Source of the DNA: a virus
Direction: 5' to 3' (one strand)
Length of the DNA stretch: 64,000 bases
IMG/VR virus record: IMGVR_UViG_3300037325_000137
Span: 14,376-78,375 of that record
The notes under the pieces are model-generated. The model made no database searches. It was not told the origin of the DNA and saw only the letters and a program-made list of their open reading frames with translations. Within the stretch, counting starts at the first letter, position 1. Each line of letters starts with the position of its first letter. This document shows, one piece after another, positions 1 to 64,000 of the stretch. The position numbers were made by a program, and so were the translations under genes.

Positions 1-175
1 TTTGTTTGTTTGACTTCCACCAGTTAATATCGCCTTTAGCTGATTGACCACTAGCCATGTGATGAAGTATAACAGTTTTCTTTTCTGTTTGTATTTTATA
101 GTATTGATCATCTGGAAAGTTATAATCTATAACTTTATGACCTTTCCATTCCCATTCCCTTTTTATAGTACTCAT
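1..175 (-). CDS. Endolysin, N-acetylmuramoyl-L-alanine amidase-like (5' part, runs off window)
   Basis: Hand translation MSTIKREWEWKGHKVIDYNFPDDQYYKIQTEKKTVILHHMASGQSAKGDINWW; ILHH motif typical of Amidase_2; next to holin-like genes. Confidence 0.7.
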   Translation of the reverse strand, partial: MSTIKREWEWKGHKVIDYNFPDDQYYKIQTEKKTVILHHMASGQSAKGDINWWKSNKQ

Positions 176-179
176 ATTA

Positions 180-893
180 TTAAACTTTAGTTATATAAAC
201 ACTCAATGAGCTATACTCGTAAATACCTTCAAAAGAATGTATTTCATTTGCTTTAATTCTTATAACATCACCTTCGATATATATTTTATTTGTCACTAAG
301 CATTTTATTTTCCCTGAATCAACACGTATGTATTCATCTGCGTTACTATGAAATTGTGGTGTAAAAACACCTCCCATTTTCAGATACGCATTAAAGAAAT
401 GTGTTAAATTAAAAGGGCATGATCTTTTAATAATAGCTTCTTTTCCGTTCTTGCTTACATATAGTCTGTTTATATTAAAAACACTAAAATCATCCCAAGA
501 AACATTTTCAGCTTCGTCCAAAGGTTTTTTTTTGCTAAATGCTAAAATATTTAAAGTTTTTTCTTCTTTTTTTGAAAAAGTTAATTCTTTTTTAATTAGC
601 CTATGTAAACTAAATACATTCTCTTTTTTTTCTTTTGCTAACATGTAAAAAGCATTTGCTGCTCCCATTAAAAATATGATCATAAAAGGAAATCTTTTTG
701 ACATTGATTCTAAATTAGAAGTCTGCTCAATCAAAAAACCTATACCTGCTATTAAAGGAATTATCATGATCCAAAAGTTTTTTTTGTCCATTCCTTTTTT
801 TGCTTTTATTAAAAAAAATACACTTCTTAATAATAATGCCACTACTAAAAAATGTGGTATTAAGTATATCATTTCGTTGTTAATCCAGTCCAT
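180..893 (-). CDS. Membrane protein, 3 N-terminal TM helices plus C-terminal cupin-like domain
   Basis: Hydrophobic N-terminal segments; FHSNADEYIRVDSG...GDVIRIKANEIHSF resembles cupin motifs 1 and 2. Confidence 0.55.
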   Translation of the reverse strand: MDWINNEMIYLIPHFLVVALLLRSVFFLIKAKKGMDKKNFWIMIIPLIAGIGFLIEQTSNLESMSKRFPFMIIFLMGAANAFYMLAKEKKENVFSLHRLIKKELTFSKKEEKTLNILAFSKKKPLDEAENVSWDDFSVFNINRLYVSKNGKEAIIKRSCPFNLTHFFNAYLKMGGVFTPQFHSNADEYIRVDSGKIKCLVTNKIYIEGDVIRIKANEIHSFEGIYEYSSLSVYITKV

Positions 894-1194
894 TTTCCTT
901 TATCTTTTTAGTTAATTTGTTTTTTATAATTTCTGGCAACTTTTCAATAATTAATGTTACCAAGTCAACACTTATTAGACCTCCTAATATTCCAGAAAAA
1001 CCTAACCAATTCTCTTTGTCGTAGTTAATAGCTAATTCATAGCATAAATAACCTATAGCTAGAGAACATGCGTATATTAAAAAGATCTTTCTGTTTTTGA
1101 TTCTTTCTTTTTCGTTTTCATGTAGTATTCTTACTATTGCACCTATACTAGATGTGATTAAAACTATCAAGATTGAATTTATATTTATTTCCAT
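880..1194 (-). CDS. Putative holin
   Basis: 104 aa, 3 hydrophobic segments, basic C-terminus, in lysis region. Confidence 0.55.
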   Translation of the reverse strand: MEININSILIVLITSSIGAIVRILHENEKERIKNRKIFLIYACSLAIGYLCYELAINYDKENWLGFSGILGGLISVDLVTLIIEKLPEIIKNKLTKKIKENGLD

Positions 1195-1398
1195 TTAATT
1201 TTGGTTCTTTCTTTTTTTTAAAAATGACTCTTTTAATTTTATTAAAGATACAGTCATTATAACTCCGCTAATTGTTATGAGTAATAAATCTAATATATTC
1301 AATGCGTGAGCTTCTTTTACTGTTAAATTTACGTTCCATCCCATTATACCAGAACTTATTATAAGTATAACTATGTTTTTTATAATAGATATTATCAT
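1195..1398 (-). CDS. Small 2-TM membrane protein
   Basis: 67 aa, two hydrophobic stretches, basic tail. Confidence 0.5.
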   Translation of the reverse strand: MIISIIKNIVILIISSGIMGWNVNLTVKEAHALNILDLLLITISGVIMTVSLIKLKESFLKKRKNQN

Positions 1399-1404
1399 TT
1401 TAAA

Positions 1405-3810
1405 TTATTGTACTTGTTGTTGATTTGAAAATATATTATTAATTGATTTATCAAAATTAGGGTCAGTGCCACTTTTTCTCTGCTCTATTAACTTAGATTG
1501 GTTTCCTGCTCTTTGATCTTCTCTATCGTCTTTTTTACCTTCTTGGTATGTAAGTTTGTTGGCGATTATTTGAGATTCTAATTCTATTTGCTCTAACTTT
1601 CTAATATGCTGCTCTTGTGCTAAAGCGTTTTCAGTCAAAGATTTTTTTCTAAAATGATTGTCATCTAGTTCGCTTTTTAATCTTGCTAAAGTCATTTCAG
1701 CATCTAACTCAATGGCTCTAGTTTGCTGTTTTGCTTGTTCGCTTTTAACACTAGTTTCAGCTTGCGCTTGTGCTTGTGCTTGTGTAAACCTTATTTGTGA
1801 CTGTTCTTTTTTTATAGAGTTTTCTTCTACAACTATTTCCATATACTTAATAGCGTTTTTAACGTTTCGTATATTTCTAGTTTTAATATATTGAGGTGCT
1901 GTTATTTCTCCTTTACTATAAGAGTCTATTAAAGCTTGCTCAAAATCTAATCTTTGCTTGTCGTCTGGCTCAAAGTCAAAGTATATACCGAATCTACGCA
2001 TAGAGAGGTTTTTGATTTCTTCTAAAACCTCTACATTACCTCTTCCGATAATGCTCATGTACATATCTTTTAATGCAGGAGTAGAAAGTACATCGTAAAG
2101 TCTGTGCGAAATGGCTGTTGCAAACTTTAAAGAGATAGCAAAACTTGCTTTTACAAGATGATTGGTAGCGTTGTTTGAACTAGCTAGTAGTATTTTACGG
2201 ACTGCAACTGCGGTTCTGTCTGATTTAGCTGTGCCATCACGCACTTCATTAATTCCTAATAATTGTCTTAGACGACCTAAATTATTAGATATTTCAACCG
2301 ATAAGAAATTAAGGCTTGTATTGTTAACACCTCCGTTATTTTCTGTAATAGCTCTATTCATAGCGTCACCATCATCGTTTGTTCCTCTCTTTAAAAGAAG
2401 TCCACGACCAAAAAACATATTAAGCAAGTCTTGTGGCGTAACTTTATCAGCTCCTAACATAACATCATTAAGAGCGTCTGCATCTATTTCTACTGTGTTT
2501 GGTCTGAGTTCTCTTTTTAATTGTTGGAACTTAAACCAATCTGTTTGCAAGTCGTCTAATATAGGAATTGCTCTAGCGATCATAGAATCAAACCTTACGT
2601 TTCCTGTTTCTGAGTTTCTTTTTACTTTAGGTGCGTAAATAATGAATGGCGACATAGCATTATTTATACCTTCGTCAACTTGGTTTTCTATAACACTCCA
2701 TTGCACACATTCTTCTGCTTTAGGAACGTATATACCTTCAAACCAAACATTATAAGGAATTTCTAACTTCTTGTTGGGGTTATTAGGTTTGTATTCTGTG
2801 TCTCTACCTTCATCATCTGTCCTATCAATAAGTATTGTAGACTTATTGACTCTTTGCTTTTTATAAGCCCTACTTAAAGATGTTTTATAGGCGTAAGAAA
2901 CCCATTCATATAACCTCTCTTCGTCTTCTTGATTGGTGTATTGCTCGTTAATTCTTGTTTTATGAGTATTGTCTAGCTTCTTAGCTTTCTCTATTATCCT
3001 TTGCTTTTGATCTTCTGGCAAGCCACCGCATTCAGCTTCTAACTCTGCTAAAGTTCCTTCATTCCAAATTCCATGATAACGTATATCTCTACCGTCATCA
3101 TACTCAAAAGTACTGTTAACATAATCATAAGCGTCTACGTATTTAGTGATTATACCTTCGTTTTTAGAAGTAAAATGTCTTCCTACACCAAAACCTAAAT
3201 CAAATAAATCTTCGTTTATTTTATCTTTAACTTTTTCAAAGTCTTGATGTTTTATAACTTCTTCGATAGCCAGCTCTTGTGCCAACTCTATCATAGGCTT
3301 ATACTCTAGTTTTTTTATGCTTAAATCGTCTTGGGTATTAGGGGTGTTTGGATCTGTTAAATCAAGACCTATATTTTTACTTACTTGCGCTGTAATGTCT
3401 TTAGTTAAAAATGCTTTCTCTAGTTTTTTGAAATAGTTTTTCTTTTCATCTACACCTAATTCATCTATTGCTTCTGCTCTAGGTTTAAACAAAGTTTCAT
3501 CTATTGGATTAATAACTAAATCTTTAAAAGTAGACATCACTTTAAGAATCTTATCATACTCAATTTTGTGAGTCTTTACATCTTTTTTATAATTCTTACC
3601 TTCAATTACAAGTCTGTAATCTGTTTTTTGCTCACCTCTAGAATAAGAACGCATTTTTTGAATCCATTCTCTTCTAAAGGATAAAGCTCCGTTGTTTCCC
3701 CATTGGGAATAAATAGCTTCACCAACTTCTTTTCCAAAATCACGGTCTAATTTTTCAGCATTGGACTGATTATCATTTGGGAAATTATTATTTTCAAGTA
3801 GGTTTGCCAT
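1405..3810 (-). CDS. Portal protein
   Basis: 801 aa directly downstream of terminase; RQLLGINEVRDG motif and Q/A-rich coiled-coil C-terminus like crAss-type portals. Confidence 0.8.
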   Translation of the reverse strand: MANLLENNNFPNDNQSNAEKLDRDFGKEVGEAIYSQWGNNGALSFRREWIQKMRSYSRGEQKTDYRLVIEGKNYKKDVKTHKIEYDKILKVMSTFKDLVINPIDETLFKPRAEAIDELGVDEKKNYFKKLEKAFLTKDITAQVSKNIGLDLTDPNTPNTQDDLSIKKLEYKPMIELAQELAIEEVIKHQDFEKVKDKINEDLFDLGFGVGRHFTSKNEGIITKYVDAYDYVNSTFEYDDGRDIRYHGIWNEGTLAELEAECGGLPEDQKQRIIEKAKKLDNTHKTRINEQYTNQEDEERLYEWVSYAYKTSLSRAYKKQRVNKSTILIDRTDDEGRDTEYKPNNPNKKLEIPYNVWFEGIYVPKAEECVQWSVIENQVDEGINNAMSPFIIYAPKVKRNSETGNVRFDSMIARAIPILDDLQTDWFKFQQLKRELRPNTVEIDADALNDVMLGADKVTPQDLLNMFFGRGLLLKRGTNDDGDAMNRAITENNGGVNNTSLNFLSVEISNNLGRLRQLLGINEVRDGTAKSDRTAVAVRKILLASSNNATNHLVKASFAISLKFATAISHRLYDVLSTPALKDMYMSIIGRGNVEVLEEIKNLSMRRFGIYFDFEPDDKQRLDFEQALIDSYSKGEITAPQYIKTRNIRNVKNAIKYMEIVVEENSIKKEQSQIRFTQAQAQAQAETSVKSEQAKQQTRAIELDAEMTLARLKSELDDNHFRKKSLTENALAQEQHIRKLEQIELESQIIANKLTYQEGKKDDREDQRAGNQSKLIEQRKSGTDPNFDKSINNIFSNQQQVQ

Positions 3811-3876
3811 TGTTTATATTCTAATATGTAAAAATAGCAATTGCTATTCTGTATTGTTGTTAATTTAGGTAATCAA

Positions 3877-6216
3877 TTAAGCTTCAAAAAACTTGATAGT
3901 CATTCCTGTGTTTTGACCTATACCAACTACCTTTCTTTGCTTTGCCATATATTGACAACCTAGTAAAGCTAATTGATCTGCTACTGCGAGGTCAAACTTA
4001 GTACGTTTGTTTACATCAAAGCGTATCCATTCTTTAATACGAGTTTTTGAATATACTTTACAATCTTGATCTAAGTTAACACCTATGTTATCAAATATAT
4101 AGTTTTTAAGAAGCATTGCTTGGTCGTTATTACCTTGCTTTGATGAAGGAACACCACCACAATCTTTTTCAAATTGAGATAAGTCTTTCCATTTTTTATC
4201 TGGTCTAGTCATAGAATAACCTCTGTAACCGTTATCATTCATGTAATGAAGTAGTCTAGGTTTGTTATTTTCAATTAACGCAAGCATTCCAAAAAACTCA
4301 CAAGCCATAATTACGCTATCGTAAAAATCTTCTACTTTGTCTGGTCGTTCACAGTATTCTAAAAAGAAAGCTCTGCTAGGCGCACCTGCCATATTCGTTT
4401 TGGTATGACCGCTTATTGTTCCGTTAGATCCGTTTTTATTTACGGTAGTTGATATATCATAACTATCTACTCCTAACGCACCGAGATCATTATTATCTGG
4501 CATTCTCAACTTACGTCCATGAAATTCTCTGATGCTTGATTTATTACTTTGCTCTTGTGTAGGAATCCATGTTGTTTTAAACTTACCTTTTGGATTAGGT
4601 CTCCATCTTACTTTAGATTTAAACTTTTCTCCTTCGTATTCTAAATCTCCTGTATAGACTATTTCTTTTAGGTCATGGTCTAGTATTCCTTCTAAGTGGT
4701 CTAAGTGATTGTTTAAATTTTCTATGTCAAAGTCATTGTTTTTACCACCTTCATTACGAAACATATGTTGCGTATTTCTTGGGCTATCACGTAAAAAACC
4801 GTTTATCGCTTTTTTTTCGCCTATTTCTTTAAGTTGTTCATATGTTGCATTCCAATAGGTTTCAGCACCCATTTCTAACCATTTACCTTCTTGACTTAGA
4901 ATAGGCTCTTCTGGATCGTAAACAACTGAATAACCCCATTCGTCAAAGAAACCATAAGGCTGCGTCATAGATTGGCAATAGTCTATAAAAAAAGATATAA
5001 GACCATTTGCTGTTCTTCCTGTTAATTCGTTTCTTTCTTTTGCATTTGCGTTTTTAAACTCTGCTTCAAACTCTTTACCACCACCTTTAAAATATTCTCC
5101 TGCTGTACTTCCAAACTTTGCTTTACCACCACCTTGCGTATGACATTTAGAGTGCCTAGATATAAATGCTGTTAAAGAACACTCTTCCCATTTACCTATT
5201 TCGTCATTAATAGAAAAAGGTTTTACTTTAGTACTGTCGTAAGCCGTTTCTTTTGTTGGGTAAGGTGTAATGCTTCCGCTTTCTTTTCTGTCGCTCTCGT
5301 GTCTTATTTCAAGAGTAGACTTAGCTTCTACGTTAGGTAATTCAATGAGTGGTTTAAAGTATATGGGGAAATACTCCCATGACTTAACAATTTTACCGCT
5401 AAATAACTTTTCTGCTAAATCTTTACGTTCTGAAACTATAGGTATTTCTGCGTATTTTACAATAGAAAACATATCAAGAGCTAAACTAGCTGCTTCTACT
5501 GACCAACTTGATCTACGACCTTTACCTCTTATTTCTCCCCAACATCTACTATCTGCTACGCAAGCTTCCCAATGCCAATAAGCTTCTGTCTGAACCATTC
5601 TAAAGTCTGGGTACATATCACTTTCCGTAAGGTAGTAATGCTGTAAGAACATCCAATTTGATCCAGTTATGTAGTGAGTTTCTTGATCTATCTTTACAAA
5701 GATCCCATGTTCTCTACGTTCAAACTCGCTATCTACAAATTCTTTATGTTTGTGTAATGAGTTATTTCGTTCTAATATAAACTTATTACGAACCTGTTGA
5801 CGCTTGCTACCAGCTTTTTCCTTTGCCATTCTAGCTTTGTACCTAAACCATATATCGTCAAATTCTTTAAGGTTTGTTTCATCACGTTTCCATTTTGCAT
5901 TTTTACCTTTTTTATTGTTGTTAACTACTGTCTTAATATATTGTTTCTTAATAACTTGACTATCTTCATCTAAATCATTAATAGATCCGCTAATTGATAA
6001 GCTAGGTAGTGCTATTATTAAATCTTCTACTTGATATATTTCTCCTATTGTACCGTCTTTACTAATGCATACAAAGTTTATATCAAATTCTGGGTACTCC
6101 TTGTATTCCCATGACTTTTCTTTATTTTTCTTATCGTATATTTTCTTAGGCACATAATCGTAAGGATTTAATTTTGTACTTATTCTGCCACGATAATTTT
6201 TAGAAACCTCTATCAT
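3877..6216 (-). CDS. terL: Terminase large subunit
   Basis: KGRRSSWS Walker-A variant, INDEIGK Walker B, GVDSYD and FDLAVAD RNase H-type nuclease motifs. Confidence 0.85.
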   Translation of the reverse strand: MIEVSKNYRGRISTKLNPYDYVPKKIYDKKNKEKSWEYKEYPEFDINFVCISKDGTIGEIYQVEDLIIALPSLSISGSINDLDEDSQVIKKQYIKTVVNNNKKGKNAKWKRDETNLKEFDDIWFRYKARMAKEKAGSKRQQVRNKFILERNNSLHKHKEFVDSEFERREHGIFVKIDQETHYITGSNWMFLQHYYLTESDMYPDFRMVQTEAYWHWEACVADSRCWGEIRGKGRRSSWSVEAASLALDMFSIVKYAEIPIVSERKDLAEKLFSGKIVKSWEYFPIYFKPLIELPNVEAKSTLEIRHESDRKESGSITPYPTKETAYDSTKVKPFSINDEIGKWEECSLTAFISRHSKCHTQGGGKAKFGSTAGEYFKGGGKEFEAEFKNANAKERNELTGRTANGLISFFIDYCQSMTQPYGFFDEWGYSVVYDPEEPILSQEGKWLEMGAETYWNATYEQLKEIGEKKAINGFLRDSPRNTQHMFRNEGGKNNDFDIENLNNHLDHLEGILDHDLKEIVYTGDLEYEGEKFKSKVRWRPNPKGKFKTTWIPTQEQSNKSSIREFHGRKLRMPDNNDLGALGVDSYDISTTVNKNGSNGTISGHTKTNMAGAPSRAFFLEYCERPDKVEDFYDSVIMACEFFGMLALIENNKPRLLHYMNDNGYRGYSMTRPDKKWKDLSQFEKDCGGVPSSKQGNNDQAMLLKNYIFDNIGVNLDQDCKVYSKTRIKEWIRFDVNKRTKFDLAVADQLALLGCQYMAKQRKVVGIGQNTGMTIKFFEA

Positions 6217-6497
6217 TATCTTGTTCTTTGAGCTAGGCTGTTATTACTAGAAGTCTCTTCTTTGACTTTAGCATTTGGATTTTTAAGCTTTTCTAGCTCT
6301 TGCTCTTTTTCTTTAAGCTGAGTTAAAAGCATGTCAGCAACATCCTGTGCTTTCCCTTTACCATCAGCTACCGCTTTCCATTTGTCTTCATTTATATTTT
6401 CAAGGTCAATAGATTCTTTTAAAATATCCATCATTTGAGTGTGGGCTATACCTATGGCTTCAATGTTTTCTGTTAATCTATCTTGATATGTTTTCAT
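6216..6497 (-). CDS. Helical protein, candidate terminase small subunit
   Basis: Translationally coupled to terL; size and position only. Confidence 0.4.
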   Translation of the reverse strand: MKTYQDRLTENIEAIGIAHTQMMDILKESIDLENINEDKWKAVADGKGKAQDVADMLLTQLKEKEQELEKLKNPNAKVKEETSSNNSLAQRTR

Positions 6498-7231
6498 ATT
6501 AAATTTGCTTTTAACGCTTCTTCTTTTGTTTTATACTGCCCACAATACTTATATTTATTATCAACTAATATCCTAGAAACGTACATAATTCTTCTTTTAC
6601 AAAAATAAACGCTTTTATATTGTTTAATTCTTATTTTTTTATTAGGTCTATATGTTTTAATATCCGTTCCTTGTTTTATGCTTTCTAAGGCGTTTTGATA
6701 ATATAAATGAGCTTCAATTTCAGATTTAAAATAACCTAATAATATTCTATTTTTTTTAAATAGAATTCTTGAAATCCATTTTTTACAACGTTTATTATAA
6801 GTTACTCCAACATATTTGCTTTTAGAGTATAAATGTTTTCTATCTGAATTTTTTCTTATTGTAACTATTTCTAAATTTTCAAGTCTATTATCTGACCTAT
6901 CAAAATTAATATGGTTAACAACAAGCTTTGTTTCCTTTGGTTTATGATTTAAAAAAGCTATAGCAACTAATTGATGAACTTTTAAATATTTTGCTTTATT
7001 ATTTATTTTCGGATTGACTAATAGGTAGCCTTTACAGTAGGATTGTTTAAGTATTCTTGTTTTAACAAGCCTATTAGATTTGTTTTTTGAATTAACATAC
7101 CTTGACAATGACTTAACCCTACCTAAGTTACTTATTTGGTATCTGTTCTCATAATTAGGAATATCTATCCATTGTTCGTTTTTTAAGTCTTGTAAAGAAG
7201 TGTTTTTATGTAAGTTTGCATTGTTTTTCAT
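6494..7231 (-). CDS. NUMOD4-HNH homing endonuclease with AP2-like C-terminal domains
   Basis: WIDIPNYENRYQISNLGRVKS (NUMOD4); VHQLVAIAF...VNHINFDRSDNRLENLE (HNH_3); SKYVGVTY...W (AP2-like). Confidence 0.9.
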   Translation of the reverse strand: MKNNANLHKNTSLQDLKNEQWIDIPNYENRYQISNLGRVKSLSRYVNSKNKSNRLVKTRILKQSYCKGYLLVNPKINNKAKYLKVHQLVAIAFLNHKPKETKLVVNHINFDRSDNRLENLEIVTIRKNSDRKHLYSKSKYVGVTYNKRCKKWISRILFKKNRILLGYFKSEIEAHLYYQNALESIKQGTDIKTYRPNKKIRIKQYKSVYFCKRRIMYVSRILVDNKYKYCGQYKTKEEALKANLI

Positions 7232-7292
7232 ATAAGTTAGATTTATGTGATTAATGTTTAATACCGATAGTTGTAGCTATCGGTATTTTTAT

Positions 7293-7472
7293 TTACAAAT
7301 ATAGTAATTTTAATACTTGACCGTCTTTTAAGGAAACAGATGTGTTACCGTCATCGTCTGTTGTTGTGTCCATTTCCTTTTTAAGTATATCAATCATTTT
7401 CTCATAACTGCTGTATAAAGCTTCTATATGATTTTTTAGTATTTCTATTTGCTTTTGTTTTAAAGTGTCCAT
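7293..7472 (-). CDS. 59-aa ORF, paralog of the N-terminus of 6216-6497 (not in ORF track)
   Basis: LKNHIEALYSSYEKMIDILKKEMD vs LTENIEAIGIAHTQMMDILKESID. Confidence 0.5.
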   Translation of the reverse strand: MDTLKQKQIEILKNHIEALYSSYEKMIDILKKEMDTTTDDDGNTSVSLKDGQVLKLLYL

Positions 7473-7481
7473 TCTTTATTT

Positions 7482-10400
7482 TTATTTAGGTAGCGAAGGT
7501 AGTTTATTCATTGACGTACTAGGTAGTGGGGGTAGGTTATTACTACTTGACTTTCTAGGGTTCTCTTTGTAAAAGTCATCTTTGTAGTCTTGATCTAAAT
7601 TACGCTCTATTATTTTCTGTAATGTAACTCCTGTTCTTTCTTCTCTAACCTTATCTACTCCAAAAAAAGATGCTCCTGCGTATATTCTAGCCCTTTCCGA
7701 AGCTGTAAATCCACCTCTATTTTCGTCATGCAACTCTTCATTAAATAAAGCTATTGTCATTGCGTGTTTTGGTAAACCTAGACCCATTCCAGTCATTTGT
7801 GTAATTAATAGTTTGGTGTATTTTTCTTTAGTTTCTGGGGTTTTAGAGTTTTGTCTTCTTTCAAAGTAGCTTTCTAACTTTTCTATTTCTTGTAAGGCAA
7901 AAACATTTCCTATTCCTCCAAAAGTAAATTCTTTTCTTAAAATTTCTTTGTCTAAATAATACTTAAAAGCATTTCCGAGTATAGGGTCGTCTAGTAATTG
8001 ACCAGTCAATAACACCCTTGCTATATCTTTTTGCTCTTCTGACATTTTATCTAATTCATCATCATCACCAGACATTAAATATCCTAATGTTTGAACAGCT
8101 CCATAAATAGCTGCTGGTGCTGCTGCTACACCGCTAATTTTAACTACGCCCCATAATGCATAGAATAACGGTTGACTAAATCCGTAATTGACAAAACCTC
8201 TTATGTTTTTACCAACTGTGTTTGATGGCTCTAGGTGTTTGAAATCATTAACGTCATAGCCTAGTTTATCATATATAACACCTATGTTTTCATTATTAGA
8301 AGCCATTTTATTTATATGCCTTTTTAAATCTTTATATCTTAAACTACTTTCTCGCATGTCTAATATTATTGTCGATCCAAAACTTACTAATAGCCTTGCA
8401 AAAGCATCTCTTTGAACAACTGTTTTAGAGCCTTTTGTTTGACCTTGTTGAGTATTGTTAGCTATGTTTTCAAAAACTAACATAGACTCGTCTAAAACTT
8501 GTTGCTCTGTAAAGTTTGGGTTTTCTTTTCTAATTCTTGCTTTTGCAGCTGTATAAACAGGTACAACTCCCATTATCCCCATAGCGTCACCTGCTTTTAT
8601 CGCATACATTCCTGTATCTAAAGCTTGATCATAAACTTCGGTTAATATATCTGTTACCATTTTAGACCTATCTCCCAAAAATTGAAAATCTTTTAATTGT
8701 CTATTTGTGTCTACCGAAGCTAAAACCTTGACCATTTGTTCTGCACTATATCTTATTTTAAGAAATTCTGAATTTTTAAATAAATAAGCTGCTTCTGAAA
8801 TGATGTTTTTATGTGCATCTAACCATTCTTTAGCTGTTAAGTTGTTAGGTAAAGAGCTTTGTCCGTTTAGTGCTGACATCATTTGAATAGGAAGGTTAAA
8901 TAATTTAGCTCCTAACGTGTATTTTGCGAAGCTACCTGTTATCGTATTAACAACTCTTTCTGCTGCTGATCTTTTACCGTCTTCGTATATCTCTGTTTTT
9001 TGAAACTTTTTAAGGTAATCTATCATCATACCACCTTCAAGCCCAATATTTAATAAAGCTAGTTTTTCAAAAGTTTCATCTTTAACTATGTTGTTAAATT
9101 CTTTCTCTACTTCTGCGTAAGCTATAAACCTAGACATTTCATTTATGTATTGATTTGTACTCATATCTACGGGTTGTACTATTATGGCGTGGTCGTGTTC
9201 TTTTTTAGCTTTTGAGCTTCCAGAATGAACAGATCCATTTGAAACAATTCCGCTAAATAAATCTTGTGAAAAATCTTTTGCTGAATTAGGCTTGTCTACA
9301 TTTAATTTACCAGAATAAAATTCATCAAAAGGCATGTCTCTATAAAATATTTTTTTATAAACCTCGTTAACTTGATCGTACTTGCTTTGATAAAACTCCA
9401 TTATTTTGTTTCCGTAGTCCTTTACTTCATCTGATAGTTTGTCATTAATTTCATTTATTGCTTTTTCATCAAAACCTTGTTTAGCCAACCTAATTAAGTT
9501 TTTAGGATCTTTAGCTTTTAAAATAACATCTAGTAAAGTGCTTACTGAAAACTTTGTTACGTCTACAGTTCCGTCTGGGTATGTTCTGTTTATGTTTTCT
9601 TGTGCTGATAAAGCCCAATCTGCTTTTGCTCTTTTAAATTTAGACCTAGATATAAATCCTAAAGACTTTTTAATTACATTAATATCTGAATCTGCAAATG
9701 ATCCAAAAGCTAATTCTTTAATTTCGGTTATCTCTTTATTCCATTCAATTATTATTGAATCTCTAGTATTTTCAGACAAGTCGTATTTTGCTAGAACCTT
9801 GTCAAGACCTAGTAATGCACTTCCTTTATCCCCTGTTCTTTTAAATGCTTCTGATATGCTTCTAAAATTTTGGTAAAAACCTCTTGAATATCCTTTTAAA
9901 AACTGAATCGATATTTTAATTGCTGAACGACTTTTAGAAACATTGTCTTTTATATTAGATAATGGCTTGTCAATTTCTTTAGAGCCTAGTTGTTTTTTAG
10001 AGTCTATTGCATCGTAAGCTTCTTGACGTTGTTGATCTAATATAGCTTTATCTGCTGCTTTTTTTGATTTTAAAATTGAACGACCTTCTGCTTTTAATTC
10101 TAAAATATAATCTAAGGAAGCATTAATAAGCTTGTTAGCATATTTGTTGTTTTTGATTAGGGAATCTAAAAAGTCTTTAGCAACTTGAAGGTTTTTTAGG
10201 TCTTCTGCTTCCTTTTCTGTCAGTTCTATTTTAGCTACTAATTCAGTTTCCCCACTTTCTGAATTAGGAATTTCTCTTTCTGTGTAAAGTATGTCATCAA
10301 TTAGCTCGTCTAATTTATTTACAATGTCTTTTGCGTTTTGTTGTTTTTCAGTTCCTCTTTTCCCTTTTTTAGCTAATCCGTTTTTAGAAAACAATTCTTC

Positions 10401-13400
10401 GTATTTTGATTCAAAATCAAAGTTGCCATTTATTAATTTTTCAATCGTATCTATAGACCTTTCTGCTGTAAAGTAATCTATAGACCCTGCGACAATTCTA
10501 CCAGATTGCTTTTTAGATCTTCCTTTAGACAGCTCTAAAATAAACTTACCTCTTAATCTTTTATTTTCAACTCCTAAAGCTATGTCTTCTGCTTTGTCAA
10601 GTACTTCTTTAAGTTTAGCTTTTTGCTGTTGCTCTAAACTTCTATTATCTCCTTTTGTTTTTGATTTTTTACCTTCAAATTTGGTTAACTCTATAAGTGA
10701 ATTAAAGTCACTTAGTTTCATAAAGCCAAACATTCTATTTTCAAAGCTGTCTTTTATGTAGTCTCTTACTGCTTTTTGTGTGTCTCTAACAGAATTTGTT
10801 TTGTCTCTTATTTTTTCATCAGCTATACGTTTTTTCTCTTCATTACGAGATTTGGATTCGTTATATTTAGTTTCTAAATCAACTGCTAAAGCGTCAATAG
10901 CACTTAAAGCGGAATCTATATTTTCATTTGTTGATTGCTCTATAATGCTTTCAATAGATTTTATGTTATTAAAAGTAATGTTTGAAAACCACTTGCCTTT
11001 TATAACTTCGTTTAAGTATTTTTGAATTATGATTCTTCTGCTTTTTTTATCAGTTTTTTCTCCCTGTTCTATTTTTTTAGCATTTTCTCTAGCTTGCTGT
11101 AGTTCTGTTTTATTATTATTGTACTTAGTATCTAGTTTAGCAATTAAAGCGTCTATCTCCTTAATCGCTTTTAAGCCGTTAATATCTGTTTTAGCGTCTG
11201 CTACTATTTTTACAAGTTTTTTGGTATCTGCATCATTTGCCTGTAGAGCTTGTGCTTTAGTCAGGTTAGCATCTATATAATCTTGTAATGCTTTCTTAAC
11301 ACCTTTTTCTGTTTTGTTTTTTTCGTTGGTCTTTTCTATTAGCTTTTGCTTAGTTGATCTTACGGCTTCCTCTTGTTCTATAACCGACTGCATAGTTGTA
11401 TTGGGAGTTGCTGCGTCTTTTCTTTTTGCTGCATCACGACTAGCTTTTGTCTCTCTTCCAGTTATGTCTTTACCGCTTAGTATTTCGGCTGCTGCAAGGT
11501 CTGTAAACTGTTTTAGGTTAAGGTCAGCTAATTTGTCAGGTTTAATGTTTGATAGCCTTAAACCTGCTGCTATTCTCTTGAATAAAACTTTAAACCATTC
11601 TTTAAACCCACCGCTTTTAGCTTCATCTAATATTTTAACTCCTTTTTCTCCTATCGCTATTGCAAGAGCTTCTTCTAGTTTTTGCTCTGGCGTAAGGTTA
11701 TCATAAGCAGTATTATTTATAACAGCGTCATGATATTCCGTACCTTCAACTAGTTTAAGTCCTTTATCGTAAACGGCTTTATGATTTGCTTTCATGTAAG
11801 TATTCCACAAGTGACCAAACTCATGAACAAGTGTGGAAGAGTTTACTTTGTCGGAGTTTATATAAACTTTTCCTTGATAAACAAAACCATTAGGCGTTCT
11901 TACAAAGTCAGCTTGTGCTTGTACGTTTTCGTAGCCTATTTCTTTTAAAAACTCTACTATCTGCTCGTCTGTAAGAATAACTACATCATCAGCAAGGTTA
12001 GTCGGTATAAGTGTTCGTATTTGATCTGCCACTTCTTGACTATCAATAACCTCTTGTGGTATTTCATTTTGACCATCTACTTGAAATGGTAGTTCGTCCA
12101 TTTCCTCACCTACTTCCTGATCTACTTGATCTAATTCTTGATTCGCCACGTTTGCTACTGCGTCTATATTAGAGTCAGTAGATTCAAGACCTGTTAGTTC
12201 TGTAAACTTATCTTTAAGACTAGAGACTTCTGAACTTTCTGATTTTCTTTCTGATTTAGCTTGATTTATATAATCTGTTCCAGAAGTATATTCGTTTACA
12301 AAGCCTCTAACATCATCTTCACTAACAACATTGTCGCTACCTTGAAATCCTGTTGACTGAACATCAATTGCATCTGTTTCTTGTTGAGTGTTTTCGTCTA
12401 ATTTACGTTGTGCTGCTTCTATAATAGCACCTAAAGTTGATGCTTTTTTGTTACCTCCTTTAAATCCTTGTGATAGATCTACTATTTCATATCCTTTAGT
12501 ACCGTCTCGTTTATCTACTTTTTTAAATCTAAGCTCTTTAAAGGTTTCGGCAATAGAGTTTTTCTTAGCTTCATTACTTACTTCGTCTGTATTGACTTGA
12601 CCGCTTTGCTCTGCTTCTTGTTGGATTCTTATTTGACTAGCTACTTCCGATGGATTAGTGGAATTTACTGCTATTTCTTGTGAGTTTATAGATGGGTTGT
12701 CACTAGATTCTTGCGGTGTAAATTCATTGTTGTCAAAATTATTATTTTCAACATAAGCGTCTATAGCAGCTTTCTCATTCTGTTTAGATACTTTCTTTTC
12801 TTTATTAAATGAATTTGTTACAACTACCTTTCCATCTTGTAAGCTAACATCTAAAACATCATTGCCAAACCTTTGTCTAATAATAGGTTTAGGAGCTATG
12901 TCTATACTTGTGTTTACTTCAACCTCTCCTTGACTTGCTGTAGGTTCAGCGGTGGGTTGTACTGCGTTATCTTTCCCTTGCTCTGTGTCTGTGTCAGATG
13001 TAGGTCGAACGTCTGCATCAGCAGTAGTATCTCCTTGCGTTTGTGTTTCATCTACTCTTGTTTCATTTCTTCCTTGTAAACCTCTCTCGCTATCTCTATT
13101 TGCTTCGATTTCGGAAGACCTCTGAATTTCTTCATCAACTCTTTGTTCAACAATTCTTTTTGCTTTTTCATCTGTGTTTATTTTAGTTTCTAATCCTCCT
13201 TCTTTTTGTAATGCAAAGTCTAAAAGCATACCGTTAGCAAGCTCTACAGCTTCTTCTCCTTTAACACTTATAGTATCACCATTAGAGTGTGTTACAACAA
13301 CTCTTTTTACATTACCATCTTTATCTGTCTTTATACTTTTAAGACCTTTTTGCTGTGTTGTTATTGTTCCTTTTTCAAAAGAATCACCATTATATTGAAA

Positions 13401-16400
13401 AGAACCATCTTGATTAACTTCAAATTTAATTACTGTTGGTGTAATAGGCAGTGATTTTTGCTGTAAAGCATCTTGTACTGTTCCTAAAGAAAACTCTTGT
13501 TTGCCATCTGTAAAAACAATTTCGTTACCATCAAAAAACACATCACCAACAAGTTTTTCTTTGTTTATTGGATTAACATATTCTTGTTGTGATTTCTGTA
13601 TTCTTTCTAAGAATGTTCCTTTTGCATCTTGTGGTACGTTATTCGGTAGAGCAAGACTTCTTTTAACTTTATCTTTAAATATTTCAATAGAATCAGCGTT
13701 TTCAACGTCTTCGTTCTCTTCTAAGTATGCTTTGTAACTTTCTGTATGTTCTTCTGCTATACGATTAACTTCTTCATCACGATCTTTTTTAGGATCAATT
13801 TCTCCTTCAAGTCTAGTTACGGCATCTTCTTCATTCTCTAACTCGTCAAAGTAAGTTTGATTGGAATCTGACGCTTGTGCTATTGCTGTTTGAGTATCTG
13901 TGCTTTCAGACTGTGTTTGCTCAACTATATCTGTTCCTTCTGTATTTTCTTGTGTAGGGTTTTTAAAGTCTTCCACTCTTTCACTTAAAACTCTGCTTGC
14001 TTCTTCATTGTTTTTTATGTCTATAGATATAGTTCCGTTTGCTACTCCTTCGACAAAATTATCATCTGCTATTTTTTTATAAAGATCAGAACTGTTTGTG
14101 ATAATTTCTTCTTGACCATCTATCGTAATAGTTGTTTTTACCTCTGCGGATTCTATTAACTTAGCTTTTTCAGCTTCTAAAGAAGCAAGCCTTTGTTCTA
14201 AGAAAACTGTTTCTGATACACTATCAAGAGTAAGTTCTGTTTTACTTAAAGGATTTGTAGCAGCAGATTTAATATTGGTAATTGTCAACTCTATAGCACT
14301 TGCTTGCTCACTTATTTCAACTACTCTTTTCTTATCTTGAACAGTTAAGTTATCGTAAGCTTCAAAAGTTCTTTTTATCAACTTACCATTCTCTGTGTTT
14401 ATTTCTCTTATTCTACTTTGATAGGACTGAATTATAGTTGTTTTATCTTCTTCGCTTGTTGATTCGCTTTCTGAAACCTCTTCTATTTTTCTTAGCAAAG
14501 TATTTGTTTCCTTTACGTTTTTTACTATTGTTTTTCTAGAGTTTCTATCTCCTACTATATTACCTACAATTCCTGTTAAAGATGCAGTTCCAGACATCGC
14601 TCCACCAGCAGACATCCCTCCTATTGTTGCTTCCCATGTATTATCAAGAACGCTCTTTTTAGATCCGTCTTCGTTAAAGTTTTCTCCAAAAACATATTTA
14701 TCAGTAAGGTTTGTAAAAAGTGTAATACCTAATTCTTCACCTCCCTCACCAATAGTTCCTTTTCCAAATTCAATACCGCTATTTAAAGTTTTTTTTCTAA
14801 AGCTTTCAACCATTGCTGTTTGAAGTTTTGGCTTACCTATAGATAGTGTCGTTCTTTTTAAGGCTTTTAAGTTTCTTATTTTACCAAATTGAGCTAAAAA
14901 AAGTTCTACTCCTGCTGACGCATAAGAAACAGCCATTATTTCTGTTTCGCTAGGCTCTTGTATAGACTCTAATTGAGATTTACGTTTGTTTAATGCTGGT
15001 CTGTTTTGGATTGGTAAATTTTCTTTTAAAAGATCTTTATTTATTTGGTTTAAATCTTTTTGGTTATCAATCGTTCTTTGTCTAGTAGCTAATTCGGCAC
15101 TAGCTTGTTGTGAAGCGAAAAAAGAAGCTTGACCTACGTAAGGTATCGATAATTGAACTAATGTTGGTGTTGTATCTAGAAGAGTATTTTTTACAAATTC
15201 CCCAAAATCAGCTATGCCATCTACTTGGTCTAAGGATATTTTTTCTGTTAATACGTTTTTTCTGTATTCATTAATAGTAGCTACTCTTGATAAAGCTTCT
15301 TCTCTTATTCTTATAGTGTTAGCATCACCAGTCTCCATTTTACCAGTCTCTTCATTAAAAACAGGTATGTTAACGTTAAATAATTTTTCACCAGAATACA
15401 ATAGTCCAGATCCTATTTCTGCAAAACCAGTGCTTAAAGTTGCTTTTGTTTGAGTAGCAAAATCATAAGTTTTTTTAAGTAGTTCTTTTTCTTCTTCAAA
15501 TGTCCCTAAAGAGTTTTCACTCTCCATAGATTCATCTAAAACAGTTTGAGATTGTGCTGCTAATTCTTGACGCTGCACGACTAAACTTTCTAATTCTATT
15601 TTTTTATTTTCAAAGTCTTCTTTAAAAAGCTGTTGATCCTCTATCGTAAGATCAGGGTTATCCTTTATCGATTTGTTTATTTCGTCAAGACCGTTTGACA
15701 AAGACTCAATATTAAGGTCTATATCTGCAAATTCTTTGTTGGCTTTCGATATTGTTTTGTTTGCCTTGAATATTATGTTTTGATTTACTTGCTCTTCAAT
15801 AGCAACTAACTCTAATACTTTTTTTCTTTTTTCTGGATCTAGGTCATTTAAAAACTCTGTCTTCTTTCTTTTGGTAAAAGCTGTTTCAGCACTACCACTA
15901 TCTAGTTCTTGTTGTCTTTGTCTATTTAGCTCTTTAATTTCTTTTAATCTCTCTTTTTCAAAGTTTTTGTCACTTCCGAAAATTTTTGAGAAAGAAAAGT
16001 TTTTTAAGTCATTTTCTACACTTCCTAAAAAGCCTAGTTTTTCTCTTCTATTATCTAAGGTAATTTCGCTTTTAGATTCGGTTATAGTAGACCTTTCTTC
16101 GTCACTAATATTCCTTAAATTAATAAACTCTTGATAAGAGTTCTTAGTTTCTTGATCAGTTTTAGATATTACTTCATTATATTTTTTAGCAACTAAACTT
16201 TCAGAAAAATCAGCGTCAAACTCTATAGGTCGAAAATCTAAAGGTTGACTTTTAGGTATTGCTGTTTGTGACACCGAAGACAAAGACTCCACCTCGTTTG
16301 ATATATCCGATACGCCACTTTCCACACTTGAAGTAACAGTCGTAGTTTCTTTTTTTTTTACTTCATCAACTTTTACAGGCTCTTGTGTTGGCTGTTCTAC

Positions 16401-16616
16401 AAGTTCTTGATTTAAGTCACCAAAGTATTCACTATAAAATTTATTTGAATCTAAATCAGTTAGTTTATTTTCTTTAAGATAACTATATATTTCATTGCTT
16501 TTTTCTTCACTAGAATATTTTGTAGAAAAAGTTTCAAAATCTAAATCTGTAAGACTTTCTGATTTTAAATAGTCATAAAGCTCTTTTCTTTTAATTGGAT
16601 CAGTATTGTTTTCCAT
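7482..16616 (-). CDS. Giant internal-virion/ejection (large polyvalent-type) protein with zincin-like HExxH motif
   Basis: 3044 aa; last of three ejection-type genes; GKVYINSDKVNSSTLVHEFGHLW...EEALA metallopeptidase-like motif. Confidence 0.6.
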   Translation of the reverse strand: MENNTDPIKRKELYDYLKSESLTDLDFETFSTKYSSEEKSNEIYSYLKENKLTDLDSNKFYSEYFGDLNQELVEQPTQEPVKVDEVKKKETTTVTSSVESGVSDISNEVESLSSVSQTAIPKSQPLDFRPIEFDADFSESLVAKKYNEVISKTDQETKNSYQEFINLRNISDEERSTITESKSEITLDNRREKLGFLGSVENDLKNFSFSKIFGSDKNFEKERLKEIKELNRQRQQELDSGSAETAFTKRKKTEFLNDLDPEKRKKVLELVAIEEQVNQNIIFKANKTISKANKEFADIDLNIESLSNGLDEINKSIKDNPDLTIEDQQLFKEDFENKKIELESLVVQRQELAAQSQTVLDESMESENSLGTFEEEKELLKKTYDFATQTKATLSTGFAEIGSGLLYSGEKLFNVNIPVFNEETGKMETGDANTIRIREEALSRVATINEYRKNVLTEKISLDQVDGIADFGEFVKNTLLDTTPTLVQLSIPYVGQASFFASQQASAELATRQRTIDNQKDLNQINKDLLKENLPIQNRPALNKRKSQLESIQEPSETEIMAVSYASAGVELFLAQFGKIRNLKALKRTTLSIGKPKLQTAMVESFRKKTLNSGIEFGKGTIGEGGEELGITLFTNLTDKYVFGENFNEDGSKKSVLDNTWEATIGGMSAGGAMSGTASLTGIVGNIVGDRNSRKTIVKNVKETNTLLRKIEEVSESESTSEEDKTTIIQSYQSRIREINTENGKLIKRTFEAYDNLTVQDKKRVVEISEQASAIELTITNIKSAATNPLSKTELTLDSVSETVFLEQRLASLEAEKAKLIESAEVKTTITIDGQEEIITNSSDLYKKIADDNFVEGVANGTISIDIKNNEEASRVLSERVEDFKNPTQENTEGTDIVEQTQSESTDTQTAIAQASDSNQTYFDELENEEDAVTRLEGEIDPKKDRDEEVNRIAEEHTESYKAYLEENEDVENADSIEIFKDKVKRSLALPNNVPQDAKGTFLERIQKSQQEYVNPINKEKLVGDVFFDGNEIVFTDGKQEFSLGTVQDALQQKSLPITPTVIKFEVNQDGSFQYNGDSFEKGTITTQQKGLKSIKTDKDGNVKRVVVTHSNGDTISVKGEEAVELANGMLLDFALQKEGGLETKINTDEKAKRIVEQRVDEEIQRSSEIEANRDSERGLQGRNETRVDETQTQGDTTADADVRPTSDTDTEQGKDNAVQPTAEPTASQGEVEVNTSIDIAPKPIIRQRFGNDVLDVSLQDGKVVVTNSFNKEKKVSKQNEKAAIDAYVENNNFDNNEFTPQESSDNPSINSQEIAVNSTNPSEVASQIRIQQEAEQSGQVNTDEVSNEAKKNSIAETFKELRFKKVDKRDGTKGYEIVDLSQGFKGGNKKASTLGAIIEAAQRKLDENTQQETDAIDVQSTGFQGSDNVVSEDDVRGFVNEYTSGTDYINQAKSERKSESSEVSSLKDKFTELTGLESTDSNIDAVANVANQELDQVDQEVGEEMDELPFQVDGQNEIPQEVIDSQEVADQIRTLIPTNLADDVVILTDEQIVEFLKEIGYENVQAQADFVRTPNGFVYQGKVYINSDKVNSSTLVHEFGHLWNTYMKANHKAVYDKGLKLVEGTEYHDAVINNTAYDNLTPEQKLEEALAIAIGEKGVKILDEAKSGGFKEWFKVLFKRIAAGLRLSNIKPDKLADLNLKQFTDLAAAEILSGKDITGRETKASRDAAKRKDAATPNTTMQSVIEQEEAVRSTKQKLIEKTNEKNKTEKGVKKALQDYIDANLTKAQALQANDADTKKLVKIVADAKTDINGLKAIKEIDALIAKLDTKYNNNKTELQQARENAKKIEQGEKTDKKSRRIIIQKYLNEVIKGKWFSNITFNNIKSIESIIEQSTNENIDSALSAIDALAVDLETKYNESKSRNEEKKRIADEKIRDKTNSVRDTQKAVRDYIKDSFENRMFGFMKLSDFNSLIELTKFEGKKSKTKGDNRSLEQQQKAKLKEVLDKAEDIALGVENKRLRGKFILELSKGRSKKQSGRIVAGSIDYFTAERSIDTIEKLINGNFDFESKYEELFSKNGLAKKGKRGTEKQQNAKDIVNKLDELIDDILYTEREIPNSESGETELVAKIELTEKEAEDLKNLQVAKDFLDSLIKNNKYANKLINASLDYILELKAEGRSILKSKKAADKAILDQQRQEAYDAIDSKKQLGSKEIDKPLSNIKDNVSKSRSAIKISIQFLKGYSRGFYQNFRSISEAFKRTGDKGSALLGLDKVLAKYDLSENTRDSIIIEWNKEITEIKELAFGSFADSDINVIKKSLGFISRSKFKRAKADWALSAQENINRTYPDGTVDVTKFSVSTLLDVILKAKDPKNLIRLAKQGFDEKAINEINDKLSDEVKDYGNKIMEFYQSKYDQVNEVYKKIFYRDMPFDEFYSGKLNVDKPNSAKDFSQDLFSGIVSNGSVHSGSSKAKKEHDHAIIVQPVDMSTNQYINEMSRFIAYAEVEKEFNNIVKDETFEKLALLNIGLEGGMMIDYLKKFQKTEIYEDGKRSAAERVVNTITGSFAKYTLGAKLFNLPIQMMSALNGQSSLPNNLTAKEWLDAHKNIISEAAYLFKNSEFLKIRYSAEQMVKVLASVDTNRQLKDFQFLGDRSKMVTDILTEVYDQALDTGMYAIKAGDAMGIMGVVPVYTAAKARIRKENPNFTEQQVLDESMLVFENIANNTQQGQTKGSKTVVQRDAFARLLVSFGSTIILDMRESSLRYKDLKRHINKMASNNENIGVIYDKLGYDVNDFKHLEPSNTVGKNIRGFVNYGFSQPLFYALWGVVKISGVAAAPAAIYGAVQTLGYLMSGDDDELDKMSEEQKDIARVLLTGQLLDDPILGNAFKYYLDKEILRKEFTFGGIGNVFALQEIEKLESYFERRQNSKTPETKEKYTKLLITQMTGMGLGLPKHAMTIALFNEELHDENRGGFTASERARIYAGASFFGVDKVREERTGVTLQKIIERNLDQDYKDDFYKENPRKSSSNNLPPLPSTSMNKLPSLPK

Positions 16617-16618
16617 TT

Positions 16619-18133
16619 TTAGTTGAATTTCTTTTGTTGATTATTCCTATCTCCAAATGTTTCATTTCGCTTTTTTTGATAAGACTTAGCTGTTTCGGTT
16701 GGGTTTGTTGACTTACCTCCTGTTGCATTATTTATAGTTCCGAAAAGAGATGTTAATGTAGTTTGGTTTTGAGTTTCTATAACTTCTTCTATAATTTTTT
16801 CTTCGGTTTTTGGTACTTCTTGAAACGATGATTTAAAAATAGGGTTTTTACCATCGAACTCACCAGTTGGTATAGGTTGATTATTTTCGTCTAAATCAAA
16901 AATACGCTTTTGTTCTACAACTTGCTTTCCATCAGTGTTTAAGACTGGAACTTGCTCTGTTCTACTTATTACACCAAATACTCTAATTGTACCGTCTGGT
17001 TGAACGGAGTGAGCTGCATATACTGCGTCTTCACCATCAATGCTAAGGCTAACTTTTTTAGCATTTTCTTTTGGTACAAAAGCAAGTTCTCCCTCTTTAA
17101 GAGAATATATTTTTCCATTAATATCTACTTTGTTGGGAACTGTGCCATCTGTACTTATTTGGGCGTTAACAACGATTTCTTCTTCATTAAGTTTTTTGCG
17201 ATCAAGAGCATTTCTAAGACTTTTACCTTCATCTCTTTCATCTTTAAAACCACTTTCTATATATATATTACTTGCTTTTAATGCTAGTTCTTCAAAATCA
17301 TCATCATCGAATGTCTCATATGCTTTTCTATCTTTATCGTACTCCTTAAAACTAAGTTCATCTGCTAATATTCTAGCGTAAATAGGGTTTTGAACCCATC
17401 CTCTAGCTCTGTCTCTAGCTGCTTCTATGTTTGCTGGTGAAGCTTTTATTCTTCCGTTATTATCTGGCTCAGATATACTTAATAATATTTCAGTTCCTAA
17501 TTCTGTAAAGTTTACTGATTCTGTGTATGTTATACCTCTAACTGCTCCATTAAATTCACTAGGTGTTAATTGTATCTTTTCTCCAAAATAATCGTCAAAT
17601 ATATAATTACCATTTTGAGGGTCAATATCATAACTACCTGTTTGATAAATGTTTTTAAGATGTGTATCTTGAAAGTCTACAGCATCTACAGGGCTTTTAT
17701 CTTGTAATTCGACACCTTTAGCTGCTGTTGCGTCATTCGTTTTTGACATCTCCATAAGGTATTGTAGGTTTGAATTATTTCTAATACGAGCAGCAGTTTT
17801 TTCTTCTTCTGTTCCGCTTTCTATAATTTTAAAATTATTTACATATTCTTCTGTAACAAAGTTATGAGCTTTAGCTACTAATGAATTTTGATAACCGTCA
17901 CTTTCAACTATAGGGGTGTTTGCGAAATAATCGTCTCTTCTTTTATTGTAATCAAATTCTTTTTTGTACTTAAATTGAGCTTCCCTTGCAGCAGCAGCTT
18001 TTTTAGCTGCATCCTCTTTACGATCTACTGAGTTCCAATACCTAATATTTTCCTCTACTATAGCACCTATATTAGAATTTTCTAAAGGTCTAAGCTGTTG
18101 AGCTGCTTGTCCTATTACTGTTATATCTGCCAT
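16619..18133 (-). CDS. Putative internal virion/ejection protein
   Basis: 504 aa between pilot-like gene and giant gene; synteny only. Confidence 0.45.
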   Translation of the reverse strand: MADITVIGQAAQQLRPLENSNIGAIVEENIRYWNSVDRKEDAAKKAAAAREAQFKYKKEFDYNKRRDDYFANTPIVESDGYQNSLVAKAHNFVTEEYVNNFKIIESGTEEEKTAARIRNNSNLQYLMEMSKTNDATAAKGVELQDKSPVDAVDFQDTHLKNIYQTGSYDIDPQNGNYIFDDYFGEKIQLTPSEFNGAVRGITYTESVNFTELGTEILLSISEPDNNGRIKASPANIEAARDRARGWVQNPIYARILADELSFKEYDKDRKAYETFDDDDFEELALKASNIYIESGFKDERDEGKSLRNALDRKKLNEEEIVVNAQISTDGTVPNKVDINGKIYSLKEGELAFVPKENAKKVSLSIDGEDAVYAAHSVQPDGTIRVFGVISRTEQVPVLNTDGKQVVEQKRIFDLDENNQPIPTGEFDGKNPIFKSSFQEVPKTEEKIIEEVIETQNQTTLTSLFGTINNATGGKSTNPTETAKSYQKKRNETFGDRNNQQKKFN

Positions 18134-18134
18134 A

Positions 18135-18734
18135 TTAGAAGTTTCTACCTGTTCTACCGTCTACACCATCACCAACCCTTGTTCCGTTTATTGTAAGTGG
18201 GTTTGGGTCTATTTCTGTTCCATTAGCAATATCTATTGATCTACCTCCTGCTAATAGGCTGTTTGTAAAACCTCCTAAAGCACTTACTGAATCTTGTCTA
18301 CCTACTTGTCTTTGCTGACCAAGACCCATTATAGCACCCAACTCACGTTGTTCTCTAATGCTTTGAATCCTATCTTCTCCTTGCGCTATTGCAAAACTTC
18401 TGTTAACGTCTTGTTCCTCTACATTTTCGAGTATAGTATTACGTGTAAGAATATTACCATCAGAAATAGAAGGGAAAGCTCCAAGTATTCCTCTAGCTCC
18501 TAAACGTCTTGTAGCATCTATGGTGTTAGCATTTGATGACAAACTAGAATCTAATAGCCTATCTGTTCTTTCTGTAGATATTTTTATGTCTCTTTGGTTA
18601 TTTACAAGCTCTTGTCTTCTTAGATTGTTTAAAGCTTCTTCCGCATCTTTCTTTTCTTTTTGAGCTTGAAAAAATTGAATCCCGCTACTTACTAAGCCTA
18701 CTGCTGCTCCTATTCCTGCAAATGGTATTGGCAT
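18135..18734 (-). CDS. Putative ejection/pilot protein
   Basis: Gly/Ala-rich hydrophobic N-terminus (MPIPFAGIGAAVGLVSSG) followed by Q-rich helix, typical of podovirus ejection proteins. Confidence 0.55.
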   Translation of the reverse strand: MPIPFAGIGAAVGLVSSGIQFFQAQKEKKDAEEALNNLRRQELVNNQRDIKISTERTDRLLDSSLSSNANTIDATRRLGARGILGAFPSISDGNILTRNTILENVEEQDVNRSFAIAQGEDRIQSIREQRELGAIMGLGQQRQVGRQDSVSALGGFTNSLLAGGRSIDIANGTEIDPNPLTINGTRVGDGVDGRTGRNF

Positions 18735-18800
18735 GATATTAAATTTAATTAATCAAAGATAATCAATTTAACTCTTTTTTTAATCAAACTTTAGTAAACC

Positions 18801-18830
18801 AAAAAACCTTGCCGAACTAGACAAGGTTTT
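18801..18830 (-). terminator. Rho-independent terminator
   Basis: aaaccttg/caaggttt stem with T-run on - strand. Confidence 0.65.
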
Positions 18831-18875
18831 AGGTTCAAGATCAATTGAAAAGATTAAAACGAGTTCAAATATAGT

Positions 18876-21800
18876 CTAAATTTTAGACTCTATTGCTTCT
18901 ACGTCTACTGCTCTTATTTCTACATATTCCGAACCGATATAAGTTAGTTCTATATCTAAAACATCACCTCTGATGCTTTGACCTTCAATTGATTGGTTTT
19001 TATTGTACTTTAAAAAACTTATTGATTCATTTAAAGATGTGTTTGCTATTGTTATTTGATTATTAATAACACTCGTGATTACTGACGCTGCAAAACCTAA
19101 TGATATACTAGATACTGTGTCTCCTACGGATAAAGAGCTAGGAACTCCTTGTGAACAATTTATTAAACCGTTTACTATCTCATATGATCCTAGACCAAAA
19201 GAGCTATTAGATAGCGGTTCTGAATTAGTATTACCCATTATTGCAGCATAAAAATAATCTTCATACTTTTCAAAATGCTCTTTAGGTATTAAAACAGAAG
19301 TTAACCTAGTTTTTATAAAAGCATCCCACGGCTTGTTACTCTGTATAGCCATAGAATTGCATATTTTAACGGTGGATGGTTCGGTGTTTTCAAAGAAATT
19401 AATCTTGCTCATAGACTGTACTCCAAAGAACTCATTATAATTCTCTGTAGCATTCATACGGTACATAACACCATTTTTCCATGCGTAGAACTCATTATTT
19501 GCGTTTAGCATAAAATCTGGCTCAAACATGAAGTAGTTCGGAAAACCATTTCTAGTTAATTTATATGCCAAGCAAGATTGTTTGTTAGGTATATGTACCA
19601 CATATTCTTTATGCTTAAAATCATATCCAGCAACTAATTTCGTAGACTTATTGTTCGCCATAGCGTTAGAGATTTCATACTCTAAACCATATTGATTTAT
19701 AGTAGTGACTCCATCGTTAGCGAGTTGTATAATGTTTCCTCTTTGCTGATCTGTAAAATATTTTCTTCCTTCTATTTTTACATAGCTTTCTGGGTGTAAA
19801 GATATTCCGTGTTCCCCACCAGCGTAAGGTCGCCAACTTCTTTCATCCAAAACATTATTTACAACACCAATAGTTTGATTTCCACTAGCATCATATATGA
19901 CTTGTTTATTGTAAGGCATAGTACCAATAGCACTTTCTTGCAATATCAATAGGTTTCCGTTATCGTTATCTATTAGCTGAATACTTCCGTTTTCTTTATC
20001 TAATAAAACATAGTTAGGTGCTGATAAATTAAACCAATTTAATCCGTTAAAATCTGAATCATCATTGTAAATATCAGACCATTGAACATCTGCGACTCTT
20101 GTTATTTCTCTATATCTATCTTTAGTATTAGATAAAACCCTTATACCAACATCTAAACCTTTTTTGTTAAATTCATCTTTAATCTTGTAGCTTTCTACTC
20201 CATTACCATAAGACCAAGCGTTAAACCAATCTAGGGTTATAACCAAGGGCTGTGAAGGTAATGATTGTGAAATATCAGTTGAGATATTTTCTATGTCGGT
20301 TTCGTAATCGTCAGTTATTTTGCTATGTAAATTATCTATAACCCTATATGTTTTTCCAATTTCAAAAAATATTTCTGGTGATTGATCTTTAGGCTCTGTT
20401 TCAAATATAGGAATGTTTCTGATTTGTCTGATTTCAGAAAACACATCAGAATATATGTTTCTTGTGTTTTCTTTTCTTCTATCAGAAGCTATTATTAATG
20501 AGTGAGAAATACCTTGTGGATTAACGTCAATAAACAACTTATCTCTGTTAGCAGAATTTCCTGTTGAGTATCTTAAATCAACTTCTCTAAACCAAAAGTT
20601 TTGTTCTGACCAGTCAAAATTAGGTTGGCTTTGGATAAGAGAAAATATTTCATCACCATAAAACCATTCTTCAATATTATCATATTTTTGATTTGATTTT
20701 ACCTCTATTAAAAAACTTCTGCTTGTATTACTTCTTTCTTTTGCTGAAAAATACTTTAACTTTATAGTACTTCCTGCATTTATAAAATTAGGAACGCTAA
20801 ATATTGCGTGTGATCTATTGTCTTGATCTAATAAAAAAGCTATACTTTTTTTTAGAAGCCACTTGTCGTTTAAAGAGTTTCCTGTTGTTGCAGCAAACCT
20901 TACTGAAACGTCTGAATCTAGAACAACGTCCGAAGTATCTGTGTCTAATTCTGTCCAAACACTTGGAGGTGTTACTCCGTTTGTCTGTTGTGTTCTAAAC
21001 CTAAATACGTTAGGGGTTGTAGATACATCATGAATTTCTATTTCATACCTTAAATCTTCTGTTCCATTAAAAGTCACAGTTGGGGTTAGCGTGTCTACAC
21101 CAGAATTTTTAAATTTTATTTTATAGAATGATTGGTTGTTTTGTGTTACAGGGCCTAGTCCACCACCACTTGCATCGTAATGGTCATATTTTGTAAAACT
21201 ATAGTTACTTTCGTCGAAAGTTACATCTGAATCTATTAATGATATTTTCATATACCAACCACTAGGTTGACCACCATCTTGATCGTTCAAAAAATCTTTA
21301 TCTTTTCTTTCAAACTCTAATACTTTTATTTTTTCCAAAGTATTTAAAATACCTTCTCCATCTGCCTTTACTATAACGAAATCTCCCTCTTTAAATTTAT
21401 CAATATCTGACTGCTCAACTTTAATATACCTATATACACCTTCTTGATAAAATAATGTAGGCAAGAATTGATCATACCCTTTTTTATTCTGAGTAACAAA
21501 AAATCTATAATACTTAGCCCAAAAAGGTGGTTTGTGTCTTAACTCTACTTTTATTTTATTTTCAGTATCACTAGCACTAGCAGGAATCATAATTGTATTA
21601 GTCTTACTTACTAACACTGTTGTTGACCTTCCATGCTCGTCAGAATACACTAATCCAATCTCTACATCTCTATTTGATCTAACTGTTTTTTTAGGTTCAA
21701 GGCTAGGTTTTTGTACGGTAGTTTGATTTCCAGTAGGATCTCCATCTGCGTCTAATTCATCTTCTTGAACGTCTATGGTATTCTCTAAAGACTCTAATAT

Positions 21801-22850
21801 TAGATTGTAATCTATGTTTATATTAACGCCATCAATATTTTTAAGGTCATATTGCTCTTTGTAATGAGCATATATAAGCCTACCTTCTATCATTGTTTGA
21901 GCTTTAACCTCTCTTGGTACGTTGTCGAAATAAGATTTTAAAACATTATCTGGTAAAGCTCTATATACTTTTGAGTTGTCAAAAAGAAATGTCTCAATGT
22001 CATTATCTTCATATTCTAAATCCTCTTTATTAAAGTCATCTATAATCCATTCAGTACTACTTTGGCTTTCTTTGTATATGAGCTGTATTTCGGTAACGTT
22101 TTTATTACCTGTAAAAAACTCTATTTGAACTTGGTTAAATTTATTAACCATCGACTTATTTGACTGCTCTGTGAAGTCATAATCAAAAGACTTAGGTTGA
22201 AAAGCAGCATTAGTAAAAGGTGCTAATGCGCTATACTCACCATCTAAATATCTGTATCTATAAGAGAATGAAAGGAATTTTTCCTCTATATTGTTTTCTA
22301 CACCTTGACCTGTTACAGTATCATTAAGAGAAATTCTAAGTTTTTGGTGTGGAGGAATAACAGCCACCATAATGTCTTCTTCCGTAAATCCGTTAAGACC
22401 GTATTCTTTTGCTCTTTCTATATTTATGCGTCTAGGATTATTAGTCCATTCGCTAATTAATAACAATCCATTTAGTTCATTTACACCTGTTACATATCCA
22501 TTGTAGTTAAACCTTAGAATGCTTATATCGTCTTCTATTATAACCGTTGAAATATTGTTTATAACATCATACTCAACTATTTTAGATGAAACTCTATTAA
22601 ATGTTGCTAATAAATAATAAACCAAATTTTTACTTTCATCAAAATAACCGCCAACACATTTAAAATTCGCTCCTTTTGTTTCGTCGCTTACTATTAACGT
22701 ACCTTTTATATTTGTGCCAATACCGTCTTTACCATCGTTTATGTGAAACCTAAGATTTTCTACGTTTCTAGTAGAACCATTTGGAACTAAAGATCTGTCT
22801 AAATCTTTTTCCATTACGCCATTAGTAAATAAACTTCTTAATTTTGCCAT
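18876..22850 (-). CDS. Tail nozzle/stabilization protein (crAss-type, P22 gp10-like role)
   Basis: 1324 aa; N-terminal F..GVMEKDLDRSLVPNG...N, FSYRYRYLDGEYS, GNGVES..IKD motifs recalled from this family. Confidence 0.7.
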   Translation of the reverse strand: MAKLRSLFTNGVMEKDLDRSLVPNGSTRNVENLRFHINDGKDGIGTNIKGTLIVSDETKGANFKCVGGYFDESKNLVYYLLATFNRVSSKIVEYDVINNISTVIIEDDISILRFNYNGYVTGVNELNGLLLISEWTNNPRRINIERAKEYGLNGFTEEDIMVAVIPPHQKLRISLNDTVTGQGVENNIEEKFLSFSYRYRYLDGEYSALAPFTNAAFQPKSFDYDFTEQSNKSMVNKFNQVQIEFFTGNKNVTEIQLIYKESQSSTEWIIDDFNKEDLEYEDNDIETFLFDNSKVYRALPDNVLKSYFDNVPREVKAQTMIEGRLIYAHYKEQYDLKNIDGVNINIDYNLILESLENTIDVQEDELDADGDPTGNQTTVQKPSLEPKKTVRSNRDVEIGLVYSDEHGRSTTVLVSKTNTIMIPASASDTENKIKVELRHKPPFWAKYYRFFVTQNKKGYDQFLPTLFYQEGVYRYIKVEQSDIDKFKEGDFVIVKADGEGILNTLEKIKVLEFERKDKDFLNDQDGGQPSGWYMKISLIDSDVTFDESNYSFTKYDHYDASGGGLGPVTQNNQSFYKIKFKNSGVDTLTPTVTFNGTEDLRYEIEIHDVSTTPNVFRFRTQQTNGVTPPSVWTELDTDTSDVVLDSDVSVRFAATTGNSLNDKWLLKKSIAFLLDQDNRSHAIFSVPNFINAGSTIKLKYFSAKERSNTSRSFLIEVKSNQKYDNIEEWFYGDEIFSLIQSQPNFDWSEQNFWFREVDLRYSTGNSANRDKLFIDVNPQGISHSLIIASDRRKENTRNIYSDVFSEIRQIRNIPIFETEPKDQSPEIFFEIGKTYRVIDNLHSKITDDYETDIENISTDISQSLPSQPLVITLDWFNAWSYGNGVESYKIKDEFNKKGLDVGIRVLSNTKDRYREITRVADVQWSDIYNDDSDFNGLNWFNLSAPNYVLLDKENGSIQLIDNDNGNLLILQESAIGTMPYNKQVIYDASGNQTIGVVNNVLDERSWRPYAGGEHGISLHPESYVKIEGRKYFTDQQRGNIIQLANDGVTTINQYGLEYEISNAMANNKSTKLVAGYDFKHKEYVVHIPNKQSCLAYKLTRNGFPNYFMFEPDFMLNANNEFYAWKNGVMYRMNATENYNEFFGVQSMSKINFFENTEPSTVKICNSMAIQSNKPWDAFIKTRLTSVLIPKEHFEKYEDYFYAAIMGNTNSEPLSNSSFGLGSYEIVNGLINCSQGVPSSLSVGDTVSSISLGFAASVITSVINNQITIANTSLNESISFLKYNKNQSIEGQSIRGDVLDIELTYIGSEYVEIRAVDVEAIESKI

Positions 22851-23680
22851 TATGCTATACCGCTATATCTTGTTCCTGTAAACTCTAATATTTCTTCTTT
22901 AGTAATCTTAGCTCCTAATAATCTACTAGCTCTCTTAAAATATTTTTTCTTTTCTTTTTCATGAAACATTACGACATTCATTGGCACGTTTCTTTGACCT
23001 TGTAAGGAGTAATATTTTATATAGAACTCTACAGCTCTTTCCATGTTATGATGTACTTTAATATCACAAGCTTTAGTTTCATTTAATCCAGCTGTTACAA
23101 ATTCTATTACAACTTCTTTATCTTCTAAGTCTGTACTAAACTCAAAGTAATTAGCTTCTAAATTTTCTTTTACAAAGCTATTCTCATATGTTCTAGAGTC
23201 ACTGCAAGGTGTTACTAATAGACTGCATTCTACCGCTATTCTACAGTGACCAATTTCTGCATTAAAAGAATTAGCTTCTAATATTTCTCCATCACAATCA
23301 TAAAGCAGTTCAGCTTCGTTATCTTGTAAGTAATCACGTATAGTAGGGTTGTTATTTATATTAAGAGGTGTCAGTGTTCCACATTCATTTATAACAGAAA
23401 TTCTAAACCAATCTGTCATAAATCTAGGGAATGGAAATGTAAGATTTGGGGGAACTGTAATTGATATAGCTTTCTTTTTAGATAATATATCTACATTAAA
23501 TTCCTTTATAGCCATTTTGCCTAATATCTCTAGTGTGTAATTAGGAATATTTTTAAAATAACTGTCATCACCAGACATTAAGGATATGTTGTCTAGAATA
23601 TTTTTAAGAGAAACAAATCTTCTTTCTCCAAAACGTTCTTCGTTTTCGTAGTACTGATCGTCTGTAGTAGCAAAACTCAT
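22850..23680 (-). CDS. Tail ring/adaptor protein
   Basis: Directly upstream of nozzle gene, 276 aa. Confidence 0.55.
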   Translation of the reverse strand: MSFATTDDQYYENEERFGERRFVSLKNILDNISLMSGDDSYFKNIPNYTLEILGKMAIKEFNVDILSKKKAISITVPPNLTFPFPRFMTDWFRISVINECGTLTPLNINNNPTIRDYLQDNEAELLYDCDGEILEANSFNAEIGHCRIAVECSLLVTPCSDSRTYENSFVKENLEANYFEFSTDLEDKEVVIEFVTAGLNETKACDIKVHHNMERAVEFYIKYYSLQGQRNVPMNVVMFHEKEKKKYFKRASRLLGAKITKEEILEFTGTRYSGIA

Positions 23681-23682
23681 AA

Positions 23683-24378
23683 TTATTGGATATTAGATTC
23701 TTGTGTGTCTGTTTGTTGTTCTGCATTAGCTAATTGAGCTGCTTGAATATCTCTAATGCTTAACGCTGCCATTTCAAATACTAAGGATATTATTTCGTCT
23801 CTAGATGTTTCTGGCATATCTACGTCTTCAAAATCTTGTGCGGTAGCTTCAAATAAAGGTTTTCCATTGTCTAATACGTAAGTCCACTTTGCGTTTTTAA
23901 ACCTTCTTAGATATTGTATTTTAAACTCTGATATTGATGGAGGGTGAATTTCTAGCTTTTCACCTATTTTAGAACACTTAGGGCTACAATCATCTGGTGA
24001 TACATAAATGTTTCTTTGTAAGTCTATAAGTACAGAATAAGGGACTTTATCTATCCTTATGTTTGACATCGTAAATACGTCTAATATAAACTCTGTGTCT
24101 GTAGGAAGGTTTGAAATTCCATTTGTAGCAGTCATTGGCTGTATTTTAGAGTAATACTCTAAGAGCTGTCTAAGATATTCAGAATACTTAGCCATATTCT
24201 TACCTTCTAGATGCGAGTTACTTCTCCTTACAGAAACCTTTAATTCTATAAGGTAATCATTATATACTTTTCTAATAGCGTTATTCAAATAAAGATTAAA
24301 GTCCATAGGTTTTAAATAACCTAGCTGATCTTTATTAAGCAAACCTTGGACGGTTTTATAAATTGTGTCTATTAACAT
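23683..24378 (-). CDS. Tail ring/tubular protein
   Basis: IYKTVQGLLNKDQLGYLKPMDFN and YLR..K..KWTY motifs recalled from crAss-like ring proteins. Confidence 0.6.
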   Translation of the reverse strand: MLIDTIYKTVQGLLNKDQLGYLKPMDFNLYLNNAIRKVYNDYLIELKVSVRRSNSHLEGKNMAKYSEYLRQLLEYYSKIQPMTATNGISNLPTDTEFILDVFTMSNIRIDKVPYSVLIDLQRNIYVSPDDCSPKCSKIGEKLEIHPPSISEFKIQYLRRFKNAKWTYVLDNGKPLFEATAQDFEDVDMPETSRDEIISLVFEMAALSIRDIQAAQLANAEQQTDTQESNIQ

Positions 24379-24440
24379 TTTTAGAGTTTAAAACAAATAT
24401 AATCAACTTGATCATCTTTATTATTTAATTTAAGTAAACA

Positions 24441-24473
24441 AAAAAGCCCAATCAAATTAATGAGTGGGCTTTT
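24441..24473 (-). terminator. Rho-independent terminator
   Basis: aaaagcccaatca/tgagtgggctttt stem with T-run. Confidence 0.7.
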
Positions 24474-24513
24474 CAGATAAAACCATATCTATGAAAACAA
24501 GTTCAAATATAGT

Positions 24514-24900
24514 CTATTTTAGACTAATCCACTCTTCTAAAATAATTTTTCTTTTTTCGTTGTTGGTAGCTTCTGAATCATCTATTTCAAAATCATTAAA
24601 AAACTTAATATAGTCATCCTTTCTATCTGTCGCTAAAACATTAACAGCACGTTCTAGGTCTTTATCAATAGATGAATCTATCTCTTTTGTTTTTTTAGAT
24701 CTCTTCTCTAAGTCTTCACTTGTTAAAATTGTTTTACGATTATTTGAATAGACATCGTATTCAGTTCTTACATATTCAGTGCCTTCTTTGGTCTGAGTCT
24801 TCAATATGTGGTTTTGAGACACTAGTTTTTTGTCTCCACTGTCAAGAGTAAGCAATGTTTTACCGTTTGTTTGCGCTTGAATTTTTACAACTTTAGCCAT
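24514..24900 (-). CDS. Hypothetical protein
   Basis: 128-aa ORF in structural operon. Confidence 0.5.
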   Translation of the reverse strand: MAKVVKIQAQTNGKTLLTLDSGDKKLVSQNHILKTQTKEGTEYVRTEYDVYSNNRKTILTSEDLEKRSKKTKEIDSSIDKDLERAVNVLATDRKDDYIKFFNDFEIDDSEATNNEKRKIILEEWISLK

Positions 24901-24905
24901 GATTT

Positions 24906-25685
24906 TTATTTTTTATGTTCTTTAATTTTCTTAGCGACACTCGCTAATGTAGTCTGTCCTTCTTTGTCCGTTTTGAACCATGCAGCAACTTCATCCATTA
25001 CACTACCTGCTTGTGTTCCTGCATAAATAGTTTCTCTTCCGTCTATCGCCCATCTAATGTTTTTACCATTATGGATTTCCAATATTGATAAGTTTAAAGC
25101 TATAGCCAAGGCTATTTTCTCATTAATCATATTTGATTTAGAGAACTTCATAAACCTTTCTATAAATCCATCGGAATCAGCATCAATTAATGGGCGTATT
25201 GCCATTTTAATTTTATTGTTTGTGTAGCCTAAAGACATTGCACCAATAAATTCAACACCAAAAGCTCTTACTAAATTCTCTTCGGCTTCCATTAATACAG
25301 AACTAGCTTTCACTATTCTATTATACCTCTCAATTTCAAATTTATCTTCTTCGTCAATAATATATTCTTTAAACATTTTACCTCCGTTAGCAATGTTGTG
25401 AGGTAAAGTTTCTATGTATTTAATTAACACATGGTCTTCTTCGTCAACTCTCAAAATACCTTTAATAAAAGCTTTGTTGGTTTGCTTTGCGTTTGGATCT
25501 ACTTTGTCTTGTTCATCAACAAAAATAGAATCTAGGGTCTCTACGTACCTAATGATTCTTCTTTTTTTGATTACACCCTTGACACCTTGTTTAGTCGTTT
25601 CGGTTGTAACCGTAACGTTTTGAGGTAAGTTACATGCTCTTGATTTTTTAAGAGTAACGTATGTTTTTCTATTTGTTCCGTCCAT
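24906..25685 (-). CDS. Conserved-type phage protein downstream of capsid gene
   Basis: 259 aa; preceded by TAnnTTTG motif near 25719-25726. Confidence 0.5.
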   Translation of the reverse strand: MDGTNRKTYVTLKKSRACNLPQNVTVTTETTKQGVKGVIKKRRIIRYVETLDSIFVDEQDKVDPNAKQTNKAFIKGILRVDEEDHVLIKYIETLPHNIANGGKMFKEYIIDEEDKFEIERYNRIVKASSVLMEAEENLVRAFGVEFIGAMSLGYTNNKIKMAIRPLIDADSDGFIERFMKFSKSNMINEKIALAIALNLSILEIHNGKNIRWAIDGRETIYAGTQAGSVMDEVAAWFKTDKEGQTTLASVAKKIKEHKK

Positions 25686-25860
25686 TATGTGTTGTTATTG
25701 ATTAATAGTATTGAAAGCAAATATAATACAAAAATCCCTACTTATTGAAAAGCAAGGATTTAAGATTTTAATCAACAATAAAGAATGGACTTCTTATACG
25801 TGCAATATAGAACTAAACTATTATTGACATATTGCTTTTAGGTAATCAATGATAATGAAT

Positions 25861-25895
25861 AAAAAACCCCGTAACAATTAAGTTACAGGGTTTTG
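25861..25895 (-). terminator. Terminator after major capsid gene
   Basis: aaaaccccgtaac/gttacagggtttt stem with T-run. Confidence 0.75.
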
Positions 25896-25918
25896 TTTGT
25901 TTTTATTAAACCTTTAAA

Positions 25919-27325
25919 TTACTCTGGGTTTACGATACAAATAAGTTCTGGACAAGGAACTCCGATACAAACGTCTACAGATTTTGTGATTTTAATGTTT
26001 TCACAATCATCAGTAGGTACGGCAGCAAGACCTCCTGTAATAAAGGTTCTAATCTTACCTTTTTTAAGAGCAAGTTCTTTGTATGCTGTGAACACATAAG
26101 GTACTTGTCTAGTCTCTCCGTTAACTACAGTTTCGATAGTTCCCATTGGGATTATCATTGCATAAGGCATAGTTGCAGAAATACGATTCTTAGAGAAAGC
26201 TCCGTTACCTTCGGTTAACCTAACCTTGGTAAAGTAAAACGTGTGACCGTCTTTTTGGATTCCTCTGAAACCATACATAGCCATGTTGTCATTGTTGTTA
26301 TTAACATCGTGACCCATATCAATATTAAGAGTTCCACCAAGCAATGCTGCTATAGCTTCCATCTTTCTGTATTGGGTATTGTTAAAGCAATGAACTGTTA
26401 ACTCCATGTTAGGCATTCCTAAACTATCGTAATAGTCAGTTACCGCTTCTAAATCAGCCATTGTTTCAATGTAACCAACATGCTCTAAACCTTCACTTGT
26501 TGCTTTATCGAACAACCCTTTAGTTCCATATTTACCAGCAGCATAAGCGTCAGATCCAGTAGCAGACTCTTCTTCAATAAGAAGTGTTTTAGCTATTTTA
26601 GAATAAAGACGTTTATCAAGTTTTAATTGATTATCGTCATACCAAAAGATTTCTTCATCATCACCAAAACAATATTGGTATTGATTAATAGAACCACTTG
26701 CTCCGATAGCATCTTTGATCTTTTGGAATTTAAGATTTATAGATTTTACCTTTCTTCTTTCAAGTAACCCTTCTGGACCACAAGTTCCTTTATCCCAATC
26801 ACCACCATTTACATCAACTGTGATATTTGTAAGAGCAGTAGTCCATCCACCGTCTAAACGAGAAAGCGCTGTAAATGTATTGGCTGACTTATCAATGGCA
26901 GTAATAACACCTAACTCTCTTTTACCAGTGTTATCATAAACCGCTATCGTGTCGTTAAGTCTGAAAAAGAAATAATCTTCACCAGCTACATAACCTTGTA
27001 TAGCTGTAGGGTCAATTGTAAACACGTTTGCAGCACGTGCTACAGCACCGTCATCGTCAATTACAAAGTTAAAAGTTTCGTGTTCTACGAAAGTAATATA
27101 ATCGGTTGTGAACATTAAGTCCATTTGGAACAATTCAAAAAAGATAATTAGGTTATCTTTTAACATGCCTAAACAGTCTGTTCTAACTAAGTCAAGAGCT
27201 TCTTTTGGAAGACCTCCCCTTTCGTTTTGCAACGCTGCCATTTCAACAGGCGTGCGGTAATTTTTTTGATCCAATAATACGGGTGCGGTATTATTAAAAG
27301 GATTCGTTGGAGCATTAACTGCCAT
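25919..27325 (-). CDS. Major capsid protein
   Basis: 468 aa, follows acidic scaffold-like gene, followed by strong terminator; GTKGLF motif. Confidence 0.7.
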   Translation of the reverse strand: MAVNAPTNPFNNTAPVLLDQKNYRTPVEMAALQNERGGLPKEALDLVRTDCLGMLKDNLIIFFELFQMDLMFTTDYITFVEHETFNFVIDDDGAVARAANVFTIDPTAIQGYVAGEDYFFFRLNDTIAVYDNTGKRELGVITAIDKSANTFTALSRLDGGWTTALTNITVDVNGGDWDKGTCGPEGLLERRKVKSINLKFQKIKDAIGASGSINQYQYCFGDDEEIFWYDDNQLKLDKRLYSKIAKTLLIEEESATGSDAYAAGKYGTKGLFDKATSEGLEHVGYIETMADLEAVTDYYDSLGMPNMELTVHCFNNTQYRKMEAIAALLGGTLNIDMGHDVNNNNDNMAMYGFRGIQKDGHTFYFTKVRLTEGNGAFSKNRISATMPYAMIIPMGTIETVVNGETRQVPYVFTAYKELALKKGKIRTFITGGLAAVPTDDCENIKITKSVDVCIGVPCPELICIVNPE

Positions 27326-27344
27326 AATTTCTAGTTTTTAAATT

Positions 27345-28559
27345 TTAAATTAACGCTTTACCCATGTTTTTAGAGCTGCCAGATGTACTGCTTATAGTTA
27401 CTCCTGCTTTACTATTTTGATTAGGTAAAACTTTTTGTTGTTTTCCTAAGTTTACATTCCTATTCTTCTTTGAAAATTCATCGATTGTAAGACTTTGTAA
27501 TTGTTTAGAAAAATCAGCTAATAATGTGTTTCTTATTGCTGGATTAGCCCATGCTTGATCTAGTAATAGCGAATCAGTATTAACACCTACTTCTCCTTCT
27601 TTTGCTTCTTGCACGTAAGATTGGAAAAGGGAATCTACTGTTTGCGTTTGTGTGGCAAGCATAGCCTTGTGTTCTTTTGAAATGGTTAAACTAATCTCAT
27701 TGTCACCCAATTTCATTTTAATTTCGTTGAGTGATGCAAGTGACTTATCTCTTTTCTCCCAATAAGGTCTGTGAGCTTTTGCTGCATCCTCTTCTGTCAT
27801 TGGTTTTGCATCAGCTTTCTTAGGAGTAGCAAATTCCTTTGATTTCTTTTGCATGAAGTCTAAAGCTTTGTTATAAACTTGGTTTATTTCAAGCTTCTTG
27901 CCTTTGAGATCCTTTGGACTCATTTCGTCTTCGTCTTCCTCTGTAAGTGTTAAAAGTTCGACACGAGTATCTAAATCTTCATCTGTAGAATTTGGATATT
28001 CGTATTTTAAAAACTCACGTAAAGTATCTTCTTTACTTTCCTTACTCCAATCTTTCTGTGAGTTAAGGAAGTCTTCCATACCTCTTCCTGTTTGTTCTTC
28101 AAACTCTTTGAATTTTTGTACAGGTTCGGACAAAGTTTCTTTTCGAGAAAGTTGATCTAGGTTATCTACGTCTAGTCCTTTTGTTTTAAGATACTCCCTA
28201 ACTGCTTCGTCAGTAATCACATTTTCAGTTTCCTTAGATGTATTTTCTGGACTTGCTTTTTCTTTAGGTTTTTCTTGGTTAAACGTAAGTTCTACAGGCT
28301 TATAACCTTCCTCTTCTTCTCTATCTTCACTAGGTTTTTTGTCATCAACTTTAGGAATAACCTTACCTTCTTCATCTTTAGTTTCCTTAGATGTATCAGG
28401 ATTTTTAGGCTCTTCTGTTTTTTTAATGTCATCAACCTTTACTTGTGATGGTTCTTTTTTTTCTACTGGTTTTGTTTCAGCAGGCTCTTGTTTTTGATCA
28501 CCAAGAGACATAGGTTGACCCATTTGTCTATTTGGTAATACTTGTTCTTGTCCGTCCAT
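27345..28559 (-). CDS. Capsid scaffolding-like protein
   Basis: Acidic, low-complexity N-terminus; upstream of capsid gene. Confidence 0.55.
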   Translation of the reverse strand: MDGQEQVLPNRQMGQPMSLGDQKQEPAETKPVEKKEPSQVKVDDIKKTEEPKNPDTSKETKDEEGKVIPKVDDKKPSEDREEEEGYKPVELTFNQEKPKEKASPENTSKETENVITDEAVREYLKTKGLDVDNLDQLSRKETLSEPVQKFKEFEEQTGRGMEDFLNSQKDWSKESKEDTLREFLKYEYPNSTDEDLDTRVELLTLTEEDEDEMSPKDLKGKKLEINQVYNKALDFMQKKSKEFATPKKADAKPMTEEDAAKAHRPYWEKRDKSLASLNEIKMKLGDNEISLTISKEHKAMLATQTQTVDSLFQSYVQEAKEGEVGVNTDSLLLDQAWANPAIRNTLLADFSKQLQSLTIDEFSKKNRNVNLGKQQKVLPNQNSKAGVTISSTSGSSKNMGKALI

Positions 28560-28639
28560 TGTGTTGTTATTGATTAGGACAAATATAGAGTGATGAAATA
28601 AAAACCATGTGTTATCTCGGTAATCGTTAAATTTGGGGT

Positions 28640-29104
28640 ATGAAAAAAATAGTTCCTTTTAATAAAAATCGTATTGTAGAAGTTGACTTTTCTGTAAATA
28701 AGAATATTGAACTAATAAAGGCTAAAGAGTTAATGACTAGTTTTTCTAGCAATGATTTTAGTTTTACAATATTTGTTCTAGAAGACTTAAGTAGCAAGTA
28801 TTCATTGTCTTATGAAGACATACTTGTAATTTTGTATTTGTATGAAATTGTAGTTTTTGGTAGGAAAATTGATTTTAATGGTGGTTGGTATTTGTTAGGA
28901 AACCTAATAGATAAAGGTTTTGCTGACAAGGATTATTCTATTAAACAAAAAGACCTATACCGATTGTCAGAAAGGGGTATAGGTCTGGTAAATGATTATT
29001 CAAAAGGTTTTGGCAATAAAGATAAATGGATTAATGAGAATCGTAAAATACCTATTTCAGATCAAAGCATAGTTACAAGTGTAATATCTGATTACTTTAA
29101 GTAG
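28640..29104 (+). CDS. Hypothetical protein, possible winged-HTH
   Basis: Only + strand gene in this arm; LIDKGF...YRLSERG resembles a wHTH wing. Confidence 0.4.
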   Translation: MKKIVPFNKNRIVEVDFSVNKNIELIKAKELMTSFSSNDFSFTIFVLEDLSSKYSLSYEDILVILYLYEIVVFGRKIDFNGGWYLLGNLIDKGFADKDYSIKQKDLYRLSERGIGLVNDYSKGFGNKDKWINENRKIPISDQSIVTSVISDYFK

Positions 29105-29127
29105 TTCTTATTGCCTATATACAGCCG

Positions 29128-29349
29128 TTAGCACACATTAAAACTATCTAATATATATTTCGCTAATTTTAAGGCTTGCTCTTTATTTAAGTAAGTATGT
29201 GCATCTCCTTGAAAATCTCCCTCTATCTCAATCTCAAAGTCATTATCCTTGTCTACTGGGTTTATCACAAAATTATCAAGTGATAAACGTGTGCTAACAC
29301 TTGGTATAGTGCATTGCTCGGTTTCGGTTTTTTTACTATCTGTATTCAT
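29128..29349 (-). CDS. Cassette-encoded hypothetical protein
   Basis: Starts in att loop; TAA stop is the TTA of the core site. Confidence 0.6.
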   Translation of the reverse strand: MNTDSKKTETEQCTIPSVSTRLSLDNFVINPVDKDNDFEIEIEGDFQGDAHTYLNKEQALKLAKYILDSFNVC

Positions 29350-29417
29350 AATTCAAAGTTTTTGTGTAATTAATTAAGTTCGTGCTATAAGGTCGCAACG
29401 ACACCATACCATATCCG
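29128..29417. mobile_element. Solitary integron-like gene cassette
   Basis: Starts G|TTAGCACACATT; own R'' AAACGTGTGCTAAC; arms tggtatagtgcattgc / gcaacgacaccatacca; ends CCG|TTA. Confidence 0.8.
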
Positions 29418-29420
29418 TTA

Positions 29421-29636
29421 TTAAGTAAACTCCCACTCGTCGGGAATATGTACTTCAAAACATTCTTCGTTAGTGTCATTGATTTTGGTTTTTAAAAACG
29501 AATCTCCAATGTTTTCATCATCAGTATATGTTGCTATCCCGAGATATTTACCATCACGCCAAAGGTGGTAATCTTTACCTTATATCAAAAGTTCTTGCCT
29601 TAATCCTAATACACCTAGTTTTAATATACGTTTCAT
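29421..29636 (-). pseudogene. Small gene with one in-frame TAA at 29580-29582
   Basis: MKRILKLGVLGLRQELLI*GKDYHLWRDGKYLGIATYTDDENIGDSFLK...EWEFT*. Confidence 0.5.
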
Positions 29637-29647
29637 TATTTTGTCTT

Positions 29648-29959
29648 TTAAATATTAAACAGTTTGTTGAGGTCTTCTGTTGTGATTGAATCTTTTTGTC
29701 CAGAAGCTTCAATTATGTCTTTAAACCCTTCTAGGTCTTCTTGCTTAATTGCAAATCTAGTAAGGCTGAAATATTCATACTGCAAGCATAGACTTATTAA
29801 GTTTATTTCCTCTATTTGCACTCCTAATGTGTTTCCTTGCATTGTTAGTCTAGCAACATCTTTTAAAGTATATAGCTTATCTTCTTCTACCCAATGTGTA
29901 AAAGGAATGTCCTCTGGCTTATTTGTATCGTCAATACAAAGTAGTTTTATTTGGCTCAT
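29648..29959 (-). CDS. Hypothetical phage protein
   Basis: 103-aa ORF in operon. Confidence 0.55.
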   Translation of the reverse strand: MSQIKLLCIDDTNKPEDIPFTHWVEEDKLYTLKDVARLTMQGNTLGVQIEEINLISLCLQYEYFSLTRFAIKQEDLEGFKDIIEASGQKDSITTEDLNKLFNI

Positions 29960-30141
29960 AGTTCTTTAATTTCAAGTTTAATATCTCTACAATCTACACC
30001 ACATACAGGACAAAATTGAACCCTTAGATTATCTTTATAGCTTATTTCTAAATGTGGCATAAGCCTTGACTTTTTATCCTCTGTAAGCATCCACTTAAAG
30101 GACTTTTGTATTTTTTCTATGTGTTCACATTTTGGTTTCAT
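29956..30141 (-). CDS. Small protein with FCPVCG zinc-ribbon-like motif
   Basis: C.H ... CPVC motif. Confidence 0.45.
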   Translation of the reverse strand: MKPKCEHIEKIQKSFKWMLTEDKKSRLMPHLEISYKDNLRVQFCPVCGVDCRDIKLEIKEL

Positions 30142-30145
30142 GGCT

Positions 30146-30442
30146 TTATTTTTTAATGAAAATATCTAAATAAGTTTGATTAAGTTCTTCAAGTATAACT
30201 TTAGCTTCTAATCTATTCTCTACAGGTGCGTCATTAACTTCTAACGCCATTAAGTATATTAAAGCTATTGGAATACCAATTACTTCACAAAAGCTATCTA
30301 CATACTTAGACTTAATAAAATTAACTCTGTTGTTTTCTAGTTGAGAAAGATAAGATGGTGAGCAATTAACTTGTTTAGCCATTTCGTTAAGGTTGTAACC
30401 TTTTTCTTTCCTAAGTTTTTTAATTGCTTTACCTAAGTTCAT
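30146..30442 (-). CDS. XRE-family HTH transcriptional regulator
   Basis: LGKAIKKLRKEKGYNLNEMAKQVNCSPSYLSQLENN. Confidence 0.9.
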   Translation of the reverse strand: MNLGKAIKKLRKEKGYNLNEMAKQVNCSPSYLSQLENNRVNFIKSKYVDSFCEVIGIPIALIYLMALEVNDAPVENRLEAKVILEELNQTYLDIFIKK

Positions 30443-31079
30443 ATTTATTCTCTGATTCTCTGATTCTCTTGGACTCTTTTACTTTGTGTAAAGGCTTTAG
30501 ATTAGGCATTGTTTTTAAAAATTCTTTTTTGCTTTTATAAAACCAATGTGATACAGTGTATCTTCTAAATCTACTATCATAACAAACATACTGCCATTCA
30601 TAAACTGGCTCTGATTTTATTATCTCATCCCATACGCCATCCCTAAATATAAGATTCCATTTACCTATGTTTCCCATCCAAAGACTACCTCCTAAAACAA
30701 AGAAGTTATCTATAACTTTTTTATAAGAATTAAAATTACTCAAACACTCATGGTTACCACTCTTATACCCTCGTCTCTTCGCTTCTGCTATAAGAGCTGT
30801 CGATACTTCTTCGTCGGTTGCTGGTATTAAAGAATCTCTATATCCTATGCCTAACAGGTTACTCCAATCACCCTCTGCATCAAACCCGTAGTTACTAAAA
30901 TTAGCGTCTTTTTTAAAACACATTAAAAACTTATTGTGTTCCATACTCTTATACCACTTACCAACCTCTAGCGTTGGCTTAAACAAAGCGGGAAAGTCTT
31001 TCTCTATCCTAGTCTTTAATGATTCACAAGCGTCTTTGTGGTAGCTCTTAATCGTTTCTTCTGTTACTTCTATTTTCAT
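30429..31079 (-). CDS. Hypothetical phage protein
   Basis: 216-aa ORF. Confidence 0.55.
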   Translation of the reverse strand: MKIEVTEETIKSYHKDACESLKTRIEKDFPALFKPTLEVGKWYKSMEHNKFLMCFKKDANFSNYGFDAEGDWSNLLGIGYRDSLIPATDEEVSTALIAEAKRRGYKSGNHECLSNFNSYKKVIDNFFVLGGSLWMGNIGKWNLIFRDGVWDEIIKSEPVYEWQYVCYDSRFRRYTVSHWFYKSKKEFLKTMPNLKPLHKVKESKRIRESENKYELR

Positions 31080-31223
31080 GGTTTTAGTTTTTAGTATTTT
31101 TTTTTATATTTTCTCTTAGTCTTTTAAATTCATTGAATTCTATAAAATCATTGTTAAATAAAAGACTTACTGCTTCTAACAAGTCTAATTGAATAGGTGT
31201 GTAATTTACCATAATATTGTTTT

Positions 31224-31616
31224 TTAATAGTTGTCTCGGATTAGGTTGAGCATATATGATTTACTTATGTTAAAACTCTTTCCTTTAGACACCCATTTGA
31301 TGAATTTTGTTTCAGATCTGTTTCCTTGGTTAGAAACAATTTTTTGTGGATTTGTTTGAACTTTAAAGAAACTAAGGTCTTTATGCTCTTCTGACGCCTT
31401 ACCATCTATTTCTACAACTCCTATATCCATGAGTTCAGATAGCCTTGCTGTAACTGTTTGATGCTTCATTTTAAGAACATCACATATAGAATCTTTGTTA
31501 GGGGAAGTTAAATATTTATTGTTTACATCTATAAACTTATAGATTCTAATAGCATCTGTTTCTTTTTTACCGCTTTCAATTTGATTCTTAAAAGCTTTAT
31601 ATGATTTTTCACTCAT
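31224..31616 (-). CDS. Winged-HTH-like protein
   Basis: LKMKHQTVTARLSELMDIGVV. Confidence 0.55.
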   Translation of the reverse strand: MSEKSYKAFKNQIESGKKETDAIRIYKFIDVNNKYLTSPNKDSICDVLKMKHQTVTARLSELMDIGVVEIDGKASEEHKDLSFFKVQTNPQKIVSNQGNRSETKFIKWVSKGKSFNISKSYMLNLIRDNY

Positions 31617-31619
31617 GGC

Positions 31620-31853
31620 TTATGGTTCTTTAGTTGTTTTCTTATATTCATTAACAAATCGTTGAGACTCAAATATAATTTCGTCCATTTCTTCGCAAGT
31701 CAATGTTAAACTATGTTCTTGACTCATGAAGTTAAAAAAATTTTGATATTGACTTGAGTGCCTTTGCCTGTCCATTTCTTCATTATATTGAGCTTCTGCT
31801 TCTCCTTGTGCTTGATTGTAAGCGTTGTATTCATCTTCGCTGCTATGGTTCAT
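31620..31853 (-). CDS. Hypothetical protein
   Basis: 77-aa ORF. Confidence 0.45.
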   Translation of the reverse strand: MNHSSEDEYNAYNQAQGEAEAQYNEEMDRQRHSSQYQNFFNFMSQEHSLTLTCEEMDEIIFESQRFVNEYKKTTKEP

Positions 31854-32189
31854 TGCTTATGGTTATTTAGTGAGTTTTATTAGTTCGTTTTTTAAATCCA
31901 TTGCTGATCTTTTTAATGTTCCGCTTTCTTTGCATCCTTGAAAAGCATATTCGTCTTTGTTTGCTCTTTTTCTCATTTCACTTAATCTCTCTTGAAATCT
32001 ATTGATCTCATTCTGTACTGTAATTAGGTCTTCGTATCTCATAGTCTAGTTTTAATAATTTGTTTCATTTTTTGTTTACCTGAGCAATTAGCCCAATGAT
32101 TACTTATTCCGAATATTCCAGAAGGTAATATAGCTTCACAAGTTGTGCATCTATATTTATTATCTTCGATTCTTTCAAATTCCATATTT

Positions 32190-33062
32190 TTATTTTCTAA
32201 AGGAGTTTCCTTTAAATTGAATTATGTTGAACATAGAAAATAAACGATCATAAACTCTACCACCGTATCTATTTTCAAATTGTGCTAATCCAGAATCTAG
32301 ATTACCAACTTCACCATCTATAAAATTGCAGTTTATATGAGTGATTAATTTCTTGTCATATCTTCTTTCAATAATATCTTTAAACACATCGACCTTACCA
32401 TAATTACTTGCTACCTTTTCTGTAAGTACATCATCAAAACACCTTTTACCTCTTAGGTATTTAGTGTCAAATTCTTCTTTTTCATCATTTTTAGTAGATT
32501 CAAACTCATGGACTACATCATTTGCTGAAAACAATTTAAAAGTGTTTGTAGTACCTATCAAGCATTTATCCAATGCTCTCATAATAGAACTCTTGCCATT
32601 ACCGTACCCACCAATAATCAACATACCTTTTTCTAAACTTGGTTGTGATAATTCCGTTAGGTTATCGCATAGTTTAAATTTTTCAAAATTATCGGATAGA
32701 TAATAAAGCAAAGGTTCAATGTTTTTAACTGTGTCTTGATTGCTATAATTAAAATCGCAACCGTTCTGTTCTTTGTAAACCTTTAAAAAGTATTTCCATA
32801 TTTGACTTGAAGTAGGTATTATCTCCTTAAGTTCCTCTTTCGGTTCTCTTACTGATTTCAGATACTCTATGCGTTTAGATTCTGCTTCTGGACTCAATGC
32901 CCTTGTTTCATCAAACTCTTCTATAGATTTTAATGCACTACCAACCGTTTCGTTAGGAAATTCCTTAGAGAACATGTCAAGCTGGTTTTCGCTAAGGTTT
33001 AATAGATCATACTTTTTTAAAGCATTGTATTTATTAAAGCCTATTTTATTTATTTCCATCAT
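32190..33062 (-). CDS. DnaC/IstB-like P-loop ATPase (helicase loader)
   Basis: GGYGNGKS Walker A, CFDDV Walker B, RYGGRVYDRL; follows initiator gene. Confidence 0.8.
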   Translation of the reverse strand: MMEINKIGFNKYNALKKYDLLNLSENQLDMFSKEFPNETVGSALKSIEEFDETRALSPEAESKRIEYLKSVREPKEELKEIIPTSSQIWKYFLKVYKEQNGCDFNYSNQDTVKNIEPLLYYLSDNFEKFKLCDNLTELSQPSLEKGMLIIGGYGNGKSSIMRALDKCLIGTTNTFKLFSANDVVHEFESTKNDEKEEFDTKYLRGKRCFDDVLTEKVASNYGKVDVFKDIIERRYDKKLITHINCNFIDGEVGNLDSGLAQFENRYGGRVYDRLFSMFNIIQFKGNSFRK

Positions 33063-33892
33063 TGTGTTTGTCTTGGTGGTCGGTTTCCTAAAACTTTTTT
33101 AGTGGTACTATTTTTATCTGATCTAACTATTATTTCATCTTCCCAAGATTTGTTATTAAAAAATGTTTGTGGGTCTTTTCTAAATTGCTTGTCGGGTTGA
33201 CTTTTTATATAATCTAAAACGTAAGTCATTATATTTTCTTTATCACTTTGCTTTAATGTATTCCATTTCTTCTGTGCTTTTTCTTTACCTACTTTTTTGT
33301 CATAGGTTTCCCAAAAATTTTTAAAGGTTGGATAAACATTTTCCTCTACTTCATTATCAACTTCTACAGCATCAATTTTAGATTTTGATAAATCTTGCTC
33401 ATTAAAAATTATTTCTAATTTTTTATAAAGTTTGAATAAGAGTTTATTAGTTTGATTGTTTATTAGTTTACTAGTTTGATTGTTTATTAGTTTATATATG
33501 ATCGCAGAACCTGACTCGATACCTATACCACTACCTATACCACTACCTGTATCAGTACTTGTGTAGAACTCTGTCATCACATTGTCACTACCTGTATCAA
33601 ATATGCACAGGTTAACAACACTCCCTATTAGTGGGTTGTAACTAGGTATATACTTTATCATACCGTTTTTATCTAACTCCTTCAAACACTTTAGATAGGT
33701 GTTGTTTGATCCTATTTTAGATAACAGCATTACATCGTTTCTGTTGATTGAAAGCTCTAAAGGAAACCCAGCATTATTCCATAATAAAAAAAGTGCATTA
33801 TATAAACTTATATGTGTAGGGTTTAATTTTAATTTCCCCATTTCTATGTTTGCATTTTTATGCTGATTTATATAATTAACTTTCTGTTTCAT
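33059..33892 (-). CDS. Phage replication initiator
   Basis: N-terminal wHTH-like region, low-complexity linker with DNA repeats, C-terminal FWETYDKKVGKEKA...PQTFFNNKSWED domain. Confidence 0.75.
   Translation of the reverse strand: MKQKVNYINQHKNANIEMGKLKLNPTHISLYNALFLLWNNAGFPLELSINRNDVMLLSKIGSNNTYLKCLKELDKNGMIKYIPSYNPLIGSVVNLCIFDTGSDNVMTEFYTSTDTGSGIGSGIGIESGSAIIYKLINNQTSKLINNQTNKLLFKLYKKLEIIFNEQDLSKSKIDAVEVDNEVEENVYPTFKNFWETYDKKVGKEKAQKKWNTLKQSDKENIMTYVLDYIKSQPDKQFRKDPQTFFNNKSWEDEIIVRSDKNSTTKKVLGNRPPRQTQ
33448..33599. repeat. Iteron-like repeats inside initiator gene
   Basis: 24-bp tandem tagtttgattgtttattagttta(c/t) x2; 12-bp period cctataccacta; cactacctgtatca x2. Confidence 0.6.
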
Positions 33893-34026
33893 TTTTTATC
33901 AATTTTCTCTTGTACGGCTAATCTGATATATGCAGAAATAGATAGTTCTAATTTTTCAGAAGCAATATCTAAATCATCTTTTAAAGATTCAGACATCTTG
34001 AAAATTACTCTCTTAGTTTTTTTCAT
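33889..34026 (-). CDS. Ribbon-helix-helix regulator, 45 aa (not in ORF track)
   Basis: MKKTKRVIFKMSESLKDDLDIASEKLELSISAYIRLAVQEKIDKK; TATATTTG promoter motif at 34031-34038. Confidence 0.6.
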   Translation of the reverse strand: MKKTKRVIFKMSESLKDDLDIASEKLELSISAYIRLAVQEKIDKK

Positions 34027-34179
34027 TATTCAAATATATATAAACGTATGCAATAAAGGCATACGAAAGTTAATTATTATTAATTTATTTTTTAGGCTGG
34101 ATCAATTTACTATGAGTCATTTGATCAAGTATGTTTTACCAATCGCAGTAGGCTGTGAACGATTTTTTATTCAAAGCCA

Positions 34180-34431
34180 TTATTGTGAGTTTAGAATTTT
34201 AATGATAGCATCTATAACGTATTCTTCACGTAAGAATGATTCTTGATAATCATTTACTTCCCACCTATCTTCAATTACCTTTACTTTATATTGTGCATTT
34301 TGTGAAATAAAGCATCCTATTTTACTTCTTTGGTCTGGTGTTGCGTTAATCCCTTCTGTTTCTAGATACTCTTTTAGTGTCATAATTTTACATAAAAAAA
34401 CCCTTAAATAATCAGCTTTCGGGAGCATCAT
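34180..34431 (-). CDS. Hypothetical protein (true start probably MTLKEY, ~34383)
   Basis: ORF; upstream extension overlaps a terminator-like stem. Confidence 0.45.
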   Translation of the reverse strand: MMLPKADYLRVFLCKIMTLKEYLETEGINATPDQRSKIGCFISQNAQYKVKVIEDRWEVNDYQESFLREEYVIDAIIKILNSQ

Positions 34432-34517
34432 ATTTAAAGGAATTTTTTAATGTGTTTCAATGCTATTAATCGTTTCCCGAATCGAACCTTAATAACTTAT
34501 AAGCAAATGTAACGTAA

Positions 34518-34889
34518 TTATTTATTATTAGAGTTGTTTTTATTGTGAATTTTATCGCTAATACCTTTAATGCTTTTAGGATCTATATCGTAAGCCATAA
34601 TAATTTCTTGAATAACGGTAAAGTCATTAAACAATTTTTTATGAATACAAGCTTCAATAAAAGATATAGAGTTATGAGATAGTTTATTGCTAACATCATT
34701 ATCATCTATGTTTTCTATCTTATCGTAGTATTCTTTTTCTACTTTTTTAAGAGCTTCTATTGCACTCTTGACCTTGTACTTCAAGTCCTTTTTAAATATG
34801 CTTGTGTGGCTTACTTCTTCTAGGTAGTGTAAAGCTACAAAGGATGATATTATTGCACCAGAAGCTTGCTCTAAATCTTTTTTATTCAT
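34518..34889 (-). CDS. Hypothetical protein
   Basis: 123-aa ORF. Confidence 0.55.
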   Translation of the reverse strand: MNKKDLEQASGAIISSFVALHYLEEVSHTSIFKKDLKYKVKSAIEALKKVEKEYYDKIENIDDNDVSNKLSHNSISFIEACIHKKLFNDFTVIQEIIMAYDIDPKSIKGISDKIHNKNNSNNK

Positions 34890-34921
34890 TTTTTTTATTT
34901 GTTCCGTTGTAAAATGTTATT

Positions 34922-35314
34922 TTAAATATTAGTTTCATTCTCTATTTTATTAAATTTATCAATTCCCTTTTGGAGTTTTTTTATACTTTCTTTATGTGTA
35001 GAAATATCAGATTCATACTTTGTTCTTATTACTTTAAAGAAGTCCTCTAAAGCTTTTTGTTTTTGACTAACATCTATAATTAAACAGTAATTAAAAGCGC
35101 AGTAGTAGTTATCATTTTTACAGTAATAAGTCCACGTTTCTTTTTTTATACTGTGAGTTCCTTTAAAAAATCTGCATTCATCAAAGTATTCTATATTAAC
35201 ACTAATATCAGGTTCTTTAGTAGTATCAAATCTTTCGTATTTTAAGAAACTTACCGTTTGTTTAGTTGTAATAAGTATTACTTCTTTTTTTATTGTTTCA
35301 GCTTTTTTAGACAT
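34922..35314 (-). CDS. Hypothetical protein
   Basis: 130-aa ORF. Confidence 0.5.
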   Translation of the reverse strand: MSKKAETIKKEVILITTKQTVSFLKYERFDTTKEPDISVNIEYFDECRFFKGTHSIKKETWTYYCKNDNYYCAFNYCLIIDVSQKQKALEDFFKVIRTKYESDISTHKESIKKLQKGIDKFNKIENETNI

Positions 35315-35332
35315 AATTTTTGTTTTTATTTA

Positions 35333-35566
35333 TTAATATGTTTTTATTTCTGTTCCTATTCTTTCAAAAGACTCTCTAATATTAGCTCTGTGTTGTCTTA
35401 TCCACTTTCTTAGATAAAACTCTTCATTTTCCGTTAATTGAGAAACCCCTACAATGCCTTTATTGGTTTTCTGTAAGGTTATCTCTTTATTGTCGGATCT
35501 GATTATGTAGAACGTTCTATTATCGCTTAAAGAATTGGTTATGTGAAATTCTAGTTGTTTAGCCAT
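35333..35566 (-). CDS. Hypothetical protein
   Basis: 77-aa ORF. Confidence 0.45.
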   Translation of the reverse strand: MAKQLEFHITNSLSDNRTFYIIRSDNKEITLQKTNKGIVGVSQLTENEEFYLRKWIRQHRANIRESFERIGTEIKTY

Positions 35567-35870
35567 TATTTAAGTTTTTGTAAAAAGAACAATTTATTCC
35601 CCCATTAATTATAGAGTAATCAAAAATAGATTTTAAATGAAAAAATACAATTATTCTTTTTTCAATTTCTTCATATGTTGATTTTGGTTTTAAAAAACCA
35701 CATGAAACTAGACCATCTATATCAAAGGACAAATCAATATACCGTTTTTTGTCTTTTGATTTTAAAGCATTGATCAAGTCGTACATGTCTTGACACCTTT
35801 CATAATGTTCTAATTGCTCTAATTTATTTAGATGTTGTTCGCATTGAAGTATGTATTGATTTATTGTCAT
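35559..35870 (-). CDS. Hypothetical protein
   Basis: 103-aa ORF. Confidence 0.45.
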   Translation of the reverse strand: MTINQYILQCEQHLNKLEQLEHYERCQDMYDLINALKSKDKKRYIDLSFDIDGLVSCGFLKPKSTYEEIEKRIIVFFHLKSIFDYSIINGGINCSFYKNLNNG

Positions 35871-36316
35871 TATTCAAAACCTATTTTAACTTGTTTTTTT
35901 GGTAAAGGAACTTCTACGTTGAAGTATTCCAAGATGAACTCTCTGCATCTTGTGTGGTAAGTTTCTTGTTGCTTAGTGTTGTTTGCACTAGACCTTCTTA
36001 CTTTTCTAAGAATCTCGCCTGTAGCTTCATTTACTAACTCTTCGTAATTAAAGTTAGATAAAAGAAATTCATGAGTTTCTGATTTACTCCATATCTCTCC
36101 CCATTCATTTTTTATGCAATTCTGCATGATTGGAATTATAACTGGAAAGTAATACCCTAACTGCTTATTGCTTTTTTCATTCCTTTTTTTATGAAATGTT
36201 ATGTGTATTAAACAATCATCCCATGCGCTACAAAAGCCTTTGATAACATCTAAGTTAGTAGTAAACTTACCGTTTTTAAGCCATGTAGTTAACTCAATTT
36301 TATTTGGTGCTTTCAT
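35870..36316 (-). CDS. NinB/DUF1367-like recombination accessory protein
   Basis: KSNKQLGYYF...ETHEFL...RSS resembles NinB-type signature. Confidence 0.5.
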   Translation of the reverse strand: MKAPNKIELTTWLKNGKFTTNLDVIKGFCSAWDDCLIHITFHKKRNEKSNKQLGYYFPVIIPIMQNCIKNEWGEIWSKSETHEFLLSNFNYEELVNEATGEILRKVRRSSANNTKQQETYHTRCREFILEYFNVEVPLPKKQVKIGFE

Positions 36317-36575
36317 CTATAAATTTTTGATTAATTTCAAATAGATCACATATACCTTTGCATAGTTTTGATCTTCTCCAAGCGCACACAAATAAATACT
36401 CTTTTACAATTTTATCTTTAGAGTTTTCTTTTTTTATATCTCTTGTCATCGGATCATGCCCTTTACTACTAGGGCATTTATTACAACATGATTTGTGTAT
36501 TTGTGTATTTCTATTAGGGAACAAAACATCTAGCTCTTGCTCTTTTTGTAAAAAGCTTTCTATTTCAGTATTCAC
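36300..36575 (-). CDS. Cys-rich hypothetical protein
   Basis: CC.KCP ... FVC ... CKG. Confidence 0.4.
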   Translation of the reverse strand: MNTEIESFLQKEQELDVLFPNRNTQIHKSCCNKCPSSKGHDPMTRDIKKENSKDKIVKEYLFVCAWRRSKLCKGICDLFEINQKFIDESTK

Positions 36576-36931
36576 GACTCCAAAGTATTTACATCTATTG
36601 CTAGTCCTTTTTCTATTAATCCGAAGACGTCGAAGTGGTTTTTAAATAAAAGTTCAATTTTATAATATGCGTTTAGCTGAATTAATGATAATGATTTATA
36701 TTCATAATCAATAGGCTCACCATGTTCATCTTTTACATTGGAATTTATCAAATCAGATAAAGGTCTTAGTATTGGTTTAAATATAGTTGCTGACTTTAAA
36801 AAATAATCTGAAAATAATTGATTACTTAATTTTTTTATAGTATTTACTTTATAATTCCTGTTTGTATTTATGATCTTAATATTTACATCGTATGGTAAAT
36901 AAGGCGCTAAGTGTTTTAATTCTAGTTTCAT
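36572..36931 (-). CDS. Hypothetical protein, paralog of 36928-37338
   Basis: YLPY...KPILRPLSDL...HFDVFGLIEKGLAID. Confidence 0.6.
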   Translation of the reverse strand: MKLELKHLAPYLPYDVNIKIINTNRNYKVNTIKKLSNQLFSDYFLKSATIFKPILRPLSDLINSNVKDEHGEPIDYEYKSLSLIQLNAYYKIELLFKNHFDVFGLIEKGLAIDVNTLES

Positions 36932-37338
36932 AATGTTTGTTTTATATCTGTTGCTAAACCTTTTTCAATTAAGCCGAATAAGTCTGCGTGTTTAGATAAT
37001 AATTTTATGTAATCGTGATGCAGTAGGTATCTTATATCAAAGTTTTCAGCATACCAAAATTCACTATGATAACCAGCACTAATCATATCTGAAAAGCTAA
37101 CCCCATCTACATCTTCGTAAAAATCAGATAGAGGGTTTAATATTAGTTTAATTTCAGTAGTAGATTTACCTGTGCTACCACCTTCATATGTAAAATGTAC
37201 CTTACCATTTAAAAAATAAAAACCATTAAGTGTAGAGTATTCAATACCTACATAATCAGACTTGTGGTTTAATATTTTTACCTTTATTTTAAAAGGAAGG
37301 TATGTTATTATTTGTTTTTCTAGTTCTGTCATGATCAA
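36928..37338 (-). CDS. Hypothetical protein, paralog of 36572-36931
   Basis: YLPF...KLILNPLSDF...HADLFGLIEKGLATD. Confidence 0.6.
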   Translation of the reverse strand: MIMTELEKQIITYLPFKIKVKILNHKSDYVGIEYSTLNGFYFLNGKVHFTYEGGSTGKSTTEIKLILNPLSDFYEDVDGVSFSDMISAGYHSEFWYAENFDIRYLLHHDYIKLLSKHADLFGLIEKGLATDIKQTL

Positions 37339-37446
37339 TTGTTTTTTTCATATCCATCACATACTTGACAATAGATAGGTGTTTTGTGATAAGGGCAATA
37401 ATCCACTATTCCGTTATCGCAATGTGGATTATCACACTCTTGTTTT

Positions 37447-38754
37447 TTATTCATTTATGATTTCGTAAGTAATATCACCACCTTCCCAATCTGGCTTTTC
37501 TACAAGTAGTTGATAGCCATTTTCAGTAGACCAAGACAAAACTTCATTTAAAGAGTTTTTATCTAAGAAGCTACAATCAAAATGCAAAGCTTTTATATCC
37601 CCAATAACTAAAGCTCCTAACTTTAATGCTGCTATGTATTTAGAGCTTGTAGATATTTGGCTAGTAGATAATGGAAAGCCATTATATAGCAAGTTGTTAT
37701 CTTCTGAAATAGTAAACTCCTTTGGCATATTAGCATTGGCAACTAGATTAGCTTTTTGCTCTAGTATTGATTTAAGATTATCCTCATGTAATTGAGTATT
37801 AGCTTTAGCTTGTAAACCTTCTTTTCTCCAATCATTAAATGTTTTAACGTCACTAGAGTAGACGTTATATTTTTCTAGTTTTTTATAAACATCTTCTATT
37901 TCTTGATCTATTTCTTGAAGACTATTGTAAGCTGGTTGATCTAAACTGGTTAATTGCTTAGTAGGTTTAGGCTCTGGCACTTCTTTAAGTAAGTCCTCCA
38001 TCCCTTTAAAATCTATAAAAGAACCTACAACACTTCCTTCATATTCTTTTAGATTCGAAATAGATTTGCTTATAAACTGAATTGATTTTCTAAGTTTTTC
38101 TTGAACATCGTTAAACTCTAATGTTTCTTTTTGATGCTCTTCATTTTCTTTAGTCCATTTGTCTTGTAAATCCTTATTAGACTTGATTAAAGCTTCTTTC
38201 TTTTCTTTAACACCATCTAAGTCGGGTTTGGATCTTTCGATTGGCTTGGTGTAATCGAAAGCTCTTAATCTTTTCAACTCTCTATTGGCATCTGCTCTTA
38301 AGTCGTATTGCTCTTTATAATCAGCATCTAGTCTAGATGTGTCTACACCTAGAATCTCTAAAACTTTTTCGGTCTGTTTAGTGGACGAGCTGGCTATGAA
38401 GTCATCTATGCTAAATTTTTTACCAAAGTATCTTTCTCCGATAGCCTTTAGTACACCTGTGGTCATTTTGATACCTTCTTTTGTTGTAAAGGTAAAAGAC
38501 TCTGTTTTTTCCGTAAAGCTCCACTTAATAACAGATCCGTCAGTAAGTTCCATTTCATTAAAGCCTTTGCTTTCTCCTTCTTTTACAATAACAGGAGGTT
38601 TAACAGATTGAAATCTATCTATTAAGCCTTTTAAAATACTTGACTTACCTTGATTATTTGCAGCAACCATCATTATTGATTGACCATCTAGGATAACTTC
38701 TTTTTGAGAAATCGCTTTAAAATTTTCGACTCTAATTGTTTTGATCTTTGACAT
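37447..38754 (-). CDS. SMC/RecF/SbcC-like ABC ATPase
   Basis: IRVENFKAI, AANNQGKSS Walker A, long coiled coil, ISTS signature, LHFD Walker B. Confidence 0.75.
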   Translation of the reverse strand: MSKIKTIRVENFKAISQKEVILDGQSIMMVAANNQGKSSILKGLIDRFQSVKPPVIVKEGESKGFNEMELTDGSVIKWSFTEKTESFTFTTKEGIKMTTGVLKAIGERYFGKKFSIDDFIASSSTKQTEKVLEILGVDTSRLDADYKEQYDLRADANRELKRLRAFDYTKPIERSKPDLDGVKEKKEALIKSNKDLQDKWTKENEEHQKETLEFNDVQEKLRKSIQFISKSISNLKEYEGSVVGSFIDFKGMEDLLKEVPEPKPTKQLTSLDQPAYNSLQEIDQEIEDVYKKLEKYNVYSSDVKTFNDWRKEGLQAKANTQLHEDNLKSILEQKANLVANANMPKEFTISEDNNLLYNGFPLSTSQISTSSKYIAALKLGALVIGDIKALHFDCSFLDKNSLNEVLSWSTENGYQLLVEKPDWEGGDITYEIINE

Positions 38755-38755
38755 T

Positions 38756-39511
38756 TTATTTGTTTTTATAATTTCCGTTTAACATATCAAAACCTTTTAA
38801 GTCTTGAACCTCGTAGTGTTTCCATTCTTCTTCTAAAACAATACTTATTTTTCTAGTTACAGTCCATCCAGATTTTTCTAGCATCTGTTCTTGAATGCGT
38901 AGTTGTAGAGCCAACTTAGATAGTTTACTAGTGGCAAGGGTTATTTCTTGTGGCAAGTTTTTGAAATTTGTAGTACCATGATCATCAAAATTTACATTTA
39001 CCTTATAATCAACCAAAATACATTCTTTTCTATCTTGATCTGTGACAATTAAATTATCAACTAAGGCACAAACATCATTTTCTACATCAGAAACTAAAGA
39101 TTCTGGAAAGGATTGACCTCTTAAGCCTAGATTTTTTGCGTAAATAAAAAAGTCTTTTACTATGGCTTTAATAATTGGGTGCTTTATATTAAAACACCTT
39201 TCTCCATTCTTTTTTAAGTTACGTCTATAAAGTAGTTCGTATTCAATTGCTTCATGAATAGCAGTTCCAAAACCTCTAGCAATGTTTCCGCTTAATTCCC
39301 AAGCTTTTTCAATAGTTTCTTTTGGTATTTGCCAATTTACCTCACACCTATCTGCAACCTCTTCTGAATCAAATTCTTCTATATATCGTTTTGAGAACGT
39401 AGTAGCACCGCTTAGTATTCTATCTTTATAAACGTATCTATGATCTATTGGATCAAAGTTTATAATCAAGTCCTCGTTAAAGGACTTGATGTTGTTTTTC
39501 TCTAGTAGCAT
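38756..39511 (-). CDS. PD-(D/E)XK exonuclease-like protein
   Basis: GTAIHEAIE, PE, VD, LVDYK motifs. Confidence 0.7.
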   Translation of the reverse strand: MLLEKNNIKSFNEDLIINFDPIDHRYVYKDRILSGATTFSKRYIEEFDSEEVADRCEVNWQIPKETIEKAWELSGNIARGFGTAIHEAIEYELLYRRNLKKNGERCFNIKHPIIKAIVKDFFIYAKNLGLRGQSFPESLVSDVENDVCALVDNLIVTDQDRKECILVDYKVNVNFDDHGTTNFKNLPQEITLATSKLSKLALQLRIQEQMLEKSGWTVTRKISIVLEEEWKHYEVQDLKGFDMLNGNYKNK

Positions 39512-39514
39512 ATC

Positions 39515-39943
39515 TTAATCTTTAGAAGCACTTACTTTAAGATAACCTTTACCAAATTTTATTATTGGCATAGGTAATATTTCACCGTCTGTTGTTACAT
39601 TACTATTTGTGTTTCCAGAAATAAAACTGTCGTGCATTCGTTTATATTTTGTTTCCATGTCTTTCACGTAATCTTTAGCACTCATAACTTCTGGAACACC
39701 GCTATAATCGTAAGTTTTTCTACCAGAAACCAAAGTAACCTTGAAACCTCTGTAGCCGTTAGGGTGTTCGTTTGCTTGATTAGCTATATCTTCTGCGTTT
39801 TCTGTCTCAAACTGTTTAACAGCTCCTAGAATAAGGTCTGCTGTAGTTTTAAGTTCACGTAAATCGATAAGGGCATCAAGTTCAGATAACATACCGTCAT
39901 CTACTTTTTGTACTGTGTCTTGTAATTGTTGTAATAAATTCAT
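39515..39943 (-). CDS. Hypothetical phage protein
   Basis: 142-aa ORF in recombination block. Confidence 0.55.
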   Translation of the reverse strand: MNLLQQLQDTVQKVDDGMLSELDALIDLRELKTTADLILGAVKQFETENAEDIANQANEHPNGYRGFKVTLVSGRKTYDYSGVPEVMSAKDYVKDMETKYKRMHDSFISGNTNSNVTTDGEILPMPIIKFGKGYLKVSASKD

Positions 39944-40222
39944 AGTTTTTAGTTTTAAATTTTAGTCTCTGCAATTTTCTTTTAAATCTGCCTTGGCACA
40001 TGAAGTAGAGCAAAAATCTTCTGCCGTTGGTGTACCACAATAGCTACAAGTATTATCGTGTTCAACTTCATCAAAATATTCTTGATCGTCTAAGTCTCTT
40101 GTTTCTGGCATAATTAATCTTTTCTAAATGTTGGTCTTTCTTGCTCTTGAACCCAATCCAAATAAACTTCGTTATCATTTATTTGTGAGCTTTCAAACTC
40201 TCTTTGGTCATGGTGTAACTCT

Positions 40223-40435
40223 TTACTTCCTTTCATGATCGTATAGTGATTTAAGCCTTAAATAAAAAGGCGTGAATGTTTTTTTACCGCTATTAGCTAA
40301 AAGTATTTCTAAATGAGAATCAACAAACTTTTTCTTGTTAACTACAACTGTTGCTTCGTTTAGATTAAATGGTTCTGAATCTAATTCATGAGTCTTAAAA
40401 AACTCTACCATTTCTTTGAAGTCAGTATTACTCAA
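40223..40435 (-). CDS. Hypothetical protein
   Basis: 70-aa ORF. Confidence 0.5.
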   Translation of the reverse strand: MSNTDFKEMVEFFKTHELDSEPFNLNEATVVVNKKKFVDSHLEILLANSGKKTFTPFYLRLKSLYDHERK

Positions 40436-41081
40436 CTCCTTTTTTTAAATTATCAATTCTAATAGTTATTTGATTTCTTTGATCTTCTGTTAGATCATAA
40501 TAAGATATAGAAGACTCTAATGCTTTAATATCTTTAGATACTATAACATTGTTTTGAAACGTAGTATCTGGAAGCTTTGGCTTATTAGCTACTAGTGTTG
40601 GTGCTTGTTTTGGTAGCTGGTGGTCGTTTGAGTGTGTAGCCTCTGTGTCGTCTATTTTCCCTACAGGCGTTAAGAAAGCATATAGCAAACAGTTCTTTAA
40701 AGCGTAAGTGGTTGCTTTTCCAGCTCCTTTATCTTGTGGGTCTACTCCATGTCCATATCCTGCTAAAACTTGACTCTCGCCAGAAGTGTGAAGTAATAAA
40801 TACTTAGTTGTCACCTTAGTAAATACTGATTGCTTTTGCTTAATACTAGTTACACCGTTCCAAACTTCTTCTTGATCCCATCTATCAATTTGAGTAGACT
40901 CTTCAATCCCGATTGGTAGAATACAAAGACCGTTTCTAACTAAAGCATCGTTAAAAATCTCTTTTACATCCGAGTCCTTAGTGCCATTATATGCTGAATT
41001 ACCCTTTCCTACTTTACTGTTTTTCTCCATGCCCTTAACTTCTGACATTACCGCTACAATAGCTTCTGCTAAATTTTTCAT
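40428..41081 (-). CDS. erf: ERF-family single-strand annealing protein
   Basis: LLHTSGES...DPQDKGAGKATTYALKNCL...DD motif. Confidence 0.75.
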   Translation of the reverse strand: MKNLAEAIVAVMSEVKGMEKNSKVGKGNSAYNGTKDSDVKEIFNDALVRNGLCILPIGIEESTQIDRWDQEEVWNGVTSIKQKQSVFTKVTTKYLLLHTSGESQVLAGYGHGVDPQDKGAGKATTYALKNCLLYAFLTPVGKIDDTEATHSNDHQLPKQAPTLVANKPKLPDTTFQNNVIVSKDIKALESSISYYDLTEDQRNQITIRIDNLKKGVE

Positions 41082-41083
41082 AT

Positions 41084-41326
41084 TTACTTTAGTTTTTTAT
41101 AAGTTACAAATGATTCTAATTGTTGAGTAAACTTTTTACTCTCTATGACACCTTCCCAAAGATCATTAATTTGATCTGTTGTATATTCATTTCTGAATTT
41201 ATCTATAAAACCTATTTTGTCGCTATCATTTTTAGCTCCTATATTTTTTAATTCTAGCCTACAAGCTTTGACTCTATTTATTAGATCACTCATTTTATAT
41301 GTTGTTAATATTAAATCCATTATCAA
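41084..41326 (-). CDS. Hypothetical protein
   Basis: 80-aa ORF. Confidence 0.45.
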   Translation of the reverse strand: MIMDLILTTYKMSDLINRVKACRLELKNIGAKNDSDKIGFIDKFRNEYTTDQINDLWEGVIESKKFTQQLESFVTYKKLK

Positions 41327-41549
41327 TTAATAATTCCCCTGTAATCTTTGTGTAAAGCAACACGGATGCTTCTTTGAAAGCATTTTTTCTTACCTCATTA
41401 TCCGTGTTATCTGCTTCATTAAGCATTGAGTGAAATAAAAGTAAGTTACTTTCATAAGATATTGCGGTTACAATAAGATCTTGAATCCAAATATTAATGA
41501 TTGGATATTTAGGAAGTGTTATATCAATGTAAGGTGTCCATTTAGTCAT
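41295..41549 (-). CDS. Hypothetical protein
   Basis: 84-aa ORF. Confidence 0.45.
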   Translation of the reverse strand: MTKWTPYIDITLPKYPIINIWIQDLIVTAISYESNLLLFHSMLNEADNTDNEVRKNAFKEASVLLYTKITGELLIDNGFNINNI

Positions 41550-41692
41550 GACTTTCTTATTATGTTGTTTAACTTAGTCTCAACAAGATTGTTGAACGAT
41601 CTGTTTTCTTTATTAGCCATTGATTTAAGCTCTTCTATTAGAACCACATCAAGCCTAAGACTAACGTGTTTTTTTGTTGCTGATGTTTTCAT
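41546..41692 (-). CDS. Arc/CopG-like ribbon-helix-helix regulator, 48 aa (not in ORF track)
   Basis: HVSLRLDVVLIEELKSMANKENRSFNNLVETKL; TATATTTG motif at 41716-41723. Confidence 0.65.
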   Translation of the reverse strand: MKTSATKKHVSLRLDVVLIEELKSMANKENRSFNNLVETKLNNIIRKS

Positions 41693-41815
41693 ATCTTTTT
41701 TTTAAAGTGTTAGGTCAAATATACATTGTATCTTTTTATCCCACAAATTTTTTACTGTTAAAATTAGTAATTACACTAATAAAAGTTGATATAATTTAAG
41801 TTATTTGTGTGCGGT

Positions 41816-42337
41816 TTACTTATCGTTAAGATGTTTTTCTAGGAATAAGCACATATCTTTTACGAGAATAGCTTTGTGATGTTTGTCTTTTATTTTTGAC
41901 TTTTGCTTGTAGGGTATGTGAAAGTTGTAAAACTGTTCAGAATCTTTATCGTAGTAGATATGACACTTAGGTTCTATAAGTCTATTGATCTTAATAGATT
42001 TTTCGTCTTCAAATATTTTATGGGTTTTTAACTCCCAATTATTATTTAAAGTGATTTTTAGATTTGCAAACTGTATAATTCTAGAAATATCATCAACTAT
42101 TGATTCAGAAAATATAATTTCTAGTAGATCCCTATTTACCTTTGTATTCTCTATGATTTCATCAAGGCTTATATTTTCGTCTTTAAATCGTTTCTTAGCC
42201 ACTTCAAAAATAAACGACAAACTAGACTCTCTTTGAATTTTTACTCTCGTGTTTGTCTTTCTGGACTTGTTTCTTGCTACTTCAAGCTTTCTGTAATATT
42301 CATCTTGAAAATTAATTTCATTTATCTTGTTTTTCAT
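41816..42337 (-). CDS. Hypothetical protein
   Basis: 173-aa ORF. Confidence 0.5.
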   Translation of the reverse strand: MKNKINEINFQDEYYRKLEVARNKSRKTNTRVKIQRESSLSFIFEVAKKRFKDENISLDEIIENTKVNRDLLEIIFSESIVDDISRIIQFANLKITLNNNWELKTHKIFEDEKSIKINRLIEPKCHIYYDKDSEQFYNFHIPYKQKSKIKDKHHKAILVKDMCLFLEKHLNDK

Positions 42338-42566
42338 AAAAATCGATTATTGAATTGTGAGCCTTTAATATTTTAATTAGATTCATATAAGTGCTATTAT
42401 CTTGTGTTTCTTTTATAAATATTTCTAAGAACTCTTTGTGAGTAATAGGCTTGTAATTTATAAAGAAATCATATTTAAGACTAGGATTAGATGTGATTAT
42501 ATTTCCTATTTCTTGAATATTGTAGGATTTAAACCTGTGACCTAAATTATTTCTAATTTTATACAT
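42318..42566 (-). CDS. Hypothetical protein coupled to integrase stop
   Basis: 82-aa ORF. Confidence 0.45.
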   Translation of the reverse strand: MYKIRNNLGHRFKSYNIQEIGNIITSNPSLKYDFFINYKPITHKEFLEIFIKETQDNSTYMNLIKILKAHNSIIDFYEKQDK

Positions 42567-43375
42567 TAAATAGGCATTTGAATTTTGCTTAAATGATTTT
42601 TTGAAACGTGGGTGTAAATTTCAGTTGTCTTAGAGCTTTGATGCCCCGCAATAGATTGGATTATCCTTAAATCAGTACCTCCCTCTAGTAAGTGAGTGAA
42701 GCAACTATGCCTAAGCTGATGCATATAAGCATCTTCTTTAATATACTTTTTAATTATTTTATTACAAGATGTGGCTGAATACTGTAAAGAAGACTGACCG
42801 TTAAAAAGATATTCTTTTGGTCTATGTTTTTTAAAGTAATCCCTAAGTGTTTTTAGTAGCCCATTAGACAAAGGAACAACTCTATCTTTCTTGCCTTTAG
42901 CTTGAATTATATGAATCAATCCTCTATTTGAATCAATGTTTTCTATTTTCAGATTTATTATTTCTGAAACCCTTAATCCGCAACTATATGCTGCGGATAA
43001 AATAGCTTTATGTTTCATGTTTTTTATAGATAATATTTTTTCTGTAAGAATTTTTTTATCTATTATTTGGGGTAGCTTTTTTTCTTTTCTAGGTCTTGAA
43101 AAATCTACTTTATCGTATTTTTTATTCAGAACTTTTTTGTAAAGAAACTTGATTGAGCTTATTATTTGATTTTGTTGCGATATAGAGCTGAAATTATAAT
43201 TTTCTAAATAAGATTTAAAATCATTACTATCTAGCTTAGAAGGAGACTTTTTATTGACTCTTAAAAATTCTTCAACGTAATAACTATATATTTTTACAGT
43301 ATTTTTACTGTAGTTAAAATAGTTCAATTTTGAAATGAAATTCTGCAGAAAAGTGTGTTTAGTTTTGCTTAACAT
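42566..43375 (-). CDS. Tyrosine recombinase (integron-integrase-related, no IntI-specific insertion)
   Basis: SAM-like N-domain (YSKNTVKIY, SQQNQIISSIKFLY); catalytic set GLR, KGKKDR, HQLRHS, GH, IYTHV all intact. Confidence 0.92.
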   Translation of the reverse strand: MLSKTKHTFLQNFISKLNYFNYSKNTVKIYSYYVEEFLRVNKKSPSKLDSNDFKSYLENYNFSSISQQNQIISSIKFLYKKVLNKKYDKVDFSRPRKEKKLPQIIDKKILTEKILSIKNMKHKAILSAAYSCGLRVSEIINLKIENIDSNRGLIHIIQAKGKKDRVVPLSNGLLKTLRDYFKKHRPKEYLFNGQSSLQYSATSCNKIIKKYIKEDAYMHQLRHSCFTHLLEGGTDLRIIQSIAGHQSSKTTEIYTHVSKNHLSKIQMPI

Positions 43376-43430
43376 ATTGATTTATATTGATTTGTTAGTT
43401 ATGGTTGATATATAGTAGTTAGCAAACATT
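43374..43430 (+). other. attI-like primary recombination site
   Basis: ATATTGATTT x2 (43374-43393) then G|TTAGCAAAC core at 43418 with no partner hairpin arm; array begins here. Confidence 0.65.
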
Positions 43431-43709
43431 ATTCAAATAATCACAGTACATTTTTGCCTGTTCTTCGCTATGTATAAAGAACACTACCTCTATACCTTTG
43501 CCATCGAGTACCGCTTTACCTTGTTTTCTGCCAACTCTAAAAGGTGGTGTATATTTATTAGCATCATAACGTTTGCTAACACCAGATAAAATTAATGCCT
43601 CGTCTACTGCATTTTTAATAAGTCCTATACATTCTTCTTTTGCTAATGAAGTTCCTACCCAACTTTTTAAATTTTGTGCATGTTTATCAATTATTTGCTC
43701 TTTAGTCAT
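43419..43709 (-). CDS. Cassette 1 hypothetical protein
   Basis: Starts in att1 loop; ALILSGVSKR is encoded by the att arm; stop is the core TTA. Confidence 0.65.
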   Translation of the reverse strand: MTKEQIIDKHAQNLKSWVGTSLAKEECIGLIKNAVDEALILSGVSKRYDANKYTPPFRVGRKQGKAVLDGKGIEVVFFIHSEEQAKMYCDYLNNVC

Positions 43710-43772
43710 TGTCTATTTATTTAATTATTGTTATTATTTATCGGCACTAATCTTATCTGCGGTACGTTAGCT
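43571..43772. repeat. att site 1
   Basis: gctaacaccagataaaattaatgcc ... ggcactaatcttatctgcggtacgttagc. Confidence 0.85.
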
Positions 43773-43780
43773 ACAAGTGC

Positions 43781-44500
43781 TTAATTTAGTTGATTAAACA
43801 AAGTTGGTGCTTCAATCTCTTTTTCTTTTTTTTTCCCCACCCTTTCACTCGCAATATCAAAATAATCCTGTTGCATTTCAATTCCAATAAATCTTCTATT
43901 TAGGTTTTTACAAGCAACTCCTGTTGTACCACTACCCATAAAAGGGTCTAATACTACTTCGTTTTCATTAGTTGAGTTGTTTATATAAAATTCCATTAAT
44001 TCTATTGGTTTTTCTGTTGGGTGTACTTTACTCCCAATTATATTATTAAAAGAATGTACTGTTTTGCTTCCGCCAATGTCATTTATGTATTTAGATTTTC
44101 CTTTTCTAAAAAATATAGTGTACTCGCAATTCTTCATATAAAATTGAGAAGGTGTGCAGTTGTTTTTTTGCCAAACTAAAAAGTTTTGTATTTTAAATCC
44201 TGCTTTTTCTATCTCGTTTGCCATTTTTAGTAAATTAGAAGAGTTTACCATCACATAGTTTTGAGTTCCATCTTTTAGTATTCTAAACATTTCTGGCAAC
44301 CATTCACTAAATTTAGGAACACTCCTCATTAGTTCTCTATTTCCTTTCAATATACCTTTTGGTCTAATACTGTTTTTGCCATTACTATCACCTCCTGTTA
44401 TTATTTTATAAGGAGGGTCAGTAACTACACAATCAATACTTTCGCTTGGTAATGTTTTTAATATTTCAAGGGCATCACCCATTTTTAAATCTATATTCAT
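43781..44500 (-). CDS. Cassette 2: DNA amino-methyltransferase (N6/N4, beta class)
   Basis: VTDPPY, HPTEKP, LDPFMGSGTTG motifs. Confidence 0.93.
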   Translation of the reverse strand: MNIDLKMGDALEILKTLPSESIDCVVTDPPYKIITGGDSNGKNSIRPKGILKGNRELMRSVPKFSEWLPEMFRILKDGTQNYVMVNSSNLLKMANEIEKAGFKIQNFLVWQKNNCTPSQFYMKNCEYTIFFRKGKSKYINDIGGSKTVHSFNNIIGSKVHPTEKPIELMEFYINNSTNENEVVLDPFMGSGTTGVACKNLNRRFIGIEMQQDYFDIASERVGKKKEKEIEAPTLFNQLN

Positions 44501-44597
44501 AATGTTTTAATTTTATCAAATTAATTTGCCAACGCTCAAAAAAGAAAATAAAAAGGTTCAGTTCTATTAATTAAGTTTAGGTGTTTAAAGTCGCACC

Positions 44598-44657
44598 AGT
44601 AGGTAACACTGTATAAAAGCCATTGAAAATAACGGCTCTTATACCCATCCGTTAGCA
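44598..44657. repeat. att site 2 (short)
   Basis: taacactgtataaaagcc ... ggctcttatacccatccgtta. Confidence 0.8.
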
Positions 44658-44661
44658 ACAA

Positions 44662-44904
44662 TTAATTGCCCTGTAAGTAATTGTCTGCAATCCATTCTTT
44701 ACTTACAAACCTATTTCCTCCACCTTTTTCAAGGCTTGTTAAAAGGTCAATTAACAGTTCCCTTCGGTTGCTAACATCGTTTAACCGTAATTGCTCGGTT
44801 ACGTACTTATCTATGAAGTCTGTTAACCATTCTACCTTTTCATTTCCAGTCATATCGTTTCTTGATACAAGTTGGTTTAATTTTTCAATCTCTGTTATTT
44901 TCAT
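44662..44904 (-). CDS. Cassette 3 hypothetical protein
   Basis: Starts in att3 loop; QLRLNDVSNR is encoded by the arm. Confidence 0.6.
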   Translation of the reverse strand: MKITEIEKLNQLVSRNDMTGNEKVEWLTDFIDKYVTEQLRLNDVSNRRELLIDLLTSLEKGGGNRFVSKEWIADNYLQGN

Positions 44905-44968
44905 CTGTTCTTATTTATTAAGTTTTGTTATTAATTCACGCAACTACGGTTACACGTAGCCGTTGTAG
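44766..44968. repeat. att site 3
   Basis: aacatcgtttaaccgtaattgc ... gcaactacggttacacgtagccgtt. Confidence 0.85.
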
Positions 44969-44973
44969 TGCAT

Positions 44974-45270
44974 TTACATTACGTTTCGCTCGATACTTAT
45001 GTTTTTATCAGTAACAACTACTATAAAGCTTGTTCTTTGCACCGCCAAAGGGGCTTTTTTTTCAAGATGTTTAAGAACGTGGTTTGCACCATTATTTACT
45101 ATATCACGTCTAGTTTTTAATTGATGAAGTTTGTTTTGTACTTGCTCAATTTCGGCTTCCAATTCTTCTTTCTCTAAAGCTATATTCACTAATATATCAG
45201 CCCCTTTTATTTCCTCGCCTTGAATAAGGTCAGTAATTCCAGAGAAACTTAGGTCGTCAATTTTTTTCAT
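44974..45270 (-). CDS. Cassette 4 hypothetical coiled-coil protein
   Basis: ORF 44974-45285; likely start MKKIDD at 45270. Confidence 0.55.
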   Translation of the reverse strand: MKKIDDLSFSGITDLIQGEEIKGADILVNIALEKEELEAEIEQVQNKLHQLKTRRDIVNNGANHVLKHLEKKAPLAVQRTSFIVVVTDKNISIERNVM

Positions 45271-45281
45271 AGCAAAAAAAC

Positions 45282-45416
45282 GCACTACAACACTGTATAA
45301 AAATAATAGCCTGTTGTAGTGTCTTTTTAGTGGCTATTACTCACTTATTAATTAATTGTTTAACTTAAACTTTTCGCTTATTTATTCGGCTACTATTCTT
45401 ATACTAAACGTTGTAA
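45282..45416. repeat. att site 4
   Basis: aacactgtataaaaataatagcc ... ggctactattcttatactaaacgtt. Confidence 0.88.
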
Positions 45417-45420
45417 GTAA

Positions 45421-45654
45421 TTAAGGTTCGAGATACCTCAAAGGCACTTCTTTACTCCAAAAACCACCCTTATCAATGTTCTGTACTAACGCTCTTGGTT
45501 CGTCATAATATTCTTGTGTTTTACCATCTTGAAATATTGGATAATACACCAACATCCATCTGTCTTTTTTACCATCCATTTTATAAACGCTTTCGTTACG
45601 CTTATGATTTTTCCAAATCGGGTGGTTTAAGGCTTTTTCTAAATCTATGTTCAT
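45421..45654 (-). CDS. Cassette 5 hypothetical protein
   Basis: 77-aa ORF filling the cassette. Confidence 0.6.
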   Translation of the reverse strand: MNIDLEKALNHPIWKNHKRNESVYKMDGKKDRWMLVYYPIFQDGKTQEYYDEPRALVQNIDKGGFWSKEVPLRYLEP

Positions 45655-45671
45655 TTCTTATTTGCTTTAAC

Positions 45672-45877
45672 TACTTACAACACTATATATAATTAATATA
45701 AAAGGGGCGCAGTCCAACTATCCGTTATTCCTTTCGGGTCAAGCCTAAGCCCCCACGGAAGGAACGTTTTACAGGCTTTGGACACCTTCAATTTCACTAT
45801 CTAAAACGCTGTTGGTAAACCCACTAATTTCTGCATTTTTAACCCCTTTTAAACTAATCATATATTTTACGTTATAA
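45672..45877. repeat. att site 5
   Basis: aacactatatataattaatataaaagggg ... ccccttttaaactaatcatatattttacgtt. Confidence 0.8.
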
Positions 45878-46144
45878 ACAATACTCTTTTTGTGTATATG
45901 GTTCAGAGTAGAAGCATTTATCAGTACTATCAAATTTAATATTTCTATACCAAGTTATTTCTGTATTTGTTGTTTTTCCTGTTCTACTACTGCAATCACA
46001 ATCTTTATGACATTGGCAACTACCATTATCAATAGAAGTGTATTTTTTAGTAAATATTCTATAAGAAACACCATCTATAATTGTGATTTGCAATGCTTCC
46101 ATTTCTATATTCAATCTTTTAGGGTTTAACAATCTTTCTCGCAT
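45872..46144 (-). CDS. Cassette 6 Cys-rich protein
   Basis: CQCHKDCDC motif; likely start MRERLL (46144) or MEALQ; stop is the core TTA. Confidence 0.55.
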   Translation of the reverse strand: MRERLLNPKRLNIEMEALQITIIDGVSYRIFTKKYTSIDNGSCQCHKDCDCSSRTGKTTNTEITWYRNIKFDSTDKCFYSEPYTQKEYCL

Positions 46145-46155
46145 AACTTCCGTAC

Positions 46156-46253
46156 AGTTTATAACACAGGCTATAAATAAAAGCCCTGTCAAGGTTATTG
46201 TTGTGAATCGAACTTTGTGTTTAGGGCTTCAATTCATAGCCGAGCCGTTATCT
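46156..46253. repeat. att site 6
   Basis: aacacaggctataaataaaagccct ... agggcttcaattcatagccgagccgtt. Confidence 0.85.
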
Positions 46254-46424
46254 TTAATAATCAAACTCTTCCTCATTTAATACATCAAAGTGAATATCCT
46301 CATTTAATACATCAAAGTGAATATCCTCTATTTTGTTTTTAATAAACAGTCTTTTAATTCGATAGATAACTAAAGATAACAATGTATAAAATGCATAGCT
46401 TAATTTCGTTCTTAAATTTTTCAT
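46254..46424 (-). CDS. Cassette 7, 56-aa protein with duplicated EDIHFDVLN (not in ORF track)
   Basis: MKNLRTKLSYAFYTLLSLVIYRIKRLFIKNKIEDIHFDVLNEDIHFDVLNEEEFDY; 27-bp tandem repeat 46270-46323. Confidence 0.5.
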   Translation of the reverse strand: MKNLRTKLSYAFYTLLSLVIYRIKRLFIKNKIEDIHFDVLNEDIHFDVLNEEEFDY

Positions 46425-46511
46425 CTGTTCTGTTTTTAAAGTTTATAATTTATAATTAATTCAAAGTCTGTGGTGTTTAGGTCGCTACGCACCTTATACT
46501 AAACGTTGTGT
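46371..46511. repeat. att site 7
   Basis: aacaatgtataaaatgcatagc ... gctacgcaccttatactaaacgtt. Confidence 0.85.
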
Positions 46512-46519
46512 GTAATACT

Positions 46520-46762
46520 TTATTTAGGTTCGTTTACAGCATTACTATCTACTTTTTTCCAAGGACGTTCTATCATATTACAACCTGCTTGATACCAAGT
46601 TTGTATTTGTAATTTATTACATTTTGTACACTTTCTAAAATGAGCATATCTATTATCTTCTTTTCTACCACCGTCCCAATACTTATAAGGATGATATAAA
46701 TTAAAAAAACAAAGTAATTTTTGCAATGCTTTAGGTTTGTCTATTCTTAAAACTTTTTCCAT
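46520..46762 (-). CDS. Cassette 8 small Zn-binding-like protein
   Basis: LLCFFNLYH ... RKCTKC motif. Confidence 0.6.
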   Translation of the reverse strand: MEKVLRIDKPKALQKLLCFFNLYHPYKYWDGGRKEDNRYAHFRKCTKCNKLQIQTWYQAGCNMIERPWKKVDSNAVNEPK

Positions 46763-46793
46763 TTTAATAAAGTTTGTGGCTTAAATTCCGTAT

Positions 46794-46892
46794 TACACAC
46801 AACAATGTATATAGTTTATAAGCCAATTAATATTTGTTTTTAATTTGTAAATTTCTGATATGGCTTACAAAACCATATACTCAACGTTAGGC
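46794..46892. repeat. att site 8
   Basis: aacaatgtatatagtttataagcca ... tggcttacaaaaccatatactcaacgtt. Confidence 0.88.
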
Positions 46893-46896
46893 ACAA

Positions 46897-47202
46897 TTAA
46901 GGTTTGCGTCCTAATAACTTACTTAGCTTCATCCCCAACCACTCAGGGCAAGGTATAGCTACTACCCATCTTAAATAAGGCAATATACCTACAAAACCAA
47001 TCCCCCAATGCTCTGTTGCAACTATTGAAACTTCAAAGCTAAATGCGTCTAAAGTCCAAAATGTAAATATTAGCCATCTAAAACTAAAACTACTTGTATT
47101 GTGTTCGTCTGCTTTCCTTATTTCTATTAAGGGTATTAATGGAAATACATTTTTGTTGTACCATTTTTCTGTTCTCATTCTTCCTGATGCTGTTTGTGAC
47201 AT
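46897..47202 (-). CDS. Cassette 9 hypothetical Trp/Phe-rich protein
   Basis: 101-aa ORF filling the cassette. Confidence 0.6.
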   Translation of the reverse strand: MSQTASGRMRTEKWYNKNVFPLIPLIEIRKADEHNTSSFSFRWLIFTFWTLDAFSFEVSIVATEHWGIGFVGILPYLRWVVAIPCPEWLGMKLSKLLGRKP

Positions 47203-47209
47203 AATTAAA

Positions 47210-47306
47210 AGTGCCTAACAATAGCTAAAGTTAATAGCCTCAATAGGTCTTGTTATAATTTGATGGTTAGTATTAAAGGCTACTAACCTTAGCCTAGACG
47301 TTATGA
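47210..47306. repeat. att site 9
   Basis: aacaatagctaaagttaatagcct ... aggctactaaccttagcctagacgtt. Confidence 0.88.
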
Positions 47307-47459
47307 TGCAATTAAAATTTTAAGCATCTCGTTTAACTTCCCTACACATTGAGCATAGTATCGTTCATTATCTTCCTGTTTCATTATTTTAGCTACTTCA
47401 TAAAGGTCTGTATAAATACCAATTTTCTTTATTACAATACTTTTTAGTTCATCCATCAT
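47301..47459 (-). CDS. Cassette 10 small helical protein
   Basis: ORF 47301-47483; likely start MMDELK; stop is the core TTA. Confidence 0.5.
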   Translation of the reverse strand: MMDELKSIVIKKIGIYTDLYEVAKIMKQEDNERYYAQCVGKLNEMLKILIAS

Positions 47460-47471
47460 TAAAATTTTAAA

Positions 47472-47566
47472 AGCACATAACAATGTATAAAATTAATGCG
47501 CTATGATAATTAGTGTTAAATTTTTAAGTATGTGGTTAGCGCACTAATCTTATACTAACTGCAATG
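47472..47566. repeat. att site 10 (GTT core missing)
   Basis: aacaatgtataaaattaatgcgcta ... tagcgcactaatcttatactaact, then gcaatg. Confidence 0.75.
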
Positions 47567-47569
47567 TTG

Positions 47570-47818
47570 CTATTTAAAGTTTTGCCTAAACGGCTTGTTA
47601 CATTTTGGACAAGAAGTGCCTAAATACAAGCCTTTGATTATCGGTTCGCAACACTGTTCGCTCTGCCTTACAACAACGGGTATAGAAAATAATTCAGAAG
47701 GCATCAGTCTTTCTATCACGTCTATTGCACTCCATATTTCTCTTGATTCATAACTGTGATGTATTGAGTCAAAGTGTTCTGCTCTTTTTTCTAGTGTTTT
47801 AATAACGTCTGCTTTCAT
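47570..47818 (-). CDS. Cassette 11 protein with C-terminal CPKC zinc ribbon
   Basis: Starts in att11 loop; ELFSIPVVVRQ is encoded by the arm. Confidence 0.6.
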   Translation of the reverse strand: MKADVIKTLEKRAEHFDSIHHSYESREIWSAIDVIERLMPSELFSIPVVVRQSEQCCEPIIKGLYLGTSCPKCNKPFRQNFK

Positions 47819-47878
47819 CTTTTAAGTTTTTGCGTTTTAAATCCTCCTAAATTAAATTCCATACCCAAACCGTTAGCA
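47665..47878. repeat. att site 11
   Basis: aacaacgggtatagaaaataatt ... aattaaattccatacccaaaccgtt. Confidence 0.75.
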
Positions 47879-47998
47879 TTAATACTCAGTACCTAAGTAT
47901 TCTACTAAATAAGGGTAGTCCCAACTTTTACTGCTACTGTAATACATTTTCCAGTAACCTCTATTATTCTTTATTATTTCAGTCCATTTACTTGTCAT
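47879..47998 (-). CDS. Cassette 12, 39-aa aromatic-rich peptide (not in ORF track)
   Basis: MTSKWTEIIKNNRGYWKMYYSSSKSWDYPYLVEYLGTEY fills the cassette. Confidence 0.5.
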   Translation of the reverse strand: MTSKWTEIIKNNRGYWKMYYSSSKSWDYPYLVEYLGTEY

Positions 47999-48022
47999 AG
48001 TTTCTATTTTTTAAGTCCGTAC

Positions 48023-48078
48023 TAATGCTAACAATATGTAAAAAACATTAAAACGATGTGTTATACTAGACGTTAGCA
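48023..48078. repeat. att site 12 (minimal, ~56 bp)
   Basis: gctaacaatatgtaaaaaacat ... atgtgttatactagacgttagc. Confidence 0.7.
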
Positions 48079-48357
48079 AACATTTATGTTGTTGCTATCT
48101 ATAAAGCTTTTAGGATTTCCGCAACCTATTAAAAACTCTGCTCCGTTACCTAATTTAAAGTAACATCTATCCCAATCATTGCTTCTATCGAAAGTAAAAT
48201 TTTCACCTTTTTTTATGGTATAATAACACCCTTTCCAACTCAAATTCTCCCTTCTATTGTTAGGTATATTACCCACATCAGTGGCTTCTATGGGTGTGCT
48301 ACCATACCTACCTTTATCAATAAAAACTCTAATATCTTCTGTTGCTTGTAAATTCAT
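48073..48357 (-). CDS. Cassette 13 hypothetical protein
   Basis: ORF 48073-48378; likely start MNLQAT; ends NVC* on the core site. Confidence 0.6.
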   Translation of the reverse strand: MNLQATEDIRVFIDKGRYGSTPIEATDVGNIPNNRRENLSWKGCYYTIKKGENFTFDRSNDWDRCYFKLGNGAEFLIGCGNPKSFIDSNNINVC

Positions 48358-48366
48358 AATTAAACG

Positions 48367-48463
48367 ATTTGCTAACACAACCTATACACCATAAAGCAAT
48401 ATAGTATTGTGCTAATATTAAACATTGTGCTACGCTTTACGGTGCATAGCTTTACCGTTGGCG
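48367..48463. repeat. att site 13
   Basis: aacacaacctatacaccataaagc ... gctttacggtgcatagctttaccgtt. Confidence 0.85.
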
Positions 48464-48469
48464 GTAATA

Positions 48470-48820
48470 CTACATTAGTACCTTATCCATCATTTCATTT
48501 ATGTTCTCCGCAATTTTTTCATCATAACCTCTATTGTAAAATTCATCGCCAGTAGTCAAATGATAAGTACCTATGTTATCCAAATACTGTTTCATTTTTT
48601 CATAAGGTTCAGTATTTTCATACCCTATCAAATTAAGATAAGACCAATAACATTTAATAGAAAATTGCTCTGTGTTTGTTCCTCTATCTGTTCTTTTTTC
48701 GTTTTGTCTTTGTATCCATAAGGCTTGTTCTTTCTTGTAGTCTGTGTACTTTAAAGCCGTACTACTGCCAACAAAAAATATAGCAAATGCTTTTCGTAAT
48801 CTTTGGGTAAATTGTTTCAT
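48470..48820 (-). CDS. Cassette 14 hypothetical protein
   Basis: Starts in att14 loop; AFAIFFVGSS is encoded by the arm. Confidence 0.6.
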   Translation of the reverse strand: MKQFTQRLRKAFAIFFVGSSTALKYTDYKKEQALWIQRQNEKRTDRGTNTEQFSIKCYWSYLNLIGYENTEPYEKMKQYLDNIGTYHLTTGDEFYNRGYDEKIAENINEMMDKVLM

Positions 48821-48886
48821 ACTTCTAATTTTTAGTTCATTTAAGTTAGAGTGTTGTTGGCACTTGCCATCTTCAAACCGTTAGCC
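48763..48886. repeat. att site 14
   Basis: aacaaaaaatatagcaaatgc ... gcacttgccatcttcaaaccgtt. Confidence 0.8.
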
Positions 48887-49147
48887 ACCATTTGAAAAAC
48901 CGCACTCATCCAAGAAGCTTTGTCCAACAGGAGAACCTAACCATTGAATTAAGTTTACGCAAATATCTTCTTCTTTTTCGGACAACCACTCTTTAGGTTG
49001 CGTTTGTCTATCATTAGACCACCCATTCACAATAGCACTTAGGCTTTTTCTGGCAGAACCATCATGATTGAACATTTTAATAAATTTATCGTGAAATTCT
49101 TTTTCTTTAGGATTGTCATTAAATCTGTATTCTTTATTGCCTTTCAT
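48881..49147 (-). CDS. Cassette 15 hypothetical protein
   Basis: IQWLGSPVGQSFL motif; stop is the core TTA. Confidence 0.65.
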   Translation of the reverse strand: MKGNKEYRFNDNPKEKEFHDKFIKMFNHDGSARKSLSAIVNGWSNDRQTQPKEWLSEKEEDICVNLIQWLGSPVGQSFLDECGFSNGG

Positions 49148-49155
49148 AGTAAAAC

Positions 49156-49281
49156 GGTGGCTAACAATGTATATAGCAAATAGCCTTATTAGCCATTTTA
49201 GAAACTACTTGCTTGTTTATAATTTATTTACTTTTTACTTAATTCTGTGATAGGCTACTTGCCATATACTAAACATTGTAG
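49156..49281. repeat. att site 15 (core ATT instead of GTT)
   Basis: aacaatgtatatagcaaatagcct ... aggctacttgccatatactaaacatt. Confidence 0.85.
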
Positions 49282-49302
49282 TGCATTAAAACGTTCGATT
49301 CG

Positions 49303-49693
49303 CCACAACAACACGCTATATAAATAATGCTTGGTTTCGTGCTGTAATCAAAGTTTAGCGCTTTTAATGCCATAATTAAATATTTTTAAAAACCCATTCA
49401 CCATTTAGTTTCCAAGTTTCTTTATCATAGTAAACTTCTACTACTATATTTTGCATTTTATTATGGCAACGTAAATTTCCACAAGAGAAGTCTACTGCTT
49501 CAATACCTAATTCATCATTTACATCAATAAAATCTTGGTTTTTACTCGTTGCTATCAACCTTACTGGGTATTCTGCTTTCTTTTTTAATACTTCTTTTAA
49601 GTTCATTTTTAAAAATATTTAATTATTAGTTCTGTGTTTAATTCAAAGTTTCGTTCATTTAATGTCGCACTATTCATATAGCAACAGTTACCC
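49303..49693. repeat. att site 16 (gene inside loop)
   Basis: aacacgctatataaataatgc ... gcactattcatatagcaacagtt. Confidence 0.75.
49376..49606 (-). CDS. Hypothetical protein inside att16 loop
   Basis: 76 aa, bracketed by a perfect 21-bp inverted repeat. Confidence 0.6.
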   Translation of the reverse strand: MNLKEVLKKKAEYPVRLIATSKNQDFIDVNDELGIEAVDFSCGNLRCHNKMQNIVVEVYYDKETWKLNGEWVFKNI

Positions 49694-49753
49694 TTAATAC
49701 TAGGTTCGTGCTTTCTCGGTTGTTATTGTTTGTTCAGTCTTTATCCTTATTTA

Positions 49754-50224
49754 TTATATTAAATTGTTAGCGTGATGTGACTTAGTGTAAATACCACCAG
49801 CTCTTATGTATTCTATCGCTGTATTCATAGAACTAGTTGTGTCTGTGTCTTCGTTAACGATCATATACCCATCTTCATTAGAATGTTCAATAGAGAATTT
49901 AAAGTTTACCGATTTTTCCATGTCAATAGCTAAATTTTTTAGCTTTGTCTCAAATGTTTCTCTAATAGTTTCTAAAGCATTTATACCTCTTTCTATTCTT
50001 CTCATGTGTATGTTATGTCTTTCTTCCCAAAGTTCTTTTAGGATTTGTTGATTTTGATAATTAGCTAGATTACTTGATTCCCACTTACTGAAACCTTTAT
50101 CGTCGATGATCTTATAACTGGATCTTATGGAGACAATATTATTTCTTGACAGAGCCAGTTTCTTTTGAGTTTCTGTAAGTGCATTAAAAGCCTTTGACCT
50201 CTGTATTTCTTTTTTTGCTATCAT
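49754..50224 (-). CDS. Hypothetical early protein
   Basis: 156-aa ORF. Confidence 0.5.
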   Translation of the reverse strand: MIAKKEIQRSKAFNALTETQKKLALSRNNIVSIRSSYKIIDDKGFSKWESSNLANYQNQQILKELWEERHNIHMRRIERGINALETIRETFETKLKNLAIDMEKSVNFKFSIEHSNEDGYMIVNEDTDTTSSMNTAIEYIRAGGIYTKSHHANNLI

Positions 50225-50226
50225 AA

Positions 50227-50553
50227 TTAAAGTGTTTTATCTTCAATTCTTTTAAAAGCATCCCATTCATTAGATCGTATTTTAAACAAGCTTCTGTATT
50301 TCATTTGCAAATCTTTATTAGTTGAAATTGCGTCTAAGTATCTCAATCCTTTTAAATCACTTAGACCGTAGAACATATTAAAAAGCTCTTTCTTGCCTAT
50401 GTTTTTTTGTTTAAGGTCTAATGAAATTTCTTTAGTCTTACAGCTAGGGTTTTTCATCACGAACTTATAGAACTCTTTTAAATCATTTGTAAGTATAACT
50501 CCTTTGTTTGAGCCAATATTAACACTGGCTATAAAATGGTTGTGTAAATTCAT
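50227..50553 (-). CDS. Hypothetical early protein
   Basis: 108-aa ORF. Confidence 0.5.
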   Translation of the reverse strand: MNLHNHFIASVNIGSNKGVILTNDLKEFYKFVMKNPSCKTKEISLDLKQKNIGKKELFNMFYGLSDLKGLRYLDAISTNKDLQMKYRSLFKIRSNEWDAFKRIEDKTL

Positions 50554-50822
50554 GCTTGTTTTTGTTTTTCATTGCATCTAGTAAATAGACAAAAATGTTT
50601 ATTTTCATTTTGCAAATTGTTGTGGTAAAATTTATGATCTCTAAAACTGTAATCAAGTCCTTTTAAAAATAATAGTTTAAATCTTTTAGTTGCATATTCT
50701 CGAATTAAAAGATGTCCTTTTGCGTTTCTAAATGTAACTTCAACAAAACCTCCTTTTTCAAAAATCTCCTTGATCTCTACTGTGTTGAGCTTAATAGCTT
50801 CTATTAATTCATTTACTAACAT
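50550..50822 (-). CDS. Hypothetical early protein
   Basis: 90-aa ORF. Confidence 0.45.
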   Translation of the reverse strand: MLVNELIEAIKLNTVEIKEIFEKGGFVEVTFRNAKGHLLIREYATKRFKLLFLKGLDYSFRDHKFYHNNLQNENKHFCLFTRCNEKQKQA

Positions 50823-51136
50823 TATAACATTTGTTTAAGTTCTTCCTCGCTTGAATAAATAGAATCCTCACATATATCATTATAATACACATAATGCTTT
50901 CTATCTGATTCAGTAGTATTCATCGATTGAGTAAGGCTCTTTAAGTGATTACATATCATACTGTAAGATTCGTCATAACCGCCACTATCCGTACTTTTAT
51001 ATAATTGCTCAATAAAAAACTTGTAGAATAGTTTTTGCTGTAAAATTTGATAGTTCTTATAAACTAAACAAATTATTAAAATCATTATTATAATAAATAA
51101 TAATGGAATCATGTACTCTAAAAAGGTGGTTTTCAT
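50822..51136 (-). CDS. Single-TM membrane protein
   Basis: N-terminal hydrophobic helix. Confidence 0.5.
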   Translation of the reverse strand: MKTTFLEYMIPLLFIIIMILIICLVYKNYQILQQKLFYKFFIEQLYKSTDSGGYDESYSMICNHLKSLTQSMNTTESDRKHYVYYNDICEDSIYSSEEELKQML

Positions 51137-51199
51137 TGTGTTTTATTTTAATTAGTGAAACAAATGTAATACTTTTCATTAGTATTTAGGCTAATTATA

Positions 51200-51760
51200 C
51201 TACATTTTTTTAATTCTTTTAAGAATTGTTTTTGCTGCAAAAGATTCTTGTTTAACTGCTTTTTTAGCATAATACAAAGCTCTTTTTTTTAATTCTTCAT
51301 AAGCTCCTTCCGATTGGTACAATCTCATGTAACACGTAGATGCCATTACGTTCATTTCTCCACTTATTTCTAAGTTGGTTTTTTGAAGTATTTCAAAATA
51401 TATGGCAGCTTGCATATAATTACCTCTTTTGTAATCAGATTCAAACATATAAAATAGAGAATCGAAAACATCATTTAATGCTTTATCACTCTTATACTCT
51501 ACTTCGCTATAATATACGGTTCTTGTTACTGGTCTTGTCGTCCTATTAGCTTTTACAAAACCATCATTATATCCATCTATAAAGGTTGTTCTTCCTAGCG
51601 TTGGTAACGGTGCTAAAGGTGTTAATATTGGCAGTACATAAGAACTAGTATTTAGGTAATTAGCTCCTTGCCTATACCCTGCTTTATATCCGTTGCTAAA
51701 GCTCTGTGAAGCAGATATAAAGCAGATTAGAAATATCGAAATTGTAGTTATATTTTTCAT
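51200..51760 (-). CDS. Secreted protein with signal peptide and TPR-like helical C-terminus
   Basis: MKNITTISIFLICFISASQ Bacteroidota-type signal. Confidence 0.55.
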   Translation of the reverse strand: MKNITTISIFLICFISASQSFSNGYKAGYRQGANYLNTSSYVLPILTPLAPLPTLGRTTFIDGYNDGFVKANRTTRPVTRTVYYSEVEYKSDKALNDVFDSLFYMFESDYKRGNYMQAAIYFEILQKTNLEISGEMNVMASTCYMRLYQSEGAYEELKKRALYYAKKAVKQESFAAKTILKRIKKM

Positions 51761-51791
51761 TGTGTCAATTTTTTGCGTGAATTAGTAAAGG

Positions 51792-52528
51792 CTATTTTTG
51801 ATTGCTTTTTTTGTCGTTTTTAGTTTGCATAACTCTGTTAAAATATTGGGTGTGTTTTCCTTTTGCTAGAGCTACCATTTCTGCTAGAATCCTTTGAGGT
51901 GGGTTAGCCACTCCCATGATTTTATTTACTAGATAATAGTTTTCCGTTTCTTGCGTGTAAACTCTTCCTGTAACGCTACTTGTATAAACTATTTTATAAA
52001 CACCTTGCCTGACAAATGTTATTTTAAAATCCTCTCTTTTTAGTTTTAATGCCATGATTTTAGTTTTTTAGGTTGTAAACTACGATTTGCAGTTCCTCAT
52101 TAGATAATTCATCGATTCCAAAAATAGTTCCGTGTTCATTTTCTACTAATATTTCTTCATTTTCCTCTATCAAGGTTGCCCAATCTAAATTATCAAGTTG
52201 AAATTTATAAGTTGAATTAACGTCTGCTTTTTTGATTTGTTTTATGTTATAAAGTCTTGTACTCATGATTTTGTTTTTTATTTTGTTTATTTTTAGTTTT
52301 TTAACTGTTAATGTAAAACGCTATATCCTTTGCGTTTAATAAAGGTTTTTTAATTACTAGTTTTTCTAAACTAGGTTTATAGTGTTGGTTTTTCCGTATC
52401 TCCATAAATAAGTCTATCTCATTTGAAAATTCAGACTTTACAGTTTCTGTGAACCAATTTACAAATCTCTCTGGATCTTGGTCAATTAAATTTTTAGGTA
52501 TTGGATTAATGATAGCTTCCATAATCAT
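51792..52528 (-). CDS. Three small hypothetical early genes (51792-52055, 52060-52266, 52301-52528)
   Basis: Tightly packed ORFs with A-rich leaders. Confidence 0.5.
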
Positions 52529-52543
52529 AATTTTAGTTAATTA

Positions 52544-52996
52544 TTAAATTTTGTTGTTATCAGCGAAAGAATAAAAACCGCTATCGCTTGTTATAATTAT
52601 ATGATCTAGTAACTTAATATCTAATAACTCTCCACCTTTTTTAATCTTCTCTGTTACTTTATCATCTGCTATGCTTGGCATTAAATTGCCTGTTGGGTGG
52701 TTATGTGCAATAATTAAAGAAGCAGCTCCTATTTGTAGTGCTACTGAAAATATTTTGCGAACATCTATAACACACATATTTAATCCTCCATGACTAACCT
52801 TGAACCATCCTATTGTATTGGCTCTAGTATTCAAATAAATAACTACTACTGACTCTTCGTAGTCTATTGTATCTGCATCAAAATAGTTTTTAAAAACTTC
52901 AGCTGCATCACTACTAGATTTAATTTGTACTGACTTATGATTCCCTTTTTTATATTTTATGGATAATTCGGGTAGGTCTTTTTTATATGTTTTCAT
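52544..52996 (-). CDS. radC: RadC-like JAB domain protein
   Basis: EESVVVIYLN...AHNHPTGNLMPSIAD...LLDHII. Confidence 0.92.
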   Translation of the reverse strand: MKTYKKDLPELSIKYKKGNHKSVQIKSSSDAAEVFKNYFDADTIDYEESVVVIYLNTRANTIGWFKVSHGGLNMCVIDVRKIFSVALQIGAASLIIAHNHPTGNLMPSIADDKVTEKIKKGGELLDIKLLDHIIITSDSGFYSFADNNKI

Positions 52997-53202
52997 TGTG
53001 TTGTTTTTTTTGAGTGAATTAATTTAGGTATTCTTTAGTGTAGAAATTTCTTAATTCAGTTAGGGTAAATTTCTTTTTCCATTGCGTTGTTTGCTCTAGG
53101 TAATATCCTTTTTGTCTTATTGCATTACCATCATTAAACCATACATTAAAATCTATTTCATTTATTATCATTGTGTCAATTTTTTGCGTGAATTGGTAAA
53201 GG

Positions 53203-53956
53203 TTATTTTTGCAGTAAAATTTTACGATTTTTAATAAGCTGTTTTATCTCTTCTATCGACTTGTTTTCGTCAATAAATAGAGAATGTATGATTTTACTTA
53301 AACGTTCCTTAGTGGGCTTAAATTCTTGGTGGTATCTAGTGATTCCGTTTTGTTTCGCTGCAATATCTATACATCTACTTAAAAACTTACTAGCTTTAGC
53401 GGTTAAGTATCTTCTATTTGAACACTTTATAAATTCCGTTTCGTTTCTCATGGTTTTAGTTTTTTAATTTCTTCTTTGTGAAAGTTTAAAAAATCTCTTC
53501 TTTCTCCTTGGTACATAGAATGTAATGAAGACTCATACTTATGCCCGAACTTTTCAAAAAATAAAGGTTTAATATAATTATTAAAATCATCGTATTCTTT
53601 TATTTGCTTTTCGCTTTCGTCGTTTAATAGTGTTGCAAAATCAATTATTTCTTGAACTGTGTTTTCTGCTTTGTATATTGGCTTCATAGTAAAAAGTGTT
53701 TTCTCTGTATTATTCATAATTATATTTTTTATATATTATTTAAAAGAAAATTCTTGAATTGTTCCGTGATATAAAATGTGTCTTGATACCATTTTCCTTG
53801 ATAATAAACACCTTGTATTTCAAATGGTTTTTTTTCTCTTGTATTACTTTTTCTTATTTCTTTAGTAAAATAATACACCCCTTCGTAATACAAACTTAAT
53901 TCATCAAATTTATTTGATTTTCTAGGTTTGTTACTGTAAACTTGTAATGATTCCAT
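53203..53956 (-). CDS. Three small hypothetical early genes (53203-53451, 53448-53717, 53729-53956)
   Basis: Tightly packed ORFs. Confidence 0.5.
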
Positions 53957-53958
53957 AA

Positions 53959-54162
53959 TTATATTATTTTTTTAGCTCTTAAAATTAAAGCTAGTTTAAA
54001 ATTAGTATTTGCTCTGTACTCTCGTTTAACGGCTTTTATCTTTTTTTCTACACTAGACAAAGAGCTTGCCTTATATCCTTGCTTGATAAGCTCCTTACTA
54101 ACTTCTATCTGTGTCAGTCCTTGCGCTAACAATTTAAATATTTTTATTTCGTGGTTTTCCAT
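53959..54162 (-). CDS. LuxR-like HTH protein
   Basis: IFKLLAQGLTQIEVSKEL...SLSSVEKKIKAVK. Confidence 0.7.
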   Translation of the reverse strand: MENHEIKIFKLLAQGLTQIEVSKELIKQGYKASSLSSVEKKIKAVKREYRANTNFKLALILRAKKII

Positions 54163-54172
54163 TTTTTAAGTA

Positions 54173-54538
54173 TTAATATATTTTTTCTACTATTCCGCTT
54201 TCTGTGTAAAGTAGATATTTTGATTCTCCTATAAAAATATATAGCTCTGGCGGTGTGCTTTCCATTTCATCCACATTTTCAACGTGAAGGATGTTTAAAC
54301 TTGTCTCTTTTGCTGTCCTAGTACCTATAAAATATTGAAGATCTTTAAATGAACTAAAAATCATCTTTTCTGGCGTGTTCTCGTTCGTTACCGTCAGACC
54401 TTCTACAAAATATATGTTTTCAGTCGTGTAAATTTCAAGTATTTGATTTTCTGTTTTATCAATAACCAAAAAAGTTAATGAGGTAAAGAGCAGGATTACT
54501 AAAGATATAGATAGTATTATTAATATATTTTTTTTCAT
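54173..54538 (-). CDS. Membrane-anchored hypothetical protein
   Basis: N-terminal TM/signal. Confidence 0.5.
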   Translation of the reverse strand: MKKNILIILSISLVILLFTSLTFLVIDKTENQILEIYTTENIYFVEGLTVTNENTPEKMIFSSFKDLQYFIGTRTAKETSLNILHVENVDEMESTPPELYIFIGESKYLLYTESGIVEKIY

Positions 54539-54799
54539 GATTTTGTTTTTTAAAATTTTGCGTGAATTATTAAATTTATCGCTTTTTAGTTATAGGAGTT
54601 AAAAAAAAAGTTTATTTCTTCCGTTGTCGCTCCTAATTTAGCAAGCTCTTCACGCTCTGCGTCTTGTTCTTTTTCTGAAACGTAAATTTTAGGAATTCCG
54701 TTTATAGGAATTGATAGGTCTATGTGGTGGTTATTGTTTTTAGTTTTCATAATCTGTATATTTTTTGCGTGAATTGGTAAAGGTTATTTTTTGCTCGAA

Positions 54800-57700
54800 T
54801 TATAGCGGTTTTAAATCATAGGGTTCTGCATCCAATCCATAGTCAAAAGTAAAACCTATGTTTTCAACTTCTTTTCTAAATTGCTTACAATCCTCATAGC
54901 TTAAACCGTTTTCAATTTTATCATTCCAGCGGTTACAAATTTTTACTAGTGCTGGCGGTTGGTCTTCGTAGTTTTCAAATAAACAGATTTTTTTCATGGC
55001 GTTTCTTGTTTAAAAAATGTTTTTGTATTTATTAAAAAAAGTTCTTTTTGCGCTGCTTAATGAATAGCCGATATATTTTTCTTTTATTAGGCTTCCATCT
55101 GAACAAAGGAACGAACAGATAATGTTTGAATTATTGACCTTATGTTGTATATTTTTAAGTTCTATTTTTTCCATGGTGTTTATATTTTATTTCGTTCTAT
55201 ATAGAAAGCTTCTTTTAATTCTTCAAACGTATTATGGCTGCTTAATATTTCTAAAATAGAACATTCCAAAATAGGACTTTTGCATAAATAGAAAGTATTT
55301 GTTTTCATGTTATAGCCGTAGGATAGGCAATTATTACAGTATCTCATAAATTGAACCTTTTTTGTGTTGTCTTTGTACGGCTCTATAAATCCGCATTGTT
55401 TTAAGGTTTTTAAATCCCATGCGTTTTCTTTTTCTTGCGTGTATGTTGTGTTTTTCATGATGTTTTATTTTAATAGTTTAAAATTTCTTTTTTTTCCTCT
55501 TCTTCGCTCCATTGGTTCAATAGGGCGTTTTTGTATTTATTAAAAAGTTCTATTGCTTTAAAAGAATTAATTTTTAAAAGCTTTTCGCCGTCAAAAAAAT
55601 ATATTGCTAAAGGTTCGTTTTCAAGGTAAAATTTTAAAGTAGTAAAATTGGAGTCTAATATATTTTTTCTCGTTGCGTAATTATCTAAAAAATGTTTTGT
55701 TTTTTCTCCTTCTTTCGGGAAAATTTCACTTTTATAAAAATTAATCATACTAGTGCCATTTCTCCTGCTTATGTGAATAAACTTTGTTTTTCCGTTTTTT
55801 AAAATGGTTCTTTTATCTATTTCTGTGAGGTCTTCACGATAGTTTACTATTTTTTTTTCTGTTAATTTAAAAAGCTGGTTGTAAATTGCGTTTTGTGTTT
55901 TCATTTTTCAATTATTTAAAGGTTTATGATTTGTTCCTTTGTGCGCTCTTGCTGCGCTCGTGGTCGTTAACCTGCAAAGGAGTTATTAAATTATTACTTT
56001 GTTTCTTGAAAGTAGAAAATTAAAGCAGATTCTTTTAATTCGTTTAAAAGTGTTCCTTTGTAAATTTCTCTTATGCTCTTATTTGTCTTCTGGTTTTCGC
56101 TTAAAAAATTAACTAACCACTTATAAAAAAGTTCGGCTCTTTTTTCTTCGGGGTATTTCGTAAATTTAGAACCGTTTAACCGCTTAAAAAATTTGTTCAT
56201 AGCATCACTGAAAACCTGTAAATTTTCCAGCGTTAAGACTGCGTTCTCTGAACCTAGGCAAGAGCTTTGAGTGGAATAAAAAAGGATTTCACGATCTTTA
56301 AATTCTTCTATATCTTGTGCGCTTATACCGTTGTACTTATCGCTTATTTTATCTGTAAATTCCATAATTATATTATTTTGAGGTTTTTTAAATTTGAGTT
56401 AACTACAAATAGTATTTTTTCGGCTCTTAGTATTTCGGCAGGGCTTAAATGGTTGGAGTTTAAAAGTTGCTGCAAAATTTGTAAATCTGTCATGGTGTTA
56501 TTTTTTTGAATTAGTGCCGTTTGCATTCTCGATATGCTTGCCAGTCTTTAAACTGGAACGGCTTTAAATGGTTTAATTATTTTTTTTAAGCCTTGCGGAC
56601 ACTTTGTTTCTAGATTTTGCTATGTCGTTAGCCCTTTTTTTATCATCGAAATACATTTCTCTTCCTGCTGCGTCTATGCATGGCTTTGCGTTTTCATCAA
56701 AAATACTTTGATCCGTGACCATGTATTTAAAAAAATCCTTTCTCCCTTGTATTGGATAAACTTTTTTAACTCCGCTTATTTCTGTTTTTTTCATAGTTTT
56801 AATTTTAATGTGTTCCTGTTGTTTTCTGTAATTGCGTTAACATTCTGTAAGGCTCAACAAAACGATAAGCAGAACAAATTGAAGCCATTTTAAGGGCGTT
56901 TTTATCTGTCATAACCTCATAAGCTCCTAGGATATAATGAACGGTTAAACAGTCCTTTTTTAGATCCTCAATTTTAGATAATTTAATATCTCTCTCTTTT
57001 TCACTTTTTACCGTGCTATTTTGCAGCTTTACAAATCGATTAAATAATTTATTTACGTTGCTGTTTAATTCTTTATTTGTCATGATGTTTTTTTTTTAAA
57101 TTGTTTCAAAATCAAATTCTCTGGTAATTTTTATTTTTCCGTCTGGGGAGTGGCTAACGATTCTAACTACCTTATAACCTTTTCTTGTATATCCTTTTAC
57201 GTGGTGTTCTCTACCTCCTATATTTTTAAAAAAAGATTTGCTTTCTACATATTTTTTGTGGTGTTCTTCTGTGATATTTGAAACCTTAACGACTCCTTTT
57301 AAATAGGTTGTTTTTGTGTTTGGGTTCTTTTTTTGTCTTGTTTCTGTTAATGTTATCATGATGTTTTATTTTGTAAGATTATTTAAACGGTTTTATTTTT
57401 TTTGCATTTGTTTTTTATTCATCGGATCAAGTCCATAAAATTTTAAAAAGGCGTTTATATGTCGGGAAGTTGTGGCACTATACCAGCCCTTAATAGTTGC
57501 TTTTTTATTTGTATGGTCATAGGTTGCTACTTCTGTATTATAACTTATTAAACGGCTTTCTTTTTCATCTATTAAAATATTCGCTTTCCCTTTAAATACT
57601 AATAATTGTAAAGATTGTGTTTTCATGATATTTAGCTTTATAAGATTGATTTAAACGGTTTTAAGGTTAACCGTAAAACTATGGTAAAAAATTAATAATG

Positions 57701-58198
57701 TTTAAGAATTGTTTTTCATGCTTTTATATTGTGTCATAATTATATTTATATTATTCTGCATCTTCATATATTTTTGACTCGCTCGATACGTTATATATAA
57801 AGCCGTTACATCTTACCAATAAAGCATTTTTACCGTAGTACATTTTTTTCATTCCTCTAATGCTTCCAGTGCTTGAAAAGTTCGGGAAAGGTTTTAAAAT
57901 AGCTCTGTTTTCTGGCGTGTTTAATAGTTTTTTCACTTTCATGGCTTTATTCTTTAATTATATAAGCTCTTGCAGCATCGTAGGAAATTATCGAAGCTCT
58001 TTTATAACTTGTGCTTTGATCTTCCTTTAAAGACTGGTAGGCATTACTAAGGGCTTTAACGGCTTCCTTTTTAGTTTTAAAAGTTACTAAAACATTTTTA
58101 AACTGTAGCTTTTTCTCTTCGCTGTTAACGGTTTGAATCTTATTTAAAAGAGTCGTCACGCTGGACTGCTGTCCTTGGATTACTATTTTTGTCTTCAT
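54800..58198 (-). CDS. Run of small early hypothetical genes (54800-54997, 55180-55458, 55470-55904, 55994-56365, 56573-56794, 56805-57083, 57096-57359, 57393-57626, 57751-57942, 57947-58198)
   Basis: Co-oriented short ORFs with A-rich leaders, typical host-takeover region. Confidence 0.5.
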
Positions 58199-58354
58199 TT
58201 TTTTTGTTTTTAAAATATTAAAAGTATTGTTGCGGTTAAAAAATTAATTAATACAAATGTCGCTAATGCTCTACCTATGATTAAATAGGCTTTTTCTGTG
58301 TAGTGTAATTTTCTCATGGTTTTATTTATTTAAGTTAGTGTTCTAATGAGTTAC

Positions 58355-58362
58355 AAATATAC
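58355..58362 (-). promoter_or_regulatory. Bacteroidota sigma-70 -7 element (TAnnTTTG) heading the leftward early operon
   Basis: TATATTTG on - strand upstream of first early ORF; same motif at ~7297, 18866, 24393, 24504, 25719, 28580, 34031, 41716, 63289. Confidence 0.65.
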
Positions 58363-59022
58363 AACTACATGAAGGAAAATCAATATCTTTCATTGCTTTA
58401 AGGCCAAACTTTAACAGTATAATCGACGAACTACACAATTAACCACTTTATACTAAATATAAACTTCTTTAACCATCCAGCACAAGATGATCCAAAACAT
58501 ACAAAAAAACTTTAACTTTGCTAATATTATTAGTATGTAACATATATTACTATTTATATTAGTACACTATAAAAATAGCTTTTTAAATTACTGCTTTATA
58601 TTATTGGTTTTTATGATGGGTTTTTAACATAAGCAAGCCTATAAGAACCAACAAGTTAAGACGTTTTATATAAATTATTGGTTCAAGTCTTCACATTATT
58701 ATATATAGGACTTAATTAATTAGTTGGATTGGTTCACTGCTTGGCCCATAACATACAAGACAGGCGCAATAGCACTAATGCCTTGCCGATATGCTTAAGG
58801 TATTAGTATAATCACCCGAAAGAAAACCGTACACGCTAAGTATGAGGACTTCAAAACACTAGATCATAGTAGTAGGTGATCAATTTAAGTTAATCCATAC
58901 GCACCGTATAAAAACGCTAAAACTTTTGAAACATAAACCATTTATCAATAGGGGTAGGGTCTTGACGAAACGAAAACCCATCATGAAAAACTTCGCCAAC
59001 TACTACTACTAACCATCAGTAT

Positions 59023-59191
59023 ATAACTAAGTGTAAAATCTGAATAACTAAGTGTGTGAGATATAATCGTAAGTAGATTATTAAACCTTTGTAAGCCACT
59101 AACTGTTGTTTGTTACTAAGTAAAGAAAGAGAGTAGCAACGGTTTTACTGGGCTGGGGGTGTGTTGTTATGGTGCAATAAGCTAACTAAGT
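59023..59191 (+). repeat. ACTAAGT-core direct repeats in non-coding divergence zone
   Basis: ataactaagtgt at 59023 and 59044; actaagt at 59115 and 59185. Confidence 0.55.
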
Positions 59192-59306
59192 AAGTGGTTA
59201 TAAGGTTGTTAACGCCATTCCTTATTAAGGGTAAAGTTTTAGTGATAAATTAGTATTAACCTTAATAATTAGGCTATATTTGTAAAAACTTTACCTTATA
59301 TAAGGA

Positions 59307-59849
59307 ATGGGATATTTGATTGATTATAGTGATATTAATTCGTTTTTAGATAGTGCTATGGACGTTAAGAATGTTGGTAGTGTTAGTGTTAGTGATGGTG
59401 GTTCTTTAACTTCTTGGTCTTATAGTTCTCGTCAGGGTAAGTTTAGATTATCTAGATTTTTCCCTAGCGAGTTTATGGAAGAGGTAAGTATAACTGAAAT
59501 GGGCATGTTGTTTTTTTTGGTTTACCATTTAGTACCTAAAGGGGTAAGTGGTCATGAGGGTTATCTTTTTGATATGGATATGAATACTGTTAAGGATGGT
59601 TCTGGCAAGGGTGTGTCTAAGGACACTTTCTTTAGTTTCAGAAATAAGCTTTTGTTTTATAAAATCGTTTACAAAGTAAATAAGTTTAAGGAAGATGACG
59701 GTAGCATTGCTAGGACAAAGTATTTGTTTAATCCTAGATATGTGGATAAGAGTCCAACAGTAATTTTAAAAGGTGGTGACAAACCTAGCCATGAGCTAAT
59801 GAGTAATTATAAAAATATAGACAAGCCAAACTTTGGCGTTAAAGATTAA
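59307..59849 (+). CDS. Hypothetical DNA-binding/Rep-like protein
   Basis: TATATTTG promoter motif at ~59276; YLFNPRY motif reminiscent of RepL-type wHTH proteins. Confidence 0.4.
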   Translation: MGYLIDYSDINSFLDSAMDVKNVGSVSVSDGGSLTSWSYSSRQGKFRLSRFFPSEFMEEVSITEMGMLFFLVYHLVPKGVSGHEGYLFDMDMNTVKDGSGKGVSKDTFFSFRNKLLFYKIVYKVNKFKEDDGSIARTKYLFNPRYVDKSPTVILKGGDKPSHELMSNYKNIDKPNFGVKD

Positions 59850-59854
59850 AATTT

Positions 59855-60061
59855 ATGAAAGTTGAATTAGATAGAAAAGGATTAGAAACATTAGTAAAAG
59901 GTAGCCAACCTTATTACAATGATTTTGAAAACGAGTTAGTAAAAAAAGCTGGACACTCTTATAATGATCAATATGGTAGGACTAGTTGGCACAACTTAAG
60001 TGACCTTACAGAAAAAGAACTCTATAATTTATATGAAATATGTAGGAATAGTTGGACTTAA
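59855..60061 (+). CDS. Hypothetical protein, probably cassette-derived
   Basis: Followed immediately by GCCTAAC core and an att arm. Confidence 0.55.
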   Translation: MKVELDRKGLETLVKGSQPYYNDFENELVKKAGHSYNDQYGRTSWHNLSDLTEKELYNLYEICRNSWT

Positions 60062-60148
60062 ATGTTGCCTAACGTCAAGGCTAAAGTTAGTAGCCGTTAA
60101 TTACTAACCATCAAACTATAACTAGACCTATTTGGGCATTTTAAAATT

Positions 60149-60313
60149 ATGAATAACTTAAGGTTTTGGAGAAAATTAAAAGGATGTACTTGGTATAAGC
60201 ACCGATTTACTAAAGATGCAAACGAGTTGACTTTTGCAGAAGGAAAAACTTGGTGGGCAAGGTATGGCAAAATTAATAGGTACTCTGATCTAGTAGGAAC
60301 AGAAGTTTATTAA
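60149..60313 (+). CDS. 54-aa cassette protein (not in ORF track)
   Basis: MNNLRFWRKLKGCTWYKHRFTKDANELTFAEGKTWWARYGKINRYSDLVGTEVY. Confidence 0.55.
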   Translation: MNNLRFWRKLKGCTWYKHRFTKDANELTFAEGKTWWARYGKINRYSDLVGTEVY

Positions 60314-60374
60314 ATGGCTTACAACGTACCGCAGATAAGATTAGTTGCGTGAATAATAACTTAAATTAATAGAA

Positions 60375-60527
60375 ATGAAAAACAGAATAATTGAAATATG
60401 TGAGTTAGGAAAACCACAAAGTATAATTCATAGAGAAAATGAACCGATTACAGAACTAATCAAAACCACTGACTTAGTAGAAGAACTTAACAAGCAATTA
60501 ATTTTATCTGGTGTTGTAGCCAGTTAA
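60375..60527 (+). CDS. 50-aa protein encoded in att loop and arm (not in ORF track)
   Basis: MKNRIIEICELGKPQ...NKQLILSGVVAS. Confidence 0.5.
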   Translation: MKNRIIEICELGKPQSIIHRENEPITELIKTTDLVEELNKQLILSGVVAS

Positions 60528-60540
60528 TTAAATATATAAA

Positions 60541-60762
60541 ATGAAAGTAGAAAGAAAATATACAGCGATGCAGATATCGACAAAAACCGTTGACAATACT
60601 GTAAAAGTAAGCTTTGAATATGGTGAAATTACAGGACCATATTATAGCCAAGAACACCCGACAGAGGTTTTTGACACGGAGGACGAGGCAATAGCCTACG
60701 CATATAAGTACTGCAAATATTGTAGATGGATGATTGTTCCAATAGTTACTTTTGATAACTAG
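60541..60762 (+). CDS. Cassette hypothetical protein
   Basis: 73 aa between matched cassette ends. Confidence 0.6.
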   Translation: MKVERKYTAMQISTKTVDNTVKVSFEYGEITGPYYSQEHPTEVFDTEDEAIAYAYKYCKYCRWMIVPIVTFDN

Positions 60763-60812
60763 ACCTTAATTGGCTACAACATCGGATAAACTCAATAAAA
60801 AATATAAATAAA

Positions 60813-62522
60813 TTGCATAAGCCTTACCTAGATCAACAAATAGAGATTGATAAAATGATTGCTTTTGTTCAAGGCAAGTCACAAAAAAAAGCTCTTTTTG
60901 TTTACCCCACTTCATACGGAAAGAGTATTTTAATTGCTAATGTTGCTGCTGCTTTTCCAGAAAAGTGGTTTATAAACATTGTTCCTAAAAAAGAATTACT
61001 TGAACAGAATTATGAAAAGTACATAGGATATGGCTACAAAGCTTCTATTTGCTCTGCTAGTTTAGGTAAAAAAGATTTAGGCAAAGTTACATTTGCTACC
61101 ATAGGAACAATAAAAAAATACATTGACTTTTACATAGATAAAGAGGTTGTTATACTTTGTGATGAAGCTCATAACAACTCTTTAAAAGAATCTCAACTAC
61201 ATGTGTTTTACGAGCAAATAAAAAAGTGTAGACTCATAGGTGTTACCGCTACCCCTTTAAGACTAGACAAAGGTTGGCTAAAGATGATGAATAGAATGAT
61301 GGACTGTTTTTATTCATCAATAGAAAGTATAGTTCAAATAAAAGATATTGTAGATAAAGGTAGGTGGAGTCCTATTAGGTATGAAGTAGAAGACCTAGAT
61401 GAAACAATGCTAGAGCTTAATACTACTGGCAATGATTATACTCAAAAGTCATTAGAACTCTTTTACGCTAAAAACGATATAGTTTCTAAATGCGTTGCTG
61501 CGGTAAATAAACTTTTTTCAGAAGGTAATGAATCTTGCATAGTTTATTTGGCAAGCGTTAAAGAAGCTGAACAAGTAGCTTTTTTATTAGATGGGTTTGA
61601 GGTTCTTCATGGTAAAACCAAAAAAAAGGATCGAACTAGAATTATAAAAGATTTTAAAGAAGGTAGGCTAAAAGGAATATCTAACGTAGGTGTTTTAATT
61701 GAGGGTTTTGATAAACCAAATTTATCAAGTGCTGTAATGGCAAGACCTACTAATTCATTAATTATATGGTATCAGATAGTTGGTCGTTTAGTAAGAAAGT
61801 TTGAAGGTAAAGAGTTTGCTACTATAATAGATCTTAGCGGAAGCTATAATAGTTTCGGTAGAGTTGAAGACATTACTTTTGAAAACCAACCATACACTAA
61901 AGGGTATCAAGCTTGGAATGGCGACAAAATGCTTACTGGCTATTCTTTAAAGGATGGCTACCAACCTACAAGGAAACAAGAAATATCTAAATTTAATTAT
62001 ACCCAACGCAAAAAAGAAAACGACTTATTAAAAGCCGAACAAGGCTATCTAATGCACTTTGGTAAGCATAGCGGTAAAAGTATTAAAGAAATAGCTAAAA
62101 CAGATTCTAGCTATCTGAAATGGACACTCACAGAAGCTAAATGGTCTTTTGATACTAAAAACATGATTGAGTATCGTGATGCTGTTATTGAAGAGCTGGG
62201 ATTAAAATCTATATTTGATATGACTATCCTTATTTTAGTCGATAAAGATTTTGATGTTTACAAGCTATATCTGGAAAGAATAAATCATTTTTTATCTAGT
62301 AACAAAAACTTTGCTGTTTTAGATGGTATAGATAGACGTAAAGACGATATACTTAAAACTTGTATTGCTGGCAGTAAAGATTTTCTAGGATTAGAATATG
62401 ATGGTAATATGAAAGTTGTTGATGGAGTAATTGCTTTTTATAACGGTAAGTGCGCTAGGACTATGTGTAAAATAGACGAAGCAAAAGCTTTAGGTATTAA
62501 CGTTAAAATAGTAGAATACTAA
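60813..62522 (+). CDS. SF2 DExH helicase (YejH/RadD-like) with DUF3820-like and possible SLOG-like C-terminal domains
   Basis: PTSYGKS, DEAH, TATP, EGFD.P, QIVGRLVR; MHFGKHSGKSI..I...DSSYLKW; VIAFYNGK..RT...I..AK..GI.VKIV. Confidence 0.88.
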   Translation: MHKPYLDQQIEIDKMIAFVQGKSQKKALFVYPTSYGKSILIANVAAAFPEKWFINIVPKKELLEQNYEKYIGYGYKASICSASLGKKDLGKVTFATIGTIKKYIDFYIDKEVVILCDEAHNNSLKESQLHVFYEQIKKCRLIGVTATPLRLDKGWLKMMNRMMDCFYSSIESIVQIKDIVDKGRWSPIRYEVEDLDETMLELNTTGNDYTQKSLELFYAKNDIVSKCVAAVNKLFSEGNESCIVYLASVKEAEQVAFLLDGFEVLHGKTKKKDRTRIIKDFKEGRLKGISNVGVLIEGFDKPNLSSAVMARPTNSLIIWYQIVGRLVRKFEGKEFATIIDLSGSYNSFGRVEDITFENQPYTKGYQAWNGDKMLTGYSLKDGYQPTRKQEISKFNYTQRKKENDLLKAEQGYLMHFGKHSGKSIKEIAKTDSSYLKWTLTEAKWSFDTKNMIEYRDAVIEELGLKSIFDMTILILVDKDFDVYKLYLERINHFLSSNKNFAVLDGIDRRKDDILKTCIAGSKDFLGLEYDGNMKVVDGVIAFYNGKCARTMCKIDEAKALGINVKIVEY

Positions 62523-62863
62523 TGAGACTACATGGAAGAGCTAGGTTAGATTTTAATGATTGGATTTTAGAAGAGGACTCTAATTTTAAAATTGTTGATT
62601 ACGGAGTTTTGGTTTTAGGTTTAATACCTTTTGATGACTTACCCGAATTTATTATATACTCTTGTTATCGAAGGTGGCTATCTAGTGTGTCAATAGAGAT
62701 TGGTAGACACGATACAAATAGTTGGTGGTTATATACCGACAATAAAAAATACACAGCAGAAAATAGCTGTATTGACATTAGAATAAAACGAGAAATATCT
62801 ACTCTGCATAGAGCTATGGAGATTTATAATGAATACTCAATATATTCAAAAAGAAAACCCTAA
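62522..62863 (+). CDS. Hypothetical protein
   Basis: 113-aa ORF coupled to helicase. Confidence 0.5.
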   Translation: MRLHGRARLDFNDWILEEDSNFKIVDYGVLVLGLIPFDDLPEFIIYSCYRRWLSSVSIEIGRHDTNSWWLYTDNKKYTAENSCIDIRIKREISTLHRAMEIYNEYSIYSKRKP

Positions 62864-62886
62864 CAAATTAATGCTAGGGTTTTTTT
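62855..62886. terminator. Bidirectional terminator
   Basis: aaaaccctaaca/tgctagggtttttt between convergent genes. Confidence 0.7.
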
Positions 62887-62913
62887 ATTAGATAAATCGT
62901 CTTTATCTAGATG

Positions 62914-63291
62914 TTAGCGTTTCAAAGGTACTACTAAATCTGGACTACAATTATGATATTTATTTTTAATTGTTATTCGACTTTCTTTATTGGTATATGC
63001 GTATTTAAAGACTGTCTTAGAACTAATTTTAATTGCTTTATAAAAATTTAGATCAGCTTCCTGTTTGACGGTAAAGCTTGATTTATGAAAAGAAATAAAA
63101 TTAGCTAAATACGATTCTGATACTAATAGAGCATCTTGTACTTGTAGATCAACTGAATCAAAAGATACAGCGTCAAAATGATTTTCTGTTTCAAAAACAC
63201 CATTGTCAATGTTTGCTACAACGTTTGTTGCGCTAACACTCGAAATCATGACAAAAGCAAAAAAGAGTAATATAATTTTCTTCATGTTCAA
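62914..63291 (-). CDS. Secreted protein with signal peptide
   Basis: MKKIILLFFAFVMISSVSA. Confidence 0.55.
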   Translation of the reverse strand: MNMKKIILLFFAFVMISSVSATNVVANIDNGVFETENHFDAVSFDSVDLQVQDALLVSESYLANFISFHKSSFTVKQEADLNFYKAIKISSKTVFKYAYTNKESRITIKNKYHNCSPDLVVPLKR

Positions 63292-63409
63292 ATATAGTTC
63301 ATTTTAATTAAAAAAACCTCAACACATTAAAGCATTGAGGTTTAGTAGTAGATGGGTCATTTACGAACCATCAGCATTCTTTGTACGCATGGCACAGGAA
63401 TTTATAAAA

Positions 63410-64000
63410 CGGAGCGTAAAACTTACTCATCGCTTTTGCGTGGGTGAGATGTAAGCGACAAAGGTAACGATTAACCTTGACTTAAAATATATTGACGAAT
63501 GGTATCTGGGGATGCTTCACCGATTGAACAAACGAAGTAACCAGTACTCTCTACGAAGTAATGTTGGGTGTAATTGCCAAATATGTTTAGTAGATTGTTG
63601 TTTTAACCTACGAACTATTTGTGATATGGATAACCTTGGAATATAACGGATAAGAAAATGTATATGATTAATATCTGACTCAAATACTTCTACGCTAAAA
63701 TCTGAATTATCTATGATATTGTTGAATATTGTGTACATATCTTGTTTGAGTTGATTAACCAATAATGGTTTACGATACTTTTTAACTAAAATGATGTGTG
63801 CTTTTAGGTAATGTTTTGAATGGTTTGTAGAAATGTAATTTGTTTGCATAATGTAGTATTTAGTTTAAATTATTTACAACCGAAGACGGAATGATTTAAA
63901 CTAAATACGGTATTAATTAAAATATATTTACAAAAACCTTACTATTTGTAAAATAATTGTAACTTTACAGAATATTAGACTATTTAATAATAGATGAAAG
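63410..64000. mobile_element. IS200/IS605-family element, left part
   Basis: tnpA plus subterminal hairpin-like sequence ~63422-63456; divergent ATG at 63994 may start tnpB. Confidence 0.7.
63471..63849 (-). pseudogene. tnpA: Y1 transposase, frameshifted by small deletion near 63541
   Basis: HIILVKKYRK, NHIHFL (HuH); the C-terminus GYFVCSIGEASPDTIRQYILSQG with catalytic Tyr lies in another frame. Confidence 0.85.

Follow-up and report, generated by a model that had tools for sequence, protein, structure and literature searches.

Strand-specific G·T wobble pairs in the attC-like sites of a phage cassette array, a conserved mark that seems to guide strand choice

How does a recombinase choose between two nearly identical complementary hairpins? 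This is the central question of integron mechanics, and it is raised anew by a phage-borne array of gene cassettes found in IMG/VR record IMGVR_UViG_3300037325_000137. We analysed a window of 64,000 nt (positions 14,376 to 78,375 of that record), in which a tyrosine recombinase gene and an attI-like site are followed by 16 hairpin sites. A sequence-only reading had noticed that the left arm of most sites carries an A where the reverse-complemented right arm carries a G, at two positions usually 4 paired bases apart, and that a third C·A mismatch sits at position 11 of the R box in the circularized cassette. It inferred that the substrate is a folded single strand, namely the one on which G·T pairs form, and that these wobbles may replace the extrahelical bases used by IntI. 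The features are as follows, with d counted from the GTT on the 3′ arm and stems read on the − strand.

42566..43375 (−), tyrosine recombinase of 269 aa, XerA/IntI-like, without the IntI-specific insertion
43390..43420 (−), attI-like site, reading AA|C-TACTATATATCAACC on the − strand; its GTT lies at 43418-43420 on the + strand
43578..43768 (−), att site S1 with a 143-nt loop; G·T at d=10 and d=15
44605..44653 (−), att site S2 (short); G·T at d=10 and d=15
44773..44964 (−), att site S3; G·T at d=15 and G·A at d=6
45289..45412 (−), att site S4; G·T at d=10 and d=15
45679..45873 (−), att site S5; G·T at d=10 and d=15
46163..46249 (−), att site S6; G·T at d=10 and d=15, T·T at d=14
46378..46507 (−), att site S7; G·T at d=10, 11 and 15
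46801..46888 (−), att site S8 with one bulged base; G·T at d=10 and a second G·T after the 1-nt bulge
47217..47302 (−), att site S9; G·T at d=10 and d=15
47479..47568 (−), att site S10 with a long spacer; G·T at d=10 and d=15
47675..47874 (−), att site S11 in a different register; G·T at d=7 and d=21, plus other mismatches
48030..48074 (−), att site S12 (short class, degenerate); no G·T in the stem
48374..48459 (−), att site S13; G·T at d=10 and d=15
48770..48882 (−), att site S14; G·T at d=10 and d=15, G·A at d=7
49163..49277 (−), att site S15 with ATT in place of GTT; G·T at d=10 and d=15
49310..49689 (−), att site S16 with a loop of about 300 nt holding an ORF; G·T at d=10 and d=15
29127..29419 (−), solitary cassette with the same site grammar
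60323..60515 (+), solitary site in the opposite orientation, with G·T on the + strand

The arm pairs quoted in the sequence-only reading (att1, 4, 9, 10, 13, 15 and 16) are all present as described. Curated stems of the 16 sites, read on the − strand, contain 29 G·T mismatches and no A·C, alongside five T·T, two G·A and one each of T·G, C·T and G·G. The binomial p for G·T against its mirror A·C is 4e-9, and p is 1e-23 against an expectation of 1/12 per mismatch type. G·T lies at d=10 in 13 of 16 sites and at d=15 in 13 of 16, and both are present, with 4 paired bases between them, in 12 of 16. The intervening bases covary (ATTA, AATA, GTTA, CACC, GCAA and others). The third mismatch, at R-box position 11, is also real: it is present in 11 of 16 cassettes, after 10 paired positions and before 3 more. 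We found a fourth next to the cut site (AAC-G…T-GTT), although here the conserved G after AAC and T before GTT cannot be told apart from plain sequence conservation. In the solitary cassette, GTTAGCACAC-A-TT pairs with AA-C-GTGTGCTAAC, giving C·A at position 11, and the stem has A/G at the two usual positions. The solitary site carries AAC-G…T-GTT and a stem almost the same as that of S1, and lies where the genes run on the + strand.

The pattern is not peculiar to this window, as the same code occurs in about 300 non-identical sites beside homologous integrases in 80 viral and 80 bacterial loci. Among 238 non-identical sites in viral contigs, read on the integrase-sense strand, G·T occurs 284 times against 17 for A·C. 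When sites were oriented by spacer length alone, G (5′ arm)·T (3′ arm) accounted for 280 of 430 mismatches in viral sites and 59 of 99 in bacterial sites. The wobbles are position-specific: G·T is at d=15 in 175 of 204 viral sites, at d=10 in 62 and at d=12 in 35, while every other stem position shows all four Watson–Crick pairs. Among viral sites of 56-140 nt, G·T at d=15 is present in 163 of 177. The T·G at R-box position 11 is present in 107 of 135 viral and 17 of 23 bacterial cassettes, and AAC-G…T-GTT in 240 of 274 viral and 52 of 71 bacterial sites. At d=15 the partner of T is G and almost never T or C, so the pair itself is selected. Transitions are the commonest substitutions and the sites are related, but mutational bias or shared ancestry without selection is contradicted by the lack of a mirror class (29:0 and 284:17), by the fixed positions, and by neighbouring pairs that have turned over through all four Watson–Crick types while G·T stayed.

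Covariation supports a folded single strand as the substrate. In 52 non-redundant sites, a 19-bp helix without indels shows compensatory changes in 18 pairs and is 93.6% paired, against 56% in shuffles and 38-47% when the partners are slid. Its covariation score is 0.853 against 0.188 in shuffles, and G·T is present in 51 of the 52 sequences at one alignment column. An alternative is that the A/G differences distinguish a left and a right simple site in duplex DNA, so that only one is active and no strand folds. The right half (L′-spacer-R′) does resemble attI. However, any base difference would serve that purpose, yet at four separate positions the difference is always the one that gives G·T on one and the same strand, and strong covariation between the arms has no role in a duplex model, which makes this explanation very unlikely.

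Which strand is recombined can be approached through the cassette borders. In related arrays, homology starts at the 5′ AAC in 33 of 37 cases. Among these loci (designated by L numbers), the same ORF is followed by different hairpins in L018/L019 and in L051/L063, and one cassette lies next to attI in L019 and inside the array in L045. Contigs of other salt-lake samples were also aligned to the window. Cargo contigs begin at the GTT of S3 (44962), at 45869 next to the GTT of S5 (45871-45873) and at 48070 next to the GTT of S12 (48072-48074), and a contig boundary lies at 46501 next to the GTT of S7 (46505-46507); these contigs run into the next hairpin. In three sequencing runs, contigs diverge behind 47304, just after the GTT of S9 (47300-47302). 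Many joints and loose ends lie inside arms shared by different cassettes and are ambiguous, and stretches without cover are uninformative, so only pieces running from cargo into a site were used. The borders thus fall at the GTT on the right of each site, which is AA|C at the 5′ end of the − strand fold. As tyrosine recombinases cut 5′-arm|spacer-3′, the − strand is inferred to be the strand that is cut.

The attI-like site has no hairpin on the integrase side, the R′ tail that follows it pairs with the left box of S1, and the same motif, AAC|TAnnWTATATCAAC, lies in front of the integrase gene in related loci, where it marks the homology breakpoint. All cassette ORFs point towards the integrase, antisense to the classical orientation in which promoterless genes point away from attI and are expressed from Pc. 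In the phage, the mRNA would therefore carry G·U hairpins, and the sites might be thought to act in the transcript as terminators, processing or stabilising elements. This is contradicted by the bacterial relatives, where the genes are on the A·C strand (17:0), against 85:1 on the G·T strand in viral loci. Polarity follows the position of the integrase and the spacer asymmetry, not transcription.

The integrase itself has Pfam matches to Phage_integrase and SAM_4. Its best NCBIfam hit is XerA/integron integrase (NF040815) at 180.5 bits, below the cut-off of 220, and it is colinear with archaeal XerA (PDB 4A8E, 5HXY) over 256 residues. It is coupled to a 16-site hairpin array and an attI-like site, not to a single duplex dif. 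The integron integrase profile TIGR02249 matches in two pieces, profile positions 1-181 and 253-313, with 107+57 bits against a cut-off of 265; positions 182-252 are missing. Query residues 180-212 stand where IntI4 has residues 180-260, a deficit of about 48 residues. The missing part is the IntI-specific insertion (I2 region, between patches II and III), which holds extrahelical bases in VchIntIA. No isolated phage has a close integrase (37-39% identity at best), and none matches one site by blastn.

Classical attC sites recombined as folded bottom strands by IntI (VCR/VchIntIA structure 2A3V; attCaadA7) share with these sites an imperfect hairpin bounded by AAC…GTT, R and L boxes around an unpaired central spacer, variable loop lengths with size classes, R″/R′ pairing specific to each cassette, crossover at G|TT, an attI next to the integrase, and a bottom strand about 2 kcal/mol more stable (PMC5027507, PMC2727003). 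Here, R″ pairs with the cassette's own start over 10-14 bp in 13 or more of 16 cassettes. The classical consensus for extrahelical bases is T-N6-G (PMC3053210). In the stems described here no bulged bases occur, except for the one in S8, and G·T wobbles are found, T…T four or two pairs apart, plus one in a long (about 14 bp) R box. The central spacer is asymmetric, with the extra bases on the AAC arm. That classical sites lack wobbles rests on the literature and probably holds for attCaadA7; a genome search for IntI found nothing in the class sampled, and plasmid hits were XerA-like genes or a broken gene.

Sites of this class have been seen before without being recognized as such. Polaribacter phage P12002L, reported to carry a CALIN (PMC9892861), holds at least six of them, with the same two mismatches five positions apart, next to DNA methyltransferase genes. 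The published P12002L_attC1 is a short-class member. The paper treats the sites as ordinary attC sites predicted by HattCI/IntegronFinder, lists only two, reports no integrase and does not mention wobbles. IntI1 did not recombine attC1, a single negative result that is no evidence either way, while attC2, which IntI1 recombines, is not of this class. Literature searches for a phage or Bacteroidota integron-like system with a Xer-like integrase, or for wobble pairs in attC, found no description, subscription journals not being covered.

Taken together, we propose that the 16 sites are attC-type recombination sites of an integron-like system carried by a 78-kb phage, a reading to which we assign a probability of roughly 0.68. 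In this model, only the − strand, which encodes the integrase and the cassette genes, can fold into an unbroken structure. This comprises an R-box helix of about 14 bp, made with the cassette's own start, with a T·G wobble at position 11; the C·G pair at the cut site followed by a G..T; an asymmetric central spacer of 5-6 nt against 1-3 nt; and an L stem of 17-19 bp with G·T at d=10 (d=12 in some relatives) and at d=15. On the + strand every one of these positions is an A·C mismatch. The recombinase is proposed to bind the folded − strand, cut it at AA|C and exchange that single strand with attI or with another folded site, as IntI does with attC bottom strands. The wobbles would make folding strand-specific and would also belong to the arm sequence read by each recombinase monomer. 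Assuming a 6-nt central region, the R arm and the L arm share 5′-A-T-T-N4-A-T-A-N| on the strand that runs towards the spacer, where the first T is the wobble T, ten nucleotides from the real or pseudo cut.

It is possible, though unlikely, that the wobbles act through energy only, making one strand fold better (or keeping the palindrome imperfect in duplex DNA) without being read by the protein, with strand choice coming from folding and the asymmetric spacer. G·T is the only non-Watson–Crick pair that holds on one strand and fails on the other. The − strand folds are on average 2.3 kcal/mol more stable than the + strand folds, in 14 of 16 sites (Wilcoxon p=0.0008), close to the 2.12 kcal/mol reported for classical attC bottom strands (PMC5027507). 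In S13 the difference reaches 6.2 kcal/mol, and in S4 the − strand stem is continuous while the + strand stem is broken. Counting against the main proposal, this gain is modest with DNA energy parameters, and two of the 16 sites show none. The short class of sites (about 46 nt) and S11 and S12 lack the stem wobbles, so these are not indispensable, and the asymmetric spacer could by itself set strand choice. On the other hand, an energy bias would not need fixed positions, yet the wobbles sit at d=15, d=10/12 and R-box position 11 in hundreds of diverged sites, and R position 11 and d=15 lie in the same place of the consensus shared by both arms. The proposal of the sequence-only reading that the wobbles may stand in for extrahelical bases is supported by the near absence of bulges and the missing insertion, but remains unproven. 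More tentatively, G·T wobbles may be a strand-identity code read by the protein: in a large, so far unrecognised integron-like family of phages, Bacteroidota and some Firmicutes, each monomer of a XerA-like integrase would recognise a T·G wobble at the tenth base pair of its binding arm on folded single-stranded DNA, doing the job of extrahelical bases and the IntI-specific insertion in classical integrons.

So far, the answer to how one hairpin strand is picked has rested on bulged bases held by an IntI-specific protein insertion. The system described here lacks the insertion and, apart from S8, the bulges, yet has an even stricter strand asymmetry written in wobble pairs, which would give a second, independent solution. 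The code is also a sequence signature (AAC-G, G·T at fixed distances, T-GTT) that finds cassette arrays which current integron finders largely miss: integrons are reported as nearly absent from Bacteroidetes (PMC9024848), and only one of at least six sites in phage P12002L was recognised. As phage arrays carry their genes on the opposite strand from bacterial arrays, the orientation of the code separates a phage cassette pool, with methyltransferases and many unknown small genes, from the bacterial pool.

The IMG/VR virus record, 78,375 bp long with direct terminal repeats and rated complete, encodes a portal, a terminase and virion proteins. Between 43.4 and 49.7 kb, small genes on the - strand alternate with imperfect hairpins, next to which lies a tyrosine recombinase gene. 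Outside this array, two further sites were found. The features concerned are, in window positions:

42566..43375, - strand: gene for the 269-aa tyrosine recombinase
43781-44500: cassette encoding an N6/N4 DNA methyltransferase (Pfam PF01555, E=2e-41)
29127-29419: solitary cassette 14 kb from the array
60323-60515: solitary site in the opposite orientation, with G.T on the + strand

In the array we located 16 sites (S1 to S16), each bounded by AAC on the left and GTT on the right of the + strand (S15 has ATT), and aligned the left arm of each with the reverse complement of its right arm. Every example given in the sequence-only reading, which had described A on the left arm against G on the reverse-complemented right arm at two stem positions, is present. 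Read on the - strand, the stems hold 29 G.T mismatches and none of the mirror class, A.C (p=4e-9), while all other mismatch types together number 10. Counted from the GTT on the 3' arm of the - strand, G.T lies at position 10 in 13 sites and at position 15 in 13 sites, with both occurring in 12 sites, and the four pairs between them differ from site to site but stay complementary. S11 and S12 lack the stem wobbles. The third mismatch described in that reading, at position 11 of the R box, is also real: the start of each cassette (the tail after the previous GTT) pairs with the cassette's own left box over 10 bp, then shows C.A on the + strand (T.G on the - strand) at position 11 in 11 of 16 cassettes, and then pairs for three more positions. 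With DNA energy parameters, the - strand folds are on average 2.3 kcal/mol more stable, in 14 of 16 sites. The solitary cassette at 29127-29419 has the full grammar, with C.A at position 11 of the R box and A/G at the two stem positions, and its left flank, TATATACAGCC-GTT, resembles attI. Several cassette ORFs (43419-43709, 44662-44904, 47570-47818, 48470-48820 and 49376-49606) start inside the long loop of a site and read through its arm and R box, with S16 enclosing a whole 76-aa ORF in its loop, and the GTTA of the core often supplies the stop codon on the - strand.

The wobbles are a trait of the family. Homologs of the recombinase (55-67% identity) occur in at least 80 viral contigs, nearly all with arrays of such sites upstream of the gene, while more distant homologs (40-52%) occur in bacterial genomes, mostly Bacteroidota, with arrays downstream of the gene. 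A site search that scored G.T and A.C alike as mismatches gave 238 non-identical viral sites, with 284 G.T against 17 A.C on the integrase-sense strand, and 66 bacterial sites with the opposite polarity relative to the gene. When each site is oriented by an independent criterion, the longer 5' spacer, both sets agree, with G on the 5' arm opposite T on the 3' arm. The wobble is position-specific: position 15 carries it in 175 of 204 viral and 35 of 45 bacterial sites, a second wobble is at position 10 or 12, and almost none occur elsewhere, whereas positions such as 11, 13 and 17-21 show all four Watson-Crick pairs. At position 15 the partner of T is G and almost never T or C, so the pair, and not merely an unpaired T, is under selection. 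In 52 non-redundant sites of about 123 nt, RNAalifold finds a 19-bp helix with compensatory changes in 18 pairs and one column pair that is G.U in 51 of 52 sequences; this helix is 93.6% paired, against 56% in shuffles and 38-47% when the partners are slid. The R-box wobble at position 11 recurs in 107 of 135 viral and 17 of 23 bacterial cassettes. We also found a fourth element, in which the base after AAC is G and the base before GTT is T on the same strand, in 240 of 274 viral and 52 of 71 bacterial sites. The sites fall into three length classes (about 46, 86 and 123 nt), of which the short class (viral loci, e.g. L019:4005-4050 and L042:2873-2918, and S2 and S12 in the window) has a conserved loop, TCGTTTTAATG, and an 11-bp stem without the stem wobbles.

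The position specificity and the missing mirror class contradict mutational bias or shared ancestry as the source of this pattern. An asymmetry acting in duplex DNA does not explain why the difference is always the one that gives a wobble on one and the same strand, nor does it explain the covariation. A structure acting at the RNA level fails because cassette ORFs lie on the G.T strand in viral loci (85:1) but on the A.C strand in bacterial loci (17:0), L115 and L121 among the latter. The solitary site at 60323-60515, which has a stem almost identical to that of S1 and its own complementary R boxes (ACAAC/GTTGT), lies where the genes run on the + strand, so phage genes lie on the G.T strand here too. 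A purely energetic role of the wobbles remains possible, but does not need fixed positions.

A hairpin site reads AAC...GTT on both strands, so the position of the cassette border decides which strand is used. Between related arrays, homology starts within 9 nt of the 5' AAC (integrase-sense orientation) in 33 of 37 cases. One cassette (hairpin plus downstream ORF, ending in ATAAC) lies next to attI in locus L019 and inside the array in locus L045, and in the locus pairs L018/L019 and L051/L063 the same ORF is followed by different hairpins. The block holding the integrase gene begins in many loci at AAC|TAnnWTATATCAAC. In the window, contigs from other salt-lake metagenomes carry the cargo of four cassettes, beginning 0-4 nt from the right-hand GTT of the preceding site (44962, 45869, 46501, 48070), and three of them run on into the next hairpin. 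Contigs in three runs diverge just behind the GTT of S9. The crossover is therefore between G and TT on the + strand, which is between AA and C at the 5' end of the - strand fold. Tyrosine recombinases cut between the 5' arm and the spacer on its 3' side, as IntI does on attC bottom strands (PMC5027507), from which we infer that the - strand, which carries the G.T pairs, is the strand cut.

On the strand that runs 5' to 3' towards the spacer, the R arm (positions 12 to 2) and the L arm (3' arm, positions 16 to 6) give the same consensus, A-T-T-N4-A-T-A-N up to the cut, where the first T is the wobble T, ten nucleotides from the real or pseudo cut if the central region is six nucleotides long. 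Each recombinase monomer would then meet a T.G wobble at the outer end of its arm, although such read-out by the protein is inferred, while the wobble at position 10 or 12 is specific to the L arm. The classical extrahelical bases are held by IntI (PMC5027507, PMC3053210, PMC2727003). Here, the Ts sit on that same arm at 10, 12 and 15 nt from the GTT, where the classical bulged bases sit at 9, 13 and 16-17 by our conversion of the published numbering and without the same census of classical attC sites. The stems have no bulges, and the integrase also lacks the roughly 48-residue IntI insertion. The asymmetric spacer (5-6 nt against 1-3 nt) is a second possible determinant of strand choice.

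The system appears to work like an integron, but it has no IntI insertion and no extrahelical bases, and in the phage its cargo genes are antisense to the classical orientation. Among 34 papers that contain at least three of the terms attC, wobble, bottom strand and extrahelical, none contains both 'attC' and 'wobble', and the design and mutation studies do not mention mismatches. NCBI names the protein family 'site-specific tyrosine recombinase/integron integrase', and IntegronFinder 2.0 reports almost no integrons in Bacteroidetes. CALINs have been reported in phages (Qi et al. 2023), including Polaribacter phage P12002L, an isolated phage without an integrase of this family. We find that P12002L (our locus L167; 14503-14624, 32492-32924 and 39516-40948) holds at least six sites of this class, with the same two mismatches, next to DNA methyltransferase and small genes and with an orientation that follows the gene strand. 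Only one short-class site was recognised in that earlier study, and no wobbles were noted.

The site family is very common in the salt-lake community and is attached to many other cargos, as the att arms (window 43300-49800) reach summed contig depths of 100-550 in other salt-lake metagenomes, while most cargo stretches are near zero (stretches without cover say nothing). One contig joins 46898 to 47211, which places S8 and S9 next to each other without the 101-aa ORF. The bacterial relatives (loci L082-L161, e.g. L115:9653-19481 and L121:9662-15229) have a longer integrase ORF (about 380 aa, with an N-terminal extension) pointing towards the array, and the cassette ORFs there lie on the A.C strand, each followed by its site. 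This suggests a bacterial cassette pool separate from the phage pool. Desulfitobacterium (L125) shows the same mismatch polarity. As for the cargo itself, the methyltransferase cassette at 43781-44500, together with the methyltransferase genes beside the sites in P12002L, points to anti-restriction cargo.
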